64,000 nucleotides of DNA, from positions 1,141,782 through 1,205,781 of the forward strand of contig MCFH01000009.1 of assembly GCA_002104945.1 (NCBI GenBank), read 5' to 3'. Source of the DNA: Piromyces finnis finn. Its lineage: Eukaryota; Fungi; Neocallimastigomycota. Shown here piece by piece: positions 1 to 64,000 of this stretch; positions within the stretch are counted from its first letter, which is position 1; each line of letters begins with the position of its first letter. The position numbers and the translations under genes were made by a program. A model generated the notes under the pieces. It saw nothing but the letters and a program-made list of their open reading frames with translations, was not told the DNA's origin and ran no database searches.

Positions 1-2
1 CA

Positions 3-3000
3 TCTATAGAGAATTCATATCTTAGTTCGCCTCTTACAAATTCATATGATAATAGCAGTGTAAATGTTTCAAAGGAATTAATTTCAGATTTAGAAACTAA
101 TTTGTATTCTAATTCTGGATATTATAAAAATAACAAATATATAAACTCTAAATTTTCAAGATACCATTATATAAGATCAGAAGCTGTTAAGAATACAACT
201 TCAAAGCCGTTTATACCTGATACTGGACCAATTAAATGTATTATTGATATAAGCGATTCTGAAGAAAGTTCAGAAGACGAAAACACCTCACTTAACAAAA
301 AAAATGAGGCTCCTCAATTTAAACAATTAAGTATAGATAAACAAAAACGATTATTAATTTTAGAAAAGAAAAAACAAGAAATGATGAGAAAAATAGCTAC
401 AATGGAAAATTTAAAAGCAAAGAAAAAAAATATATCTAAAGTATCTAAGAATCAAAAAGTCAAAAATAATAATATTTTAAAAGAAAAAAATGGAAGTAAT
501 GAAACAATAACACAAAACAACAATAATTCAATGGTATCGGAAATTAATAATAATAGAAAAAAAGATTGCATTTCAAATGTAAAAATACCAACAAATAATA
601 ATAATGATGATGATGAAAAGAATAATAATAATAATAATAATTTTATTCTAAGGAAAATAATGGATAATGTTATTGATAATGAGGATTTAGATATTTTAAA
701 TAAAGCTTTAAAAAAGAAAGAAACTGAAATAAAAATATTAGAAACAGATAAAAAAGAACTAGAAATTGAACAAATGAAAATCCAAGAAAAATTAAAAGAA
801 ATCGAAAAAATAACAAATGATACTAAAAGTAAAATTGATAATTATTTAAATCAAATTAAAATTTGTGAAAGTTTATTAGAAAAAAATAAGCAGCTTTTCC
901 AAGAATTTAATAATAAATCAATAGAAATGAAAAATAAGATAAATTTAAAATCAAAATTAATTAGTACAATTTTTAGTGATATAAAAGGATATAAAGAAAA
1001 AATTTTAAATAAAAATGGAAACGCATTATTGGACAATAATAAAGATAATAATAATGAAGAAAAAAAATTAAAATCTTCATTGGAAAAAGTTATTGATAAA
1101 GCAAGAATAGAAGAGAATGAAAATAAAAAATTAAATTCAAAAAAACGTATTCCTGAAACATCAATGCTTGACGAATCCATAATAAAAAGGAAAAAAATAA
1201 ATGAACTATCATTATTTGATGAATTAATAAAGACAGATAAATTATCAATTAATACTAAAATGATAAAAATGAATTCTGAAAATAAAGAAATTAATAAAAA
1301 TAATAATACTATTGAATTTTTATTTAAAAATAGATTTAGTTTTGAAAATATAAATGATACATTAAAAATATTAAAGGAAATAAAACAAATAAAATATATT
1401 AAAGATAATGAAATATTTTCAAACATTCAATCAACTGAAACTTTTAAAAATAAGAAATCAGAGGTAAAAATTATAAAATTTTATATTAGAAATAATGTAT
1501 TTTAAGATTTCAAATATCTAATGCTTTATAAATGTTTTTATAATATTAATAATAATTTATTCTATAGATGAAAGTTAATGAAATGTCAAAAAAGAAATTT
1601 AAGCCATATAAAAGTATATTATCAGGATTAAAAACCACACATTATAAAAATTTATTAAATGAAAGCGATGATAATATAATAGATAAAAAAAAGATTAATC
1701 CATTTAAAACATTATGTATGTACGAAACTCTTGGAGGACAATGTAAAGATTCATCATGTCAGTCACAACATTTACGTGATATTGAACTTTCAGGTAGCAA
1801 TCAAGCCTTTCTATTGATATATAATTAGTTAAACATATATTTATAATGTTATTTTCCATATGATTCAAATTAATTAATATTATTTTTTTTTATAAAACTT
1901 AAAAATTAACATAGATGATGAATACTTATGTAAGCTATTGAAAATATATATAATAAATAACAATAATATAAATGATTTAAAGGAGAGTTTACAAAAGATG
2001 AGAAAAAATAACGAATCAATAAGCACTTTAACTTCATTTTTAATATCAAAAATTAATAAAAAAGATAATTTATCTTTTGATATCAATGACATATCAAATG
2101 AAAATTCAATCAATACACTAAATGACGAGGTAAATAAAAATGTTGATGTCGAAGAAAAATATGATGATAAATTAAAAATTAATAATAGTATTAATTTGGG
2201 ATTTTACAGTCTATTGGAAAAAGAGAAAATACAGCGAGATAGGTATTTCAATAAAGAAATTTCATCGAATGAGTATGAGAAATTATTAAATAAAAATAGT
2301 AAAGATGTTGAACTTTGGATAAAATATGCAGTATCTTTATTACCACCAGAAATTAATAAAGAAAATATTGGAAAATTAAACACAAAATTTGATAAAGCAT
2401 TAAACATTTTATCAAGAGCATTGGATCAAAATAATGATTCTTCAGCAATCTGGAATTTATATATGGATTTATATGTTCATAGAGAAGATGCTGAAAGTAT
2501 AAGAGAAATATTTGAACAATTGATATTTATCATTCCTAGAGAACCTTGGTGTGGATGGTCATTTTTAAGTTGGGAGAAAATTTATCAAAATAAAATTATT
2601 ATATTGAAAAAAATGCTTAATAATTTTATTAAAATTAACGAAGGTAAGAAATAAAAATTCATTACTTTTAACATTAATATAAATATGTAATCTATATAAA
2701 ATTGTTTATTAAAATTATTATATTTGTTTTAAATAGATCAAAAAAAGCATTCTCATTTAATATTAGAAATTTTAATTCATATCATAAAAACAATTGATAA
2801 TAAAAAGGGAAATAAAGAAGCAAGAAAATTTTTTATGAAAGTTTTAAGCTCTCATAATAATGAAACATTAATTAATTGTTTTGAGGAAAATAAGCATTCA
2901 TCAGACAATGAACAAACTGAAACTGAAACCGAAATAACAAAAACATATTTATTTAAAATATTAAAGTCAAAAGATTTTTTATTATTATATTTAATGTTTA

Positions 3001-4128
3001 TTCATTTCTACGAATACAACAGTTTTCCAGAGGAAATTTTCTTTGCTGGAAGTAGAACTTATTTAATTCATGATGAGTTATTCACAATTAAATGGGGAGA
3101 TTCAAAACCAAAGGAATTTGACAGATACATTAATATTTTTGAAAATTTATTAAATAAATGGCCAGTTAATGAGAAAATAGAAAATAATGAAGTTTATTTA
3201 GCAATATGGATAAACTTCATGAATTTAGGAAAATTCTTCAATTTCGATAAATTAAATTCTAAAGTTTTAAAGCTTTTAGAAAATAAAAATGAAACTATTA
3301 AAGAAATTGTATTTTCTTTACAAAAAGAACATAAATTTAAACAAGATATGGTAATAATATAAAATAGATATTATCCTAATTTAAAATTTATAATTAATAA
3401 TTATATTATCATTACTTTCTTTACTGATAATAATTATATAAATGAAAAATTTTAAATATCATAATAGAACGCAGAAGAATTACATAATTATTTAAAATTA
3501 CATCCAGACAACCCATCCTTATGGCTAAAGATGATTCAACACTTTATTAATAATAATGAAAGTGAAAAAGCAAATTTATGCATTATTGAATCTATAAAAC
3601 AATATTTTAATTTTGTAAAAATTCAATGAATCTTATATTTTCATACAATCTAAATCTTTTTCCTTTTTAATTTGATATGTTTATAGTTTTAATCAAATAC
3701 TCTTTTGATTAATATAAATATTTTAATTAAATTTTCAGAAAATATATTTTAGAGAAATTTAATTCCTTATTATATCTTTTATATATATATATTATATTGT
3801 ATATATTTTTATATATTCTATACAATCTTAGAATGAATATCAAAATACTTTCGAGAGTAATAATGAATCTGAATTGAAACTATCTTTAAATCTATATAAA
3901 AAATTATTGGGATTACCTTTACCATATGACATTATTTTACCATCTTTAAAAGATGAGTTTACTAAAATTATCAGATATTTACAAAACGATATAAATATCA
4001 TATTTAATTATTTGATTTTCATATCATATAATAGAGATATAGAAGAAAATCCATTACAACAAACTATCAATGATTTAACCTATAATTTATTATTAAATAA
4101 TTCAAAATTTTCAATATTTATTAAGTAA

Positions 4129-4199
<71 letters not shown>

Positions 4200-4948
4200 G
4201 CAGCTATTGAAACGGTTAACTAATATAATATTTATTAAATAATAAAAGTTACTTATGTAAAAATAATTTTAATACTATGAAAGCTAAAGTTGATTTTATA
4301 GAAAGTTTCAAAAATATAAAAACAAATATTGAATTCCAATATCTCTATGAAAAAAATAATGAATCCAATTATAAATTTATGCATTTGATACCATCAAAAG
4401 TAGAAGAAAATAAATATATAAATAAATCGTTAATAACATAGAATTAAAATATTAATATATATTATATATACAAAGAATTATTTATTATTTAATATAATTT
4501 TAGATTTATATATAGACGAATTTAAGAAAGTTGATAAAACTGAAATTATAGATATTTTATATAAGAAATATCCAGATAACCGAAAACTAATCATACAGTA
4601 AGTAAAATTTAATGGTGTTTTGTTTATTTTAAAAATATATTTCTTTTATAAAAGGATTTAAAGTTTGTTTGTTTGTTTGTTTTTAGAATTTAAAATACAT
4701 AATTATTATTTTAATAATATTTTTTTAAAAAAAAAAAAAAAAAAAAAGACAAGTAAAACAATTATCTGAAGCAGGTCAATTTAAACAAGTAGAGAAAATT
4801 GTTAATTATTCATTACAGTTATACCCAGATATGGCATATCTAAACCAAATGTAAGTTTCTTTTTAATGGTTATTTTTTGTTAAAAATGAAATATAAATAT
4901 TATATGTAGTATATTAGATCTGACAATAAGTATAAAAAAATAATATAA
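3..4948 (+). CDS. ZFC3H1/Red1-like C3H1 zinc-finger protein (nuclear exosome adaptor, PAXT/MTREC type); 5'-partial, multi-exon
   Basis: The frame is open from position 3. Introns include 1464-1567, 1794-1914, 2644-2736, 4125-4248 and 4598-4748, and the last exon stops at 4946-4948. The exon at 1568-1793 encodes INPFKTLCMYETLGGQCKDSSCQSQHLRDI, matching the zf-C3H1 motif of ZFC3H1/Red1. Downstream exons give HAT/TPR-like helices (DVELWIKYA; ALNILSRALDQNNDSSAIWNLYMDLY). An N-terminal coiled coil is present. Confidence 0.75.
4131..4199. repeat. (AAT)n microsatellite within an intron
   Basis: About 23 perfect AAT units seen directly. Confidence 0.95.
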
Positions 4949-5431
4949 ATAATTAATTTTTTATTTTTTTTTTTTTTTTTTTAATCACCATAATTATTTA
5001 AAGAATTAATAGCAATAAAAAAAGAAATATGTGTTAATATGCTTTTTTATGAAAAAAAAGGTTTTGAAATGTTTATTATTATTTATATACAAAAATATGT
5101 TATTATCTGGTGAATAATATTATTTAATTAATAATATATTAAATTTTTCTTTATACAATATATCTTTATATTATCTATAAGTTATTATTTTTGACTTTTA
5201 ATTAAATAAATATACTTTATTCTTTTTTTTTTAAGCATTATTTTGATTTATTATCTCAATATATATAAATTTTTAAAATACAAGTTTTCTTATTTTCTTA
5301 ATTATTTATTCATTTATACAACTTAGAAAGTAATAAATAAAACAAAATATTACAAAACAAATAAAATATATATTAATAACATTTTAAAAGAAAATGTGTT
5401 AAGTTTATTTACTTAAACTAAATTGTTTTTG

Positions 5432-5434
5432 TAT

Positions 5435-5489
<55 letters not shown>

Positions 5490-5491
5490 TT
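5432..5491. repeat. (ATTT)n microsatellite
   Basis: Perfect tetranucleotide run between the converging 3' ends of the ZFC3H1-like gene and ATG5. Confidence 0.9.
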
Positions 5492-5617
5492 GTTAGTTGC
5501 TGTTGTTACCATTGTTTTTGTTGATAATTGAAATTAAAATACTATATAAATTTTATATTTTCATTTTTATTTAAAATCTAAATTATTTTATTAATTTTTG
5601 CTTACAGATAATTTTTT

Positions 5618-6555
5618 TTACTCTTTTATTTGTTTTATAACTATATGAAGCCAATTATCTGGATAAGAAAGATATTGACCTAGCCATAATAATGGGGTAT
5701 CAATGGATATATTCAATCCATGAAGAATAAACCGATAATTATCAAAATTACTATTTTCATTGAAATCTTCTGAGCACCAGGATAAAATTAAATTTTTTAA
5801 GGTGATGCCTTCTTCGTTTATATCAACTATAAATAATATATTAATAAAAATTAATAAGTATATATATATATTTCAAAAAAAAAATAAAAATAATAATAAT
5901 AATAATAATAATAAATTATATTTACCAAATCTTTCCTGTATTACTGTGTTATTATAATATATTCTAGCGGATATATTTAACCAAGGTGTATTAGCTAATA
6001 GCTTACTATTAATATTCCAAAAGTTTTTAAAATCCACTATTTTAATATTTTAATAATATATGTTATTGATTTTTTTTATTATCAAATGTTAAATTAATAT
6101 GAAATATATAATTTATATATATTATAAAACATACATTTGCATAAACTATTCCATAATGATGATTGATCTTCTAATGAAAGGCACATTATTTTATTAGCAT
6201 TACCATATCTCATATAATCAGACTTGTATAATGAAAATATTTAATAAAAAATATTATAAATAAATATACTATTATTTCTAAAATTTAGAGATAAGAATAT
6301 AATTCTTATTCTTATTATTATTATTATATACCTCTTTCAATGTTGTAAAATAAGTATCCTTTAATGTATCTAGATTTTTGAATTTTAATAATTTATTTTT
6401 TGGAAAATCTGAGAAATGAATTGTAATTTCCCATGGTAATATTGATTTTTCAGAATTTTGGGAATTTTCGAAAATATCATATAATAAGCCAACAGCATAA
6501 TGCCTATATAAACATATAAATGTTATAATTATTATTATTATTATTATTATTATTA

Positions 6556-6598
<43 letters not shown>

Positions 6599-6620
6599 GT
6601 TTATTATTATTATTATTATG

Positions 6621-6667
<47 letters not shown>

Positions 6668-7417
6668 GTTTAAAAAAAATGAAAAAAAAAAAAAAAAAAA
6701 GCAACAACAAAAAAAACCCTATTGTGAATTATTGTCAAGTAATTAACTGATAAATATCTGCTTATCAATTTAATATTTGACACATATTAATAATAATAAG
6801 TAATTTAGATGTAAATATTACATATCATATAAATTACTTATTATAAACATTAGTATACATCAATTTATATAATACCATTTTAGGGGGATATCATTATATG
6901 AAAACCATATATCATTTTCATTCTCTATAATTTTCCTTTTAATAAAGTAATTTGCTATTTCCGTAGTATATATGGGTAAATATGAACAGCGGGGTATATT
7001 TATCTATATTTGAATAACAATTATTTTAATGAAAGTAATTATGAACAATTTTTATTTTAAATTGAATCAAAAATTTAATGTATATAATTATTTTATTATT
7101 GTTCATTTCATAATAAAAAATCATTTAGAATATAAAAAAAAAAAAAGATATATATGAAATATAATTTATTTTGATTCAATAACATTAAAAATAAAAAGGT
7201 ATTAGTAAAATTATTAATTAAAAAGTATTATTAATTACAAATTATTTAAACTTTTTTTTACATAATAGATTGGTTCGTAGTCAATAGTATTTGGTATTTT
7301 TAATTTATCTTCTTTCGCAATTACAATTTTTATAGGAATATTTCCATTAAAAACTTTTTCTCTTATTTTTTCAAAAGGATAATTAATTTCCTCAGTTACA
7401 TTATTATCATTGTCCAT
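5618..7417 (-). CDS. ATG5: Autophagy protein Atg5, multi-exon
   Basis: Spliced minus-strand exons give REKVFNGNIPIKI, INIPRCSYLPIY...DIWFSYNDIPLKW|HYAVGLLYDIF, PWEITIHFSDFP, and a C-terminal FILHGLNISIDTPLLWLGQYLSYPDNWLHIV followed by a stop at 5620-5618. All are Atg5 hallmarks. Confidence 0.93.
6523..6667. repeat. Interrupted (ATT)n microsatellite in an ATG5 intron
   Basis: ATT repeats with occasional GTT/ATGTTT interruptions. This run produces the spurious poly-L and poly-N ORFs in the track. Confidence 0.95.
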
Positions 7418-8340
7418 TATTTAAAACGTTATGTTAATTCTTTTTATTTTTTATTTCTATTTTATTATTTACTTCACTGTTCTTTTTTTTTTTAAAAAAA
7501 AAAAAAAAATAAAAAGAAAAGAATTACAGTATAAATAAAACTTTAAATAATAATAAAATAAACTTTATTAAATTTTGTTTTAATTAATATAAAAATAAAT
7601 AGATTTATTTAAATAAATAAAATATATAATTGATGAATGTGTGAAACATACATATATACAATAAAATATAAAATATTTCGAAGCATATTAAAAATCATAA
7701 TGTAATATTTTTATTTATGTTACATCATATATAAATTAGTATGACTTGACATTTATTTCAAAATCTTGTCACTTTTAAATTTTATATATTTTATAATTAT
7801 TATATTTAAAAATATTATTAAACATAATAATTACAAAAGCATTTAATATTATAAATAATAACAAAAAATAAGAATTCCAACTAAATCCTATATTTAAAAT
7901 AAAAAAAAATAAAAATAAAATAGTAATATAATAAAATACTCAGAAGTTATTAAAATTTAAAGAAAACTCTGAAGCTTAGAATGCTTTAGTTTTTAACTAT
8001 TATTATAAATGTCAGAAATATAGATTATATTAGATACCAAAATTTCGTTTATAATATGAAATAGAAGTCGAGGATCTCTATAGTATAAAATAGAGACATT
8101 AATTTCAATTATAAATATATAATTTTATTATTAACATACAATTTATAAAAAAAAATCGTATCTATTATATAATTATTTGATTAATTTTATAGAAAAATGA
8201 AAAATGAAAATAATAAAATAATTATAAATAAAGTTTATTTTTTGAATTATATATTAAATTAAAAGAATGTATTTAAATAATATTTTTTTTTTTTTTTTTA
8301 CTTTATTATAAGTATATTATATAAATAGAAATTAAGAAAT

Positions 8341-10831
8341 ATGGTAATAGCAATAATTTAATAATATTAATATTTTAATGTATGATAAATTAATTTTAAT
8401 ATATAAAACTTTATATATTCATTTAAATAAATAGGCGAATATGGAAGAAATAAAGAAATATATAAATGAACAAGAAAAGATTCTCTATGATGAATTGTTT
8501 AACTTAAGCATTGATGTAAGTTCTACATTAATTTTTAAAATTTAAAATGTATCAATTAAAATAATATCTTTTCAAAATATAATATGCTTCTGTATTCTTT
8601 AAATAATAAAATAATTGATTTTGTATACATATATCTGAATTAAAATAAAAAAAAATAAGATTCACGAACATCCAGAACTTTCTTGGAAAGAATTTCACGC
8701 ACATGAAGTTTTAACTAATTTTATGGAAAAACATGGCTTTAAAGTAACTCGTCATGCATTTGATTTAGAAACTGCATTTGTAGCTGAATTTTCTACTGGA
8801 GAAGGTACAAATGTTGGTTACTGTAGTGAGTAAGTAAAAATTATATTTAATTAAAAGTAGTTATTTATAATTTGTTTAAAATTAATTAGAAATTATAAAA
8901 ATTCAATGAATTTATTTTTATTATTAAAATATTAAATTTAAAATAGATATGATGCTTTACCAAATATCGGTCATGGTTGTGGTCATAATTTAATTGCTAT
9001 ATCAGGTGTTACTGCTGCACTTGGTAATTATAATAATTAATCAATGTATATATTGTTTCCATTATTACATTTTTCTAATTTTAACCATAAATTACTTATA
9101 TTAATAGAAACCAAGCTTGTTCTTGAAAAATTTAATATAAAAGGTAAAAAAAATATTGAGAAATGAATAATAATATATGATATTTTATTTACTTTTTTAT
9201 TATTTTAACTTTGATAATATATAAACATTTTTATATGTTTTAATTTATTTTTTATCTTTTTTGCTTTTTTCAATTATAGGTACTGTTAGACTTTATGGTA
9301 CACCAGGTAACTAGATTTTTTTATTTTAAAAGATATGAAATTTAAATGTAATTTAATATCATTAATATTTAACTTTATTTCCACTTGATAAACAAATTAA
9401 TGTATAGCTGAAGAAGGTGAAGGAGGTAAAGTCTATATGGTTGAACGTAATGCATTTGATAATTCTGACGTTATGATGATGCTTCATCCGGGTACAATTG
9501 ATTACAATTATCCAATTTACTTAGCTTTAGATACTATTAAAGTTGAATATTTCGGCCGTGGATGTCATGGTTCTATTCCATACGAAGGTATTAATGCATT
9601 AGATGCTATTGTTTCAGCTTATACTAACATTGGTTTATTACGTCAATACATGCAACCAACTTCCAGGTATTTACCAAATTAATTTTAATAAATATCTTTA
9701 AAATTTTTTTTTCTTTTCTTTATTTTTCTCTTTAATATATAATATATAATATTTATTATTTATTATTCATTACTATTAATAAAACAAAAGAATTCACGGT
9801 ATTATTACTAACGGTGGTGTTTACCCAAATATTATTCCAGACTATACCAGGTACATAATAATAATTAAACATATAAAATTCTTTTTTTTTTTTTTTTTTA
9901 TTTATTATTAGACTAATATGAATTTTATAATTTATTTTTAAAATATATATAAATATTAGTGGTCAATTCTGTAAGTCATTACTTTATGTAATAATTGATG
10001 TTAAAAATATATTTTTATAATAAGTTATTAATATAAAATTTGTTATAATAATTGATATAGATGTTAGAGCTATAAATAAGAGTGAACTTAAAGAATTAAC
10101 TGAAAAGGTAAAGAATATTTTTGAAGCTGCTGGTTTAGCAACTGGTTGTAAATGCAAGGTAAATCTAAATAATTAATAAAATTACAATATAAAATTTTTA
10201 ATATATTTATCATAAATATATGTATAACACTTGTTTATATATTTTTAATAATAATGATAATGATAATAATAAAAGATTACTATGGACAAGCAAATGGCTG
10301 ATATTCAAAATAATAGTTTCTTATCTGATACTTATAAAGAATTTATGGAAGCTGAAGGTGTTTCTATTCCTGACAGAGAAACACAACGTAAGTATAATAA
10401 TATAGAACAAAATAAATAAAAAAAAAAAAAGAAATCAATTAATAATTATTAACAAAATGTATAATTTAAAATTACTATTAGAAAAGAAATCTTGGGGTTC
10501 AACTGATATGGGTAATGTAACTTATGTTAAGCCATCTTTTCATAATGTAAGGAATTAAAACAGTATTTTATAAATTTACATACAAAAAAAAAAAAAAAAA
10601 ATAAAATTAAAAATCTAATTAAAAAAAAAAAAAAAAAAAAAGATTGTCAATGTAGGTTGTCAAGGTCATGATATTCACACTGAAGCTTTTAGAGATAATG
10701 CTAAAACTCCAGAAGCTTTCCAAAAAATGATCAGAGGAGCTAAATGTATGGCTTTAACTGGTATTAAAGTTTTAAGTAAGTAATTAAAAAATAAAGAAAA
10801 AAAGAAAAAGATTATTTTATTTTTTTATAAA

Positions 10832-10868
<37 letters not shown>

Positions 10869-10972
10869 TTAATACTTTACTATATATATTTCTTTAAATA
10901 TCTTTTACAGCTGATCCTGAATTGTTAAAGAATGCTCAAGAAGAATTCAAGCAATTAATAGCAAGTCAATAA
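8341..10972 (+). CDS. Peptidase M20 family amidohydrolase (PM20D2-like), about 14 exons
   Basis: Spliced motifs: [88 protein letters not shown], and [10 protein letters not shown]. The stop is at 10970-10972. The start is either ATG 8341 as an ATG-only exon or ATG 8441. Confidence 0.92.
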
Positions 10973-11475
10973 AATAAATAAGTTAAAAATCACATATTTA
11001 AACAAACAAGTAAAAAAAATAATAAATAATGAAATTACTATGAAATAAATATAATATATAAAATAATAATAATAAGTACAAAAATAAAAATACAAAAATA
11101 AATATAATAATACTGTAAAAATAATTATTAATACAATTAAAATAAATAAAAATAAAATTCAATGAGATTAATTGCACTAACATTACACCAAATAAAAAAA
11201 AATCTTATAAAATATTTATTGTGTTTATTATTATTTTTATTATTATTGTTTTAATAGATTAAGAGATTAATAGTAATGGTTGATGTTGTTTCTGATTAAT
11301 ACTATAACATAATAAAATATAAAGTTATAATATATATTATTAATATATTTAAAAAAAAGGAAAAAGATAATAATGATAATATGGATTTAATTTTATAGTG
11401 GTTAATAAAATATTAAAGTGTTGAAAGACAACTTATATATTGTTAATATTTTTTGATTTGATTTATTGTTTTTAA

Positions 11476-12481
11476 TTAACTCTTTGCAACAAAATTCTGA
11501 AAAGCTAACCCGTAAAGCAAAGGTCTATTTTAAGAAAATAAAAAAAAATATTAGTTTCTCATATCATAATTATTATTTTTGTTGTTATTATCATTATGAT
11601 ATAAAAAATACTATAATTACAATTGTTGATTATCTTTATCAAGTTTAACTTTTAGTTCTTTTGTTAAAAAATTTTTATCCAAGGCTTCGTTTGGTTGATT
11701 TGATTCTAAATAATAATATATATAAATAACACATATTCTTAAATATAATTGTGTTGCTGATATATACAAAAAGTGAAAATAGATAATATTTTTTACCTGC
11801 TAGAAAAACAGATAATGCAAATTTATAATTATTGAACTATAATATATATAATACGAATAAATGAATTATGACATAAAAAGAATATAATTCAAAAATTAAG
11901 AATAGAAAAGACAGTATACAGAAAAGGATAAAATAAAACATTTATTTATTTAGTTTCGTATAGATATGAATTAATAATAAATAATTTATATAATTACAAA
12001 ACATATTTCATTACCTCTAAATATCTTTGTTTTTTTTTTTATTTTAGAAAATTAAATATATAACAAGTTTTTGTTATATATATATATTAAATGCATTGAT
12101 ATTAGTGACATGAAAGAATAAATTTATTATTCATTATTCATTATAGCTTGCTTGCTTTTTCTTTTTTTTTTTCATTTACTTATTTATTATATGTTATTTA
12201 CTTTTACTTACTCTCGTATTAGTTCATTAACAATCAAATTTTCATATGATAATTTTGGCTTTTCCTGATCTTCATCATCAATTGATTTAAACACTTCACT
12301 TCGTATATTAGCTTTTATTTTATTTATAACACCTTTCACTTGAAGCGATTCTTTTAAAACTTTTTATTTTATATTCAAATTAATTTCACAAGACATTAAC
12401 TATTAAATTATTATATATTTTATATTTTAATGTTTAATTTTTTATTTTCATACCTTCTTTTAAGTCTTCGTATGTTGCCAT
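11476..12481 (-). CDS. CEP20: Centrosomal/basal-body protein FOR20 (CEP20/FOPNL), LisH-containing; 6 exons; absent from the ORF track
   Basis: Spliced translation: MATYEDLKEVLKESLQVKGVINKIKANIRSEVFKSIDDEDQEKPKLSYENLIVNELIREYLEFNNYKFALSVFLAESNQPNEALDKNFLTKEL...LPLLYGLAFQNFVAKS*. This recalls FOR20 (LKxTLExxGVLxxxKARIRAEVF; LINELIREYLEFNxYxYTxSVL; PLLY). Confidence 0.88.
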
Positions 12482-14486
12482 CTTTCTAATCTATAATATA
12501 GTTGTAATAAGTAATATGTAATAATACAAAAAGACTTTTTTTTTTTAACTATTTTATAATAAACTTTTTTAAAAAAAAAATTAATTATATGTAACAATAA
12601 AAATATTTTAATTATATTAAAATTTAAAATTTTAATTAATTTTTTTCTTTATAAATTTTAAAAAAAATAAATTAAAATTTAGTTATTCATTATTTTACAT
12701 TTTATTAAAGTTTTATTTGCTTTATTGAGAATAAAGCAAATAAAGCAGTAGAAAATAAAATTATATAAATAAAACAATTTTACAATCCATATCGCTTTAA
12801 CAATTATTAAATATACATATTTAACAATGGAAAATATTTTTATTACATTTAATTTTAAAAAAATACCGATTTAGTATAATACAAAATATTTTTCACTTTC
12901 TTGAATTGTTATTGTTAAAACGTTAAAGCTTCATTTACAAGAAAACTTTTAAATATTAAATAATAAAGTAATTATTTAAATTAAAAGAACCATTTATTTT
13001 TAAATCATTAAAATTATTCATCCACGTATGTTAATAAAAAATTTGAATTAGTAAAGAAATATTAAAACCTACTAAAAAAAATGATATTTGGAATTGGAAT
13101 AATTAATTATAATATTGAATACATATTATATTGGTAAATTTATAAATATTTTCAATTCATTATTATGCCTATATTACTATATTAGCAACTTCTGGTCTAA
13201 ACCCAGATTAATTAGAGCAAACAATGGAAAGGTATGAAGTACAATTCTCTAACAAGTACTAATTTTTTTAAATGAATTTCTTTGAATTTTTCCAAAGATA
13301 AAAAAAATAATAATAAATAAATTCTTCAAAACTTCGTTAAGTTATTAATAACTTTAATAACTATTATTATTATTTTTTTTTTTTTTTTATTAACTATTAT
13401 ACTGAGAAATTCCTTATCAAATAAAACAATTAGATATTTTTTCAATTATTAAGAATGTGAAAAAAAGATAGCTAGCATTTTATTTAATTATTAATTTTTT
13501 ATTAATTTTTTATTTATTTATATATATACATATATATATAGCAAGTCTTTTATAATTATAAAAGACAAAGTTTACAAAGGATTTTTTTAATACATGTTTT
13601 AAAACAATATAAAATACTGTGTTATTGTATTTTTTTTTAAAAAATCTATGTTCTGCTCTTCTTTTTTTTATCTTATTATTATTTTTTTTTTTATTATTTT
13701 TTTACAGTGAAAAATAGTGACTTCTTAATTTTTTTGTTTTGTCTTTTTTGGAAAGAATCAGGATTTTCGTATAATTTACTAATGGTGATACATTTTTTTG
13801 CAATTATTTTTGGGGGCACTATACTTTTGAATTAAAAAAAAAAAAAAAAGATATAAAAAATTTAGATATCTCTGTTTCTATCAATTACAATAATTATAAA
13901 ATTAATTTTAATCAATATTGTTAATCCTATAAAAATTTTTTTTGTTTTAATTTCTAAAATTCTAAATGTCTTAATAATAAAAAACAAATATTTTAAATAT
14001 AAAAGTTAAAATTATTTAATAAAAAAAAAATATATATACAAATATTTATTTTATTTATATATTTTTTCAAAACAAATAAGTTAAATAAATATATATATAT
14101 TTCTATTTTATTCTTTTTTCTCTATATTTCTTTTCTTTTTTATCATTAATTTCAAAATAAAATAAACAATAAGTCTTATATAAAAATATTTTATATTTTC
14201 AATAATAAACTCTTTATTTTTATTATAGGGTTTTCGGGGAATAATAGTTTGATTATATTTAAAGTTATATAAAAAAATTAATTAATGTATTTTTTGTAAT
14301 TTTTATATTTTTAATAAAAATTGTTAATTTTACTTATTATTTTTCGTGTAAATTTAATTATAAATAATTATTATAAAAAATAAAAAAAAAAAGATATTAA
14401 ATTACTGCGTTTCTATATAGACTAAGACTAGTTTATATACTAGTATTGTATAAATTAAATAGGTTGATTTCAGAACTGAGAATATT

Positions 14487-16821
14487 TTACATGTTTAAAT
14501 CTTCATCATCAATTACTTGACCACCTAATTCCATTTCATGTAAAGCCTTTCCAGCTGGAACCATTGGTAAAACATGTTCACTTTCATCAATAGTAACTTC
14601 AAATACAACTGGCTTATCTGTTTCAAGGAATTCCTTCATCATTCTTGGTAAGTCCTTCTTGTCAGTACAACGCATACCCTTTAAGTTCATAGCTTCAGCA
14701 ACCTTAACAAAGTCTGGGTTAGTCATCTTAGTACCTGAATGACGGAAGTTATAAAATAAATCTTGCCATTGCTTAACCATACCTTGGTATGAGTTATTTA
14801 AAAGTAAAACCTTAACACCAATTTGGTAGGCACCAGCAGTGGCTAATTCCATCATAGTCATTGAAAGTGATGAATCACCATCAATATCAATAACAGTCTT
14901 TTCTGGCTTAGCAATCTTAGCACCAATACATGCTGGAAGACCGTAACCCATAGTACCTAAACCACCAGAAGAAACAATGGTACGTGGGTGTCTCCAACGG
15001 TAATATTGGGCAGCCCACATTTGATGTTGACCAACACCAGTAGCAATAATAACATCTTCCTTCTTATCCTTTAATTGACGGTTAAGTTCTTCTATAACTT
15101 CTTGTGGCTTAAGTGGTTTACCTTCTTCAGATGGTTTGTAAGTAAATGGGTACTTACTCTTCCAATTTAAGATAGTATTAACCCATTCAGTTCTCTTCTT
15201 ATTCTTAATCATTGGTAACATAAGTTCAACATTTTCAGTAACATCACCAACAACAGCTTCAGTAGCCTTAACAACCTTATTGATATTCTTTGGCATAATT
15301 TCAAAGTGAATAATACCACCTCTCTTTTCTAAAGCAGCTTCCTTAGCCTTTGGAGCAAATTTAGAAACTGTACCAGTAACACGATCATCAAATCTAACAC
15401 CAAGAGCAATAACAACATCAGCCTTTTGAATAGCAAGATTGGCATATACACTACCATGCATACCAAGCATATGAAGAGCTAATGGTTTTTCTTCATCAAA
15501 AGCTCCAAGACCTTGAAGAGTAGTAGTAACTGGAATATTGGCCTTTTCAGATAATTCATTTAAAATTCTTGGACCATCTGGGTGGTTTAAGAGACCAGCA
15601 CCAGCATAAATAACAGGTCTCTTAGCATTATTAATAAGTTTAGCAGCACGTTCAATACAATTGATAGTCTTTTGATTTGGAGCTGGTAAATCTAAATTTC
15701 TAATAGATGGAATATTAACTTGCATACCATTAATTGGCTTCTTTAAAACACCAGCAGTAACATCCTTTGGTAAATCAAGTAAAACTGGACCTGGTCTTCC
15801 AGAGGTGGCAATGTGGAAAGCTTCATTAATTCTTCTTGGTAATTCACGAATATCTTTAACCATGCAGTTCCACTTAGTACAAGCTCTACTAATACCAACA
15901 ACATCAGCTTCTTGGAAAGCATCGGTACCAATAGAAGCATTTGGTACTTGACCAGAGAAAACAACCATTGGAACACCATCAGAAAGTGCATCTTGTAATG
16001 GGGTAATAATATTGGTAGCACCTGGACCTGAAGTAACAAGAGCTACACCAACGTTACCACTTTATATTTAATAAAATTATTATTCAAATAATTATTAATA
16101 TTTTTAAAAATTAATTTTAAATTTCAAAAAAAGTATAAAGATTTCTAAAGTTTTACCTTGAACGAGCATAACCTTCAGCCATATGACCTGCACCTTGTTC
16201 ATGTCTGGCTAAAACAAATTCAAATTGATCGGTTTCGTAAATAGCATCCATAATTGGAAGAATGGCACCACCTGGGTAACCAAATACATGTTTAACGTTA
16301 TGGCGCTTTAACATTTCATGTAAAATTTCACCACCAGTCATTCCGATGAATGAATTTTCATATTCTTCTTCATCTCTTTCTTGTGGAGCAACAGCAGAAG
16401 CTGTGGTAAACTTTGAGTTTTGTTGGAAATTGTTAATTTTATTATTTATTGGCTTAGCTTCAATTGGTTTAAGATTGGTGTTTAAAAATCTTTTAAATTC
16501 ATATTATTTATATATTTTAATTAATACTTTGTTTTCCAAAAATTTTACTTAAATAAATACATATTTTATTTTTCTTCATTTTAATTCATTTTTATTAAAT
16601 GAATTCTCTTTCTTTTTTTTAATCAACAATTTTAATTTTGTAAAACGCCATTTAAATGATTATTTTATAATATTAATAATAATAAAAACAATATAATATC
16701 TATACCTCTTAGCAGCCTTTACTCTGTTAATTCTTGGTAAGCTGCAAGTTGAATTTAAAGCAACACCAGTAATACTGGAAATTGGAGAAACAATAGATCT
16801 TTTAACAGTGTTAGATAACAT
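14487..16821 (-). CDS. ILV2: Acetolactate synthase catalytic subunit with N-terminal presequence; 3 exons
   Basis: Exon 1 is 16821-16706, exon 2 runs from 16489 to about 16156, and exon 3 from about 16059 to 14487. Motifs: [71 protein letters not shown], and [13 protein letters not shown]. Confidence 0.97.
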
Positions 16822-17844
16822 TTTTAATATATTGAATTTTACTATATAAAAACTAACGTAATTTAATTTTTAGTAATTTATTAAATATCTAATTCTATTT
16901 GTTTACTGAAAAAAAAAAAAAGAAAAAATACTAATAGGTAATACTTAGAAAAAAACGTTTATTTTTATTATAATAATTATAACTTTAAATATAATTTGTT
17001 AAAAAAATTGTTTTTCCCTTATATTCTACTTTATAAAAAGTGCAAAGAAAAAAAAAAATGAAAAAAATTTATATATATATATTTTTCAATTCAAGGATTT
17101 AATCAAAGATAATAAATTAATATATTATATATTAACTTCAAATATATTATCGTATTCAAATATATTTTTAAATTATATGTGAATAAATTAAAATATAATA
17201 TAATATTTTATTTATATTGAAAATCACAATTTTATCAAATATTATTCATATATATTATATATGGAAAATATATAAATATTATATATATAATAATATATTG
17301 AGTTGTAATAATTGGTATCCCCTATTTATTAAAATATATTTATAATATGAAATCAATTTAATAGTTTCCAATTGGAATATATATTTATATATTTTCAATA
17401 TATTATATTAATTATATTATACAATACAACACTATTTCTTATTTTTATATTCCATAATATATAAATTTAAATGTAACAATATTAACAATACGAAATATTA
17501 ATATATGATCAATAAAAATTGGTATATTATATTTATAAATAAATAAATAATGCAATATAATAAATTACAATACTATACAAAAAATAATAGATTTAATATA
17601 TAATATTTTATATGCTGGTAACATTAATAGCTATTTATACTTATATATATGGATATTATTCAATATTCATTATACCTAATTTGTTACTTGTAAATTAATA
17701 TTACTTCTTTAATAATTTCTCTTGTAATACTTGTATTACAACCGTAATTATAATTATGTATGCAAAAAGTCATAGATGGCATGTTTTTTTTATTATTATG
17801 GTCAATATTTTCTTAAACCTGGATGTAATTATTCATATATAGTT

Positions 17845-17931
17845 TAATACTATAATTGTTATGCTTATAATATAAAACTATAAACCTAAAACTAAAACTC
17901 AATTATTATAAGCATAACAATTATAGTATTA
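17845..17931. repeat. Perfect 28-bp inverted repeat with a 31-nt spacer
   Basis: The arm at 17845-17872 (TAATACTATAATTGTTATGCTTATAATA) is the exact reverse complement of 17904-17931. Confidence 0.9.
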
Positions 17932-20001
17932 GAGTTTTAGTTAAAATGAAAAAGTAATTGATTTAATAAAGAATTATAATGGATCTTAAAGAATAATTAA
18001 TGGCTAATGTCACGTTCTAGCATATTTATATTAAAAAAATATTTAAATATTAAGATTATTTTATATCCTTTTTTTTTCCAAAAAAAAAAAAAAAAAGGTA
18101 GTTAATAAAAACTGTTTTAATAAAGCTATTTTTAAAAAATAAAATGTTAATAATAATAAAGGTTTATTTATTACTTTTTAAAAATATATATACAAATAAA
18201 ATACTTGATTGAATAAATTAAATATATAAGTAATTATATTAATGATATTCAAAATATAGTTTAGTAAAAACGTTATAAAAACTTTTCATTTTAGTATCTG
18301 TCAAACGTCAAATAATAATAAACAATTTTAATAAATTTTATTTTCCATATTAAAAAAAGTAAAATTAAATTATATTGATATTATTAAAATTGTAAGTAAA
18401 AGAATTTTAAACATTTAAAAGTCTTTTATCCACCTAGTTTAAAATAATAATAGTTACAATTAATTATATATACTATACTATAAACAAAGACCATTTTCCT
18501 AAAATTGTTATTAATTCCGACTTTTAAATTTTTTAAATTCTATTATTAATATATAATTTTATAATATATTAAAATTAAATATTTATATGTTATGCTAATT
18601 AATGGTTTGAATTTTTTTATAACATGGGATGTATATAAAAATTAAAGATCATGAATGTTTTTTTTTCTCAGTCGTCATATTTTAATCATTAAACAATAAA
18701 ATGGTAATGAGTATCAATGAATAATATAATTAATTAGATGAAATAATGTATTTTCCATTAAAATTATTATTTATAACATTTTTTGTTTTTATAAATATAT
18801 TAGTAATTTTAATCCATACAAAACATTCAGTAGATAGGATTATTAATAACAGAAAAAAATTACTCTAACATTTTTAATTATTTTTATTTTTACTGAAAAT
18901 ATGTTTAAAAAACATTAATAGTAATTTAAAAAAAAGAAAATATAAATATTTACTTTTTTATAAAAATAAATCATAATAGATTGTAATATTATTAACTTAT
19001 TAATATAACAATTAAAAAAAAAAACAACTTTTGTATTAACAAAATAAAATTAAAGATTATTTTATTTCCTCTTTATCTAAAAACAATATGACTGTGTAAT
19101 TATAAAATACACTATTGCATTACATCTTATAAATAATTATTTATTATAAAAAAAACATTATTTTCCCTTTCAAAATATGATATATAAAAACTAAAAAAAT
19201 GTACATGTTATATTAGACATTAAAAGAAATATTTACTTAAAACCTTTTTATATTTTTATGTTTTACTTGATTTATAAAAAAAAAAAATAATTTTTTAATT
19301 TATTATTATATTACAAAGTTGTTTTTTTTTTTTTTTAATTTATTAAATGAATACTCCATCATATTTAAAACTATAACTATATATATATGCTTTTATTTGA
19401 ATAATTTTCATAAAGTATTTTATATATATAAAGTTTAATTTTTTATAAGAATACAAATTTTATATTATTATTATATTATTTATAATATATTATTTACTAA
19501 CAAAATATAATATATTGTATATAATAATAAATAAATTTATTATATTTCAACATTCTTTTTAAATAAAATTAATATTTTTGATTTGCCCAATCATAATTGA
19601 TATTATAAATCAATATTATATCCAATAAATTTTAATGTATTTTTGGTATTCTAACTTTTTTGGTCGGAATAATTAAAAAAGAAATTATTCTAAATTCCTT
19701 AAATTACATTTTATATTTTATTTTAATGTAATAATATTACGTAAATACATTATGTACATATGTTTAATAAGTTATGAAGTCTAAATTCTTTAGTAAAAAA
19801 AGATTATTATCCCTACAAAAAAAAGGATGGATTAATAAATTATATTAACATAATTGTTAATGTTCATTCCTTATTTTATTATTTTAGTTAAAAGTAATAT
19901 ACAATAAATTAATTCTCACTTATTTTGAATTTTTATTTTTTGCTCTATATTATTTCTATTTCTATCTGATTTATTTATTTATTTATTAATTGTTATTTTT
20001 T

Positions 20002-21803
20002 TTAAATTGTGGATTCACTTGGTTCTTTTGGTTCTTTTGGTTCATCAGAAAATTTTAATGAATAGGCATGAATGGTTGATCTAACTTCTTCAGATCCTGG
20101 GTCTTTTATATTAAATTAATAAATAGTTAGATTATTAATATATTATTATTTTAAAAGAATATTAATTTTTTTCATAATAAAATTGCTGCATTACCTTCTT
20201 CAAACATAACCTTCATTTTTGTATCAAACATCTTTTCAACTTTAAAATTAAATTGTTCTTGAGCAATATTAAAAAAGTTATAATCTTTTTCTGCTAACCA
20301 TGGTCTATGACTAGTATACATTACTAATACAATACCATCAGGACTTAAACATTTTTCACAAGTTTGTAACATATGAATATGCTCAGAATGATTAAATAAT
20401 AAATCAGCCATAATAATGACATCAAATTTTTGATTATTGGTAATCTTCATAAGTTCGGTAGTATCAGCTCCCCATAAATATCCCTGATATTTATAAGCAA
20501 TAATTATAAATATAAAATGATATAATTAATAATATGGTATATATAATGATGTTAATGAAATTAAAACATACAACTGCGTTAAAAACTTTCTTTTCAACTA
20601 ATTCTGGAATATTATTTATAGCATTATTTTGAATGTTTTCAATTAATTCTTTATCAGGGTAATCTGTAGATACAGAAACTTCAGCACCATTGATTGCAGC
20701 AATAAAACTTGGTAATGAAGCAGCAGCACCCAATTCCAAAATTCTTATTATTATTAGTTAATTGTAATATTAATGTCTCCGGTCTTAATAATAATTAAAA
20801 TTAATTATATAATATCTTTCATTTATAATAAAAAATAAGCCTTACCTCTTTCCTTTACAGATTTCTTTATGGGAATCAAGGTAATGAGTACAAACAACAC
20901 CAGCATTCCATAAGCAATGAGCCCATAAACTTTTTTTATTAAATTAAAAATTAAAATATTACTTTATATGAGAAGAAAATATCACTTTAATCATAAAATT
21001 AATATTTATATTTAAGTAATAAATACCTATGATGACCAATTAATTGAAAATTAATAGTTTTTATTGAACCTAATAATTTTTATATTATTTTGTTACTAAT
21101 AATTCTTATAATTATAATAAAAATTCATTTAGCATAAAAATGTTCATATAAAAATTGAAATTTACCTTCTTGAATATTTTCTGGTTTTCTTTCAAAAACG
21201 TGTTTTGATGGTGGTGGTGGTTTTTGCCTGAAATCATCAGGTTCCTGTTTAATTTATTATAATAATAAAAATATTACTAATACGTTTATTATCATTATTA
21301 TAATAAATAAATTAAGCATATATATGTTCATTATTTATTTATTTATTTATAATATTTCTAATATTATTTTTTTAAATGTATTTCATCCTTTATTAATAAT
21401 ATATATCTTTATAAAACAGAGATATAAATTTTTAGTTTAAATTGAATCCTACTTTAAATTTAATAAATTTTACATTTACAATTCTTATATCTATTCTACT
21501 TTCCAATTAAATTATTTCCTAAGTAAATTAAGTTGTATATATATAGTGAGATGTTAAAATACTAGTAAATTGTATATCTTGTATATCTTAAATAGTTATA
21601 TATATATATATTTTGGTTTTTAATTTTATCTTTTACATTATTTGATATTTTCAAAATTCAATTTAAAATTTGAAATTTATTTATAATTTACAATTATTTT
21701 AATTTCTACTAAAAAATTGTTATTAATATCAATAAAGTTGAATTAACCATTATCATACAGTAAACATTGAAAATCCATTGTCAGAATCAGAATCAGAATC
21801 CAT
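20002..21803 (-). CDS. EFM7: Protein N-terminal/lysine N-methyltransferase EFM7 (NNT1-like, METTL21 family), multi-exon
   Basis: Spliced motifs: [15 protein letters not shown]|[15 protein letters not shown]|[67 protein letters not shown]|[12 protein letters not shown]. The stop is at 20004-20002. Confidence 0.88.
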
Positions 21804-22602
21804 GTTGGTCTCTTCTATATTATTTATGATAATACGTTCACAAAAATAATTTTTAATTTTTTAATTTAAAAAAAATTAAAGTTTCTCTCGGTTTTGATTG
21901 GGTTAAAGTTCGATTTTTAATTATTATTTTCCACTACAAGAAAAATATTCAAATCAACATTTTGTTGCAAGCTTAGATATAAAATAATAAATAAATATAT
22001 AATAAATATATCTTATAAATTTTATATTAAAAGCTTTTCTTACATAAAATATGAAATTCTGAAAATAACTAATACAATCTTATAAAATAATTTATTAATT
22101 ACATTTTTAGTAATTAGCTTTATGTCTTTGATTTAACATAATCTATATCTATATTAAAATAGTATTATAAATAATATTAGCTATTTTCCTAAATGAAAGA
22201 AGTTAGATATTAATGATTATTAGTATTTAACTTTATTATCTTCTTGATTTTAAAAAAATGTTAAAAACAAATGATTATTTTATCTATTAATATTAATATA
22301 ACCTATTTTATATATTAAATAATTAATAAAGTTCATAATTAGAATATATTAATTTTTTAAATAATTTTGTGGATAAATGCATTATTATTTGTTTTTGTAA
22401 AACAATAATTTTATATTTTATTATAAATTGTTTCAATGTTAAGAATGTTAAGCACTTTTTTTTTTCTAAACTTTTTTATATTTTTATGATATAATAATTC
22501 TAATTTTTAATTTGAAATTCTATAAATTTATTTATATGTATTAATATTGTGTAATAAATAAATAAATATATATATAAGAGATCCTTTGTTACTATATATA
22601 AA

Positions 22603-23578
22603 ATGTTTAGAGTATATATATTTTTTATTTTACAATTAATAAATAACTACTAATAATAAAATAATTTGAAGTTTTAAGTAAAACATATAATTTAAATATC
22701 AAATTAAAAATAAAATATTTAAATTTATTAATTAAGAGTATAACTTTTTTTCAACATTTAAGGGCATAACAAAAACTTTGAATAAATTTCAAAAAAAAAA
22801 TGACGAAATAACCAATTCAATAACTGATTTAGAAATTTCATCATATTCAAATAATGTAAATTTTTATAAAGTGAAAAGTGAATTATTTTTATATTAAATA
22901 ATTAAATTATTAATTTTATCCAAAATTTTATGACAAATAAATATAATGCAGCCATTAAATAATTATTAATTTTATTCATATTATATTATGATATATAGGA
23001 AAATGACCTTAATACACAAGTATTTAATTCTACTAATAGTATTGCTTCAAATAGTATCAGAAATAGTCAAATAGAGTATGGAAACATAAATAAAAATCAA
23101 AATATAATATCGTCGCAAACAAAAATAAAACAAGAAATTCCTATTCAGAATTCACAAATATCTGAAAGTCAAAATAGTAACTATCGAAGAACTAGACAAA
23201 ATCCTTTAAATAATAAACACTCTTCTTCTTCATATAAACGTTCAAATACTCAAACCTCTAAATGTAACTACTTTTAATTCTTGTATTTATTTCTTTTTAT
23301 TAAGATTACCTAATAATTATAAAATAGTAAATTTAATGGTATTATAAATTACTTATTTATAAAGATAATAAACCATTTAAAATACCTTCTATTGTTGAAA
23401 AGAAACCAAATGATATTTCAAATTCACAAATTAATACAGTTAATAATCAATTAAATAAAAGATGCTATGGAAATAGAATATCAAATTCCCAATTTGGTTT
23501 CAGGAGTAGCAATATTTTTTATAATAACGAATTTAACAAAGGAAATGAGGATAATAAAATAAGTAATAATTTAAAAAA

Positions 23579-23622
<44 letters not shown>

Positions 23623-26126
23623 TCTTTTTTTATATATATAAAATTATTTATTTTGATGTATTATTTATTTTTTCATATAATGAAGATTTTAATAAAAATA
23701 GTTTTATAGGGACAAGTTCAATATCTTCAAGCAACAAAAATAGTTCAAATAGTAGTGATTCATATAAGAAATTAAAAATCCCTGGTCCTGCTGGAAGACT
23801 ACCTGTATTAGTATATATTTTAATTTTAAAATAATAATTTGTATTATTGTGGAAATAAAATAGAACATTAAATACTGATTTACATTAATAAAATTAAATA
23901 TATACCCTAGACTCCAGATGAAAGAAAAATACTATTTTACTCTCATCATATTAATGATATCATGAAAAAAAGAAATAATAATTATAGTATTGCAACCCAA
24001 TTTAAAAAAAATGCTCAATATAATAGTTTTAAAAGAGCAAAAGAAAGAGTGGATTTAGCATTAAATAAAAATGAAGTTTTTGAAAGTGGTTCTTGGGTTT
24101 TGATGCTTAGAACTCTTGACCTTAGTCAAACCAAAACTAAAATCATTGATATTGTTAAGTTACGATTTCCAATAGAAAAAATCAAAAGTATTGTCGTATT
24201 AATCAAACGTATCAAAGCAGGTGATTTGGATGTTTCTTTAATAGTACAAGATCCAACAGGTTAATATCTTATTAAAAGAAAACAAAAAATAATTAAATAT
24301 ACTAAATATAAATAAAATCATCATTATCATTATTTATTAGGTGATATGCCTGCTATAATGACAAAAGAAGCGTATGAAAAATATTTTGGCATCATGAATC
24401 AAGGAACAACATTATTATTAACAAATGTAAAATAAAATATATTATCTATAAATTAGATTAGATAGAATTTTAATATAATATCATCGTCTATACTTATATA
24501 TATTTATAATTAGGTGTCTGTTTTTGTTTTATATAAAAAGGGATCTTACTTAAATATCGGAATAAAAAATATATCGAAAATTTATACACTAGATAATATT
24601 ACTAAAGCACCAATCGTAAAGAGTTTTTATATATATTTAAAATAATCATTTAATTATTTTAAATTTCATTAAAATAAAATTAAATGTTAAATATTAAATT
24701 TAAAATTGTAATTTTATAGGTTATTGATATTGATAAAGTTAATTTATCATCAAAAGATATAGAGAAGGATATTGAGCTAGCACAGAATATATTCAAAGGA
24801 AAAAATGTAATTGATTTTTCAGATGATGATGAAGATAGTGATAATGAAAATCATTTTCACGACAATAGGAAAGGAAAAAAAATTGAAAATACAAATGAAA
24901 AAAATAATATTGATAAACAATTAGACAGATCAACAACATCAAAAACTATTGTAAAAAATTCCTTTTATGAAGATTCAGAAAAATCATTATTAATAAGCAA
25001 TAATAACGAAGAAATAAAAATACAAAGTACTCAAGTTAAAGGTTAATAAATAAATAAAAATATTGGTATTATTATTATTAGTGGTAGTAATAGTATTTTT
25101 TATTTTTTATTTAAAAATAAAACCAGTATATTTAATTACCATATTAAACAATCTAAAGTATATTTCTATATTGAATTTAACATATTTTTACTTTCATATA
25201 TTTAATAATTACTAAATGAAAAAGTAAATGAAAATCAAGAAAATGTAAATATACCTAAACAAGATAAAAAAGTTCTGGAAGACATACATATAAATAATAA
25301 CAATGTAAATACTAATAATATAAAAATAGAAAACAATGGTAATGAGCTAAATGAAATAAAAAATGAAACGAAAAACAGTAACAGTAATAATAATGAAAAT
25401 GATTTTAATGATATTTCTGACGATAATACAAATTTGGATGAGTCTGATGATAGTGATAATATTGATGATTTAATGAATGATATTAATTTTGAAAGATCAC
25501 AAGAACTATATAGTTCATTTATGAATATAAGTAATAGGAAAAGGTCAAATTCTGATTCAGAAAAGCAAGATCTTGATAAATCAAATGTCAAAAAATTAGC
25601 TGATTCCATTACAAACAGTCATACAATTGAAATTAACAAATTTCAATGCAAGAAAACTAGATTTGAGAATATTACTAAAGAAAATATATCGGCAAGTGAA
25701 TCCCTTAATAATATTAATGATAAAAATAGTGATAATATATATTCTTCTGGTTCAGCTTATTCCAGTATGTTTCAAAGAACTGAATCATTAGAAATTGAAT
25801 TGTCAACATCTAATGATAATAATATATTCAAAAAAAGTAATACTTCTTCAAGACCAACGCAAACCACAACTGACATGCATTCACAACAAAATACACATAT
25901 CAATAATATGGATGATAATGCTAATGATAATGAAATTATTCAATTAAATTCACCTATTCCAGAAAAACAAAAATCATTTAATTATAAGAATAATAATAAA
26001 ATCAATGAAGATATAAATAATTCGTTATTTTTATTAAAAAAAACACCAAAGGAGAAATCTGTTTCTGATGAAGATGAAGTTGATGAACTTGATTTATTAA
26101 TGGATGATCTTGAAAGTATTTATTAA
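22603..26126 (+). CDS. HROB: HROB/MCM8IP (C17orf53, DUF4539)-like OB-fold homologous-recombination factor, multi-exon
   Basis: KIPGPAGRLP recalls the HROB PGPAG-x-LP motif. The stretch IKSIVVLIKRIKAGDLDVSLIVQDPTG|DMPAIMTKEAYEKYFGIMNQGTTLLLTN|VSVF...YLNIGIKNISKIY matches DUF4539 (DPTGxM...GxxLLLxxVxVF...YLNxTxxNxxxIY). The start at 22603 is tentative. Confidence 0.72.
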
Positions 26127-26378
26127 ATAAAGTACACTAAAAATACTCTTAAATAAAAAAATATTAAAAATCATAAATTATTGAATCTATTTATATTGAG
26201 TTTATCAAATTATTAATCTGATATTTCATTCCAATGATATATAAGTTTTTAATAATTTTTTAATTGTTTTATTATCATATATTTTTATATTTTATTATTT
26301 AATATATTTTAAGATATTTAATTTAAAATTAATATTCTTATTGTTGTTATTTCTATTTTAAATTATTTTTACTAATAC

Positions 26379-27965
26379 TTATTCTTTATCTTCTATTGTT
26401 TTGAAATCGTATTTATTTTTATTTATTTTTCCATGAGCAAACATTGATGTATTATTATTATTTTTCATAAAGGAAAAAATAATCCAGATATTTGCAGCAA
26501 AGAATAAAAGTTCAGTATACCAAATGTTAACATAATTATTTTGTCCTTGATGTTCTAATTTAAATGCACTTGAAAGATAGATAGCCTAATCATTGTTATA
26601 TATAGAGAGATTTTTAATTTCATTAAATTATGAATGTTCTAATGTACTCTTTATAAAATTATTATAATGTTTATTTTACCTGTGTTACAACCCAAGCAAT
26701 AATCAATAAAGCAGCTTGAATTGGTTTTTTCATTAATTTTGATTGTGGAATTATTATTGGTAAGAAACAAAGATACCACATAAAGTACTATTTATATAAA
26801 TGAGTATCATGTTATTTACTTATTCATTTATTTATTTTTTTCATAAATTACTATTCAATATTTCTATACAAAGAAAAAAATAAAATAAAATATATAATAA
26901 CCTGTGATGTGCAAACTTTTTGATAAGCAATAAAAACGTATGTCTGTAAGAAGCAACAGAATATGAGATCCTTGTAATAATATAAACCAATAAGAAATAT
27001 TAATAGCATTTGAGGAATAAAGGTTAAAAGACCTAAAATCTTTGAAAATAATGATTCCGTTACAGACATTGAAAGATACATTTGATAAAAATATATGGAA
27101 AAGTTATGTCTGTGGTCTTTTCTAATTAAATGATAGAAGTAAGTTTCATTTAGGAATTCCATTCCATAACTAATATATTATTATTTTAAAAATAATAAAA
27201 TAATATATATAAATACATTATATAAATTAATAAATATTTATTGAAAAATAATTATTTAAAGAATTATATTTGATTATAAAATTTTAATATAATTGTATTT
27301 AATATATACATTTTATACATAATTCCTGTTAATAAAAAGAATGTTGCGGCACTTAATACGAAGAATTTTATTCTAGATGAATTTATTAATTTTGTTTTTA
27401 CACCATGATAATTGCTATCTAATATATAAAGAATTGGGAGAGAATAGAGAATTGGATAAATTTTAAAATGAACAGAAAATCCATATAAAATTGAACCAAG
27501 AGTTAATCTTTTTGTAGCAAAGCAATAAAGAGTTGCCATAACAAGCATATCTAATATACTTTCTGCACTTCCTCTAGTTGAAATGGTTATAACAAAAGGA
27601 TTAAGTAACCATAATGAAGTAAGAGTAACTAACATTACCTTACTTTTTACTCTGAACATTTTTAAAAATTCATATATAAAAAATCCAACAATCAAATCAC
27701 AAATGATGAATAATATTTTTCCAAATTCTGGAATTATAGTAATATTTGGTACTAAAATCCATGCTAATAATGGTGTATAACGATACGTCGCTCTTTCATA
27801 TGGTGATTGTTTTTGATGAACAAAACGTGAAGCATCTGTAAATACTGAATAATCTATGTCTGTAAATTTCACTAACATATGTTTATCTTGCCATAAACCA
27901 TAAATAAGGAATCCTATTCTTAATAGGGTACCTAAAATTAATAATACTTTAAGTGTCTTATCCAT
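26379..27965 (-). CDS. GPI14: GPI mannosyltransferase 1 (PIG-M), multi-exon
   Basis: Motifs: VKFTDIDYSVFTDASRFV, SPYERATYRYTPLLAW, WLLNPFVITISTRGSAES, VHFKIYPILY, YHLIRKDHRHNFSIYF, KVCTSQ, and FKLEHQGQN. The stop is at 26381-26379. Confidence 0.95.
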
Positions 27966-28774
27966 GAATTTTATTTACTTTATTATAAAATTATGTTTTA
28001 TTTAAAATTTTAATAATGGGATAATTGAAAATTTTTAAGATATATGTATTATTATTTTTCTTTTTCTTTTTTTTTTTTTTTTTTTTTTTTTTAATGTTAT
28101 TATTGTTATTGTAGTGGTTTGCTTTAATTAGTATTTAATGTATTTATTATATATATTATTACTATAAGTAAATATACTTTATTATATAGAAAATATATTT
28201 TACATTAATTTATATTAATTTTATTAATTTCTATTTCTTTAATAGATTTTTGTTATTTTTTTTTTTATTTATTTATTTATTATTTATTATTTATTACTAT
28301 TATTTGTTGTTGTTGTTGTTGTTGTTGAAATTCGTTTTTTAATTCATTACTAGATTTAAATGTGCTAACAAAGTTTCAAAATTTTACTAATATTTAGTTT
28401 GAATTAAAATATTTATACCTAGAATTTCCATTAAAATTAATATGATTGATTTATACTAATATATAAAAAAATATTTATTTTATTTTATATATTTTATTGA
28501 TTAAATTAATTAAAATTTAATATAAATATTTCCAAAAAAAAAAAAAAAATAGAAAAATTATATAAAATAAAAACTTTGAAAGTTTACCTTTCATTCTTAT
28601 TTTCCAACAATAAACATATTGATATTATTAATTCTGTTATAATCTTAATATTATAAATTTAAATTGACTAAAGAATAATGTCATTTTAAATATAATTGTA
28701 AATTTTTGAAAATCTATTATATAATGTTTTTTTAAGATAATTCTTTGTATAAATTAAGTAAAAATTAATATTTA

Positions 28775-31555
28775 ATGACTACTAAGCAGAATGACCAATT
28801 ACTACATGAATCCATTGCTTATAGTACAGATTTAGAAGAAGATATAATAAGTCTTGATAAAGAAAATATTAAAAATATCGAAAAATATTATAATAAAGTG
28901 TATTTTAATAATAATATTTTTAAAAGGCTAACTGAAATATCATTGGATTTTCCTCTAAAATGGTATTGTCCTAATGAAAAATGTTATTATAACAAAAATA
29001 AATTTGAAATTCCTTTAAAGGAATTTTTGATTAATAATATGATATTATTTCTATGGTAATAAATATAAAAATTATTAGAAATTAAAAAATGATAGAAAGA
29101 ATATTTTTTCATTATGAAGTAAGCTTGTTAATTAGTTATTTAAACAATTATTTATAAATAATTTTTATAATTTAAATGATATAAATAAAGCCCGAAATGT
29201 GAACTTAAATTATATCCTTGTCAAAATTGCTTACATTTTATGAAGTTAAATAATAATGATTCTGTTGGATATCATTGTTTAAAATGTGGGTGGTTAAATA
29301 TAATTGGTATGTAATTTGAATTATTCATAATAATTAATAATATGCATCATTAAATTTTATATGAAAAATAATAAGTAATCAGTTTCTAATTTTAAATTTA
29401 TTATAACATTAAACATTTATTGAATTTATAAAGACCAAGATTTAATAAAAATTTTAAAGATAAAGTCAAATTCATTATTTAATATAGAACAGGCAGTATG
29501 TATTTTAATAAATAATTATATTTTATTTATTAAAGGCTTAAAATGTATGAAAATCTTTATTAAATGGATTAAATACTCAACAATTTTACATATATAAAGG
29601 TTACTGTTCAATGTATTATTTCTGGGGGAAAATACTATAAATTGGTGATAGAGAACTTTTACAATTCTTTTATTAAAAATCTAAAGCATAATAATAGTTG
29701 TCATAATGAAAATAATAATAATTTATTTGAGGAATATGATTTGAATCAAAAAAAATTAAAAATAGGTAATAACAGTGTATTATCAAAAGAGATAGAAAAA
29801 TCTAATGGCATTAATTACAATTCTAATTTAAAAAATTCAGAAGTAAGTCAAGTAGTTGATAATAATACTGTAACTTCTGAAAACAAAGAAAAAATAGATA
29901 AACCAAATAAATGTTCAAATAATGATAAATGCTATATAATAAAAAACAAAAAAGGAAAGGAAAGGAGAAAATATGATAAAGAAAATTTAAAAGAAATTTA
30001 TAGCAAGAATAATAAAAATAAGAATATTCAAAATATAGTAAAAAAAAAAAAAGATATTGATATTGATAATGAATATCAGAATTGTTATGATTTAATTAAA
30101 AATAGTAAAGAGAAAATGATAAATAATAAAAAAGAAAAAGAATATTTAGAAGTAATAACTAATAAAAATGAAAACTATGATCCAAATCAAAATGGTAATT
30201 AATTAATTAATATTATAATATTATAATATTATTTATTTTATTTAAAACAATAATAATAATAATAATACTTTTTATATAAATTGTTCTTATATTTAAAAAA
30301 AAAAAAGAAAACAAGAACAAAAGGAAAAGGAAAAGGAAAAGAAGAACAAATAATAAAATAATATTATCGAAATTTAGATCCGAATTTATTAATGATAATA
30401 ATAGTGAAAATAAATTTAAAAAATCATTGATTCTATATACCATAAAAATTTTGCAAACCCCTGAAATAATATTTACCACAGTGGAAGAATTACAAAAATA
30501 TAGACTTTTAAATATTTATGATAATTTATCCTTAATTCAGAATAAATTATATATATATAATGATTTAAATATTGACATTGATGCAAGAATGGTAAGTATT
30601 AAAAGTACATAAATATATTTTAAATAATTTTTTTATTCACTATTTATTTTATTATATAAAAATATTATTATAAGACTATTAATAAAGCAATGAATATCAT
30701 TAATAATCAAAAAGATGAGTTAAATTATATTAAAAGTAATCTTAAAGCTAGAAGCATACTTGAGAATTTTCCTACTTTAAATAAAATAGAATACCTAACA
30801 TATGGAATTAATGAATCACATTCTGCTTTAATAAAATGTTTATTAAGTTCTTTGGAATATATTAATGTAATCATTAATCAATTAATAAATAATATTTACA
30901 ATTATAATAATGAATCAATTGACTGTTCAATAAATTGGATGGACACAAAACGATTAATATCTACAGAGTAAGTTTAATTAAAAATAGTTAATAAATAAAT
31001 CAAATAATAACTTTCTAATAATACAAAATATTATAAATAATTAAAGGGAAATTAAAGATATATTACAAAAATATTATACTAGTAATGATGAAGTTATTGA
31101 ATATTCAAAAAATTACACATCATCAATATCATCATATATTGATAATTCTAAAAATAGTTCATTATCATACATTGATTATTCAAAGACTATATCATCCACT
31201 GGAAGCATATTTGATATTTTTAGTGGTAACTATTTGATAATATTTAATAATGTTTATTTAAATAAAATAATAAAAAAACAACCCTTTTTTAATATTCAAA
31301 TAATATATAAACTATATAGAAAGCTTTTGTTTTAACGATGATAAAAGAGGAAAAGATAAATTAAATGATAACTTATTAAATAATTCAAAATATAATTCAT
31401 CAGAAAAATCATCTATTTATTCGTCTAATTCATCTGATATGTTTTTTTCTAGTCAAAATCCAATAACAGATTATAATAAAAATATTATTAATATTAAGTT
31501 ATTTCATCAACTACAGCAACTTTATAGTATAATTTGCCAATATATATTTTTTTAA
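28775..31555 (+). CDS. Uncharacterised multi-exon protein with four Cys pairs (probable zinc ribbons) and a low-complexity Asn/Lys/Ser C-terminal region
   Basis: In-frame splicing gives WYCPNEKC...LFL(C)PKCELKLYPCQNCLHFMKLNNNDSVGYHCLKCGW|DQDL...EQA|VTVQCIISGGKYYKLVIENF. It continues through the ORFs at 29642, 30427 and 30690 and later exons. The 3' end is uncertain. Confidence 0.6.
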
Positions 31556-31630
31556 ATATTTAAAATTCTATCTTAAATATTAATTATCTGTATATATTTA
31601 TTGACATTTTTATTATCATTAATACTACTA

Positions 31631-31631
31631 T

Positions 31632-31698
<67 letters not shown>

Positions 31699-31701
31699 TT
31701 T
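31631..31701. repeat. (ATTT)n microsatellite
   Basis: Perfect tetranucleotide run seen directly. Confidence 0.9.
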
Positions 31702-32617
31702 TTGATACAATAAAATAAAAAAACACTATGATCAAAAAAATATTTATAAAATATCAATAAAAATTCATTATTATGAAACATAAAACTATAATAAATAATT
31801 TTTTTATCGAAAAATAAAATATTTAAATTAATTTAAATTAAGAATTAATAATTATTTTTAATTTAATATATATATTGCTGTAGTTATATTTGCATTAAAT
31901 AGTTTATTAATAATATTTTAATCCATAACACTTGTTATAAACATTTAGGTCGCAATATATATATGATTTCTGTTATGATACTTTTTTTTTTTTTAAAATT
32001 TTCAGAATATGGAACTTTCTCATCATGTCAATAACTTTATGGATGTTTCAAGGACAATTCTCAACGATTTTAGCTTTTCTAATTAATATTAATATATTAA
32101 CACATAATAATTATATTTATTTAATGCAACCATGGATTAATATAATATAATTTGAACATTTAATATTAAAGGTTAATACATTTAAAACTTAATTGAATAT
32201 AATTTTAACCCTTTATCAAAATTAATTTTAGTAAACTTTAAACCATTTTTCTGTAAAACTTTTATAAAAAAATTGTATTATATTAATAGCTCAAAATATA
32301 AAAATAATTTTAAAAGATGATATTATTTCATTTTATTTTCTTTTTATTTAATTAATTAAAGTTATGTGGAATGAAAATCATATCATTTACTATATATCAG
32401 AAATAAATTTACCTTTATTTATTTATAAAATTATTTGGGATTTGGGTTTTATAATCTTATACATAAATATTATTTTGGAATGTATTTTATTTTCATACTA
32501 TTTTTTAATACTTAAAAGTTAATTTATATTAGAATAAAAGAACTTAAACTATAATAATAATTAATATATAAAGAAGAAGTTATGGTCATTTAAAGTTTTT
32601 AATTTTTCATATAAATT

Positions 32618-32653
<36 letters not shown>

Positions 32654-34016
32654 TATTTTATTTATATTTTTTTTTTCATTATATGTTTTTAATTAAAATA
32701 TTTTGATAGTTATTTAAGTAACTGCTTTTTTTTTTTTTTAAATAAGGCTCATTTATAGAAAATCCATAATATTATAAAATAGCATACAATTATCAGTCAT
32801 TTAGATATAAAAGTTTCAATATCAAATATTTAGTATAAAATGGCTTAAAATGCATTTTCAACAAACAATAGTAGAGTCAAGATTTTACAAACTTTTATTA
32901 TTATAATTATTCAAATATATTAGAGAAATTTACTCTAAATTTAATAAAACAAAGTAAAATAAAAATATATAAATAGATTATATAGAGTTTACTAATTAGT
33001 CTTTAAAAATAATTTCTCTATTTATAATTGATATTTTAATTTTAATTTGAAATTAATAAATAATAACAATAATAAAGTAATAATTTTTTAATATAATAAT
33101 GTAAAAATTTAATATAATAATTTAACAATTATATTATTTAATAATGTAGTGAAGTAATAAATTGGGTTTTCCAAAAATTTAACAACATTATTCATTTTTG
33201 TAAAGTTCAATTTAAAGATAAAATAACTTTAAATACAAAATTCATTGTATATTAAATAATAATAAACTAAAAATAACAATAAAATATATTTATTAGATTA
33301 ACAATAATAAAATTATTATTATGAATAAGGATAACCTAATGTATAAGCTATTATTATTATATATATATATTTGCATTGCTATAATCTATTAATTCAAAGA
33401 GTTTAAAATATAAAATAAATATCTTATTGAAATAATTATTAATTATTATAAAACAAAAGTTGTTAACTTCTGGTGAATATTTTAATTTAATTTTTTTTTT
33501 TTTTTTTTTTTTTTTGGAAAAGAAGTGTTTTTGGTTTTAATGATTCATAATTGATACATTAAAATCATTTTCTAAATTTTCAATTAATTATTCTCAACAA
33601 CAACAACAAAAAAAAACAACTTTAAATCTTAATATCTCATGAACCAGACGAGATACTGAACTCATTTTAATATATGTTACTTATTATGAGAGTAGTTATC
33701 TAATGATCGTGATTTCATCAAGAAATGATGATTAAAAAACGAGATATGAAAGCTTATTTTTAGTGAGTTATGAAAAGATAAAAAATATTTGTTATTTTAA
33801 ATCTTTTTATATTTTTAACATTATAACTTTTATTTATTTTTTTAAATAAAAGTTTTAAAAATTCAATAATTATTAATATTAATATAATAATAAAATGATT
33901 TAACCATTTAAAATAATAAAGAAATTGTATATAATAATTAAATTATACAAATAATTTTTTAAATAAAAAAAAAAATTAAATATATTAATAAAAAATATAT
34001 TTATCTATAATATAGA

Positions 34017-34018
<2 letters not shown>

Positions 34019-34075
<57 letters not shown>
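34019..34075. repeat. (TAAA)n microsatellite
   Basis: Perfect tetranucleotide run seen directly. Confidence 0.9.
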
Positions 34076-34076
<1 letters not shown>

Positions 34077-34432
34077 ATATGGTTATCCAATTAATAATTT
34101 AAATAAATATTTTACTTAAATTACTAAACTAACAAAAACTTTAGATGCAAATAACTAATATTTTATTAATATGTTCTTTTAATGTTTAATAAAAAAAAAA
34201 AGTAATTTTAAAGTATAATTATATATATGAAATTTATTAGAATATTTATTATTTTATTTTTAATATTAAACTTTTTTTTTTTTTTTTTTTTTTTTTTGGA
34301 AAAAATAAGTTAATATATATAGGGGTAAAATAAATAATGTGAATTATTTATAAATATATATATATATAAATACAAAATAAATTATTAGGTAATAATGAAT
34401 TATTTTTTTTTTTTTTTTTGTAACTATTATAT

Positions 34433-37400
34433 TTAAACTTGAATGGTTCTCAAATTTCTACAAATTTCTTCTAATCTTCTTTTTCCTTTTGGAGTGTCAT
34501 TTATAATTTGTTTAACTAATTCGTATCTAAAGAATATATTTTTATAAGACCATTAAAACATTTAATATTACATTTTTTTAAGTTTAATAAAATAAAATAT
34601 TTTTAACCTACTTAACACTTCCATATTTATAAATAAATCTCCAATTTAACTTTCCATATGGATAAGCACAATTACTATTGATATAAATATCAATAAAATA
34701 TCTATACTTTTGTTTTCCATCAAAAAATACTATTCTTACAATAGTTGTGTTGCTTTGCATTGACAATAACATTTCTTTAGATTCGATATCTTTTGAATCC
34801 GCAATGTAAATTTCAACTATATTTGTTTTTTGAACTAATTCAATGTCTTGGAATAATTTTGTTAACTTATTCCAGTAATATGCTACCTCATCTAAAGTCT
34901 ATTAACAATTTATTTAGGAAAATTTAGTTTTTCATTTTTATTATTAATATTTATATTACAATCATTAAATAGTCACCTTTCTTATATTTTTATCATTTTT
35001 ACAAACAGAAATTTTATTTTGAATTCCTTTTATAACTGGTTTAAACTGGTAATAAATAGAAGGAAAATTTTAAAAAGTCATTATCATATGTTTATTATTT
35101 TAAGATAGTTACTATTTATATATTTTTCTATATATACCTTTTCAATATCTATTCTATATTTTGATTTTTTCATGTTTATGAAATCAATATCAACATCATA
35201 TATAAGATTTGATTGATTTCTACGGTTAAATGAAACTAGTATAATATCATCATATATATACGAAATTAAATCTGGAGAAAGATTATTAATATTCCAGTTT
35301 GAAACATTTACAACTAGATTATGTTCCTCTATTAAATATAAAAAATATATTAATTTTTTTTTCTTTATTATAGGAAAAATAATTTATATATATATTATTA
35401 TACTTTTGCATTTTTGAAGAGTTTCTTTAGTATATATAGATGATTCTAATTGCTTTATTCTTTCTTCATATTGTTCAATTACCTAGAAATATAAAAGAAA
35501 AAGCATTTTTTAAAAATCTATTTTTTACAATAGTAAATCTTTTATCAGGCTAAATTAATTCTTACATTTTTTAATTGATCAATTGTATTTTTTAATTCAT
35601 CAACTTTTTTTATTGAAACTTCTTTTTCTTTTTCATAGGACATTATTTCTGTTTTCAGTTTTAAAATAATTTGCCTAATCATTATTGGTATGAAAAATAC
35701 AAAATTATATTTTATTTTAGAGTTATTTTATGATACTAGTATTAAATTTTCAAAAATCTCATATATATGATAAATATACTTTTGTTCATGAATTTTTTTT
35801 TCTAGTAATGCCATTCTTTCTTCAAAAGATTCTGAAAATACTTCTTGACTATTAATAATTAAAATTAATTTATAATTTACATTTTTATTATTATATTTTA
35901 TAATTAAATAATTAATAAATTTTTTTTAATTTGAATAATTAATATTATAATATCCACCTTTTATTAAGATTAATTGTTTCCATTAACTGATTATAATATA
36001 TTTTCATTGAAGGAACATATTTTGTTATTTCACTAGAGAATTCATTAATCTTTTCCATATCCTAATATAGATATATAATAATAATAATCTAATTAGAAAA
36101 TAGTTATATATTTCACTATTATTATTATAATTATTCTTTTTTTTCTTAAAAAAAACTTTTATTAATATAATTACCATTTTGAATAAATCAATGGATTTTT
36201 TATATTTTTTTATTATTCCATTACTCATTGAAGTTCTCCATCTATACCAAGCTTGTTTTGCCTTTAATCTACTATATTCTTGTGTAGTCTTGAACTTTTT
36301 CTACATTTTTTTTTTAATTGAAATAATTATTTATTACTGTTATTATATAATAAAATGATAAATATATATTTATCCTATACATACTTGTAAATTCTTTCTT
36401 TTGTCATCAATTGCCTTATTATACTCTTGAAAAGCTACTGGTAAATTATTAGAATATTCTTTTTCATAGTTATCTAAGGCATTCTTACACTCTTCTATAG
36501 ATTTTTGAATATCATTGCATTCCTGTAAAATAAAATTATTTTTATAAATTTTACAAATTAATTATTAAATAAAAATATATTTTAAAGTATAATAAAATTT
36601 TACATATTGTAATCCTTCCAATTCTTGAACGTAGACAGATAAAGATTTTAATTTTTCAATTTCAGAAAATTGATCTTTTAATTTATTATATATATTAAAG
36701 AAAAAAAAAAAAAGATTTAGTCATTTTCTAATAAAATATAGTATTTTAAGATACTTTATAAATTATTATTAAAAATACCATTATTAATTTCCAAATTTCC
36801 AAACTTTCTTTCTGGTTTTTTATTAAAGTCATCTTTGAATTGAATTCCAATAAGTTGTAAATATCTTGATAAAGTTACTGTCTTTTCTTCAGGTAATATC
36901 TAAATAAAAATTAAATTAATATACATTACATTACATAATAAAACTTTATACAAATATACCCATACATCTTCTGATAACGATATATCTCCTCCCATTATTG
37001 ACAATTCTTCATTTAGTAAATCTTCTTCTTTGATATAAATATTTAATTAAAATTATGATTAATTAGCTAAACCATTAAAATCTCGTTATACTAAATTTAC
37101 TTACCATTTCCTAATTCTTTATTATTAAGTTTAAATATAATATATATTTAAAATTTAATTAAAATTTATTAATAAAAAAATATAATTGAATTTATTATAA
37201 ACTTACCTTCATTACCCAATAAAATTGTTGGTGATTCTACTTCTTGGGTATTTGTAATATTTGCTACGGATGAAATATTGAGAGGCTTATTTAAAGATAT
37301 ACTATTATATGAATTAATACTGTCATTTAGTAAATCTTGTTGTCTTTTTCTTTCTCTTAATGATCTTGGTGTTTGAATAATTTCGTTGAATATAGAATAA

Positions 37401-40400
37401 GATCTAGATTGTCTTTTATTTGAAGGAGTTGCTCTTGTTGGTAAAATTGAATAACGTTCTATATTTATTTATTTATTTATTTTATTTATTAAAATATATA
37501 TTTTTTTATTAATATTCATTATTTCAGTTTTTAAATATTTTTTAAAAAAAGATATTTATAGCTTACTATGTGGAGACACTGTTGGTAAAACATCAATAGT
37601 ACTTGAAAGTCTTATTGAATTGTTTCTTTCTATATCACGTTCATCTAAAGTATGATTTTGAAATAAATCGTCATTCTCTTTCTTACTTAAATTTTTAGGA
37701 AGAATATTTGATATTCTAGTACTATTTGTTCTAAATTCATTAATTGTATTAATATTATTTTCTTTTTGATCATTATTTATTTGATTGTTTCTATTCATTT
37801 TATTTAATAAAGAATTCTTAATCGGGGTAAGGATATTAATATATTCATTAATTACAGAATTCTGGCTTTCATTTCTTATAAGCATTAAGTCTTGACTTTT
37901 AACTAATGAATTATCATTTTCAGATTGTAAATTTTTTGGTTTCGGTCTTGCAAATTGATCTTTATCTTTTTCATTATTATTATTAGAATTCTCAATATCA
38001 TTGTCAGAAAATTCATCTATATTTTTTTTATTTGAAATCTTATTAATTGTAGAGTTTGAATTCTTATATTGATTATTACTTTCTTTATTAATAGTAACTT
38101 TATTTGTAGATAAAATCGAGCCAACACCGACAGTAATATCCATAGTTTGCTCCTCGTTGTCATCCTCATTTATATTATTTTTAATTTTACTAATGTTATC
38201 GCCTTCGTCATTATATGGACCCATACTACTTATTCTGCGTAACGCTGCAAGTTTACTATTTAAAAATTCTGATTGTTGTTTGTATCTATTTTTTAGTAAA
38301 TTATCAGTTATTGAATCATCATTCTTATTCAAATTTTCAATATCACTTATATTATCTTTTAATATAAAATTAGCTGAATTTTCTATTTTCTTTTTTCTAT
38401 CTTTACCATACGATGACATAAAGTTATAACTTTCATCTTCATTTTCATATTCTTTATAAATATTTTCATAGTTATTAAGTTTTTCTAGTTTTTTATAATT
38501 TTCCTTTTCTAGTTGTTTATCAATATCTTTGCTATTTATATTATTTATATTATCAGTTTCATTTGTCATGATATTATGTGAAATTTCTTTATTTTGTAAT
38601 AATAAATCAATTTTACTTATTTTATTTTTTGTTTCTTTGCTACTATTGCTTTCATTTTCACTTTGTTGACTTAATACATAGTCACTCTGAGTTCCATTTA
38701 ATGAACCTTCTGGACTATCAGGAATTCTATCAGCAATATCTTTTATTAATTTATTATAATCATCATAAGTATCATTTAGTTGATCATCTGTTGTTAATGT
38801 GCTCAAATTTGATTGTTGACTACTAAAGAAAAACAATCTACTGTCTTTTCTAGAATTTTCCGGGTTTTTATTTGCAAAGAATTCCATTAGATATTTTGTA
38901 TTATTTTCATTATCTGACTTATTTTCATCTGAATTATCATTAGATGCATTACTTTTATTTTTAGTAATTAATTGTGATGTTTGTTTCTTGCTTAATTCCT
39001 GTTGTTTATCATTTTCTTTTATTGTTTCAAACAATAATTTGTTTTCCCTATTGTTAATAACCTTTTCATCATTATTACGAAGTATATCCTTTAAATCCTG
39101 ATTTTTTGAAAATAATTTTTTATTTGTTAAATCATCTTCCTTTTCTGTTAATTCATTTAATTCGAAGTTTTTTTCATTTGATTTAGGTTTATCTTTACTA
39201 GATGTTATATTAATTGGTTTTTTCATTGAAAGAGATATATCAATATCCATAACTTCTGTATGTAAAGTTTCATCATTCATTGGTATATTGTTAATATTAA
39301 TTGAATTTGATTGAGTATTATCATAACGATTTTCTTTAAATATTTTAAATTCTATATCTTTTTTACTACTAAGATTATCTATATTTATAGTATTGCTATT
39401 AGCTTTATTAATAAATTGATTAGCAATACTTATATTATTACTATAATTTTTTTGAATACTTTCATCTTCATTAATTGAGTTTGTAAATGGTTGTGTTAGT
39501 TCCATTGTAGCTGTGAATTCTTCTTCAGAATTATTATAAAATTCATCATTAATATTATTATTACCATCAATATTATTGTTATCAATATTATTACTATCAA
39601 TATTATTACTATCAGCATTATTACTATCAACATTATTATCATTATCATTATTATAATTATTATTAATATTATTGTTACTACTATAATCATCATTATTGTT
39701 GTTGTTTAGATTATTATTATTATTATTATTTGGAAGATCATCAAAACCTTGATTTGATAATATTTCATTATCCATTTTTTCTTCTAATTCTATACCCCCA
39801 ACTGATTTTTGATTATTTATATTATAATTTTCATTATTTGACCCAACAATAATTCCTGATATATCTCCTTTACTATCACTTTCATTTGTATTTTCATTCT
39901 CGTTATCAATTTCATTAATATTATTAATTATCTCGTCATTATTATAATGATTTTTATCTTTATCTTCGTTTTTATTTTCTTTTTTATTATTTGTATTAAT
40001 AATATTATTAATAGTATTATTAATATCAGTATCAGCATTGATATCGAAATTAGAATCAAATTTTTCAAAATCTCCTTTGTCTTTATCGGTTATTTTTGGT
40101 GTAATAATATTACTGAAATCATCTTTTTCTTTAAACTTATCATTAAATGATTTTGAAGAAAATGAATTATTAATCGAGTCCGTTTTTTCATTTTTTGATG
40201 CTATTCTATCCATAATTTCAGTAATAACTTCTTCTCTATTTTCATTATCTAATAAATGTGATTCTGAACTATATGAACTTAAATTTGAATTTTGTCTAAA
40301 TTAAAACAAGTATTTTAATATATTGTAATATAATTTGTAGAGAGTATTATTTTAAAATATTTACCTATCACTATCTGAATCAAAATGAATTACTCCATGC

Positions 40401-41289
40401 TTATCTATATAATTATCTTTATAACTATTATATTTAAAAAACAATAAATTAAAATAGTCTTCTATTGTCAAAATTTCGATGTCTTTTTAATTATTTATGA
40501 TATTATATAATTTACAAATGTTAAATAATTACTCAAACTTTGATAAGGAATTTATATTCTGTAATTTTAATGGTGAATCATTATTATCTACAAAAGGGAA
40601 ATCAGGACTTTCATTTTCGTGAAAAGATAATTTTCTTATTTGAGGTGTACTGAATTTTGAGTTTTTTTCAAATACTCTATATTTAATATAATTAATTAAG
40701 ATAATGCTCACTAAATATATTTACATTTTACATTTTACTTTTTTACCTAACACGCGTTTTCGAGGCAAAACTAACTCTACGTCCAATTGACCTTCTTCTT
40801 CTTTTTTTTTCACTCCTATTTTTATATGTATATAATTAAATGAAATAAATCAATACTTTATTTATTACATCAATATTATATTATATATGTACATCGTAAT
40901 TCCAAATTCTAAATCCTCGTTCTTGAATTTTTTACATTATATTTTTTATAGATTTTATAGAAATAAAAATAAAAATTGATTAAAAAATTTTGAAAATCTT
41001 TCAATTAAAAAAATAAATTAAAATATTTATATGTAATTTATACATCTTCTGCAATCATGCTTCTACTTGGCGATTTTAGACAGCCTTTTGGCATCTATAA
41101 AATTATGTGGATTTTGAAAAAAAATATCTTTAATCAATAAGAAAAAAGTATTTATTATAGAATGATAAAAGTTAGAAATTGTATTTTATTTACTTGAGCC
41201 AAAGAAGATTTTATTCTTTTTTGAGTAAGTAATGTATCTCCAAGAGATTTCGAGCGCCTTTTTCTAATATCTTTATTGAATGAAGTCAT
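34433..41289 (-). CDS. SPC105: Outer kinetochore scaffold KNL1/Spc105/Spc7, multi-exon
   Basis: The N-terminus reads MTSFNKDIRKRRSKSLG...MPKGCLKSP...RRRRSIGRRVSFASKTRVR, which contains the PP1-binding RVSF motif. MELT-like motifs TMELTQ and TMDITVGVGSI lie in the 885-aa ORF. The C-terminal exons give a coiled-coil and Spc7-like region (PSMKKYII..ETINLNK; LQLIGIQFKDDF). The stop is at 34435-34433. Confidence 0.88.
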
Positions 41290-41754
41290 TTTTTTTAATA
41301 TATATTGATGTAAGTATGAGATAAAAGATATATCTTATATTATTTCTGTTATTGTTCTTTGTTTTTCGTTAGTATTGTTTTATTTATCAACTATAAAGAT
41401 ATCTTAAAAATCTGAAATTCATAATAATGTTTGATTGCTTATTTTATAATTAAGATAATGAATCAATTTTGATTCAAAACATAATAATTTTTACATTAAT
41501 ATTTATTATAAAAAAAATTATGAATTATTATTACAAAATTTTTAATTTTTGAAAGAAAAAAATATAATATATTAAGCTCATTTTTTTCCTTTCAATATTA
41601 ATATAATATAAAAATTATTAAAAAAATTTTTATTTAAAAAAATAAGAATGTAATGGGCCAACTTAATATAAAAGGATAATGTAAATAATACATATTTCAA
41701 TTAATTTTTTCCTATTTTAAAGCAATAAAATATGTAATCTTTTAATAAACATTC

Positions 41755-41798
41755 CAATAATAATAATAAACATAATAAACATAATAAACATAATAATA

Positions 41799-41891
<93 letters not shown>

Positions 41892-41910
41892 TAATAATAA
41901 TAATAATAAT
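41755..41910. repeat. (AAT)n microsatellite in the KNL1-BRCA2 divergent intergenic region
   Basis: Long AAT run seen directly. It causes the poly-L and poly-I ORFs at 41717 and 41742. Confidence 0.95.
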
Positions 41911-42088
41911 AAATAATCAATATAAAAATTATAAAATATGTAAATAAAGGTATAATAATAATAATAATAATAATAAATAATCAATATAAAAATTATAAAA
42001 TATGTAAATAAAGGTATAATAATAATAATAATAATAATAAATAATCAATATAAAAATTATAAAATATGTAAATAAAGGTATAATAATA
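41911..42088. repeat. Tandem repeat, 3 x 64 bp
   Basis: The unit AAATAATCAATATAAAAATTATAAAATATGTAAATAAAGGTAT(AAT)n starts at 41911, 41975 and 42039. Confidence 0.9.
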
Positions 42089-42755
42089 AAACTATCTAAT
42101 AAACGTAGTTTGTTTTTGACACAATTTAAAAAATATCCACGTTTTTTAATTAATTTAAATTAATACATAAATATATTATAATATTCATATAATATATTGC
42201 ATAATATATTGATTTAATTAATTTAATGGACAATAAAGATTTTGGAAAAAAAATAATTTCTTATTTTTTTCAAATAAAAATACCTTTTGCTATAACCAAT
42301 TATAAAAAGAAAATAATATATCATTAATTACATCCATAGATTTATATAATAGCTTTAATTACAATAAACAATTATATTTAAATAAATATTTTATATAATA
42401 AAATTTTAAAGAATTTATGCCTAATATTATAATATTTAAATTTAAAGTTTGGCAAAAAAAAAAGGCATAAAAAAATAAATTATAATAGTATAATAGAAAA
42501 AAATATATATTTAAAAAAAAGTATTGATAGAATTATTGTAATATTTTTTATTTATTTTTATTTATAAATATTACAATATATATTTATTTTGTCAAAATTT
42601 TATTTTGTTTTATTTAATTCTCAATAAAAATAATACGTACAATATAATATAATATAATATAAAAGAAAAGGTTAAGCAATTTTGTATTATTTCTTATTAT
42701 AAAAATATAGATTAAATTATAATCATTTTATTTTATGAAATAGAAAGATTATTAA

Positions 42756-45700
42756 ATGCTAAACTCTCATTCCGAAGAATATTGTTGTAAAGAAAATGAA
42801 ATTAAAAATTTTGATTCTGTATATATAATTAAACATAATTCAGTATGGAAAAACAATTGCGAATATGATTCTGGAAATAAGTTAAAAAAAAAGGTATTTG
42901 TTTAAAATATATATTTTAAATAATAAAGTTAGATAACTTATATAAATTTATTTTGTATTTATCAAATAAATTCTATTAAATTATTTTTAATTTTTTAAGC
43001 TTGATTCTTCAATAAAAAAAAATAATGAAAAAAACTTTGATAAAACAAATATAGTAAATGATGAAATATTAATTTATTTAAATAATGAAAAAGAATATTC
43101 GCAAGATAATGATAATTTGTGGCAAACAAGAAAAGGAATTACACCGATTAAAAATGAAATCTCAAAAAATCAAAAAAAAATTCATTTTGAAACTCCAAAA
43201 AATGGTAAAAATCAAATAATTAGAAAAAAATCATCATCATTAATGTCTTGTTTTCCTTCATCTCCTTCATCTCCTGTATATACAATATTAAATGGAAAAA
43301 ATGATTATCAAGTTTTATGGTCCCCTTCTATGGAAACACCAACTTTGAATCGTACAATTTCTCGAAATCCTTCAAATAAAATTAACTCAAATTTAGTATC
43401 CCCAGAGAATATAGATAAAAATAATTTTAAAAATTATGAAAGCAAAAGTAAATCATTAATTTCATTCACAACAAATATTCCAATAGAATTAGAAAAATCC
43501 CCACATAATATTACACATATCCTCTATAATAATAATACCCCAAAGAATAATTTGATATATGATAAATCAAACTTAACAACACCAGATTCGGTAGACACAA
43601 ATAAAACAAGAAAAGCAAAAAGTAGTATTTTAGAGCAGCTTTCTTTATTTAAAAATGCAATCAATGATAATAAGTATTTATCATCTCCTATGATATCACC
43701 AGATGATATAAAGAACATTAATAAAGACACTCTTATACCCTATCACTTTAGAAATTTGTTTTATACCAATAATAAAGAAAATACTACTACTACTACTACT
43801 ACTACTAATAATAATAATAATAATAAAAATGAAAAGGCAATAGAAATAAAATCCTCTGAAGTGAAATATCAAATGAAATCTCAAAATAAAAATGAATATT
43901 CCATTATTAATAAAAACGAGTCTACGAAAGAAATTAAACAAGAAATTTTGAAAGATAGAAATTTAGATTATAATGAACACCTTTCAATAGATTCTTTAGA
44001 TTCTTTGAATAAATCAAATCACCCTGAAAACAAAAGATCAATGGATTCTTTAAGTAAAGTTTTTTAATATATATATTTATATCAATAAATTTTGTAATTT
44101 TTTATTATTAATCTTGTTATTACTACTTTTTTTTATCATGTTATAAATATTAAAATGTTATTATAGCTGAAAATGTTGAAAGCCCAGCAAAAGAGTTAAA
44201 ATATTCTTATAATAAAAAAGATTACAATAAAATATATAAACCCAAATCACCAACATTCACAGATGATGAGTTAGTGCTTTTAACACCTGAAAATAAAAAA
44301 CATAAAACGAAACGTCATCATAAGCATTCATGTAAAAAAAAGAAAAGAGCATGTTCTCAGAATACTGAATTAGAAGCTACCCCAAAATTAAAAAGAACAA
44401 AGTATATTTCAATTGAAGATTATAGTGACAGTGAAGATAGTAATTTTATTAGTTTTCCATCTACAAATTATATTAGAACAACACCTAAAATAAAAAATTG
44501 CTATAATAAAGAATTGCTATATAATGAGTATGATATCCAAAATGAAAAGAATGATTTAAATGAATTAAGTGATACTCAATCCAATCTGATAAGAGAAAAT
44601 AATAAAAAAGAAAATTCTAAAATTGATTTATTGAATTCAGATTCATTAAAAGATATTTATAATATTTTTGATAATGATTCTGTGTTGGATTTAATTAATT
44701 TAGACGATGAAGATCGAAAATCATTCTTAGAAACACCTAGAATAAAAAAAATTTACGGAGTAAATGATAATGAATTAACTAGTTCACTATTAGTAGTACA
44801 AGATTCATCTATCAGTAATAAAAACGTTAATTCAAATGATAATTTTGAATCCTTTGATTATGGCTCAGATAACATAGATTATAATATGGTTAAAGAAAAC
44901 CATATAATTACACAAGCATATAGCCTTTTGGATCAAAATAATAATATTAAGGAAAGATCAATTAACAGTCATTTAAATAATTCAGATTTTAATGACAATA
45001 ACATGCTTACTCAAAAAGAAAATATAAATATTGATAATCATATTAATGAACTAACAAATTTTTATAATGAATTTAATGAAACAGTTCTCTCATCAAATAA
45101 AAATAAAAATTTAGTTAATTCTATTAATAATATAAAAAAACAAAAATCGGAATTAGAAAGTGATTTTGAATTGGTATTAAATGAAATAGCTAATCAAGAT
45201 TATTCATTATTTGATGAAGATAATAGTAATTTGATTCAAGAAATAATTAAAAAAGATGAAGTAAAGGAGATAGATAAAGAGCTTTTGAAGAGTGAAAAAA
45301 ATAGTAACAAAAAGCCAGTGATTATTTATAAGGATGAAAATGATTATATTAAAGGAAGTGGTTATCCTTATAAAGAAATAACATTAGATCAAACAAATGA
45401 AGGAAATAATAATGTTTTAGATAATTCCTTAATTTATGAAGATTCATTACCAATGCCACCTATAATCTTAGATGAAAATAATTACATAAAAAGTAAACTA
45501 GAAAAAATAACTTTTAATGGGGATAAAAATACATTAACAAAAATATCTGAAAATAATTCAGAAAGTCTTAATGTTAGAGAATCATTAATTGAACTAGAAA
45601 ATCATAATAATAAATTATCTAATGATATGAGTAAACCTAATTTAAAAAAAGTTAGTAAAAATCTGAATAATGAAGATGTCATTAAACAGTACATATCAAA

Positions 45701-48700
45701 ATCAAAAATGAAAACAATATCTGAAAAGAAAATTGAGAGAACTAACAAGATTTTTGATGCTAATTTATTTGATACCAATGAAAAACTAAAGTCTAATTAT
45801 ACAATTGAATTTGTAGGATTTAAGACAGGAAATGGAAAACAATTACCAAAATTATCAAAAGAAGCAATTAGTAATGCTAAAAAGATACTAGGAGATGATT
45901 TATTTGATGATATAGAAATGAAAACTGGAAATAATGAATTGAAATCGGAATCAATTGAATTTGTAGGATTTAAGACAGGACATGGAAAACAATTACCAAA
46001 ATTATCAAAAGAAGCAATTAGTAATGCTAAAAAAATACTAGGAGATGATTTATTTGATGATATAGAAATGAAAACTGAAAATAATGAATTGAAATCAGAA
46101 TCAACTGAATTTGTAGGATTTAAGACAGGAAATGGAAAACAATTACCAAAATTATCAAAAGAAGCAATTAGTAATGCTAAAAAGATACTAGGAGATGATT
46201 TATTTGATGATATAGAAATGAAAACTGGAAATAATGAATTGAAATCGGAATCAATTGAATTTGTAGGATTTAAGACAGGAAATGGAAAACAATTACCAAA
46301 ATTATCAAAAGAAGCAATTAATGATGCCAGAAAGATACTAGGAGATGATTTATTTGATGATATAGAAATGAAAACTGAAAATAATGAATTGAAATCAGAA
46401 TCAACTGAATTTGTAGGATTTAAGACAGGAAATGGAAAACAATTACCAAAATTATCAAAAGAAGCAATTAATAATGCTAAAAAGATACTAGGAGATGATT
46501 TATTTGATGATATAGAAATGAAAACTGAAAATAATGAATTGAAATCAGAATCAACTGAATTTGTAGGATTTAAGACAGGAAATGGAAAACAATTACCAAA
46601 ATTATCAAAAGAAGCAATTAGTAATGCTAAAAAGATACTAGGAGATGATTTATTTGATGATATAGAAATGAAAACTGGAAATAATGAATTGAAATCGGAA
46701 TCAATTGAATTTGTAGGATTTAAGACAGGAAATGGAAAACAATTACCAAAATTATCAAAAGAAGCAATTAATGATGCCAGAAAGATACTAGGAGATGATT
46801 TATTTGATGATATAGAAATGAAAACTGAAAATAATGAATTGAAATCAGAATCAACTGAATTTGTAGGATTTAAGACAGGAAATGGAAAACAATTACCAAA
46901 ATTATCAAAAGAAGCAATTAATGATGCCAGAAAGATACTAGGAGATGATTTATTTGATGATATAGAAATGAAAACTGAAAATAATGAATTGAAATCAGAA
47001 TCAACTGAATTTGTAGGATTTAAGACAGGAAATGGAAAACAATTACCAAAATTATCAAAAGAAGCAATTAGTAATGCTAAAAAGATACTAGGAGATGATT
47101 TATTTGATGATATAGAAATGAAAACTGAAAATAATGAATTGAAATCAGAATCAACTGAATTTGTAGGATTTAAGACAGGAAATGGAAAACAATTACCAAA
47201 ATTATCAAAAGAAGCAATTAATGATGCCAGAAAGATACTAGGAGATGATTTATTTGATGATATAGAAATGAAAACTGAAAATAATGAATTGAAATCAGAA
47301 TCAACTGAATTTGTAGGATTTAAGACAGGAAATGGAAAACAATTACCAAAATTATCAAAAGAAGCAATTAATAATGCTAAAAATATACTAGGAGATGATT
47401 TATTTGATGATATAGAAATGAAAACTGAAAATAGGGAATCGAAACTTGGATCAATGCGATATATAAATAATATTAATAATCAGAAGGAAGCCATTAAACA
47501 AAGATCTAAGAAAATCATTATAGGTAATTATAATATAATAAATAATAGATGAAAATTTAATAATTTAAATTAATATTAAAATTTGTTTAATTACAATATT
47601 TTATATATAGAAAATAATACCCCAAAACCAGTAATAAATCAATCTATAAAAATTATTAATAATAAAATATTTAAGAGAGTTTGTAATAATAATAAAGAAA
47701 ATGTATATAACGAAAATGAAAAAAATCAAAAGGATAAAAGTAATTTGAAGAGGAATAAATTGAAAGAAAATAATATTAATAATTTTTCAAAAAGATATAT
47801 CAGCAACAAAAAAAGCTCACTTAATAAAAATTTTAATGATAATAATGACGATATCATAAAACCATTACATACTATTAACAAAAATAATAGTAATATATTG
47901 AAACCAAATTCTGTATTACCGTATGAATTATATATATATAATTTATATAGATAAGAAAAATTATTAATATATTATTAAATTAATAATTATATTTTATTAA
48001 TATATACATATTAATTATTATCTTTAATATAAAAAGGAAAACATATAAAATCAACAACAACAACAATAATAATAATAATAATGATAATAATAAAGAAATT
48101 CTAAAACAGATTATTGGAGTGAGCGTAAATAATAAAATATCTCGACTATTGAACAAAAAGAAATTATTAAGTAATAGACCATTTAAATCGCCGTTAATAG
48201 TTAAACCTATAGAGAATTCATCACTTCAAGATAATATTAATATTAATACTAATAATCAACAAAATAAATTAATAAAGGATAAAAATTGGATTGATATAAA
48301 AAAATATGGTAATTATTGGCAACTAAAAATAAAAATAATAATTAAAAATGAAGTGAATATTTATTTATTTTTTTTTTTTTTTTTTTTTTTTTTTATTTTA
48401 TTTTAAGAAAATAAAAGATCATTAGCAGAAATATTTAGATTTTTACCTCAAAACTTCTCACAAAAGCATATCGAAAAAATATTGTACGGAATTATTAATA
48501 ATAAAAATTATAATAAAGTTGTATCAATACTAATTAAAAATAACATTATAATTTAGATGTAAAGATATTGCAATAATGAATCCACAAATAGCTTTGGATT
48601 ATCGTTTTAAACTCAATAATACTGAAAGTTGGGGAAGTAAAGAAGCATACGAAGAATTAAAGAAATATAATGTTAATACAAATATTGCAACAAAAGATTG

Positions 48701-51700
48701 GGTTGATAATCATTATAAATGGATTATTTGGAAAATAGCTTCAATGGTTCGTACAGAAAATTCTTTGTATGAAGAATATTGGAATAAAGAAAAAATAATA
48801 GAACAACTTCTTTATAGGTATAGTAAATATATTTATTATAATTAATATATTAATAGTAATACATTTAATAACATTATATATTATATATACTAGATATAAT
48901 AAAGAAAATAACTTAAGAAAACACTCTGCATTAAAATTAATAATTGAAAGGGATAATATATCCACAAAATATATGATTTTATGTGTATCAAATATTATAA
49001 TGAATAAGAAGAATGAAAATGGTATATTTTAATTTATAAGAAATTATTAACTCTAAATAAATGAATATAATAATAAAATTAAATATTTATTATAGATAAT
49101 GAAAATGAAACTACAAAAGAACATGAAATATATTTAGAGCTAACTGATGGATGGTATTCAATTAATGCTCAAATTGATAATATTTTACAAGATGCTGTTA
49201 AAGATAAGAAAATTTTCATTGGTCAAAAACTTTGTATTTCTGGTGCTAAATTAATTGGTTCAAATGACCCATTACCTGTTCTTGAGGTTAATGATGCTGT
49301 AAGATTAAATTTAGTTGCTAATAGTACAAGAATTGCTAAATGGGATACTAAATTAGGCTATCAAAATTATAAATCTTTTAAAATTTCCTTAAACTACATT
49401 CAACCATTTGGAGGTCAAGTGTCTATGATAGATGTTATAATCATAAAAAAATATTCTATATGTTATTCTGAAAAGATGAACAATGGTTCTTATATACTTA
49501 GAAATCAGTTTGAAGAAGAAATAGAGGAGGAAATTTTAAATAATATGAAAATGAAACAGTTTCAAAATGAAATCGATAATTATAATAAATTAAGTGAAAA
49601 TAAAAGTAAAAAAATAAAGAACTCAAGAAAATTAACAATGAAAGAACTTGAAAATTTGTCAAATGGAGAAGATTTATATGAAGAAATGGAAAAATATGCA
49701 GATACTTATTATTTTCTAAATATATTGTCAGAATATCAAAGAAGAATATTGAATGAATTTATTAATGAAAAGAAAACAATAGAATTCGAAAATATCAAAA
49801 ATGACTTTTTGAAGAAAACAAATAAAATTAATCATAAAAGAAATGTTTCCTCATTTCTTCGATTAAAGATATGTGATTATTTCACTAAAAATAAAAAAAA
49901 CTATGAAAAAAAATACGTTTACTTAACAATTTGGAATCCAAATATAAAAATTATTAATAATATAAATGAAGGGAAAAGATATCAAATATTTTATCCAAAA
50001 GCTAAACCAGAAAATAATGAAATGAAATATTCATTATCTTTAAACAATTTAAATAATATTTTTGAAAAACCAATTGAAGATGAAATTGTTAAAAATACAC
50101 TTTATAAACCAAGAGAGTTAATGCCATTTAACAGCTTTGCATCTTTAACGATAGGATCAGAAATTGATGTAGTAGCTTATTGTTTAGGTATATAAATAAT
50201 ATATATATATTATCATTATTCAATCATTAAATGTTTTTAAAAAATATTTTCATTATTATATTAGCAATACATGATCTTGATTCAGATAATAACAAAATGC
50301 CATTAAAATACATATGTATTTTATCTGACAATACTCAAAACTTTTTAATTGTTGAAGTTACATCAAATGTGAAATTACTAAGAAAACGTCAAAATGTAAG
50401 CATTTAAAGAACAATATATTATTAAAAATTATGACTCAAAATGCATGTTATATATGTATATTAATATTTATTGTTTTTAATATATTATAGTTTCAAGAAC
50501 CTATTTTTATCAGAAATTTAAAAATCAAAGGGTTTAACGAATCATGCAATTTATTTATAAGTTGTATTAATATGTACACTGAGGTTAAATCACATTCTTC
50601 TTTAAATTACGAAAAAGAAAAATACGAGATATTGAAAAATTGGTCAAAAACGTATGTAGTATATAAATTATAATTTTTAATTTATAAAGAAAAATAATTT
50701 TAAATATTGAGTTCTCATGTTTTATTTTTTAAATATATATTTATATAAAAAAATGTGCTCTATTAATATACTTTATTAATAATTAATATTAATAATTAAG
50801 TAATCAAAAAGATTTTAATGATCAAAAGCTAAAATCTGAAGAAATTTTAAATTATATTATTAACCCTTATGCCTCAAAGCCAATAATCAATAATAATATA
50901 TATAATATTAATTCAATATCACCACCAGTTCCAAAAAGAAATATGTTATTACATTCCTTTAACAATAATGAAAATAATAAAAGGATTTTAAATAAAATAC
51001 CAGAATTACTCGATATTGCAAAACTAGCATCTAATACTAATGAACAACTTGATTTGATAAATAAAATTGATAATCGTTTATATAATTGTCCTATTAATAA
51101 TCCATTAAAGCATAACTATAATAACAATAATTGTATTAATAATAATGCTATTAAAAATTATTTGCATTCATATCCATCCAAAATTCCAATTCAAGATAAT
51201 AATGAATATTTAGAAAGAGATATTCATTTAAAAGAATGGATTCGGAAAAGTATAAATTGTGGAACCTTCTCTATATATGCACATCTAATAGATCTTAATA
51301 TAAATTATAATAACCCAGAAAAATATATAAATTTTAAGAGTTCTCTTACCTCATCAAGTATTCATAATTCTCCAAACAAACCACAATTTACATTAATTTT
51401 TGACAATGGAGAAAATACTTGGAATATAGAATTAAGCGAAGAACAATTCTTATCCTTTATTTCAATGAAAAACGGAGAGAAATCGGGATGTTATCATAGT
51501 ATTGATGATAATTTCTATAAAGATGTTCTCATATATTTAAATAAATTGTTCAAGAAACAATCATTAAATATTTCATTTGATCCATTCAAAAATGATACCC
51601 ACAAGAAGAAATTAAATTCTATAATTAATGAATTATTAAAGGAAAATGATATCTCACCTAAAAATCAAATAATTACAGTAAGTTTTTTTAATGATATCAT

Positions 51701-52571
51701 TGATCAACTATATTATTATGGTATATTAGATATTGAGAATGCTGAAGTATATGAAGAAGATAAAGACTTTGAATATAACACTATCCCAATGAATCAGGAT
51801 ACTTCTTCACTCATTTCATATAAAGAAAATAAAGATGGAATTTTAAATAAAAACGAGCCAAAGGAATCGAATCAAACAAATATAAAAATAGAAAACAATA
51901 ATAGACCTCTTTGGTGGAATGAAGGTGTTTTAAATGCTTTTGAGAGTTTTAGAATAAAACTTTGGGATTCTTATCAAATAAGAAATAAAATGTCAAAAGA
52001 TGAATTTATTGTATGGACAATAAGATTTGGGAAAATTATAAAAGATGAAGATTTATGGAATAAATTTAATTCCTGGATTCAAGAGAAAAAAAGGTTCCCT
52101 GAAGAAACATCTTCCACTATTAATACAGAAATCTATAATAAGAATTATAAAAAAGGAACTAATGAAAATGAAAACATCTTTGAACGTGATGATTTTGAAG
52201 TATTTGAATCTTTTATGAGTGAACTATTATTACAGTATATCAATAATAATGATACAATACAAACAAATACAATACCACCATTGCTATTATTCTATGAAAA
52301 GGAATGGGACTATTTGATCAAATTAATTATTCAATGGTTAAAAGAATCTGAATTTAAAGTAAGTTTATAACTTAAAAAATAATATTTTATTAATTTAGAA
52401 TATATATCTAATAATAAATGTATTTAAAATATTTTTATTTTTTTATAGTTAATCCTATTAAAAGAAAAAACAATACAATCTCTATCAAATAATCTTATAC
52501 ATAAATTTGTTTCAATTCATAGAATTAATAATGACAACTATTTAAACAAACTTTTAAATGAGCTAACTTAA
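42756..52571 (+). CDS. BRCA2: BRCA2 orthologue, about 13 exons and roughly 2,900 aa: long disordered N-terminus, 11 BRC repeats, helical domain, OB1-tower-OB2-OB3, and a C-terminal extension
   Basis: The track ORFs at 43117, 44274, 47583, 48119, 48576, 49419 and 50943 appear to belong to one spliced gene. I checked the in-frame junctions 42893/43000, 44053/44167, 47523/47611, 50651/50801 and 52359/52449. DNA-binding-domain motifs: KDWVDNHYKWIIWKIASM, IIEQLLYRYNKE..LRKHSALKLIIERD, YLELTDGWYSINAQID, KIFIGQKLCISGAKL, LVANSTRIAKWDTKLG, and GGQVSMIDVIIIKKY. Confidence 0.93.
45804..47432 (+). repeat. Coding tandem array, 11 x 150 bp (50 aa) BRC repeats
   Basis: The unit EFVGFKTGNGKQLPKLSKEAISNAKKILGDDLFDDIEMKTENNELKSEST recurs with an exact 150-bp period (for example AATTACCAAAATTATCAAAA at 45841, 45991, ... 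47341). Confidence 0.97.
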
Positions 52572-53106
52572 ATATTATACAAATACTTTCTATATATATA
52601 GAAAATGTAAATAAAGTTTAATATATTTAATAATATATTTTATAAATTATTAAGAAATTATTATAAGATATAAATACATAATTATATTTTAAATTAATTT
52701 ATTATAATTATTATTATTTTTTTTTTATTATTTTTTATTTTTTTTTTTAATATTATTTGCATTATAAAAAAAGGTTAAAATTATTAATTGCTTTATATAT
52801 ATAATTATATAATTATATAATTTTTTTTCTTTTTTTTTTTTTTCTGCTTTTTATATATATATTTTTACTTTTTAATTAGCTGTATTTTGTTGTAATTACT
52901 TTTTATCAATTAAATATATTTCATTTTTCTATTAAATATTACTATTTTTGGTGATATTATTTTATATTAATTTAATGAAGTAAATAAATAAATATTTATT
53001 TAATTTTTCTGAAATTAACTTTTTTTTTATATGTTTTGCTTTAAATTATTAATAATCAATAAACTATTTCCTTTATAACTAATTGAAATTAAATACGATA
53101 TTCTGT

Positions 53107-56100
53107 TTAAGCGTCAATTTCACCAGACATGATGACTAATTTTAATATAATAATAATATATATAATAATAAAAATTATTAATACTGAAAAATATTATATA
53201 TGTTTAATTAATATACTTACCATCATCAATCTTTAAAATCATTTTAACAAGTTGAGTAGCTAATAAATATTGTTGACGTTTTGAAATCAATGGATCGTAG
53301 ACAAATTGATCACGCATATCTATAAAATAATTTTAACAAAATTTTATTAATATTAATTTATTAATAAAAAGTAATTAATAGAGCATACCATTGTTTCCAG
53401 TTAAGTTACAGTCAACACCAAGACGTGGGTTATTTTCCTTAACTTGTCTTGATTGGACTTCGGCTAAAGTTTCAATTGGAGAAAGACCACTGTTTTCAGC
53501 TAATGCTAATGGAACACTTTCTAAAGCAGAAGCAAATGATCTCATAGCGTATTGTTCAATAGATGATATCTATTATTTAAAAAATTCAATTTTTTTTTAA
53601 AATGTTAATATTCATTATTAAATTTAGAAACATATAAATAAAAATAATAAAATAAAATCATTGTGTATAAAAATTAATATTTACTTCATCAGCATGCTTT
53701 TGAATTTCAAGGGCACAAGAAATTTCAGCAGCACCACCACCGTAAACAATACGATTATCACGAACAAGGTTTCTAACAGCACAAATTGCATCATTCAAAC
53801 TACGTTTGGCTTCATCAATAATCTATTAAATTAATTATAAACATGTTTTAATAAACAAATCATTTATATTTCTATTTGCAATATTTTAATTATTTGAAAA
53901 TTACCATTTTATTACCACCTCTAACGAAAATGGTAACTGCTCTGGTATTAGCACATTCTTCAATAACAAGCATTCTATCTTTAGTAGTACCAAAACTAAT
54001 TTCACGAACAATACCAGCGTGACCTAATTTTTCTGGTGATAATTCTTCAAATCTTGGAACGATACGACCGTTAGTAGCAATAGCGATTAACTTAATTATT
54101 TAAAAGCATATCAATTTAAAAAAAAATAAATAAATAAATTAAATTCATTATTAATATTTATTAATTGTATGGAAAAAAAAATAATATAATAAAATATTGT
54201 TATTTTTATAAATATATAATGATACATACTTCAATTTCTGGTCCACCAACCCATCTACATGCTGGTAAATTGTTTTGATATAATAAGTGATTAGCTTCAT
54301 CATCGAAACCCCATTGACAAATAGCAAGATTTGCACCACAGTCCTTAACTTGTTTAACCATTTCTTCAAACTTTTCCATTTCATAACTTTGAAGTTTTTT
54401 GTATTCTTCAACACTTGTAATATCTAACTTATGTTTAGTCTTTGGCTTTGGTGGTTCGAAAGGACAAGTAAGAATAGCAATTTTAGCATCCTTAATTTCC
54501 TTTGGCATTTGTGGGTGAGACATATCTTTGTCAATAATAACACCATATACTAATCTTGAATCAACTAAAGAACCACCAAGTTTACCATCGATTTTAATTA
54601 ATTCGAAATCAACATCTTTTCTTTCTAAATCAGCAACAGATAAAACAGCATCAACAGCCATTTTAGCAAATTGATCGTGGCACTTAGAAACACTTTATCC
54701 ATAATGATTTTACGAAATAGTAATATTATATTAGGATATTTTTAAAATATTTTAATATGATATAATATTTTGTTAAAATAATGAAGTTCATATAATGATA
54801 TTTATAATAATTTATATTAAACTTTAATTTTCAGTTGTTATTATTATTTAATTTTTTTGCTGTAATATTTATTATTTTTTATGAAATTTAGATTTTACTA
54901 GTAATTTTTAATATAATAATACTACTTACATCTTAGAACCTAAAGAGGTCTTAGCAGTTTTGAATAAGTTTTCGGTATGATCCTTATCAAATTCAATAAC
55001 ATCAGAAACCTTTTCTAAATGTTGAACTGCAATGTTACAAGCTCTTTCGTAACCATCGGCAATACGGATTGGGTGAATACCACGATCTAATAAAGCTTCA
55101 GCTTGTTCTAAAAGAGCCCCAGCTAAAACTATTATAATATTCCAAACAATAAATATTTCATAATATTAGTGCAAATATTATTAATAGCTGTAACTGAAAA
55201 TAGTATTTAAATACATATATTACAAATGTTTAGGAAATAACTAATTATACTTACCAACAACACCAGTTGTACCATCACCGATTTCATCATCTTGACTCTT
55301 TGATAATTGAACTAATAATTTAGCAATTTGATGTTCAACTTCCATTTGATCAAGAATAGTAGCACCATCATTAGTTACAGTAATATCACCATCTGGAGAA
55401 ATAAGAATCTTATCAAGACCTTTTAATATATTTAAAAAAATAGTTTAAAATTTACTAATTTAATTTCATATATATATAAATAACAAAATATATATTAAAT
55501 TCTATACCTTTTGGACCAAGTGAACTTTTTACAATATTAGCGACAGTTTTAGCAGCTAAGATATGAGACTGTAAATTGAAATATATATGTAAATAGAATA
55601 TTTTAAAAAAAAATGAATAATTACTTTTCCATTTTCTTATTATTCAATCTTTTGCAATTTCTGTATATACCTTCATAGCATCAAGTCCAGTAAGTCTAGT
55701 CTTTTTACCTTGTTCTCTAATAATGATGAATGGTCTTCCATATTCATCAGTAGCTATATGTAAATAATGTTAACATTCCAATATATTTTAGTATTTTTAT
55801 AGGCATAAATAAACAGTATAATATTTTATATTTAATTAAAAACTTCAGCAAGATTAAAAATTAAATTTGAATTTTTATATGTGATCTCTTTAAAATTTAC
55901 AGATTATTATATTATAATATTAATTATTTTTGTCTTATTTTTGATTGAATCTAAATTTCGCATTTTATCTTAAGTTTTTTTCTTTTTTTTTTTTTTTTTT
56001 TTTTAATTTTACTTTATTTCATTTATTCAAATGTTAATTACAAGAGAGAAAATAATATTTTTTTTTCTCAATGATGAACTTATTATATTTTTTAATTCTC

Positions 56101-56393
56101 TTTAATTATAGATGTATAGTTAATTTTAATTATTTAATCATGGATTTTTACAGTATTTTATTTAGTATGTGTATTGTTTTGTTTTTGGAATAAAATATAA
56201 TATTGTTTCTGTTATTGATATACAGAAAATGCTGATAATAATATTGATATTAAAAGCTTTCCTAAGAATGAAATGAATCAATGAAACATTAAAATGGTAA
56301 CAACATACAATTATATAACACCAATTAAAAAATAAAAAAATAAAAATAAAAAAAATTAATGCTGAACTGACCATAGACAGCGTTTCCACTCAT
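53107..56393 (-). CDS. CCT5: Chaperonin CCT/TRiC subunit epsilon, multi-exon
   Basis: Spliced translation: [23 protein letters not shown]...[28 protein letters not shown]...[11 protein letters not shown]...[12 protein letters not shown]...[11 protein letters not shown]...[11 protein letters not shown]...[17 protein letters not shown]. Confidence 0.97.
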
Positions 56394-57349
56394 AGTTTTC
56401 TATCAATATTTGCTTATATTTAATTAAAGTCTATAAATAATAAAAAAAATTTGAAATTAAATAATTCAAACTTTTTTAACCAAAATATCTTTAAAAGAAA
56501 AAATAAAAAAAACTATAATTTTTTTTATAATTTTTATTAATAATTTGCACTATTAATAATGAATATTAATCTAATTAAAAAAAAACTATTCTTTTTTTTT
56601 TTTATTGTACAGTATTATCCAACTAATAATAAATCGAACTATAATTTAAAGTAATATATGTAATAATTAATCTTTATATATTTATTTAATTTATTTTAAT
56701 TTATTTTAATTATTAAAAATGTATTTAACATTAATTGTTTTTTTTCATTATATATTGTAAATAATTAATATATAAATTTATATAGAATAAAAAAGAAAAA
56801 AGTCAAAAGAGATCAATTACATTAATAAAAACGATTACATTAATAATGTACATATCAAAGAGTAATGTAATTAAAAGCTTATAAACTAATTTTTAAATTA
56901 TAAATATATATTTTATTAATTCACAAAAATATATATTAAAATCAACTTTTAATATTGTAATATCTTTTTTTATTTCAGTATAACTATTACTAAATGTTAT
57001 ATCACAGAATAAACTTTTCATTCATAGTAAAAATGGTAGTTTTATATATTCAGTAAAAAACTATAAATTACATTTAAAACTTAAAATATCTATTTGATGA
57101 TACATTATTGTTATTAATAACAATAGTCATTAATGATTAACATAGGGAGTATATATACTTCTTAACGATTTAATTTAATTCATTTGATTTTTATATATAA
57201 TTATGATAATTTAAAATTATATCTTATCATTTCAAAATTTTTGTTTTTTAATGTATTTTTTAAGGAAATAAAAATAAATAGAAATTAGAAATTAAAATAT
57301 AGCATGTAGTTTAAACTATATGTCTTTTAATTATTTATATGTCCCTTTG

Positions 57350-57381
<32 letters not shown>

Positions 57382-58977
57382 GCATTTAAAAAATATTAAA
57401 TTTAGCTAAAATTTTAGTAGCCGTGTAACATGAAATATATAATTTTAATAATAAGTTTTTATAAAATAAAAAAGAAAAATTTAAGAAATTTGTAATTTTC
57501 CGTTAAAAAACTAGGTCAAAATACTTTTTATATTTTAATACTAAATAATTATCACATAAAAATTTTATAAAATAAAATGTTTCAAAAAAAAAATTCAATA
57601 ATACAATAACTTTAATTATATATTTTTTTTTTCAGGAAATAATTGTTTTAATATTTTAGATGTTACATTGAAACTTAAATAATACCTATATATGATATAT
57701 TTTAACATTAATTTATAAATAATTTATAATAAATAAGTAATAAAAAAAACTATATTAAATTAACTATTTGTTGGTCATCAATTTTCCATATATATATTAA
57801 TAATAATAATTTTATTTTAATTTATACAATGGAGTAAGAATTATAATATTAATATCATTAATATTAGATAATAATATTATTATTACTAAGTACCTTTTTT
57901 TTTTCAAGACAAAAAATAATGAAAAAACTATTTTTATTCCATAAAATAATATTAATATAGCATTATGTTTTTTATATATTTTATATATAATTTCTACATT
58001 ATTATATTTGGTTTAATTCATTATTTATTTCATTTGATTATTTAAAATATTAATTAAAGTTTTTTTTTTAAAATTAAAGTTTTTAAACATTTTTTTTATT
58101 ATTATTTGTTATAATTTTTTAGTTATAAAAGAAAAAAAAAAGTATATAATGGGATTATATCATAAAAATAACTTTATTTTATACTAATTATTTTTTAATA
58201 TTCAATATAATGGAATATCAAGTTTCTTATCTTTTCTCTTTTTCAGTTTCTTCACGTTTTTAAGTTATTTATTTATATTTTATTATTCTTGAAATTTTTA
58301 TCTTTAAAAATTTTATGCTATTAAAAATTTATTTTAAATAAATAAAAATATACTGTATACTTTCAAACATTTTATTTATTATTATATTAATAGGAAATTT
58401 TTGTTTTTCACTATATATATCCTAATTCCATTACTCCTAAAGAAGTTAAATAATTCACATTTTATTGATATTCTTTTGGATTATAATAATATATATATTA
58501 TTTTAATTTTTATTATATATATTATATATGGAAATAGTTTTATGCTTAAAAAAACAGCTTCTGCTAAATAATTGTAAATATTTCAAAAAAAATAAAAAAG
58601 GAAAAACAAGAAAATGAACAATAGTATATATATGTTGAATTTGAAATAATAGTTATTGATATTAAAAATAAAATATATGATAAATTACTTATATAAAAAG
58701 GAAGAATAATGAAAATAAATAAATAATAACAATAATAATTAATCAAATGAAATTTTGAAATTTATAAAAACAAAAATTAATTTAAAAATAATATTTATAA
58801 TAGATAAATTTTGTTAACTTATAAATTAATTCAAAATTTATTTAATTTAACATATTACAAATACCTATTTTCATAAATATATAAAAGGAAAAATATTAAT
58901 AATATCTATTATCTTTATTACTATTATTATTTATTTATTTACTTATTTTTTTTTAATATTAATAATAAATAAAGAAA

Positions 58978-61900
58978 ATGTCTTTTGAAAACGTCTATCG
59001 ATATACTACAGAAAGTATTAATTTATGTAATGATGTATTGAACTTTTATCAAAAGAAAAAAGATATAGAATTTCAATTTTCCCAATCATTATGTAAGCTT
59101 AAAAAAAATATCATATTTTAATATATAAAAATGTTTAAATTTATATAGTACAAATTTATATTTTATATAATAAAGTAATTTTTTAAATATATATTAAACC
59201 ATAATAAATATTAAAACTAGCAAATCTATGTCAAACATATAAAAGTCAATATTATAATATAATAAATCAACAACAGAATACCCCAGAATTACAAATAAAA
59301 TCTCATTTATTACAAAAGTAAAGATAAAAAATAACATTTCTTAATAAACATTTTTATATGGATTTAATATATTTAATACTTGAATGCATATACATAATAA
59401 TTATTATTTAGCACATTATGGAAAACATTCATAAATCAAATTGAGGAGTTTGACCAAATTGCTAGATATCATGTATTTTTTTTTTTTACTATTAAGTTAA
59501 CTATTATTAAAAAGAAAATATAGTAAAAAATATATATATATATATAATAATAAACACCAAAATAAAATAGAGAACATTGGCAGTATCTTATGAAGATTCA
59601 ATTATTAATCCTTTATATAATGATATCGAAGATATGGAGACAAGTCAAAAAAAGGTAGTTATTTTTTTTTGGAAATTATAATATTTATAAAACGAACTTT
59701 GTATTTATTTTAAAATAAAATAAAGATCGTAGATAATGGATTAGAAAAAGTTAAAACTTTACAAAATGCTTATACAGAACTGAAAAGAGTAAAAATAAAA
59801 TAATAATATTATAAATTTAAATTTTTGTGAGATGGTATTAATAAATATTAATATATGATTTTCTTTTATTTTATATAATATATCAAACAAATTTAATTTA
59901 TTTTATTATTATTACAAATATAATTTTTTTGTCACACCAAAACCAAAAATTAGAAAAAAGAAATGTATAAGGAAGCCCAAGATGCTGCAAAAGAAGCTGC
60001 TGAAGCACATAATAAAGGATTAAATACATATAATATAAAAGATAAAGAAATGGAAAAAGTAAATATTTAGAATAAATAAACCAAACATTTTTAAATCCAC
60101 TTACAAAATAGAGTTTTAAATTGTATAATTATATAATATTTAATAATAATTTTAACAGTTGACCGCTAAATATCAATTATGTTTAGAAAAAGTAAATTAT
60201 GCAAAAGATGGCGTCAGTATTTGTGAAAAAATATGTAAAAAACACCAAGAACAATATTATTTAAGTGATCTACCAGTAATCCTTGAAGTAATTGATTACA
60301 TTATGTTAATAAATTAACTTATTGTTAATTTTATAACTATACTAATTTATACTGTTCACTTTTCATATAAATTTGTTTAATTTAAAATTATTATTATTAC
60401 TATTAATATTATTTATATTATAATAATAATAAAATGGCAATAGAATTTAAAGTCAAAAGAAGAAGAAAGAAATTATAATTTAAAAAAATTATTCACTGAA
60501 GCAAATAAAATCGAGAAGTTGTCTATTCAATATATTATTAATATTACTAATTCAGTTGCCGAAGGATTAAAAGATATCGATGTTCCAGGAGATATTGATA
60601 ATTTCACTCAACAATATGTAACTACAATATTTAGTTTATATTTTTGATATTAATTTCATTATTAATCTAATAAATAACATAAATATAAATTAGATGTATT
60701 CATTTAATCATGATTCAGATATATCTGTTCGTAGTTTAATTAATCCCGAAAAGGCTGGAAGAATGAATGTACATAAAGATTCAGGATCAATGGAATGGAA
60801 AACAAGATACTTTGTATTAATGTCTAAACATTTTCGATTATATTGTTTTGAAAGTGAAGATGTACATAATAAAAATAAAATATATAATTATATAGATATA
60901 AATGATAATTAAATATACTAAAAAATAATTACTAAAATTATATAATATTAATTATAATATTAATTATAATGAAATATATTTTTATTTTTTAATATATTTT
61001 ATAACTGGGTAATAATAAAATATATTCTCAAATATATTTATTTATTCATTTTATTATCGCAAAAAAACTAGTCTGTAAAACCAAAAGAAATTATTGATTT
61101 AAATGATGTATCAATTCATTTATTGGATGATAGCTATTTTAACATGCCTAATTCATTTCAAATTGTAGTATATAATAATATTATGGATAAAACAAGAAGA
61201 AAAGCATTTGCTTATTATCTTGTAGCAGAAACTGCTACTGATAGAGAGGAATGGTTTACACGTATTCGTGATATCGCTTATTGTTGTCAAAGATGTAATA
61301 TCACTAAAATGATTTTATATGAATATAATAAAAATATCAAAGGATATAATAATAATAATCAAGCACAAGCTCTTAAAAAAAAATCAAGTGGAGTATCTGA
61401 TGTAAGTTATTCAAGAGGTAATAGTCATAATTTAGACTGTAATTGTACAAATAAAAACTTAAGCACCAGTATTATAAGTAATGGTAGTAATATCCCTTTA
61501 TCCCTTAATAATAATAATGAAAACAATGAAAATAATACAATATTAACAGAACAATTTAAAAAAACATTTGAACCTGAACTATCTGAAGAAAAAAAAGACA
61601 AATCATTGATTACATTTGCAGAAGCATTGGATTGTCAATTAGTATTTTTAAATGATGAAGATAATATAGAATCAGTATCTGAAGCTGCAAAGAGGTCATC
61701 ACCAGCTTCAAATAACTGTTCCCAATATTCACTTAATAAAACCTCGATAAAATCACCACGTAATTCTCAAATTATATTACAAAATTCGCACGAAGAGCAA
61801 CAAAATAATAATATGAAAAGTTCATCATTTGCACAACGATTCTACGAAAATACTGTCAAAGATAAAAAATTAAACAGATATAGTACTAGTTTTCTTGAAT

Positions 61901-64000
61901 CACCAAAATCAAGTATAAATAATAATTTAAAAAGAGAAATTAGTATAGACATTAATGGAAATAATGGTAGTAATTTAAAAAAAGATTCATCCTTCTTTAA
62001 AATGATTAAATCTAATACTAAAAATACAAATATAAATAATATAGTTAGTTCAGTTTCTGAAGGAAGTATTGATAATCTTTCATGTTCACTATCTAAGCAA
62101 AATTGTCGTTTCTCAATTATAAGTAATGTCTCACCTTCTAAAATGTCACAATACTCAATGTCTACTCATGTTAACACTAATACATCTGAAGATAATTTGA
62201 ATAATATGTTTAATTACCTAAATGATAAAAATAAATATAGAATTAATCGTAATATTAAATTATGCATATTGGAAGCCAGAAATCTCTATCCAAATGAAAA
62301 GAAAAAGAATATAGAGTCATATGCTTATATATTTTTTGATGATATTGTTCAAGCAAAAACATCTAAACAATTAGGATCAAATCCATTCTGGGGTGAAGAA
62401 TTTAACTTTGAGCATGTTTTACCATGTTTAGATAATATTCACATTATTATATGTCAACAACATCGCGTTAGTAATGATTCTGAAATAGGACATATCATAA
62501 TTCCTATTAATAAACTACATAGTAACAAAAAAATTGAGGAATGGATACCAATAATGCAATTAAATTCAAATAATGAAAATTTTAATGCTTCTATTAGAAT
62601 AGGTATTACTCTAATAGATGAACATATATTACCAATAGAAGATTACAATGAATTTATTGATTATGTTTTCCAACCTTCACTAGAACCTGTCATTCGACTA
62701 GGAAATGTTGTTCAGCAAAGAGATGAATTCTCCAAAACAATTCTATATATATTAATGGATAGACAAAAAGAAGTTGATGGAATAAAAACATTAGTGTCAT
62801 TAGAAATCAAAAATACAGATGATCCTAATATTATTTTTAGAGGTAATTCTTTAACAACTAAAATTATTGATCAATATATGAAATTAATTGGTAATCGTTA
62901 TTTGAATAACACCTTGAAAAGGCAAGTACAAAATGTATATGCCACAAAAGAATCATGTGAGGTAGATCCATCTAAAATAGATAAATCAGAGGATATCAAA
63001 AAACATTGGAAAAAATTATTAGGATATGTGAACAACTTTTGGGATGCTATTCGACAAAGTGTAAATAAATGCCCATCAAAACTAAAGGAAATCTTCAATT
63101 TCACAAAAATGGAAGTAGCAAAAACTTTTGAAAATGAGAATACAGTTCAATATTCATCGATCAGTGGTTTTATATTTTTACGTTTCTTTTGCCCCGCTAT
63201 TCTATCACCAAAATTATTCGGTTTAGCTGAACAACATCCAGATCCAACCACCGCAAGAACTTTAACCTTAATTGCAAAAATTCTGCAAAACTTAGCAAAT
63301 TTAACCGAATTTGCTAGTAAAGAACCACATATGAGTGAATCCAATAATTTTATTAAAAATCATATCAATGAAATGAAATGCTTCATTGACGCCATATCTA
63401 TTTCCCCGGGAAAACAAGAAGAAAATTCAGATGTTGACTTTGACTTACGAACGCAATGTGAAAAATTCTATCGATTCTGTAGAAGTAATAGTAGATCCTG
63501 TTTCAATTCAAAAGATCCAGATGACAAAAAATTATTAGACATCATTCAAAATATATCCAATATACATATTAAATACAGAGAAGATCTATTGAATTATCAA
63601 ATATCTTCGGACGATAAATCAATTAGAAAAATATTAAATAATTCTGAAACATCGCTTTACGATTTAATTAATGAAGAAGAAAGTAATGGAGAAGCTAAAA
63701 TGTGTAGTAATAATGGGTCTATTAAAAAAGAACTAAGTAACTTTATTATAGATGAATATACCAAGAATGAAATAGATGATTCATTAAAGAGCATTATATA
63801 TACTATTAGAAGATTCTCAGCACAATATAATAAAAAAGATAATACCAAACGACAATATAATACCATCACTAAAATGACAGGACTAAATCAACATTTACCA
63901 TATATGGAAGATATTTTCAATACTAGTAATAGATCATCAATTAATAATGGAAATATTAGCAACGACATTTATAAATTAGAAGAAAATGATAGTAAAAGTA
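58978..64000 (+). CDS. F-BAR(FCH)-PH-C2-RasGAP multidomain protein, 3'-partial; the last exon (61072 to the window end) is not in the ORF track
   Basis: F-BAR: FYQKKKDIEFQFSQSL...TLWKTFINQIEEF...IINPL...LPVILENLKSKEEER. PH: EWKTRYFVL...LYCFESED|SVKPKEIIDL...NSFQIV...YYLVAETATDREEWFTRI. C2: IKLCILEARNL...KTSKQLGSNPFWGEEFNF. RasGAP: IFRGNSLTTKIIDQYMK, SGFIFLRFFCPAILSPKLF, RTLTLIAKILQNLAN. Confidence 0.9.

What the first reader, a model, noticed from the sequence alone, without database searches (positions are those of the whole stretch)
45804..47432. Fungal BRCA2 with an expanded array of 11 near-identical BRC repeats
Eleven head-to-tail 150-bp units differ at only a few nucleotides. The best-studied fungal BRCA2 (Ustilago Brh2) has a single BRC repeat, and human BRCA2 has eight divergent, widely spaced ones. 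A tight homogeneous tandem array is known from Trypanosoma brucei BRCA2. This looks like an independent, recent expansion of RAD51-loading modules in a very AT-rich, repeat-rich genome, and may reflect unusual recombination demands.
Basis: partly seen in the sequence, partly recalled or inferred. Interest (0 to 1): 0.8.

Follow-up and report, generated by a model that had tools for sequence, protein, structure and literature searches.

The report
Gut-fungus BRCA2 with 11 BRC repeats
The DNA-repair gene BRCA2 of the rumen fungus Piromyces finnis really carries eleven almost identical copies of the module that binds the recombinase RAD51, but its anaerobic-fungus relatives carry similar arrays of 7 to 15 copies, so this is a family trait kept uniform by copy-to-copy recombination, not a one-off.

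Summary
Window 45804-47453 holds eleven in-frame 150-bp units, 96% alike, and each one scores as a Pfam BRCA2 (BRC) repeat.

They lie in exon 3 of a 13-exon gene (42756-52571, + strand). This gene is the public Piromyces finnis model BCR36DRAFT_410443, 2886 aa, named only "hypothetical protein". It is a full BRCA2 orthologue with a helical domain, OB1, OB2 with tower, and OB3.

- **Not specific to this genome.** Anaeromyces robustus, Neocallimastix californiae and two metagenomic gut fungi carry 7, 10, 15 and 12 full units at the same place in the gene.
- **Concerted evolution.** Units cluster by species. The 35-residue core is under purifying selection, while the linkers share no conserved positions.
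- **Older than the species.** Decayed units at the 5' edge of three relatives suggest the array predates the split of these genera.
- **Outside the clade.** A chytrid (Synchytrium) has four tandem units.

The assembly is PacBio-only. RAD51 binding, and any link to unusual recombination demands, remain inference.

No paper in the library covers BRCA2 in anaerobic fungi. The scan has not noted this on other DNA. I file it as a new member of a known kind, of moderate interest.

The parts
42756..52571 (+). BRCA2 orthologue: 13 exons, 2886 aa, public model BCR36DRAFT_410443 (P0008), stop TAA at 52569-52571
   Evidence: P0008 maps exon by exon to the window with exact peptide matches. The introns are 73-149 bp, GT..AG, GC 6-15%.
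44169..47522 (+). Exon 3 (residues 399-1516), which holds the whole BRC array
   Evidence: It is an open frame with no stop.
45708..45773 (+). Possible decayed half-unit (second BRC module only, no FxxG) just upstream of the array
   Evidence: A weak match to positions 13-34 of my HMM of anaerobic-fungus units (i-E 0.55). It is suggestive only. Clearer relics are seen in the relatives.
45804..47453 (+). Array of 11 tandem 150-bp (50-aa) units. Each is a 35-aa BRC core (FKTGNGK ... ILGDDLFDD) plus a 15-aa acidic, Asn-rich linker
   Evidence: each unit scores 75-78 bits against the clade HMM.
47304..47453 (+). Unit 11, the most divergent (8 nt from consensus, mostly at its 3' end): the edge unit of the array
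48407..48821 (+). BRCA2 helical domain (exons 6-7)
   Evidence: PF09169 matches at E 8.8e-12 on the exon piece and 2.6e-11 on P0008. It is aligned to the rat and mouse structures.
48925..49364 (+). OB1 (exons 8-9)
   Evidence: PF09103 matches at E 3.2e-40 on residues 1834-1955.
49374..50081 (+). OB2 with the long helical tower insertion
   Evidence: PF21318 gives a weak hit. phmmer aligns this region to rat BRCA2 1iyj_B through the tower. The AF2 model has two long helices at model residues 304-338 and 379-412, between the strands.
50154..50867 (+). OB3 (end of exon 9 to start of exon 12, across three introns)
   Evidence: AF2 strands at model residues 522-607 have pLDDT about 85-90. The model aligns to 1iyj_B at Z 27.3 over 514 residues, out to chain residue 3115. 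RPA70 tandem OB folds align on model residues 260-640. The Pfam OB3 hit alone is only E 0.085.
50868..52568 (+). C-terminal about 540 residues with no recognised domain
   Evidence: No Pfam family matches. The region is conserved in N. californiae and in the other loci.

Best explanation
This is the single BRCA2 gene of Piromyces finnis. Its exon 3 encodes eleven head-to-tail 50-residue units. Each unit is a 35-residue BRC core followed by a 15-residue flexible linker.

By homology with human, Ustilago and trypanosome BRCA2, each core should hold one RAD51 (or DMC1) monomer. It would do so by mimicking the recombinase's own FxxA oligomerisation motif; here the motif reads FKTG. A second hydrophobic patch (ILGD and/or LFDD) would add a second contact. 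One BRCA2 molecule could then carry up to eleven recombinase monomers to single-stranded DNA, which is bound by the C-terminal helical, OB1, OB2-tower and OB3 domain. This step is inferred.

The array is not a private novelty. A multi-unit tandem BRC array sits at the same position in every anaerobic gut fungus examined, with 7-15 full units. Unequal crossing-over and gene conversion keep the units of each species alike, which is concerted evolution. Units at the 5' edge escape this and decay. Selection keeps the BRC core and leaves the linker free. The P. finnis array is the most homogeneous of the five, so its last rounds of duplication and conversion, including a recent block duplication of units 3-4 as units 6-7, are very recent.
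For: - **Array and BRC identity:**
- **Full BRCA2 architecture:** the public 2886-aa model maps exactly to the window. OB1 matches at E 3e-40 and the helical domain at E 3e-11. phmmer against rat BRCA2 gives E 1e-68. The AF2 model (pLDDT 80.9) aligns to 1iyj_B at Z 27.3 and 1mje_A at Z 26.2.
- **Single locus:**
- **Orthologous arrays at DNA level:** A. robustus 150 bp x 6.7 at 93%; N. californiae 147 bp x 9.7 at 95%, with the same RasGAP gene downstream; JGI metagenome 153 bp x 14.5 at 89%; ENA metagenome 168 bp x 10.8 at 70%.
- **Full units by a clade HMM:** 11, 7, 10, 15 and 12, plus 4, 4 and 2 decayed upstream units in A. robustus, JGI and ENA.
- **Same position in the gene:** the flanking blocks are collinear in all orthologues.
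- **Concerted evolution:** mean core identity inside the P. finnis array is 0.975, against 0.75-0.83 to the other species. [quoted passage not shown]
- **Constraint on the core:** pN/pS between species consensus cores is 0.10-0.35. The linkers share no conserved positions.
- **Partners present:** RAD51 with FTTA and a DMC1 orthologue.
- **Repeat number matters elsewhere:** T. brucei (PMC2408642) and mouse (PMC12803100).
Against:
- In T. brucei the genome assembly predicted 15 repeats where PCR found 11.
- No binding test or complex model could be run.
- The Ala of FxxA, reported as critical in mouse BRC repeats, is Gly in every unit.
- The spacing from the conserved Gly to the conserved Ala is 13 residues, not the 12 of the strict consensus.
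- A unit tree that groups units by species fits parallel independent expansions as well as concerted evolution. The case for an ancestral array rests on the shared position and the decayed 5' units.
- Only five anaerobic-fungus loci were available, and two are from unnamed metagenomic organisms.
Confidence: 0.8

Rival explanations
1. Assembly artefact. The true array is much shorter or longer, and the eleven copies reflect mis-assembly of near-identical 150-bp units.
For: The T. brucei genome assembly over-counted its BRC repeats, giving 15 where PCR found 11. The exact 300-bp duplicate (units 3-4 = units 6-7) is the kind of structure that can mislead an assembler. I could not lay reads on the stretch.
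Against: The P. finnis assembly was made from PacBio reads only, from fragments over 10 kb, with Falcon and Quiver (PMC5622200). A 1.65-kb array lies well inside single reads. The units carry an ordered, non-periodic set of variants. Four independent assemblies of relatives show 7-15 units.
Confidence: 0.1
2. Neutral coding minisatellite. One BRC repeat would suffice, and the extra copies are a selectively irrelevant by-product of a genome prone to slippage and unequal crossing-over. The copy number simply drifts.
For: The copy number varies from 7 to 15 between relatives. Edge units decay. Other coding long-period repeats occur in this genome, and earlier scan notes report unequal recombination elsewhere in it (unchecked). 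[quoted passage not shown] Differences within the array are too few to show selection.
Against: Every one of the 55 full units in the five lineages keeps an intact core, with no stop or frameshift. The core is under purifying selection between species while the linkers share no conserved positions. No lineage examined has fewer than 7 full units. In T. brucei and mouse, repeat number affects recombination efficiency or stress tolerance.
Confidence: 0.25
3. One reading: an independent, recent expansion specific to this species, driven by its own unusual recombination demands.
For: The P. finnis array is the most homogeneous of the five (96% against 70-95%). It has almost no decayed upstream units. 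So much of its present content is young.
Against: Arrays of similar size sit at the same gene position in four other anaerobic fungi. Nothing links the array to a species-specific demand.
Confidence: 0.1
4. The units are BRC-derived but no longer bind RAD51. Because of FxxG and the altered spacing, they serve another role, such as DMC1-only binding or acting as a disordered acidic spacer.
For: Ala is replaced by Gly in all units, and Ala is reported as critical in mouse BRC repeats. The DMC1 orthologue itself has FITG where human DMC1 has FLTA, while RAD51 keeps FTTA.
Against: The published BRC fingerprint allows Gly at that position, and FxxG occurs in other fungal BRCA2 proteins (PMC10684384). 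Pfam scores are well above the cut-off. These are the only BRC repeats in the only BRCA2 gene of a genome that has RAD51.
Confidence: 0.1

Closest known systems
Trypanosoma brucei BRCA2 (Hartley and McCulloch 2008, PMC2408642)
   Same: Both have a head-to-tail array of BRC units with a fixed period that includes the linker (44 aa there, 50 aa here). In both, the units are nearly identical at the nucleotide level, the last unit is the divergent one, and there are 11-15 copies.
   Different: In trypanosomes the expansion is confined to T. brucei; T. vivax has 1 repeat, and T. congolense has 3 predicted or 2 found by PCR. Here all five anaerobic fungi examined have 7-15 units. The T. brucei units differ by less than one base per repeat, while these differ by 0-4 from the consensus (8 in unit 11). 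Strain polymorphism and a functional dose effect are shown there and are untested here.
Human and mouse BRCA2 (8 BRC repeats; DNA-binding domain structures 1iyj, 1miu, 1mje)
   Same: The overall plan is the same: BRC repeats in one large exon, then a helical domain, OB1, OB2 with tower, and OB3 (Z 25-27 to the solved domain). The BRC fingerprint Fx[ST][AG]xG is shared.
   Different: The mammalian repeats are divergent and widely spaced, whereas these are tandem and homogeneous. The motif is FxxG instead of FxxA. There is one extra residue between the two BRC modules and an additional conserved LFDD after the core.
Basidiomycete Brh2 (Ustilago maydis, Naganishia liquefaciens, Cryptococcus; PMC10684384)
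   Same: These are fungal BRCA2 orthologues with a helical domain, OB1, and OB2 with tower. FxxG-type BRC motifs occur in them too.
   Different: They have 1-3 BRC repeats and are reported to lack OB3. The P. finnis protein has 11 repeats, and its model shows a third OB fold.
Trichomonas vaginalis BRCA2 (P0082) and Synchytrium microbalum BRCA2 (P0010)
   Same: Both have several BRC units in close tandem: 14 units with a period of about 35 aa in Trichomonas, and four units with a 46-aa period in Synchytrium.
   Different: Their units are clearly more diverged from each other at the protein level. They score only 5-10 bits against the anaerobic-fungus unit HMM, so these are separate arrays rather than the same one.

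Membership tests
BRCA2 orthologue | At least one BRC repeat scoring over the Pfam PF00634 threshold | tested here: met
   There are 11 stretches at E 5.2e-51. A single unit scores 26.5 bits against a cut-off of 20.3.
BRCA2 orthologue | BRC fingerprint Fx[ST][AG]xG (intermediate consensus of Lo et al. 2003, as quoted in PMC10684384) | tested here: met
   It is met in 11 of 11 units, as FKTGNG, or FKTGHG in unit 2.
BRCA2 orthologue | Strict fingerprint Fx[ST][AG]xG-x(12)-[ASV], with FxxA and the second hydrophobic tetrad 17 residues apart | tested here: not met
   Reading the units, the conserved Ala follows the Gly after 13 residues, and the ILGD tetrad follows FKTG after 18. That is one extra residue. 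FxxA is FxxG.
BRCA2 orthologue | C-terminal DNA-binding domain: helical domain, OB1, OB2 with tower | tested here: met
   PF09169 matches at E 2.6e-11 and PF09103 at E 3.2e-40. phmmer to rat BRCA2 gives E 1.1e-68 across OB2 and the tower. Structural Z is 27.3.
BRCA2 orthologue | Third OB fold (OB3), as in animals and plants | tested here: met
   The AF2 strands at model residues 522-607 are confident. The alignment runs to the last residues of 1iyj_B and 1mje_A. Sequence alone is weak: Pfam E 0.085 and no PDB hit for the piece alone. So this rests on a predicted structure.
BRCA2 orthologue | Binds RAD51 and/or DMC1 through the BRC repeats, and binds DSS1 through the DNA-binding domain | not testable with these tools
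   RAD51 and DMC1 genes exist in the genome. No complex prediction or assay is available here. DSS1 was not searched for.
T. brucei-type homogeneous tandem BRC array | Head-to-tail units of constant length, nearly identical at the DNA level, with a divergent terminal unit | tested here: met
   The period is 150 bp, with 96% matches and 0% indels. Unit 11 is the most divergent.
T. brucei-type homogeneous tandem BRC array | Expansion absent from close relatives (a recent, lineage-specific event) | tested here: not met
   Four other anaerobic-fungus orthologues carry 7-15 full units at the same position.
T. brucei-type homogeneous tandem BRC array | Copy number varies between alleles and strains, and the real copy number is confirmed independently of the assembly | not testable with these tools
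Only one P. finnis assembly is available.

The most novel reading that the evidence does not exclude
Large FxxG-type BRC arrays (7-15 units) are an adaptive, clade-wide trait of strictly anaerobic gut fungi. On this reading they are needed to load or stabilise RAD51, and a DMC1 that itself carries FxxG, in genomes of about 20% GC that are packed with microsatellites which stall replication forks. If so, high BRC number serves replication-stress tolerance rather than oxidative-stress tolerance, which would be a natural counter-example to the recent mouse-based proposal in PMC12803100. The 7-to-15 spread between genera would then be a natural dose series.
Probability: 0.15. Interest if true: 0.7.

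Novelty: new member of a known kind. Interest (0 to 1): 0.45.

Why it matters
Why BRCA2 proteins carry from one to fifteen BRC repeats is an open question. So far the only well-studied homogeneous tandem array is that of T. brucei.

The anaerobic gut fungi add a whole clade in which such arrays persist, turn over and vary in size (7-15). The recombinase-binding core is visibly conserved while the linker is not. That gives a comparative series for asking whether repeat number is selected.

It also corrects two generalisations about fungal BRCA2: that it has few BRC repeats, and that it lacks OB3.

These fungi are strict anaerobes. Their large arrays therefore sit awkwardly with the idea that multiple repeats are kept mainly to cope with oxidative stress.

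The practical limits are real:
- The gene is already a public model, though unnamed.
- The fungi are hard to manipulate genetically.
- Nothing here shows binding, dose effect or adaptation.

Tried and rejected
1. **Read-level check of copy number and splicing.** So there is no read evidence on copy number, splicing or expression. I sent no DNA of those places to any search tool afterwards. The public protein record P0008 was used as a database record.
2. **Exon joining.** The spliced protein used is the database record P0008, which a tool returned. Window pieces were searched exon by exon.
3. **PDB sequence search with two units.** It gave only chance hits to ribosomal protein S5 (E about 1.3). 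The BRC4 peptide of 1n0w was not found, so there is no residue-by-residue mapping onto a solved BRC-RAD51 complex.
4. **PDB sequence search with the OB3 piece alone.** Nothing relevant was found. OB3 rests on the predicted structure.
5. **Third word search, with the array and its flanks.** No hit at E <= 1e-10 in the 343-1090 aa range.
6. **Pfam SAM_PNT, MLLE and Cac1_C hits on the array.** I rejected these as summed weak matches over repeats, because no single stretch passes.
7. **Large representative-protein search.** The protein is not open, and I make no claim that rests on absence of relatives beyond the sampled loci.
8. **Selection among the eleven units.** Only about 10 variable sites exist (roughly 7 non-synonymous, 3 synonymous), too few to tell from neutrality.
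9. **Literature.** No paper in the library combines BRCA2 with Neocallimastigomycota or anaerobic fungi in a relevant way. None combines BRC repeats with concerted evolution.
Full report
**1. Observation**

Tandem Repeats Finder reports a single strong array at 45802-47444: period 150 bp, 11.0 copies, 96% matches, no indels, score 3055.

The array lies inside a 1132-codon open frame, 44154-47549 on the + strand. Read in that frame, it is eleven 50-residue units, starting at 45804 and then every 150 bp up to 47304-47453.
- The units differ from their consensus at 0-4 positions; the last unit differs at 8, mostly at its 3' end.
- Units 3 and 6, 4 and 7, and 8 and 10 are identical over all 150 bp. 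So units 3-4 recur as an exact 300-bp block at units 6-7.
- There are no stops or frameshifts.

A DNA search of the whole 56.46-Mb, 232-contig assembly finds the unit only at this locus. A six-frame search with the Pfam BRC model also finds only this locus.

As a baseline I ran TRF on 264 kb of the same genome, made of twenty 10-kb samples from four contigs plus the window. Coding long-period repeats do occur, for example 315 bp x 4.5 at 69%, 87 bp x 3.6 at 95% and 99 bp x 3.2 at 94%. Nothing approaches this array.

**2. What the units are**

Pfam PF00634 (BRCA2 repeat) matches the open frame in eleven stretches at E 5.2e-51. A single unit scores 26.5 bits against a curated cut-off of 20.3.
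- Each unit has the BRC fingerprint Fx[ST][AG]xG, here FKTGNG, or FKTGHG in unit 2.
- That is followed by a conserved LPKLSKEA block, a conserved Ala, a hydrophobic pair (IL) with GD, and a further LFDD.
- Compared with the strict published consensus quoted in PMC10684384, there is one extra residue between the two modules.
- The Ala of FxxA is Gly in every unit. The same paper notes that both FxxA and FxxG occur in fungal BRCA2.

The Pfam hits to SAM_PNT, MLLE and Cac1_C are summed weak matches over the repeats. No single stretch passes, so I discount them.

**3. The gene**

A word search with the N. californiae homologue returned a 2886-aa protein, "hypothetical protein BCR36DRAFT_410443 [Piromyces finnis]". 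UniRef names it "BRCA2 OB1 domain-containing protein". Its contig is 1,205,781 bp long, which is exactly the contig and end coordinate of this window.

The protein maps to the window by exact peptide matches in 13 exons, from 42756 to 52568 with a TAA stop following. The introns are 73-149 bp, begin with GT, end with AG, and have 6-15% GC. The array lies wholly in exon 3, 44169-47522.

Downstream of the array the protein has the following domains:
- the BRCA2 helical domain (E 2.6e-11);
- OB1 (E 3.2e-40);
- a weak OB2 match.

phmmer aligns residues 1763-2231 to rat BRCA2 (1iyj_B) at E 1.1e-68, through OB2 and its tower.

An AlphaFold2 model of residues 1700-2420, built on a 25-sequence alignment, has mean pLDDT 80.9 and pTM 0.73.
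- It aligns to 1iyj_B at Z 27.3 (rmsd 4.1 Å, 514 residues) and to 1mje_A at Z 26.2.
- The alignment runs from the helical domain to the last residues of the crystallised fragment.
- Tandem OB folds of RPA70 align on model residues 260-640.

So the protein has a complete animal-type DNA-binding domain, including a third OB fold. That last point rests on a predicted structure. Sequence alone gives only Pfam OB3 at E 0.085 and nothing for the piece on its own.

**4. Relatives**

The word search with the array region found four anaerobic-fungus proteins: A. robustus, N. californiae, and one each from a JGI and an ENA metagenome. I fetched their DNA.

So the loci are syntenic.

| Source | Locus | Period x copies | % matches | Full units (50 bits or more) | Decayed upstream units |
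|---|---|---|---|---|---|
| P. finnis | window | 150 bp x 11.0 | 96 | 11 | 1 doubtful half-unit |
| A. robustus | L010 | 150 bp x 6.7 | 93 | 7 | 4 |
| N. californiae | L011 | 147 bp x 9.7 | 95 | 10 | 0 |
| JGI metagenome | L012 | 153 bp x 14.5 | 89 | 15 | 4 |
| ENA metagenome | L013 | 168 bp x 10.8 | 70 | 12 | 2 |

The period, copy and match figures come from TRF. The unit counts come from an HMM I built from the 35-residue cores. Most of the decayed upstream units lack the FxxG module.

In every orthologue the array lies between the same conserved N-terminal block and the same conserved post-array block.

**5. How the array evolves**

- Mean nucleotide identity of the 105-nt cores is 0.975 within P. 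finnis, and 0.93, 0.96, 0.89 and 0.78 within the other four arrays. Between P. finnis and the other species it is 0.75-0.83.
- Fourteen of the fifteen JGI units form the sister group of the P. finnis units. The two long-branch outliers are edge units.
- Between species consensus cores, pN/pS is 0.10-0.35.
- The 14-21-residue linkers share composition (acidic, Asn- and Lys-rich) but no conserved positions.

This is the pattern expected of an array that is homogenised within each lineage by unequal crossing-over and gene conversion, with selection on the BRC core only.

A tree of this kind cannot by itself separate concerted evolution from parallel expansions. Three things make an ancestral multi-unit array the better reading:
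- the shared position in the gene;
- the shared period of about 150 bp;
- the decayed 5' units in three lineages.

The P. finnis array is the most homogeneous. It contains an exact two-unit block duplication, so its latest turnover is very recent.

**6. Outside the clade**

- The chytrid Synchytrium microbalum BRCA2 has four tandem 46-residue BRC units plus two or three others.
- Ambispora (Glomeromycotina) has three spaced units.
- Trichomonas vaginalis has 14 closely packed, more divergent units, as reported earlier.
- Basidiomycete Brh2 proteins have 1-3.

The closest published parallel is T. brucei BRCA2:
- Its genome sequence predicts 15 units of 44 residues, of which 14 are identical and the last is degenerate.
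- Its close relatives have 1-3 repeats.
- Copy number differs between strains.
- The genome assembly over-counted: 15 predicted against 11 found by PCR.

**7. Partners**

The genome has a RAD51 gene at contig C156:1476943-1478505, minus strand. It has the canonical GFTTA oligomerisation motif.

There is also a second recombinase gene at C158:226549-228181. Its exon pieces match human DMC1 far better than RAD51, at 72 against 39 bits. At the oligomerisation motif it reads GFITG where human DMC1 reads GFLTA. I note that this matches the FKTG of the BRC units, but I did not pursue it.

**8. Mechanism**

What is shown:
- BRC identity of the units;
- a full BRCA2 architecture;
- a single locus;
- arrays across the clade;
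- constraint on the core.

What is inferred, from the established model for BRCA2, is how it works. On that model each BRC core binds one recombinase monomer by mimicking its FxxA motif and adding a second hydrophobic contact (summarised in PMC10684384 and PMC11229353). One molecule could then carry up to eleven monomers to ssDNA held by the OB folds.

Whether number matters here is untested. In T. brucei, reducing the number lowers recombination efficiency. In mouse, a single repeat supports viability but fails under oxidative stress. Anaerobic gut fungi are strict anaerobes with 7-15 repeats, so oxidative stress is an unlikely reason for their arrays.

**9. What could not be done**

One DNA run and three probable RNA runs hold most of the stretch. 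Copy number, expression and splicing are therefore unverified at read level.

I sent no DNA of those places to any search tool afterwards. The database protein P0008 was used in family and structure searches.

The published account of the assembly makes a gross error in a 1.65-kb array unlikely but not excluded. It was PacBio only, from fragments over 10 kb, assembled with Falcon, FinisherSC and Quiver, giving 232 contigs (PMC5622200).

**10. Verdict**

The claim of a recent expansion private to this genome is not supported: the array is a trait of the anaerobic gut fungi, kept homogeneous within each species.

The gene is already a public, unnamed model. No paper in the searchable library discusses BRCA2 in these fungi. 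I rate it a new member of a known kind, with moderate interest (0.45).

Noticed in passing
window 50154-50867 (P0008 residues about 2219-2349): The predicted structure shows a third OB fold aligned to OB3 of rat and mouse BRCA2 (Z 26-27 for the whole domain). Ambispora BRCA2 also gives a weak Pfam OB3 hit (E 0.0024). A 2023 paper generalised from Basidiomycota that fungal BRCA2 lacks OB3.
   Followed up: partly
G000:C158:226549-228181 (+), locus L014: The DMC1 orthologue (72 bits to human DMC1 against 39 to RAD51) has GFITG at the oligomerisation motif where human DMC1 has GFLTA. RAD51 at C156:1476943-1478505 (-) keeps GFTTA. All BRC units of anaerobic fungi read FKTG. A complete DMC1 gene is also notable in fungi with no described sexual cycle.
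   Followed up: partly
L010:11342-12561 (Anaeromyces robustus orthologous locus): A 1.2-kb (AAT)n run of about 404 copies sits between the BRC array and the DNA-binding domain. The public annotation splits BRCA2 there into two models: P0003 of 1478 aa and a 1034-aa product.
   Followed up: no
L011:6228-9506 (Neocallimastix californiae orthologous locus): The genomic open frame holds 10 BRC units, but the public 'partial' model P0004 has only 8 and lacks the N-terminal exons, which are present upstream at L011:4746-5753. This looks like an annotation problem caused by the repeats and by an (ATA)n run at 7417-7708.
   Followed up: partly
window 41756-42089: An AT-only tandem repeat (AAT runs with a 64-bp higher-order period, 4-5 copies) lies about 700 bp upstream of the BRCA2 start codon.
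   Followed up: no
P0010 residues 1112-1325 (Synchytrium microbalum BRCA2): This chytrid BRCA2 carries four tandem 46-residue BRC units (GGFATAKGAPLPISDAA...). One of them has an internal 7-residue duplication. A more divergent unit sits just upstream.
   Followed up: partly
The tool itself says the filter can trip by chance. I worked beside them.
   Followed up: no

What the first reader, a model, noticed from the sequence alone, without database searches (positions are those of the whole stretch)
58978..63400. F-BAR domain fused to PH-C2-RasGAP
Nine short exons encode a full F-BAR domain and lead in frame into PH, a long Ser/Asn linker, C2 and a RasGAP domain with the FLRFFCPAILSP signature. 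F-BAR is usually paired with RhoGAP, SH3, kinase or muHD domains (Rgd1/Rga7, srGAP, Cdc15, FES). PH-C2-RasGAP is the p120GAP/SynGAP/DAB2IP core. I do not recall this combination being described. It would couple membrane-curvature sensing to Ras/Rap shut-off, for example at rhizoid tips, endocytic sites or zoospore cleavage furrows.
Basis: partly seen in the sequence, partly recalled or inferred. Interest (0 to 1): 0.7.

Follow-up and report, generated by a model that had tools for sequence, protein, structure and literature searches.

The report
F-BAR–PH–C2–RasGAP gene, expressed and conserved
The window holds a real, spliced and transcribed gene of an anaerobic gut fungus that joins a membrane-binding F-BAR domain to a Ras-inactivating enzyme; the combination is unstudied in the papers searched, but it already sits in public protein sets of dozens of zoosporic fungi and two unicellular relatives of animals, so it is an old family, not a one-off.

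Summary
Ten GT..AG exons on the + strand (58978 to the window end) encode one protein. It has a full F-BAR domain, a PH domain split by an intron, a 326-residue Asn/Ser-rich linker, a C2 domain and a RasGAP domain. The arginine finger and the FLR motif are both intact.

Spliced contigs from public runs of three studies remove the introns at exactly these sites. One 4513-nt contig runs from the start codon through the GAP domain with no mismatch, so this is a single mRNA.

The gene is cut by the window end. The Anaeromyces robustus orthologue has 1519 residues, against 1308 here.

- The same domain order occurs in more than 40 species of Chytridiomycota, in Neocallimastigomycota, Gonapodya and an aphelid, and in Capsaspora and Salpingoeca.
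- The fungal and aphelid members form one clade, and a single origin of the fusion is not rejected.
- They carry automatic names such as "Ras GTPase-activating protein 1".
- I found no paper describing the fusion.

The scan also noted the same architecture on another piece of this genome (s1-186156), probably a paralogue.

The likely function is a membrane-anchored RasGAP, probably dimeric. Curvature sensing and Ras-versus-Rap preference are untested.

The parts
58978..59092 (+). Exon 1. Start codon at 58978, with an in-frame stop just upstream. First half of the FCH motif.
   Evidence: FCH 8.8e-6, profile 2-37 of 78. Spliced contigs begin at 58979.
59221..59317 (+). Exon 2 (F-BAR helix 1 end and loop). 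It is needed to keep the frame between exons 1 and 3.
   Evidence: Phase arithmetic. Junctions 59092/59221 and 59317/59412 appear in contigs of X1, X3 and X4.
59412..59472 (+). Exon 3 (F-BAR)
59571..59654 (+). Exon 4 (F-BAR)
59726..59788 (+). Exon 5 (F-BAR)
59954..60058 (+). Exon 6 (F-BAR)
60159..60287 (+). Exon 7 (F-BAR)
   Evidence: The junction 60287/60444 follows from adjacent record positions 671/672 of X1 record 1.
60444..60617 (+). Exon 8 (last long helix of the F-BAR domain)
60694..60861 (+). Exon 9. End of the F-BAR region, a short connector, and the N-terminal half of PH, with a K..WKTRYF strand 1-2 motif at 60772-60813.
   Evidence: PH profile 10-35. Junction 60617/60694 appears in X1, X3 and X4. 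Coordinates.
61072..63999 (+). Exon 10, open to the window end. It holds the PH C-terminal half (to 61275), the Asn/Ser-rich linker (61276-62253), C2 (62254-62550) and RasGAP (62782-63300).
   Evidence: Contigs cover 61072-63400 with 0 mismatches.
58978..60711 (+). F-BAR domain as a whole (residues 1-282 of P0001, introns included in the span)
   Evidence: Family profile against PDB sequences: FBP17 4.3e-26 over profile positions 20-291. AlphaFold2 model pLDDT 91.2. Foldseek: CIP4 TM 0.80/0.88, and the top 50 hits are all F-BAR structures.
62836..62850 (+). Arginine-finger motif FRGNS of the GAP domain
   Evidence: It aligns with FRATT of p120GAP. F-R-G is nearly invariant in the family.
63175..63210 (+). 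FLR signature (FLRFFCPAILSP)
   Evidence: It aligns with FLRLICPAILNP of p120GAP. F, L and R are invariant in alignment A2.

Best explanation
This is one expressed gene of an Anaeromyces-like gut fungus (Neocallimastigomycota). It encodes a RasGAP that is very likely membrane-anchored.

Its catalytic core, PH-C2-RasGAP, is most like that of p120GAP/RASA1. Where RASA1 has SH2-SH3-SH2 at the N-terminus, this protein has a complete F-BAR domain of the CIP4/FBP17 type.

Inferred mechanism:
- The F-BAR domain dimerises and lies on acidic, gently curved plasma membrane.
- The PH domain carries a basic strand 1-2 motif, and together with C2 it adds phosphoinositide or lipid contacts.
- The long disordered Asn/Ser linker tethers the GAP domain, which inserts its arginine finger into membrane-bound Ras-GTP (possibly also Rap-GTP) and switches it off locally.

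The gene belongs to an old family, conserved in zoosporic fungi, an aphelid, Capsaspora and Salpingoeca. It was not seen in the Dikarya, Mucoromycota or animal proteins listed.

Shown here: the gene structure, the single mRNA, the domain identities and fold, intact catalytic motifs, and the conservation of the architecture.

Inferred only: dimerisation, lipid binding, any curvature preference, the substrate and the cellular site.
For: Gene model and transcript:
- The model follows from the sequence and is identical to the stored gene call P0001.
- X1 record 1 is a 4513-nt contig with 0 mismatches that lacks all nine introns. X3 record 8 is spliced the same way from 58999 to 61905. X4, from another study, shows 59092/59221, 60617/60694 and 60861/61072.
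- In an 82%-identical relative, P0005 (1584 aa, all four domains) is one uninterrupted ORF on 5-kb contigs from two samples. The contig read here (L001) ends in an A-run just after the stop codon.

Domains:
- Pfam domains are in order in seven species.
- F-BAR: profile against FBP17 4.3e-26 and CIP4 8e-20; model pLDDT 91; TM up to 0.88.
- GAP domain: p120GAP 2.5e-44, SynGAP 1e-39, NF1 2e-28, with the Arg finger, FLR and K..QNLAN motifs aligned and conserved across the family.

Distribution and origin:
- A family-specific F-BAR HMM hits essentially all chytrid homologues and none of the RASA1, DAB2IP, dictyostelid, Dikarya or Mucoromycota rows.
- The fungal and aphelid members form one clade with SH-aLRT 97.
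- One clade for all F-BAR rows is not rejected, p-AU 0.205.

Precedent: in RGBARG a BAR domain places a RasGAP at the membrane.
Against: - No biochemical or localisation data exist for any member.
- The F-BAR domain has a slight net negative charge (37 K+R against 42 D+E). I could not map the charge onto the concave face.
- RGBARG's BAR domain did not sense curvature.
- Ras-versus-Rap preference cannot be read from sequence.
- The runs are labelled RNA only by guess, so the RNA origin rests on the spliced form of the contigs.
- The C-terminus lies outside the window.
Confidence: 0.8

Rival explanations
1. One reading: the F-BAR domain is a true curvature sensor or sculptor. GAP activity is therefore confined to curved sites such as endocytic pits, cleavage furrows or rhizoid tips.
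For: The closest solved relatives are FBP17 and CIP4, which I know as tubulating, endocytic F-BAR proteins. The model shows the long helical bundle typical of the fold.
Against: Many F-BAR domains, and RGBARG's BAR domain, act as flat membrane anchors or scaffolds. Nothing here measures curvature preference. The monomer model cannot give the dimer's curvature.
Confidence: 0.3
2. The main substrate is Rap or another Ras-family GTPase and not Ras, as with C2-dependent RapGAP activity in SynGAP-type proteins.
For: SynGAP is the second-best solved match at 1e-39. A C2 domain lies directly before the GAP domain. RGBARG's RasGAP domain is active on both Ras and Rap.
Against: The best match is p120GAP. 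From my own knowledge, p120GAP is Ras-directed.
Confidence: 0.25
3. This is an artefact: two neighbouring genes (an F-BAR gene and a PH-C2-RasGAP gene) were fused by gene prediction, or the spliced contigs come from a DNA retrocopy.
For: The database holds F-BAR-less entries such as P0002 and P0004. The runs are only guessed to be RNA.
Against: - The splice 60617/60694 joins the last F-BAR exon to the PH exon in contigs from two studies.
- P0004 starts inside translated intron sequence, so it is merely the big-exon ORF called on genomic DNA.
- The fusion is conserved in more than 40 species with independent gene models, and on an intronless, A-tailed contig.
Confidence: 0.02
4. The GAP domain is a non-catalytic Ras-binding scaffold, like IQGAP, and the protein acts mainly as a cytokinetic F-BAR scaffold like Cdc15, Imp2 or Hof1.
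For: Imp2, Cdc15 and Hof1 F-BAR domains are among the structural matches.
Against: The Arg finger and FLR arginine are conserved across the whole family. IQGAP1 is only a marginal match at 8.4e-6.
Confidence: 0.05

Closest known systems
p120GAP / RASA1 (SH2-SH3-SH2-PH-C2-RasGAP)
   Same: It shares the PH-C2-RasGAP order. p120GAP is the best solved match for the GAP domain (2.5e-44), with the Arg finger, FLR and K..QNLAN motifs aligned. Automatic annotation names many members 'Ras GTPase-activating protein 1'.
   Different: There are no SH2 or SH3 domains at the N-terminus; an F-BAR domain stands there instead. Capsaspora has both forms as separate genes, P0055 and P0057. The tree does not place the family inside RASA1; that node is unresolved.
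Dictyostelium RGBARG (RCC1-RhoGEF-BAR-RasGAP), PMC7416115
   Same: It is the only studied protein I found that joins a BAR-superfamily domain to a RasGAP domain. The BAR domain is needed for membrane recruitment, and the GAP restrains Ras patches.
   Different: It has a classical BAR domain, not F-BAR. It also has RCC1 and RhoGEF domains and lacks PH and C2. It is amoebozoan and not homologous as a whole.
F-BAR-RhoGAP proteins (srGAP1-3, fungal Rgd1, GMIP/HMHA1/PARG1)
   Same: They follow the same design logic: an N-terminal F-BAR domain placing a small-GTPase GAP on the membrane. srGAP2, Rgd1 and GMIP F-BAR domains are detectable matches. Some family members hit Pfam GMIP-like_FCH.
   Different: Their catalytic domain is RhoGAP, a different fold and substrate family. 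Here it is RasGAP.
CIP4 / FBP17 / TOCA-1 F-BAR domains
   Same: They are the closest F-BAR domains by sequence profile (4.3e-26 and 8e-20) and by fold (TM 0.73-0.88).
   Different: From my own knowledge, those proteins continue with HR1 and SH3 domains and act on Cdc42/WASP. Identity is only 16-18%.
Dictyostelid C2GAP1/C2GAP2 and animal SynGAP/DAB2IP
   Same: They share the C2-RasGAP core. Dictyostelid proteins are strong hits, about 1e-77.
   Different: They have no F-BAR domain (family HMM negative), and the dictyostelid proteins have no PH domain.

Membership tests
F-BAR (FCH/EFC) domain proteins | FCH motif above Pfam's gathering score | tested here: met
   P0001 scores FCH 41.3 bits against a cut-off of 27.8, E 2e-10, residues 3-92. 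Exon 1 alone scores 26.4 bits.
F-BAR (FCH/EFC) domain proteins | Homology over the whole F-BAR domain of about 270 residues, not only the FCH motif | tested here: met
   Profile A1 against FBP17 covers positions 20-291 at 4.3e-26. It also matches CIP4, GAS7, Imp2, Fes and PACSIN.
F-BAR (FCH/EFC) domain proteins | Elongated helical-bundle fold | tested here: met
   The AlphaFold2 model has pLDDT 91.2, with helices at 3-54, 72-163 and 170-260. The Foldseek top 50 hits are all F-BAR structures.
F-BAR (FCH/EFC) domain proteins | Crescent homodimer with a basic concave face that binds or tubulates membranes | not testable with these tools
The net charge is slightly negative.
RasGAP | RasGAP domain above the Pfam cut-off | tested here: met
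   138 bits against a cut-off of 28.3, profile positions 2-207 of 207.
RasGAP | Catalytic arginine finger and FLR arginine | tested here: met
   FRGNS aligns with FRATT of p120GAP, and FLRFFCPAILSP with FLRLICPAILNP. Both are invariant or nearly so in alignment A2.
RasGAP | Stimulates GTP hydrolysis by Ras | not testable with these tools
   This needs a biochemical assay.
RASA1 / p120GAP orthologues | N-terminal SH2-SH3-SH2 module | tested here: not met
   No SH2 or SH3 hit in P0001 or the fungal members. Capsaspora's true RASA1-like protein P0057 is a separate gene.
RASA1 / p120GAP orthologues | PH-C2-RasGAP core in that order | tested here: met
RASA1 / p120GAP orthologues | Phylogenetic placement inside the RASA1 clade | tested here: inconclusive
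   The RASA1 rows, the F-BAR clade, DAB2IP and the amoebozoan C2GAPs meet in an unresolved node.
Conserved F-BAR-PH-C2-RasGAP family of unicellular opisthokonts (defined here) | The same four domains in the same order, with the F-BAR domain matching the family HMM | tested here: met
   The window clusters with A. robustus (100) and Neocallimastix (96) inside the fungal clade (97).

The most novel reading that the evidence does not exclude
F-BAR-PH-C2-RasGAP may be an ancestral opisthokont Ras off-switch. It would be retained wherever cells keep wall-less amoeboid or flagellated stages (chytrids, gut fungi, aphelids, Capsaspora, choanoflagellates). It would have been lost, or replaced by the SH2-SH3 form, in animals, and lost in Dikarya and Mucoromycota. 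In this reading it confines Ras/PIP3 patches at shaped membranes during zoospore crawling, cleavage or encystment, as a fungal counterpart of Dictyostelium RGBARG.
Probability: 0.2. Interest if true: 0.6.

Novelty: new variant of a known kind. Interest (0 to 1): 0.4.

Why it matters
Ras signalling in zoosporic fungi is almost unstudied. These fungi keep animal-like actin and membrane behaviour that other fungi lost.

A conserved RasGAP whose targeting module is an F-BAR domain gives a concrete handle on where Ras is switched off in zoospores and sporangia. Spizellomyces punctatus, which can be transformed (PMC7213984, title and abstract seen), carries the family (P0013 and P0014 come from a Spizellomyces species).

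It also adds a data point on how the RASA1-type core swapped N-terminal targeting modules, F-BAR against SH2-SH3-SH2, around the origin of animals.

The finding is not a new principle. BAR-GAP and F-BAR-RhoGAP fusions are already known.

Tried and rejected
- The bacterial ORF list was useless for this intron-rich gene. I used three-frame stop-free segments instead.
- A direct exon 1 to exon 3 splice breaks the frame; the exon at 59221-59317 restores it. I considered a GC donor at 59097 and dropped it once the contigs showed 59092/59221.
- A word search with the F-BAR region alone returned only five close relatives, so it says nothing about distribution.
- A word search with the full-length alignment A2 scored only two proteins, probably because candidate slots were filled by low-complexity words. 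It did yield Salpingoeca P0121.
- F-BAR-less database entries (P0002, P0004) looked like a possible short isoform. P0004 starts in translated intron, so these are ORF calls on genomic DNA.
- Five of the six literature searches found no description of the fusion (and reading PMC4374526). The sixth, for RGBARG, gave the functional precedent.
- I did not use the exhaustive representative search or the Atlas search.
The stored protein P0001, identical to the model, was used wherever a whole protein was needed.
- I did not map the FBP17 membrane-contact residues, because I could not vouch for the residue numbers from memory.
Full report
**Setting.** The region is extremely AT-rich, with 10-30% GC. 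The nearest named relatives are Anaeromyces robustus (85% identity over the query region, residues 380-800 of the long exon, which covers C2 and the GAP domain) and Neocallimastix. The window therefore comes from an anaerobic gut fungus (Neocallimastigomycota).

**Gene model.**
- Three-frame reading and the sequence itself give ten + strand exons: 58978-59092, 59221-59317, 59412-59472, 59571-59654, 59726-59788, 59954-60058, 60159-60287, 60444-60617, 60694-60861, and 61072 to beyond 63999.
- Every intron is GT..AG, 71-210 nt long and 9-14% GC, against 21-30% GC for the exons.
- The ATG at 58978 follows an in-frame stop.
- The exon at 59221-59317 is required for the frame.
- The reading frame is still open at the last base of the window, so the gene is truncated here. 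The A. robustus orthologue P0003 has 1519 residues, against 1308 encoded in the window.

- Exon 1 alone matches FCH (8.8e-6, profile positions 2-37).
- Exon 9 matches the first half of PH, and exon 10 the second half.
- Exon 10 also matches C2 (1.8e-12) and RasGAP (5.5e-40).
The protein database returned its own gene call for this locus, P0001, and each exon translation is an exact substring of it, in order.
- P0001 scores above the Pfam cut-offs for FCH (residues 3-92), PH (304-400), C2 (727-825) and RasGAP (903-1075).
- The 326-residue stretch between PH and C2 is 18% Asn and 16% Ser.

**Is it one transcript?** Yes.
- Four public runs from three studies hold 58-68% of the sampled words of 58900-63400. 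The exons make up about 74% of that stretch.
- In X1, one 4513-nt contig lies on all ten exons with no mismatch, and its record positions run on without a gap across every junction.
- X3 has an 1809-nt contig spliced the same way from 58999 to 61905.
- X4, from a different study, shows 59092/59221, 60617/60694 and 60861/61072.
- The splice 60617/60694 joins the last F-BAR exon to the first PH exon. The PH domain itself is split by the 60861/61072 intron.
- The runs are labelled RNA only by guess, so their RNA origin is inferred from the spliced form.
- Independent support comes from P0005, an 82%-identical relative with all four domains. It is a single uninterrupted 1584-codon ORF on 5-kb contigs from two JGI samples. 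The contig read here (L001) ends in an A-run 15 nt after the stop codon.

**F-BAR.**
- Thirty-one N-termini align over about 290 residues (A1).
- The profile of that alignment finds full-length F-BAR domains among solved structures: FBP17 at 4.3e-26 (profile positions 20-291) and CIP4 at 8e-20, then GAS7, Imp2, Fes, PACSIN, Cdc15, srGAP2, FCHo2, GMIP, Hof1 and Rgd1.
- The AlphaFold2 model of residues 1-300 has pLDDT 91.2 and three long helices.
- Its 50 best Foldseek matches are all F-BAR structures. CIP4 gives TM 0.80/0.88 and FBP17 gives 0.73/0.78.
- The domain is therefore complete and of the CIP4/FBP17 type.
- Dimerisation and membrane binding are inferred, not shown. The domain's net charge is slightly negative.

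**GAP domain.**
- The best solved match is p120GAP (2.5e-44), then SynGAP (1e-39) and NF1 (2e-28).
- The finger arginine (FRGNS, 62836-62850), the FLR arginine (63175-63210) and the K..QNLAN lysine align with those of p120GAP.
- These residues are invariant or nearly invariant in a family alignment from Capsaspora to Gonapodya.
- The enzyme is therefore very probably active. Ras-versus-Rap preference cannot be read from sequence.

**Distribution.**
- The search with the C2-GAP region listed the four-domain combination in Anaeromyces, Neocallimastix and more than 30 chytrid genera. These include Spizellomyces, Geranomyces, Rhizophlyctis, Chytriomyces, Batrachochytrium and Polychytrium.
- It also listed Gonapodya, the aphelid Amoeboaphelidium and Capsaspora.
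- Domain order is the same in seven species tested. Capsaspora adds an SH3 domain after the GAP domain.
- A family HMM of the F-BAR region hits almost all chytrid homologues, including those without a Pfam FCH call. Several of these are N-terminally truncated gene models.
- The same HMM hits none of the RASA1, DAB2IP, dictyostelid, Dikarya or Mucoromycota rows.
- A further search added Salpingoeca rosetta P0121, with FCH 29-116, PH 333-414, C2 430-493, RasGAP 647-823 and a family HMM score of 1.5e-57.
- On a C2-RasGAP tree, the 51 fungal and aphelid F-BAR rows form one clade (SH-aLRT 97). There are at least two paralogue groups inside Chytridiomycetes.
- The window groups with A. robustus (100) and Neocallimastix (96).
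- Capsaspora and Salpingoeca lie nearest each other, in an unresolved node with RASA1, DAB2IP and the amoebozoan C2GAPs.
- Forcing all F-BAR rows into one clade costs 3.9 log-likelihood units, with p-AU 0.205. A single origin in the opisthokont ancestor is therefore allowed but not shown.
- Absence from other groups rests only on the 120 rows listed, so it is not established.
- The scan's notes list the same architecture on another piece of this genome (s1-186156). This is probably a paralogue; I did not check it.

**Known or new?**
- The proteins are in NCBI and UniProt as 'hypothetical', 'Rho GTPase activation protein' or 'Ras GTPase-activating protein 1'.
- Full-text searches found no paper that describes an F-BAR-RasGAP fusion.
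- The nearest functional precedent is Dictyostelium RGBARG. There a classical BAR domain is needed to bring a dual Ras/Rap GAP to the plasma membrane, but it did not recognise curvature.
- F-BAR-RhoGAP fusions (srGAP, Rgd1, GMIP) show the same design with another catalytic fold.

**Verdict.**
- The architecture is an old, conserved, unstudied family and not a novelty of this genome.
- I class it as a new variant of a known kind: a membrane-targeted GAP.
- The mechanism I commit to is a RasGAP, dimerised by its F-BAR domain, held on the plasma membrane by F-BAR plus PH plus C2. Curvature selectivity is an open sub-question.

- Read laying was given 4501 letters.
- No self-joined spliced protein was sent to any tool.

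Noticed in passing
another piece of the same genome (note s1-186156): The scan's first stage noted the same 'F-BAR fused to PH-C2-RasGAP' architecture on a different piece of this genome. This suggests a second copy, in line with the two paralogue groups seen in chytrids.
   Followed up: no
window 54209-54694 (- strand): A stop-free segment of 162 codons whose translation looks like a TCP-1/CCT chaperonin subunit. That reading is from memory and was not searched. It is probably the upstream neighbour gene, about 4 kb of 10-15% GC spacer away from the start codon.
   Followed up: no
window 49083-50192 and 50796-52367 (+ strand): Two long open segments of 370 and 524 codons lie downstream of the BRC-repeat finding at 45804-47432 (note s1-171734). 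The first contains a 'TDGWYS...' stretch that reminds me of the BRCA2 helical/OB region, so the BRCA2 gene may extend this far. This was not tested.
   Followed up: no
P0002, P0004, P0010 (database relatives): These metagenome entries appear to lack the F-BAR domain. P0004 is a prokaryote-style ORF call of the large exon on genomic DNA and begins inside translated intron sequence; the others lack the N-terminus in the same way. They could mislead architecture counts.
   Followed up: partly
window 61178 and 63159: Contigs of run X4 (a different study) differ from the window by a 2-nt omission at 61178 (depth 5.7) and by G>T at 63159 (depth 21). The omission lies inside the coding exon and would shift the frame, so it is probably an assembly error. 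The substitution may be a strain difference.
   Followed up: no
P0055 (Capsaspora) and P0121 (Salpingoeca rosetta): Two unicellular relatives of animals carry the same F-BAR-PH-C2-RasGAP order. Capsaspora has an extra SH3 domain after the GAP domain, and it also has a separate SH2/SH3 RASA1-like gene (P0057).
   Followed up: partly
L001 5018-5054: The 5-kb JGI contig encoding the relative P0005 has its stop codon at 5018-5020 and ends in a run of 21 A. That looks like a polyadenylated mRNA with a 3' UTR of only about 15 nt.
   Followed up: partly
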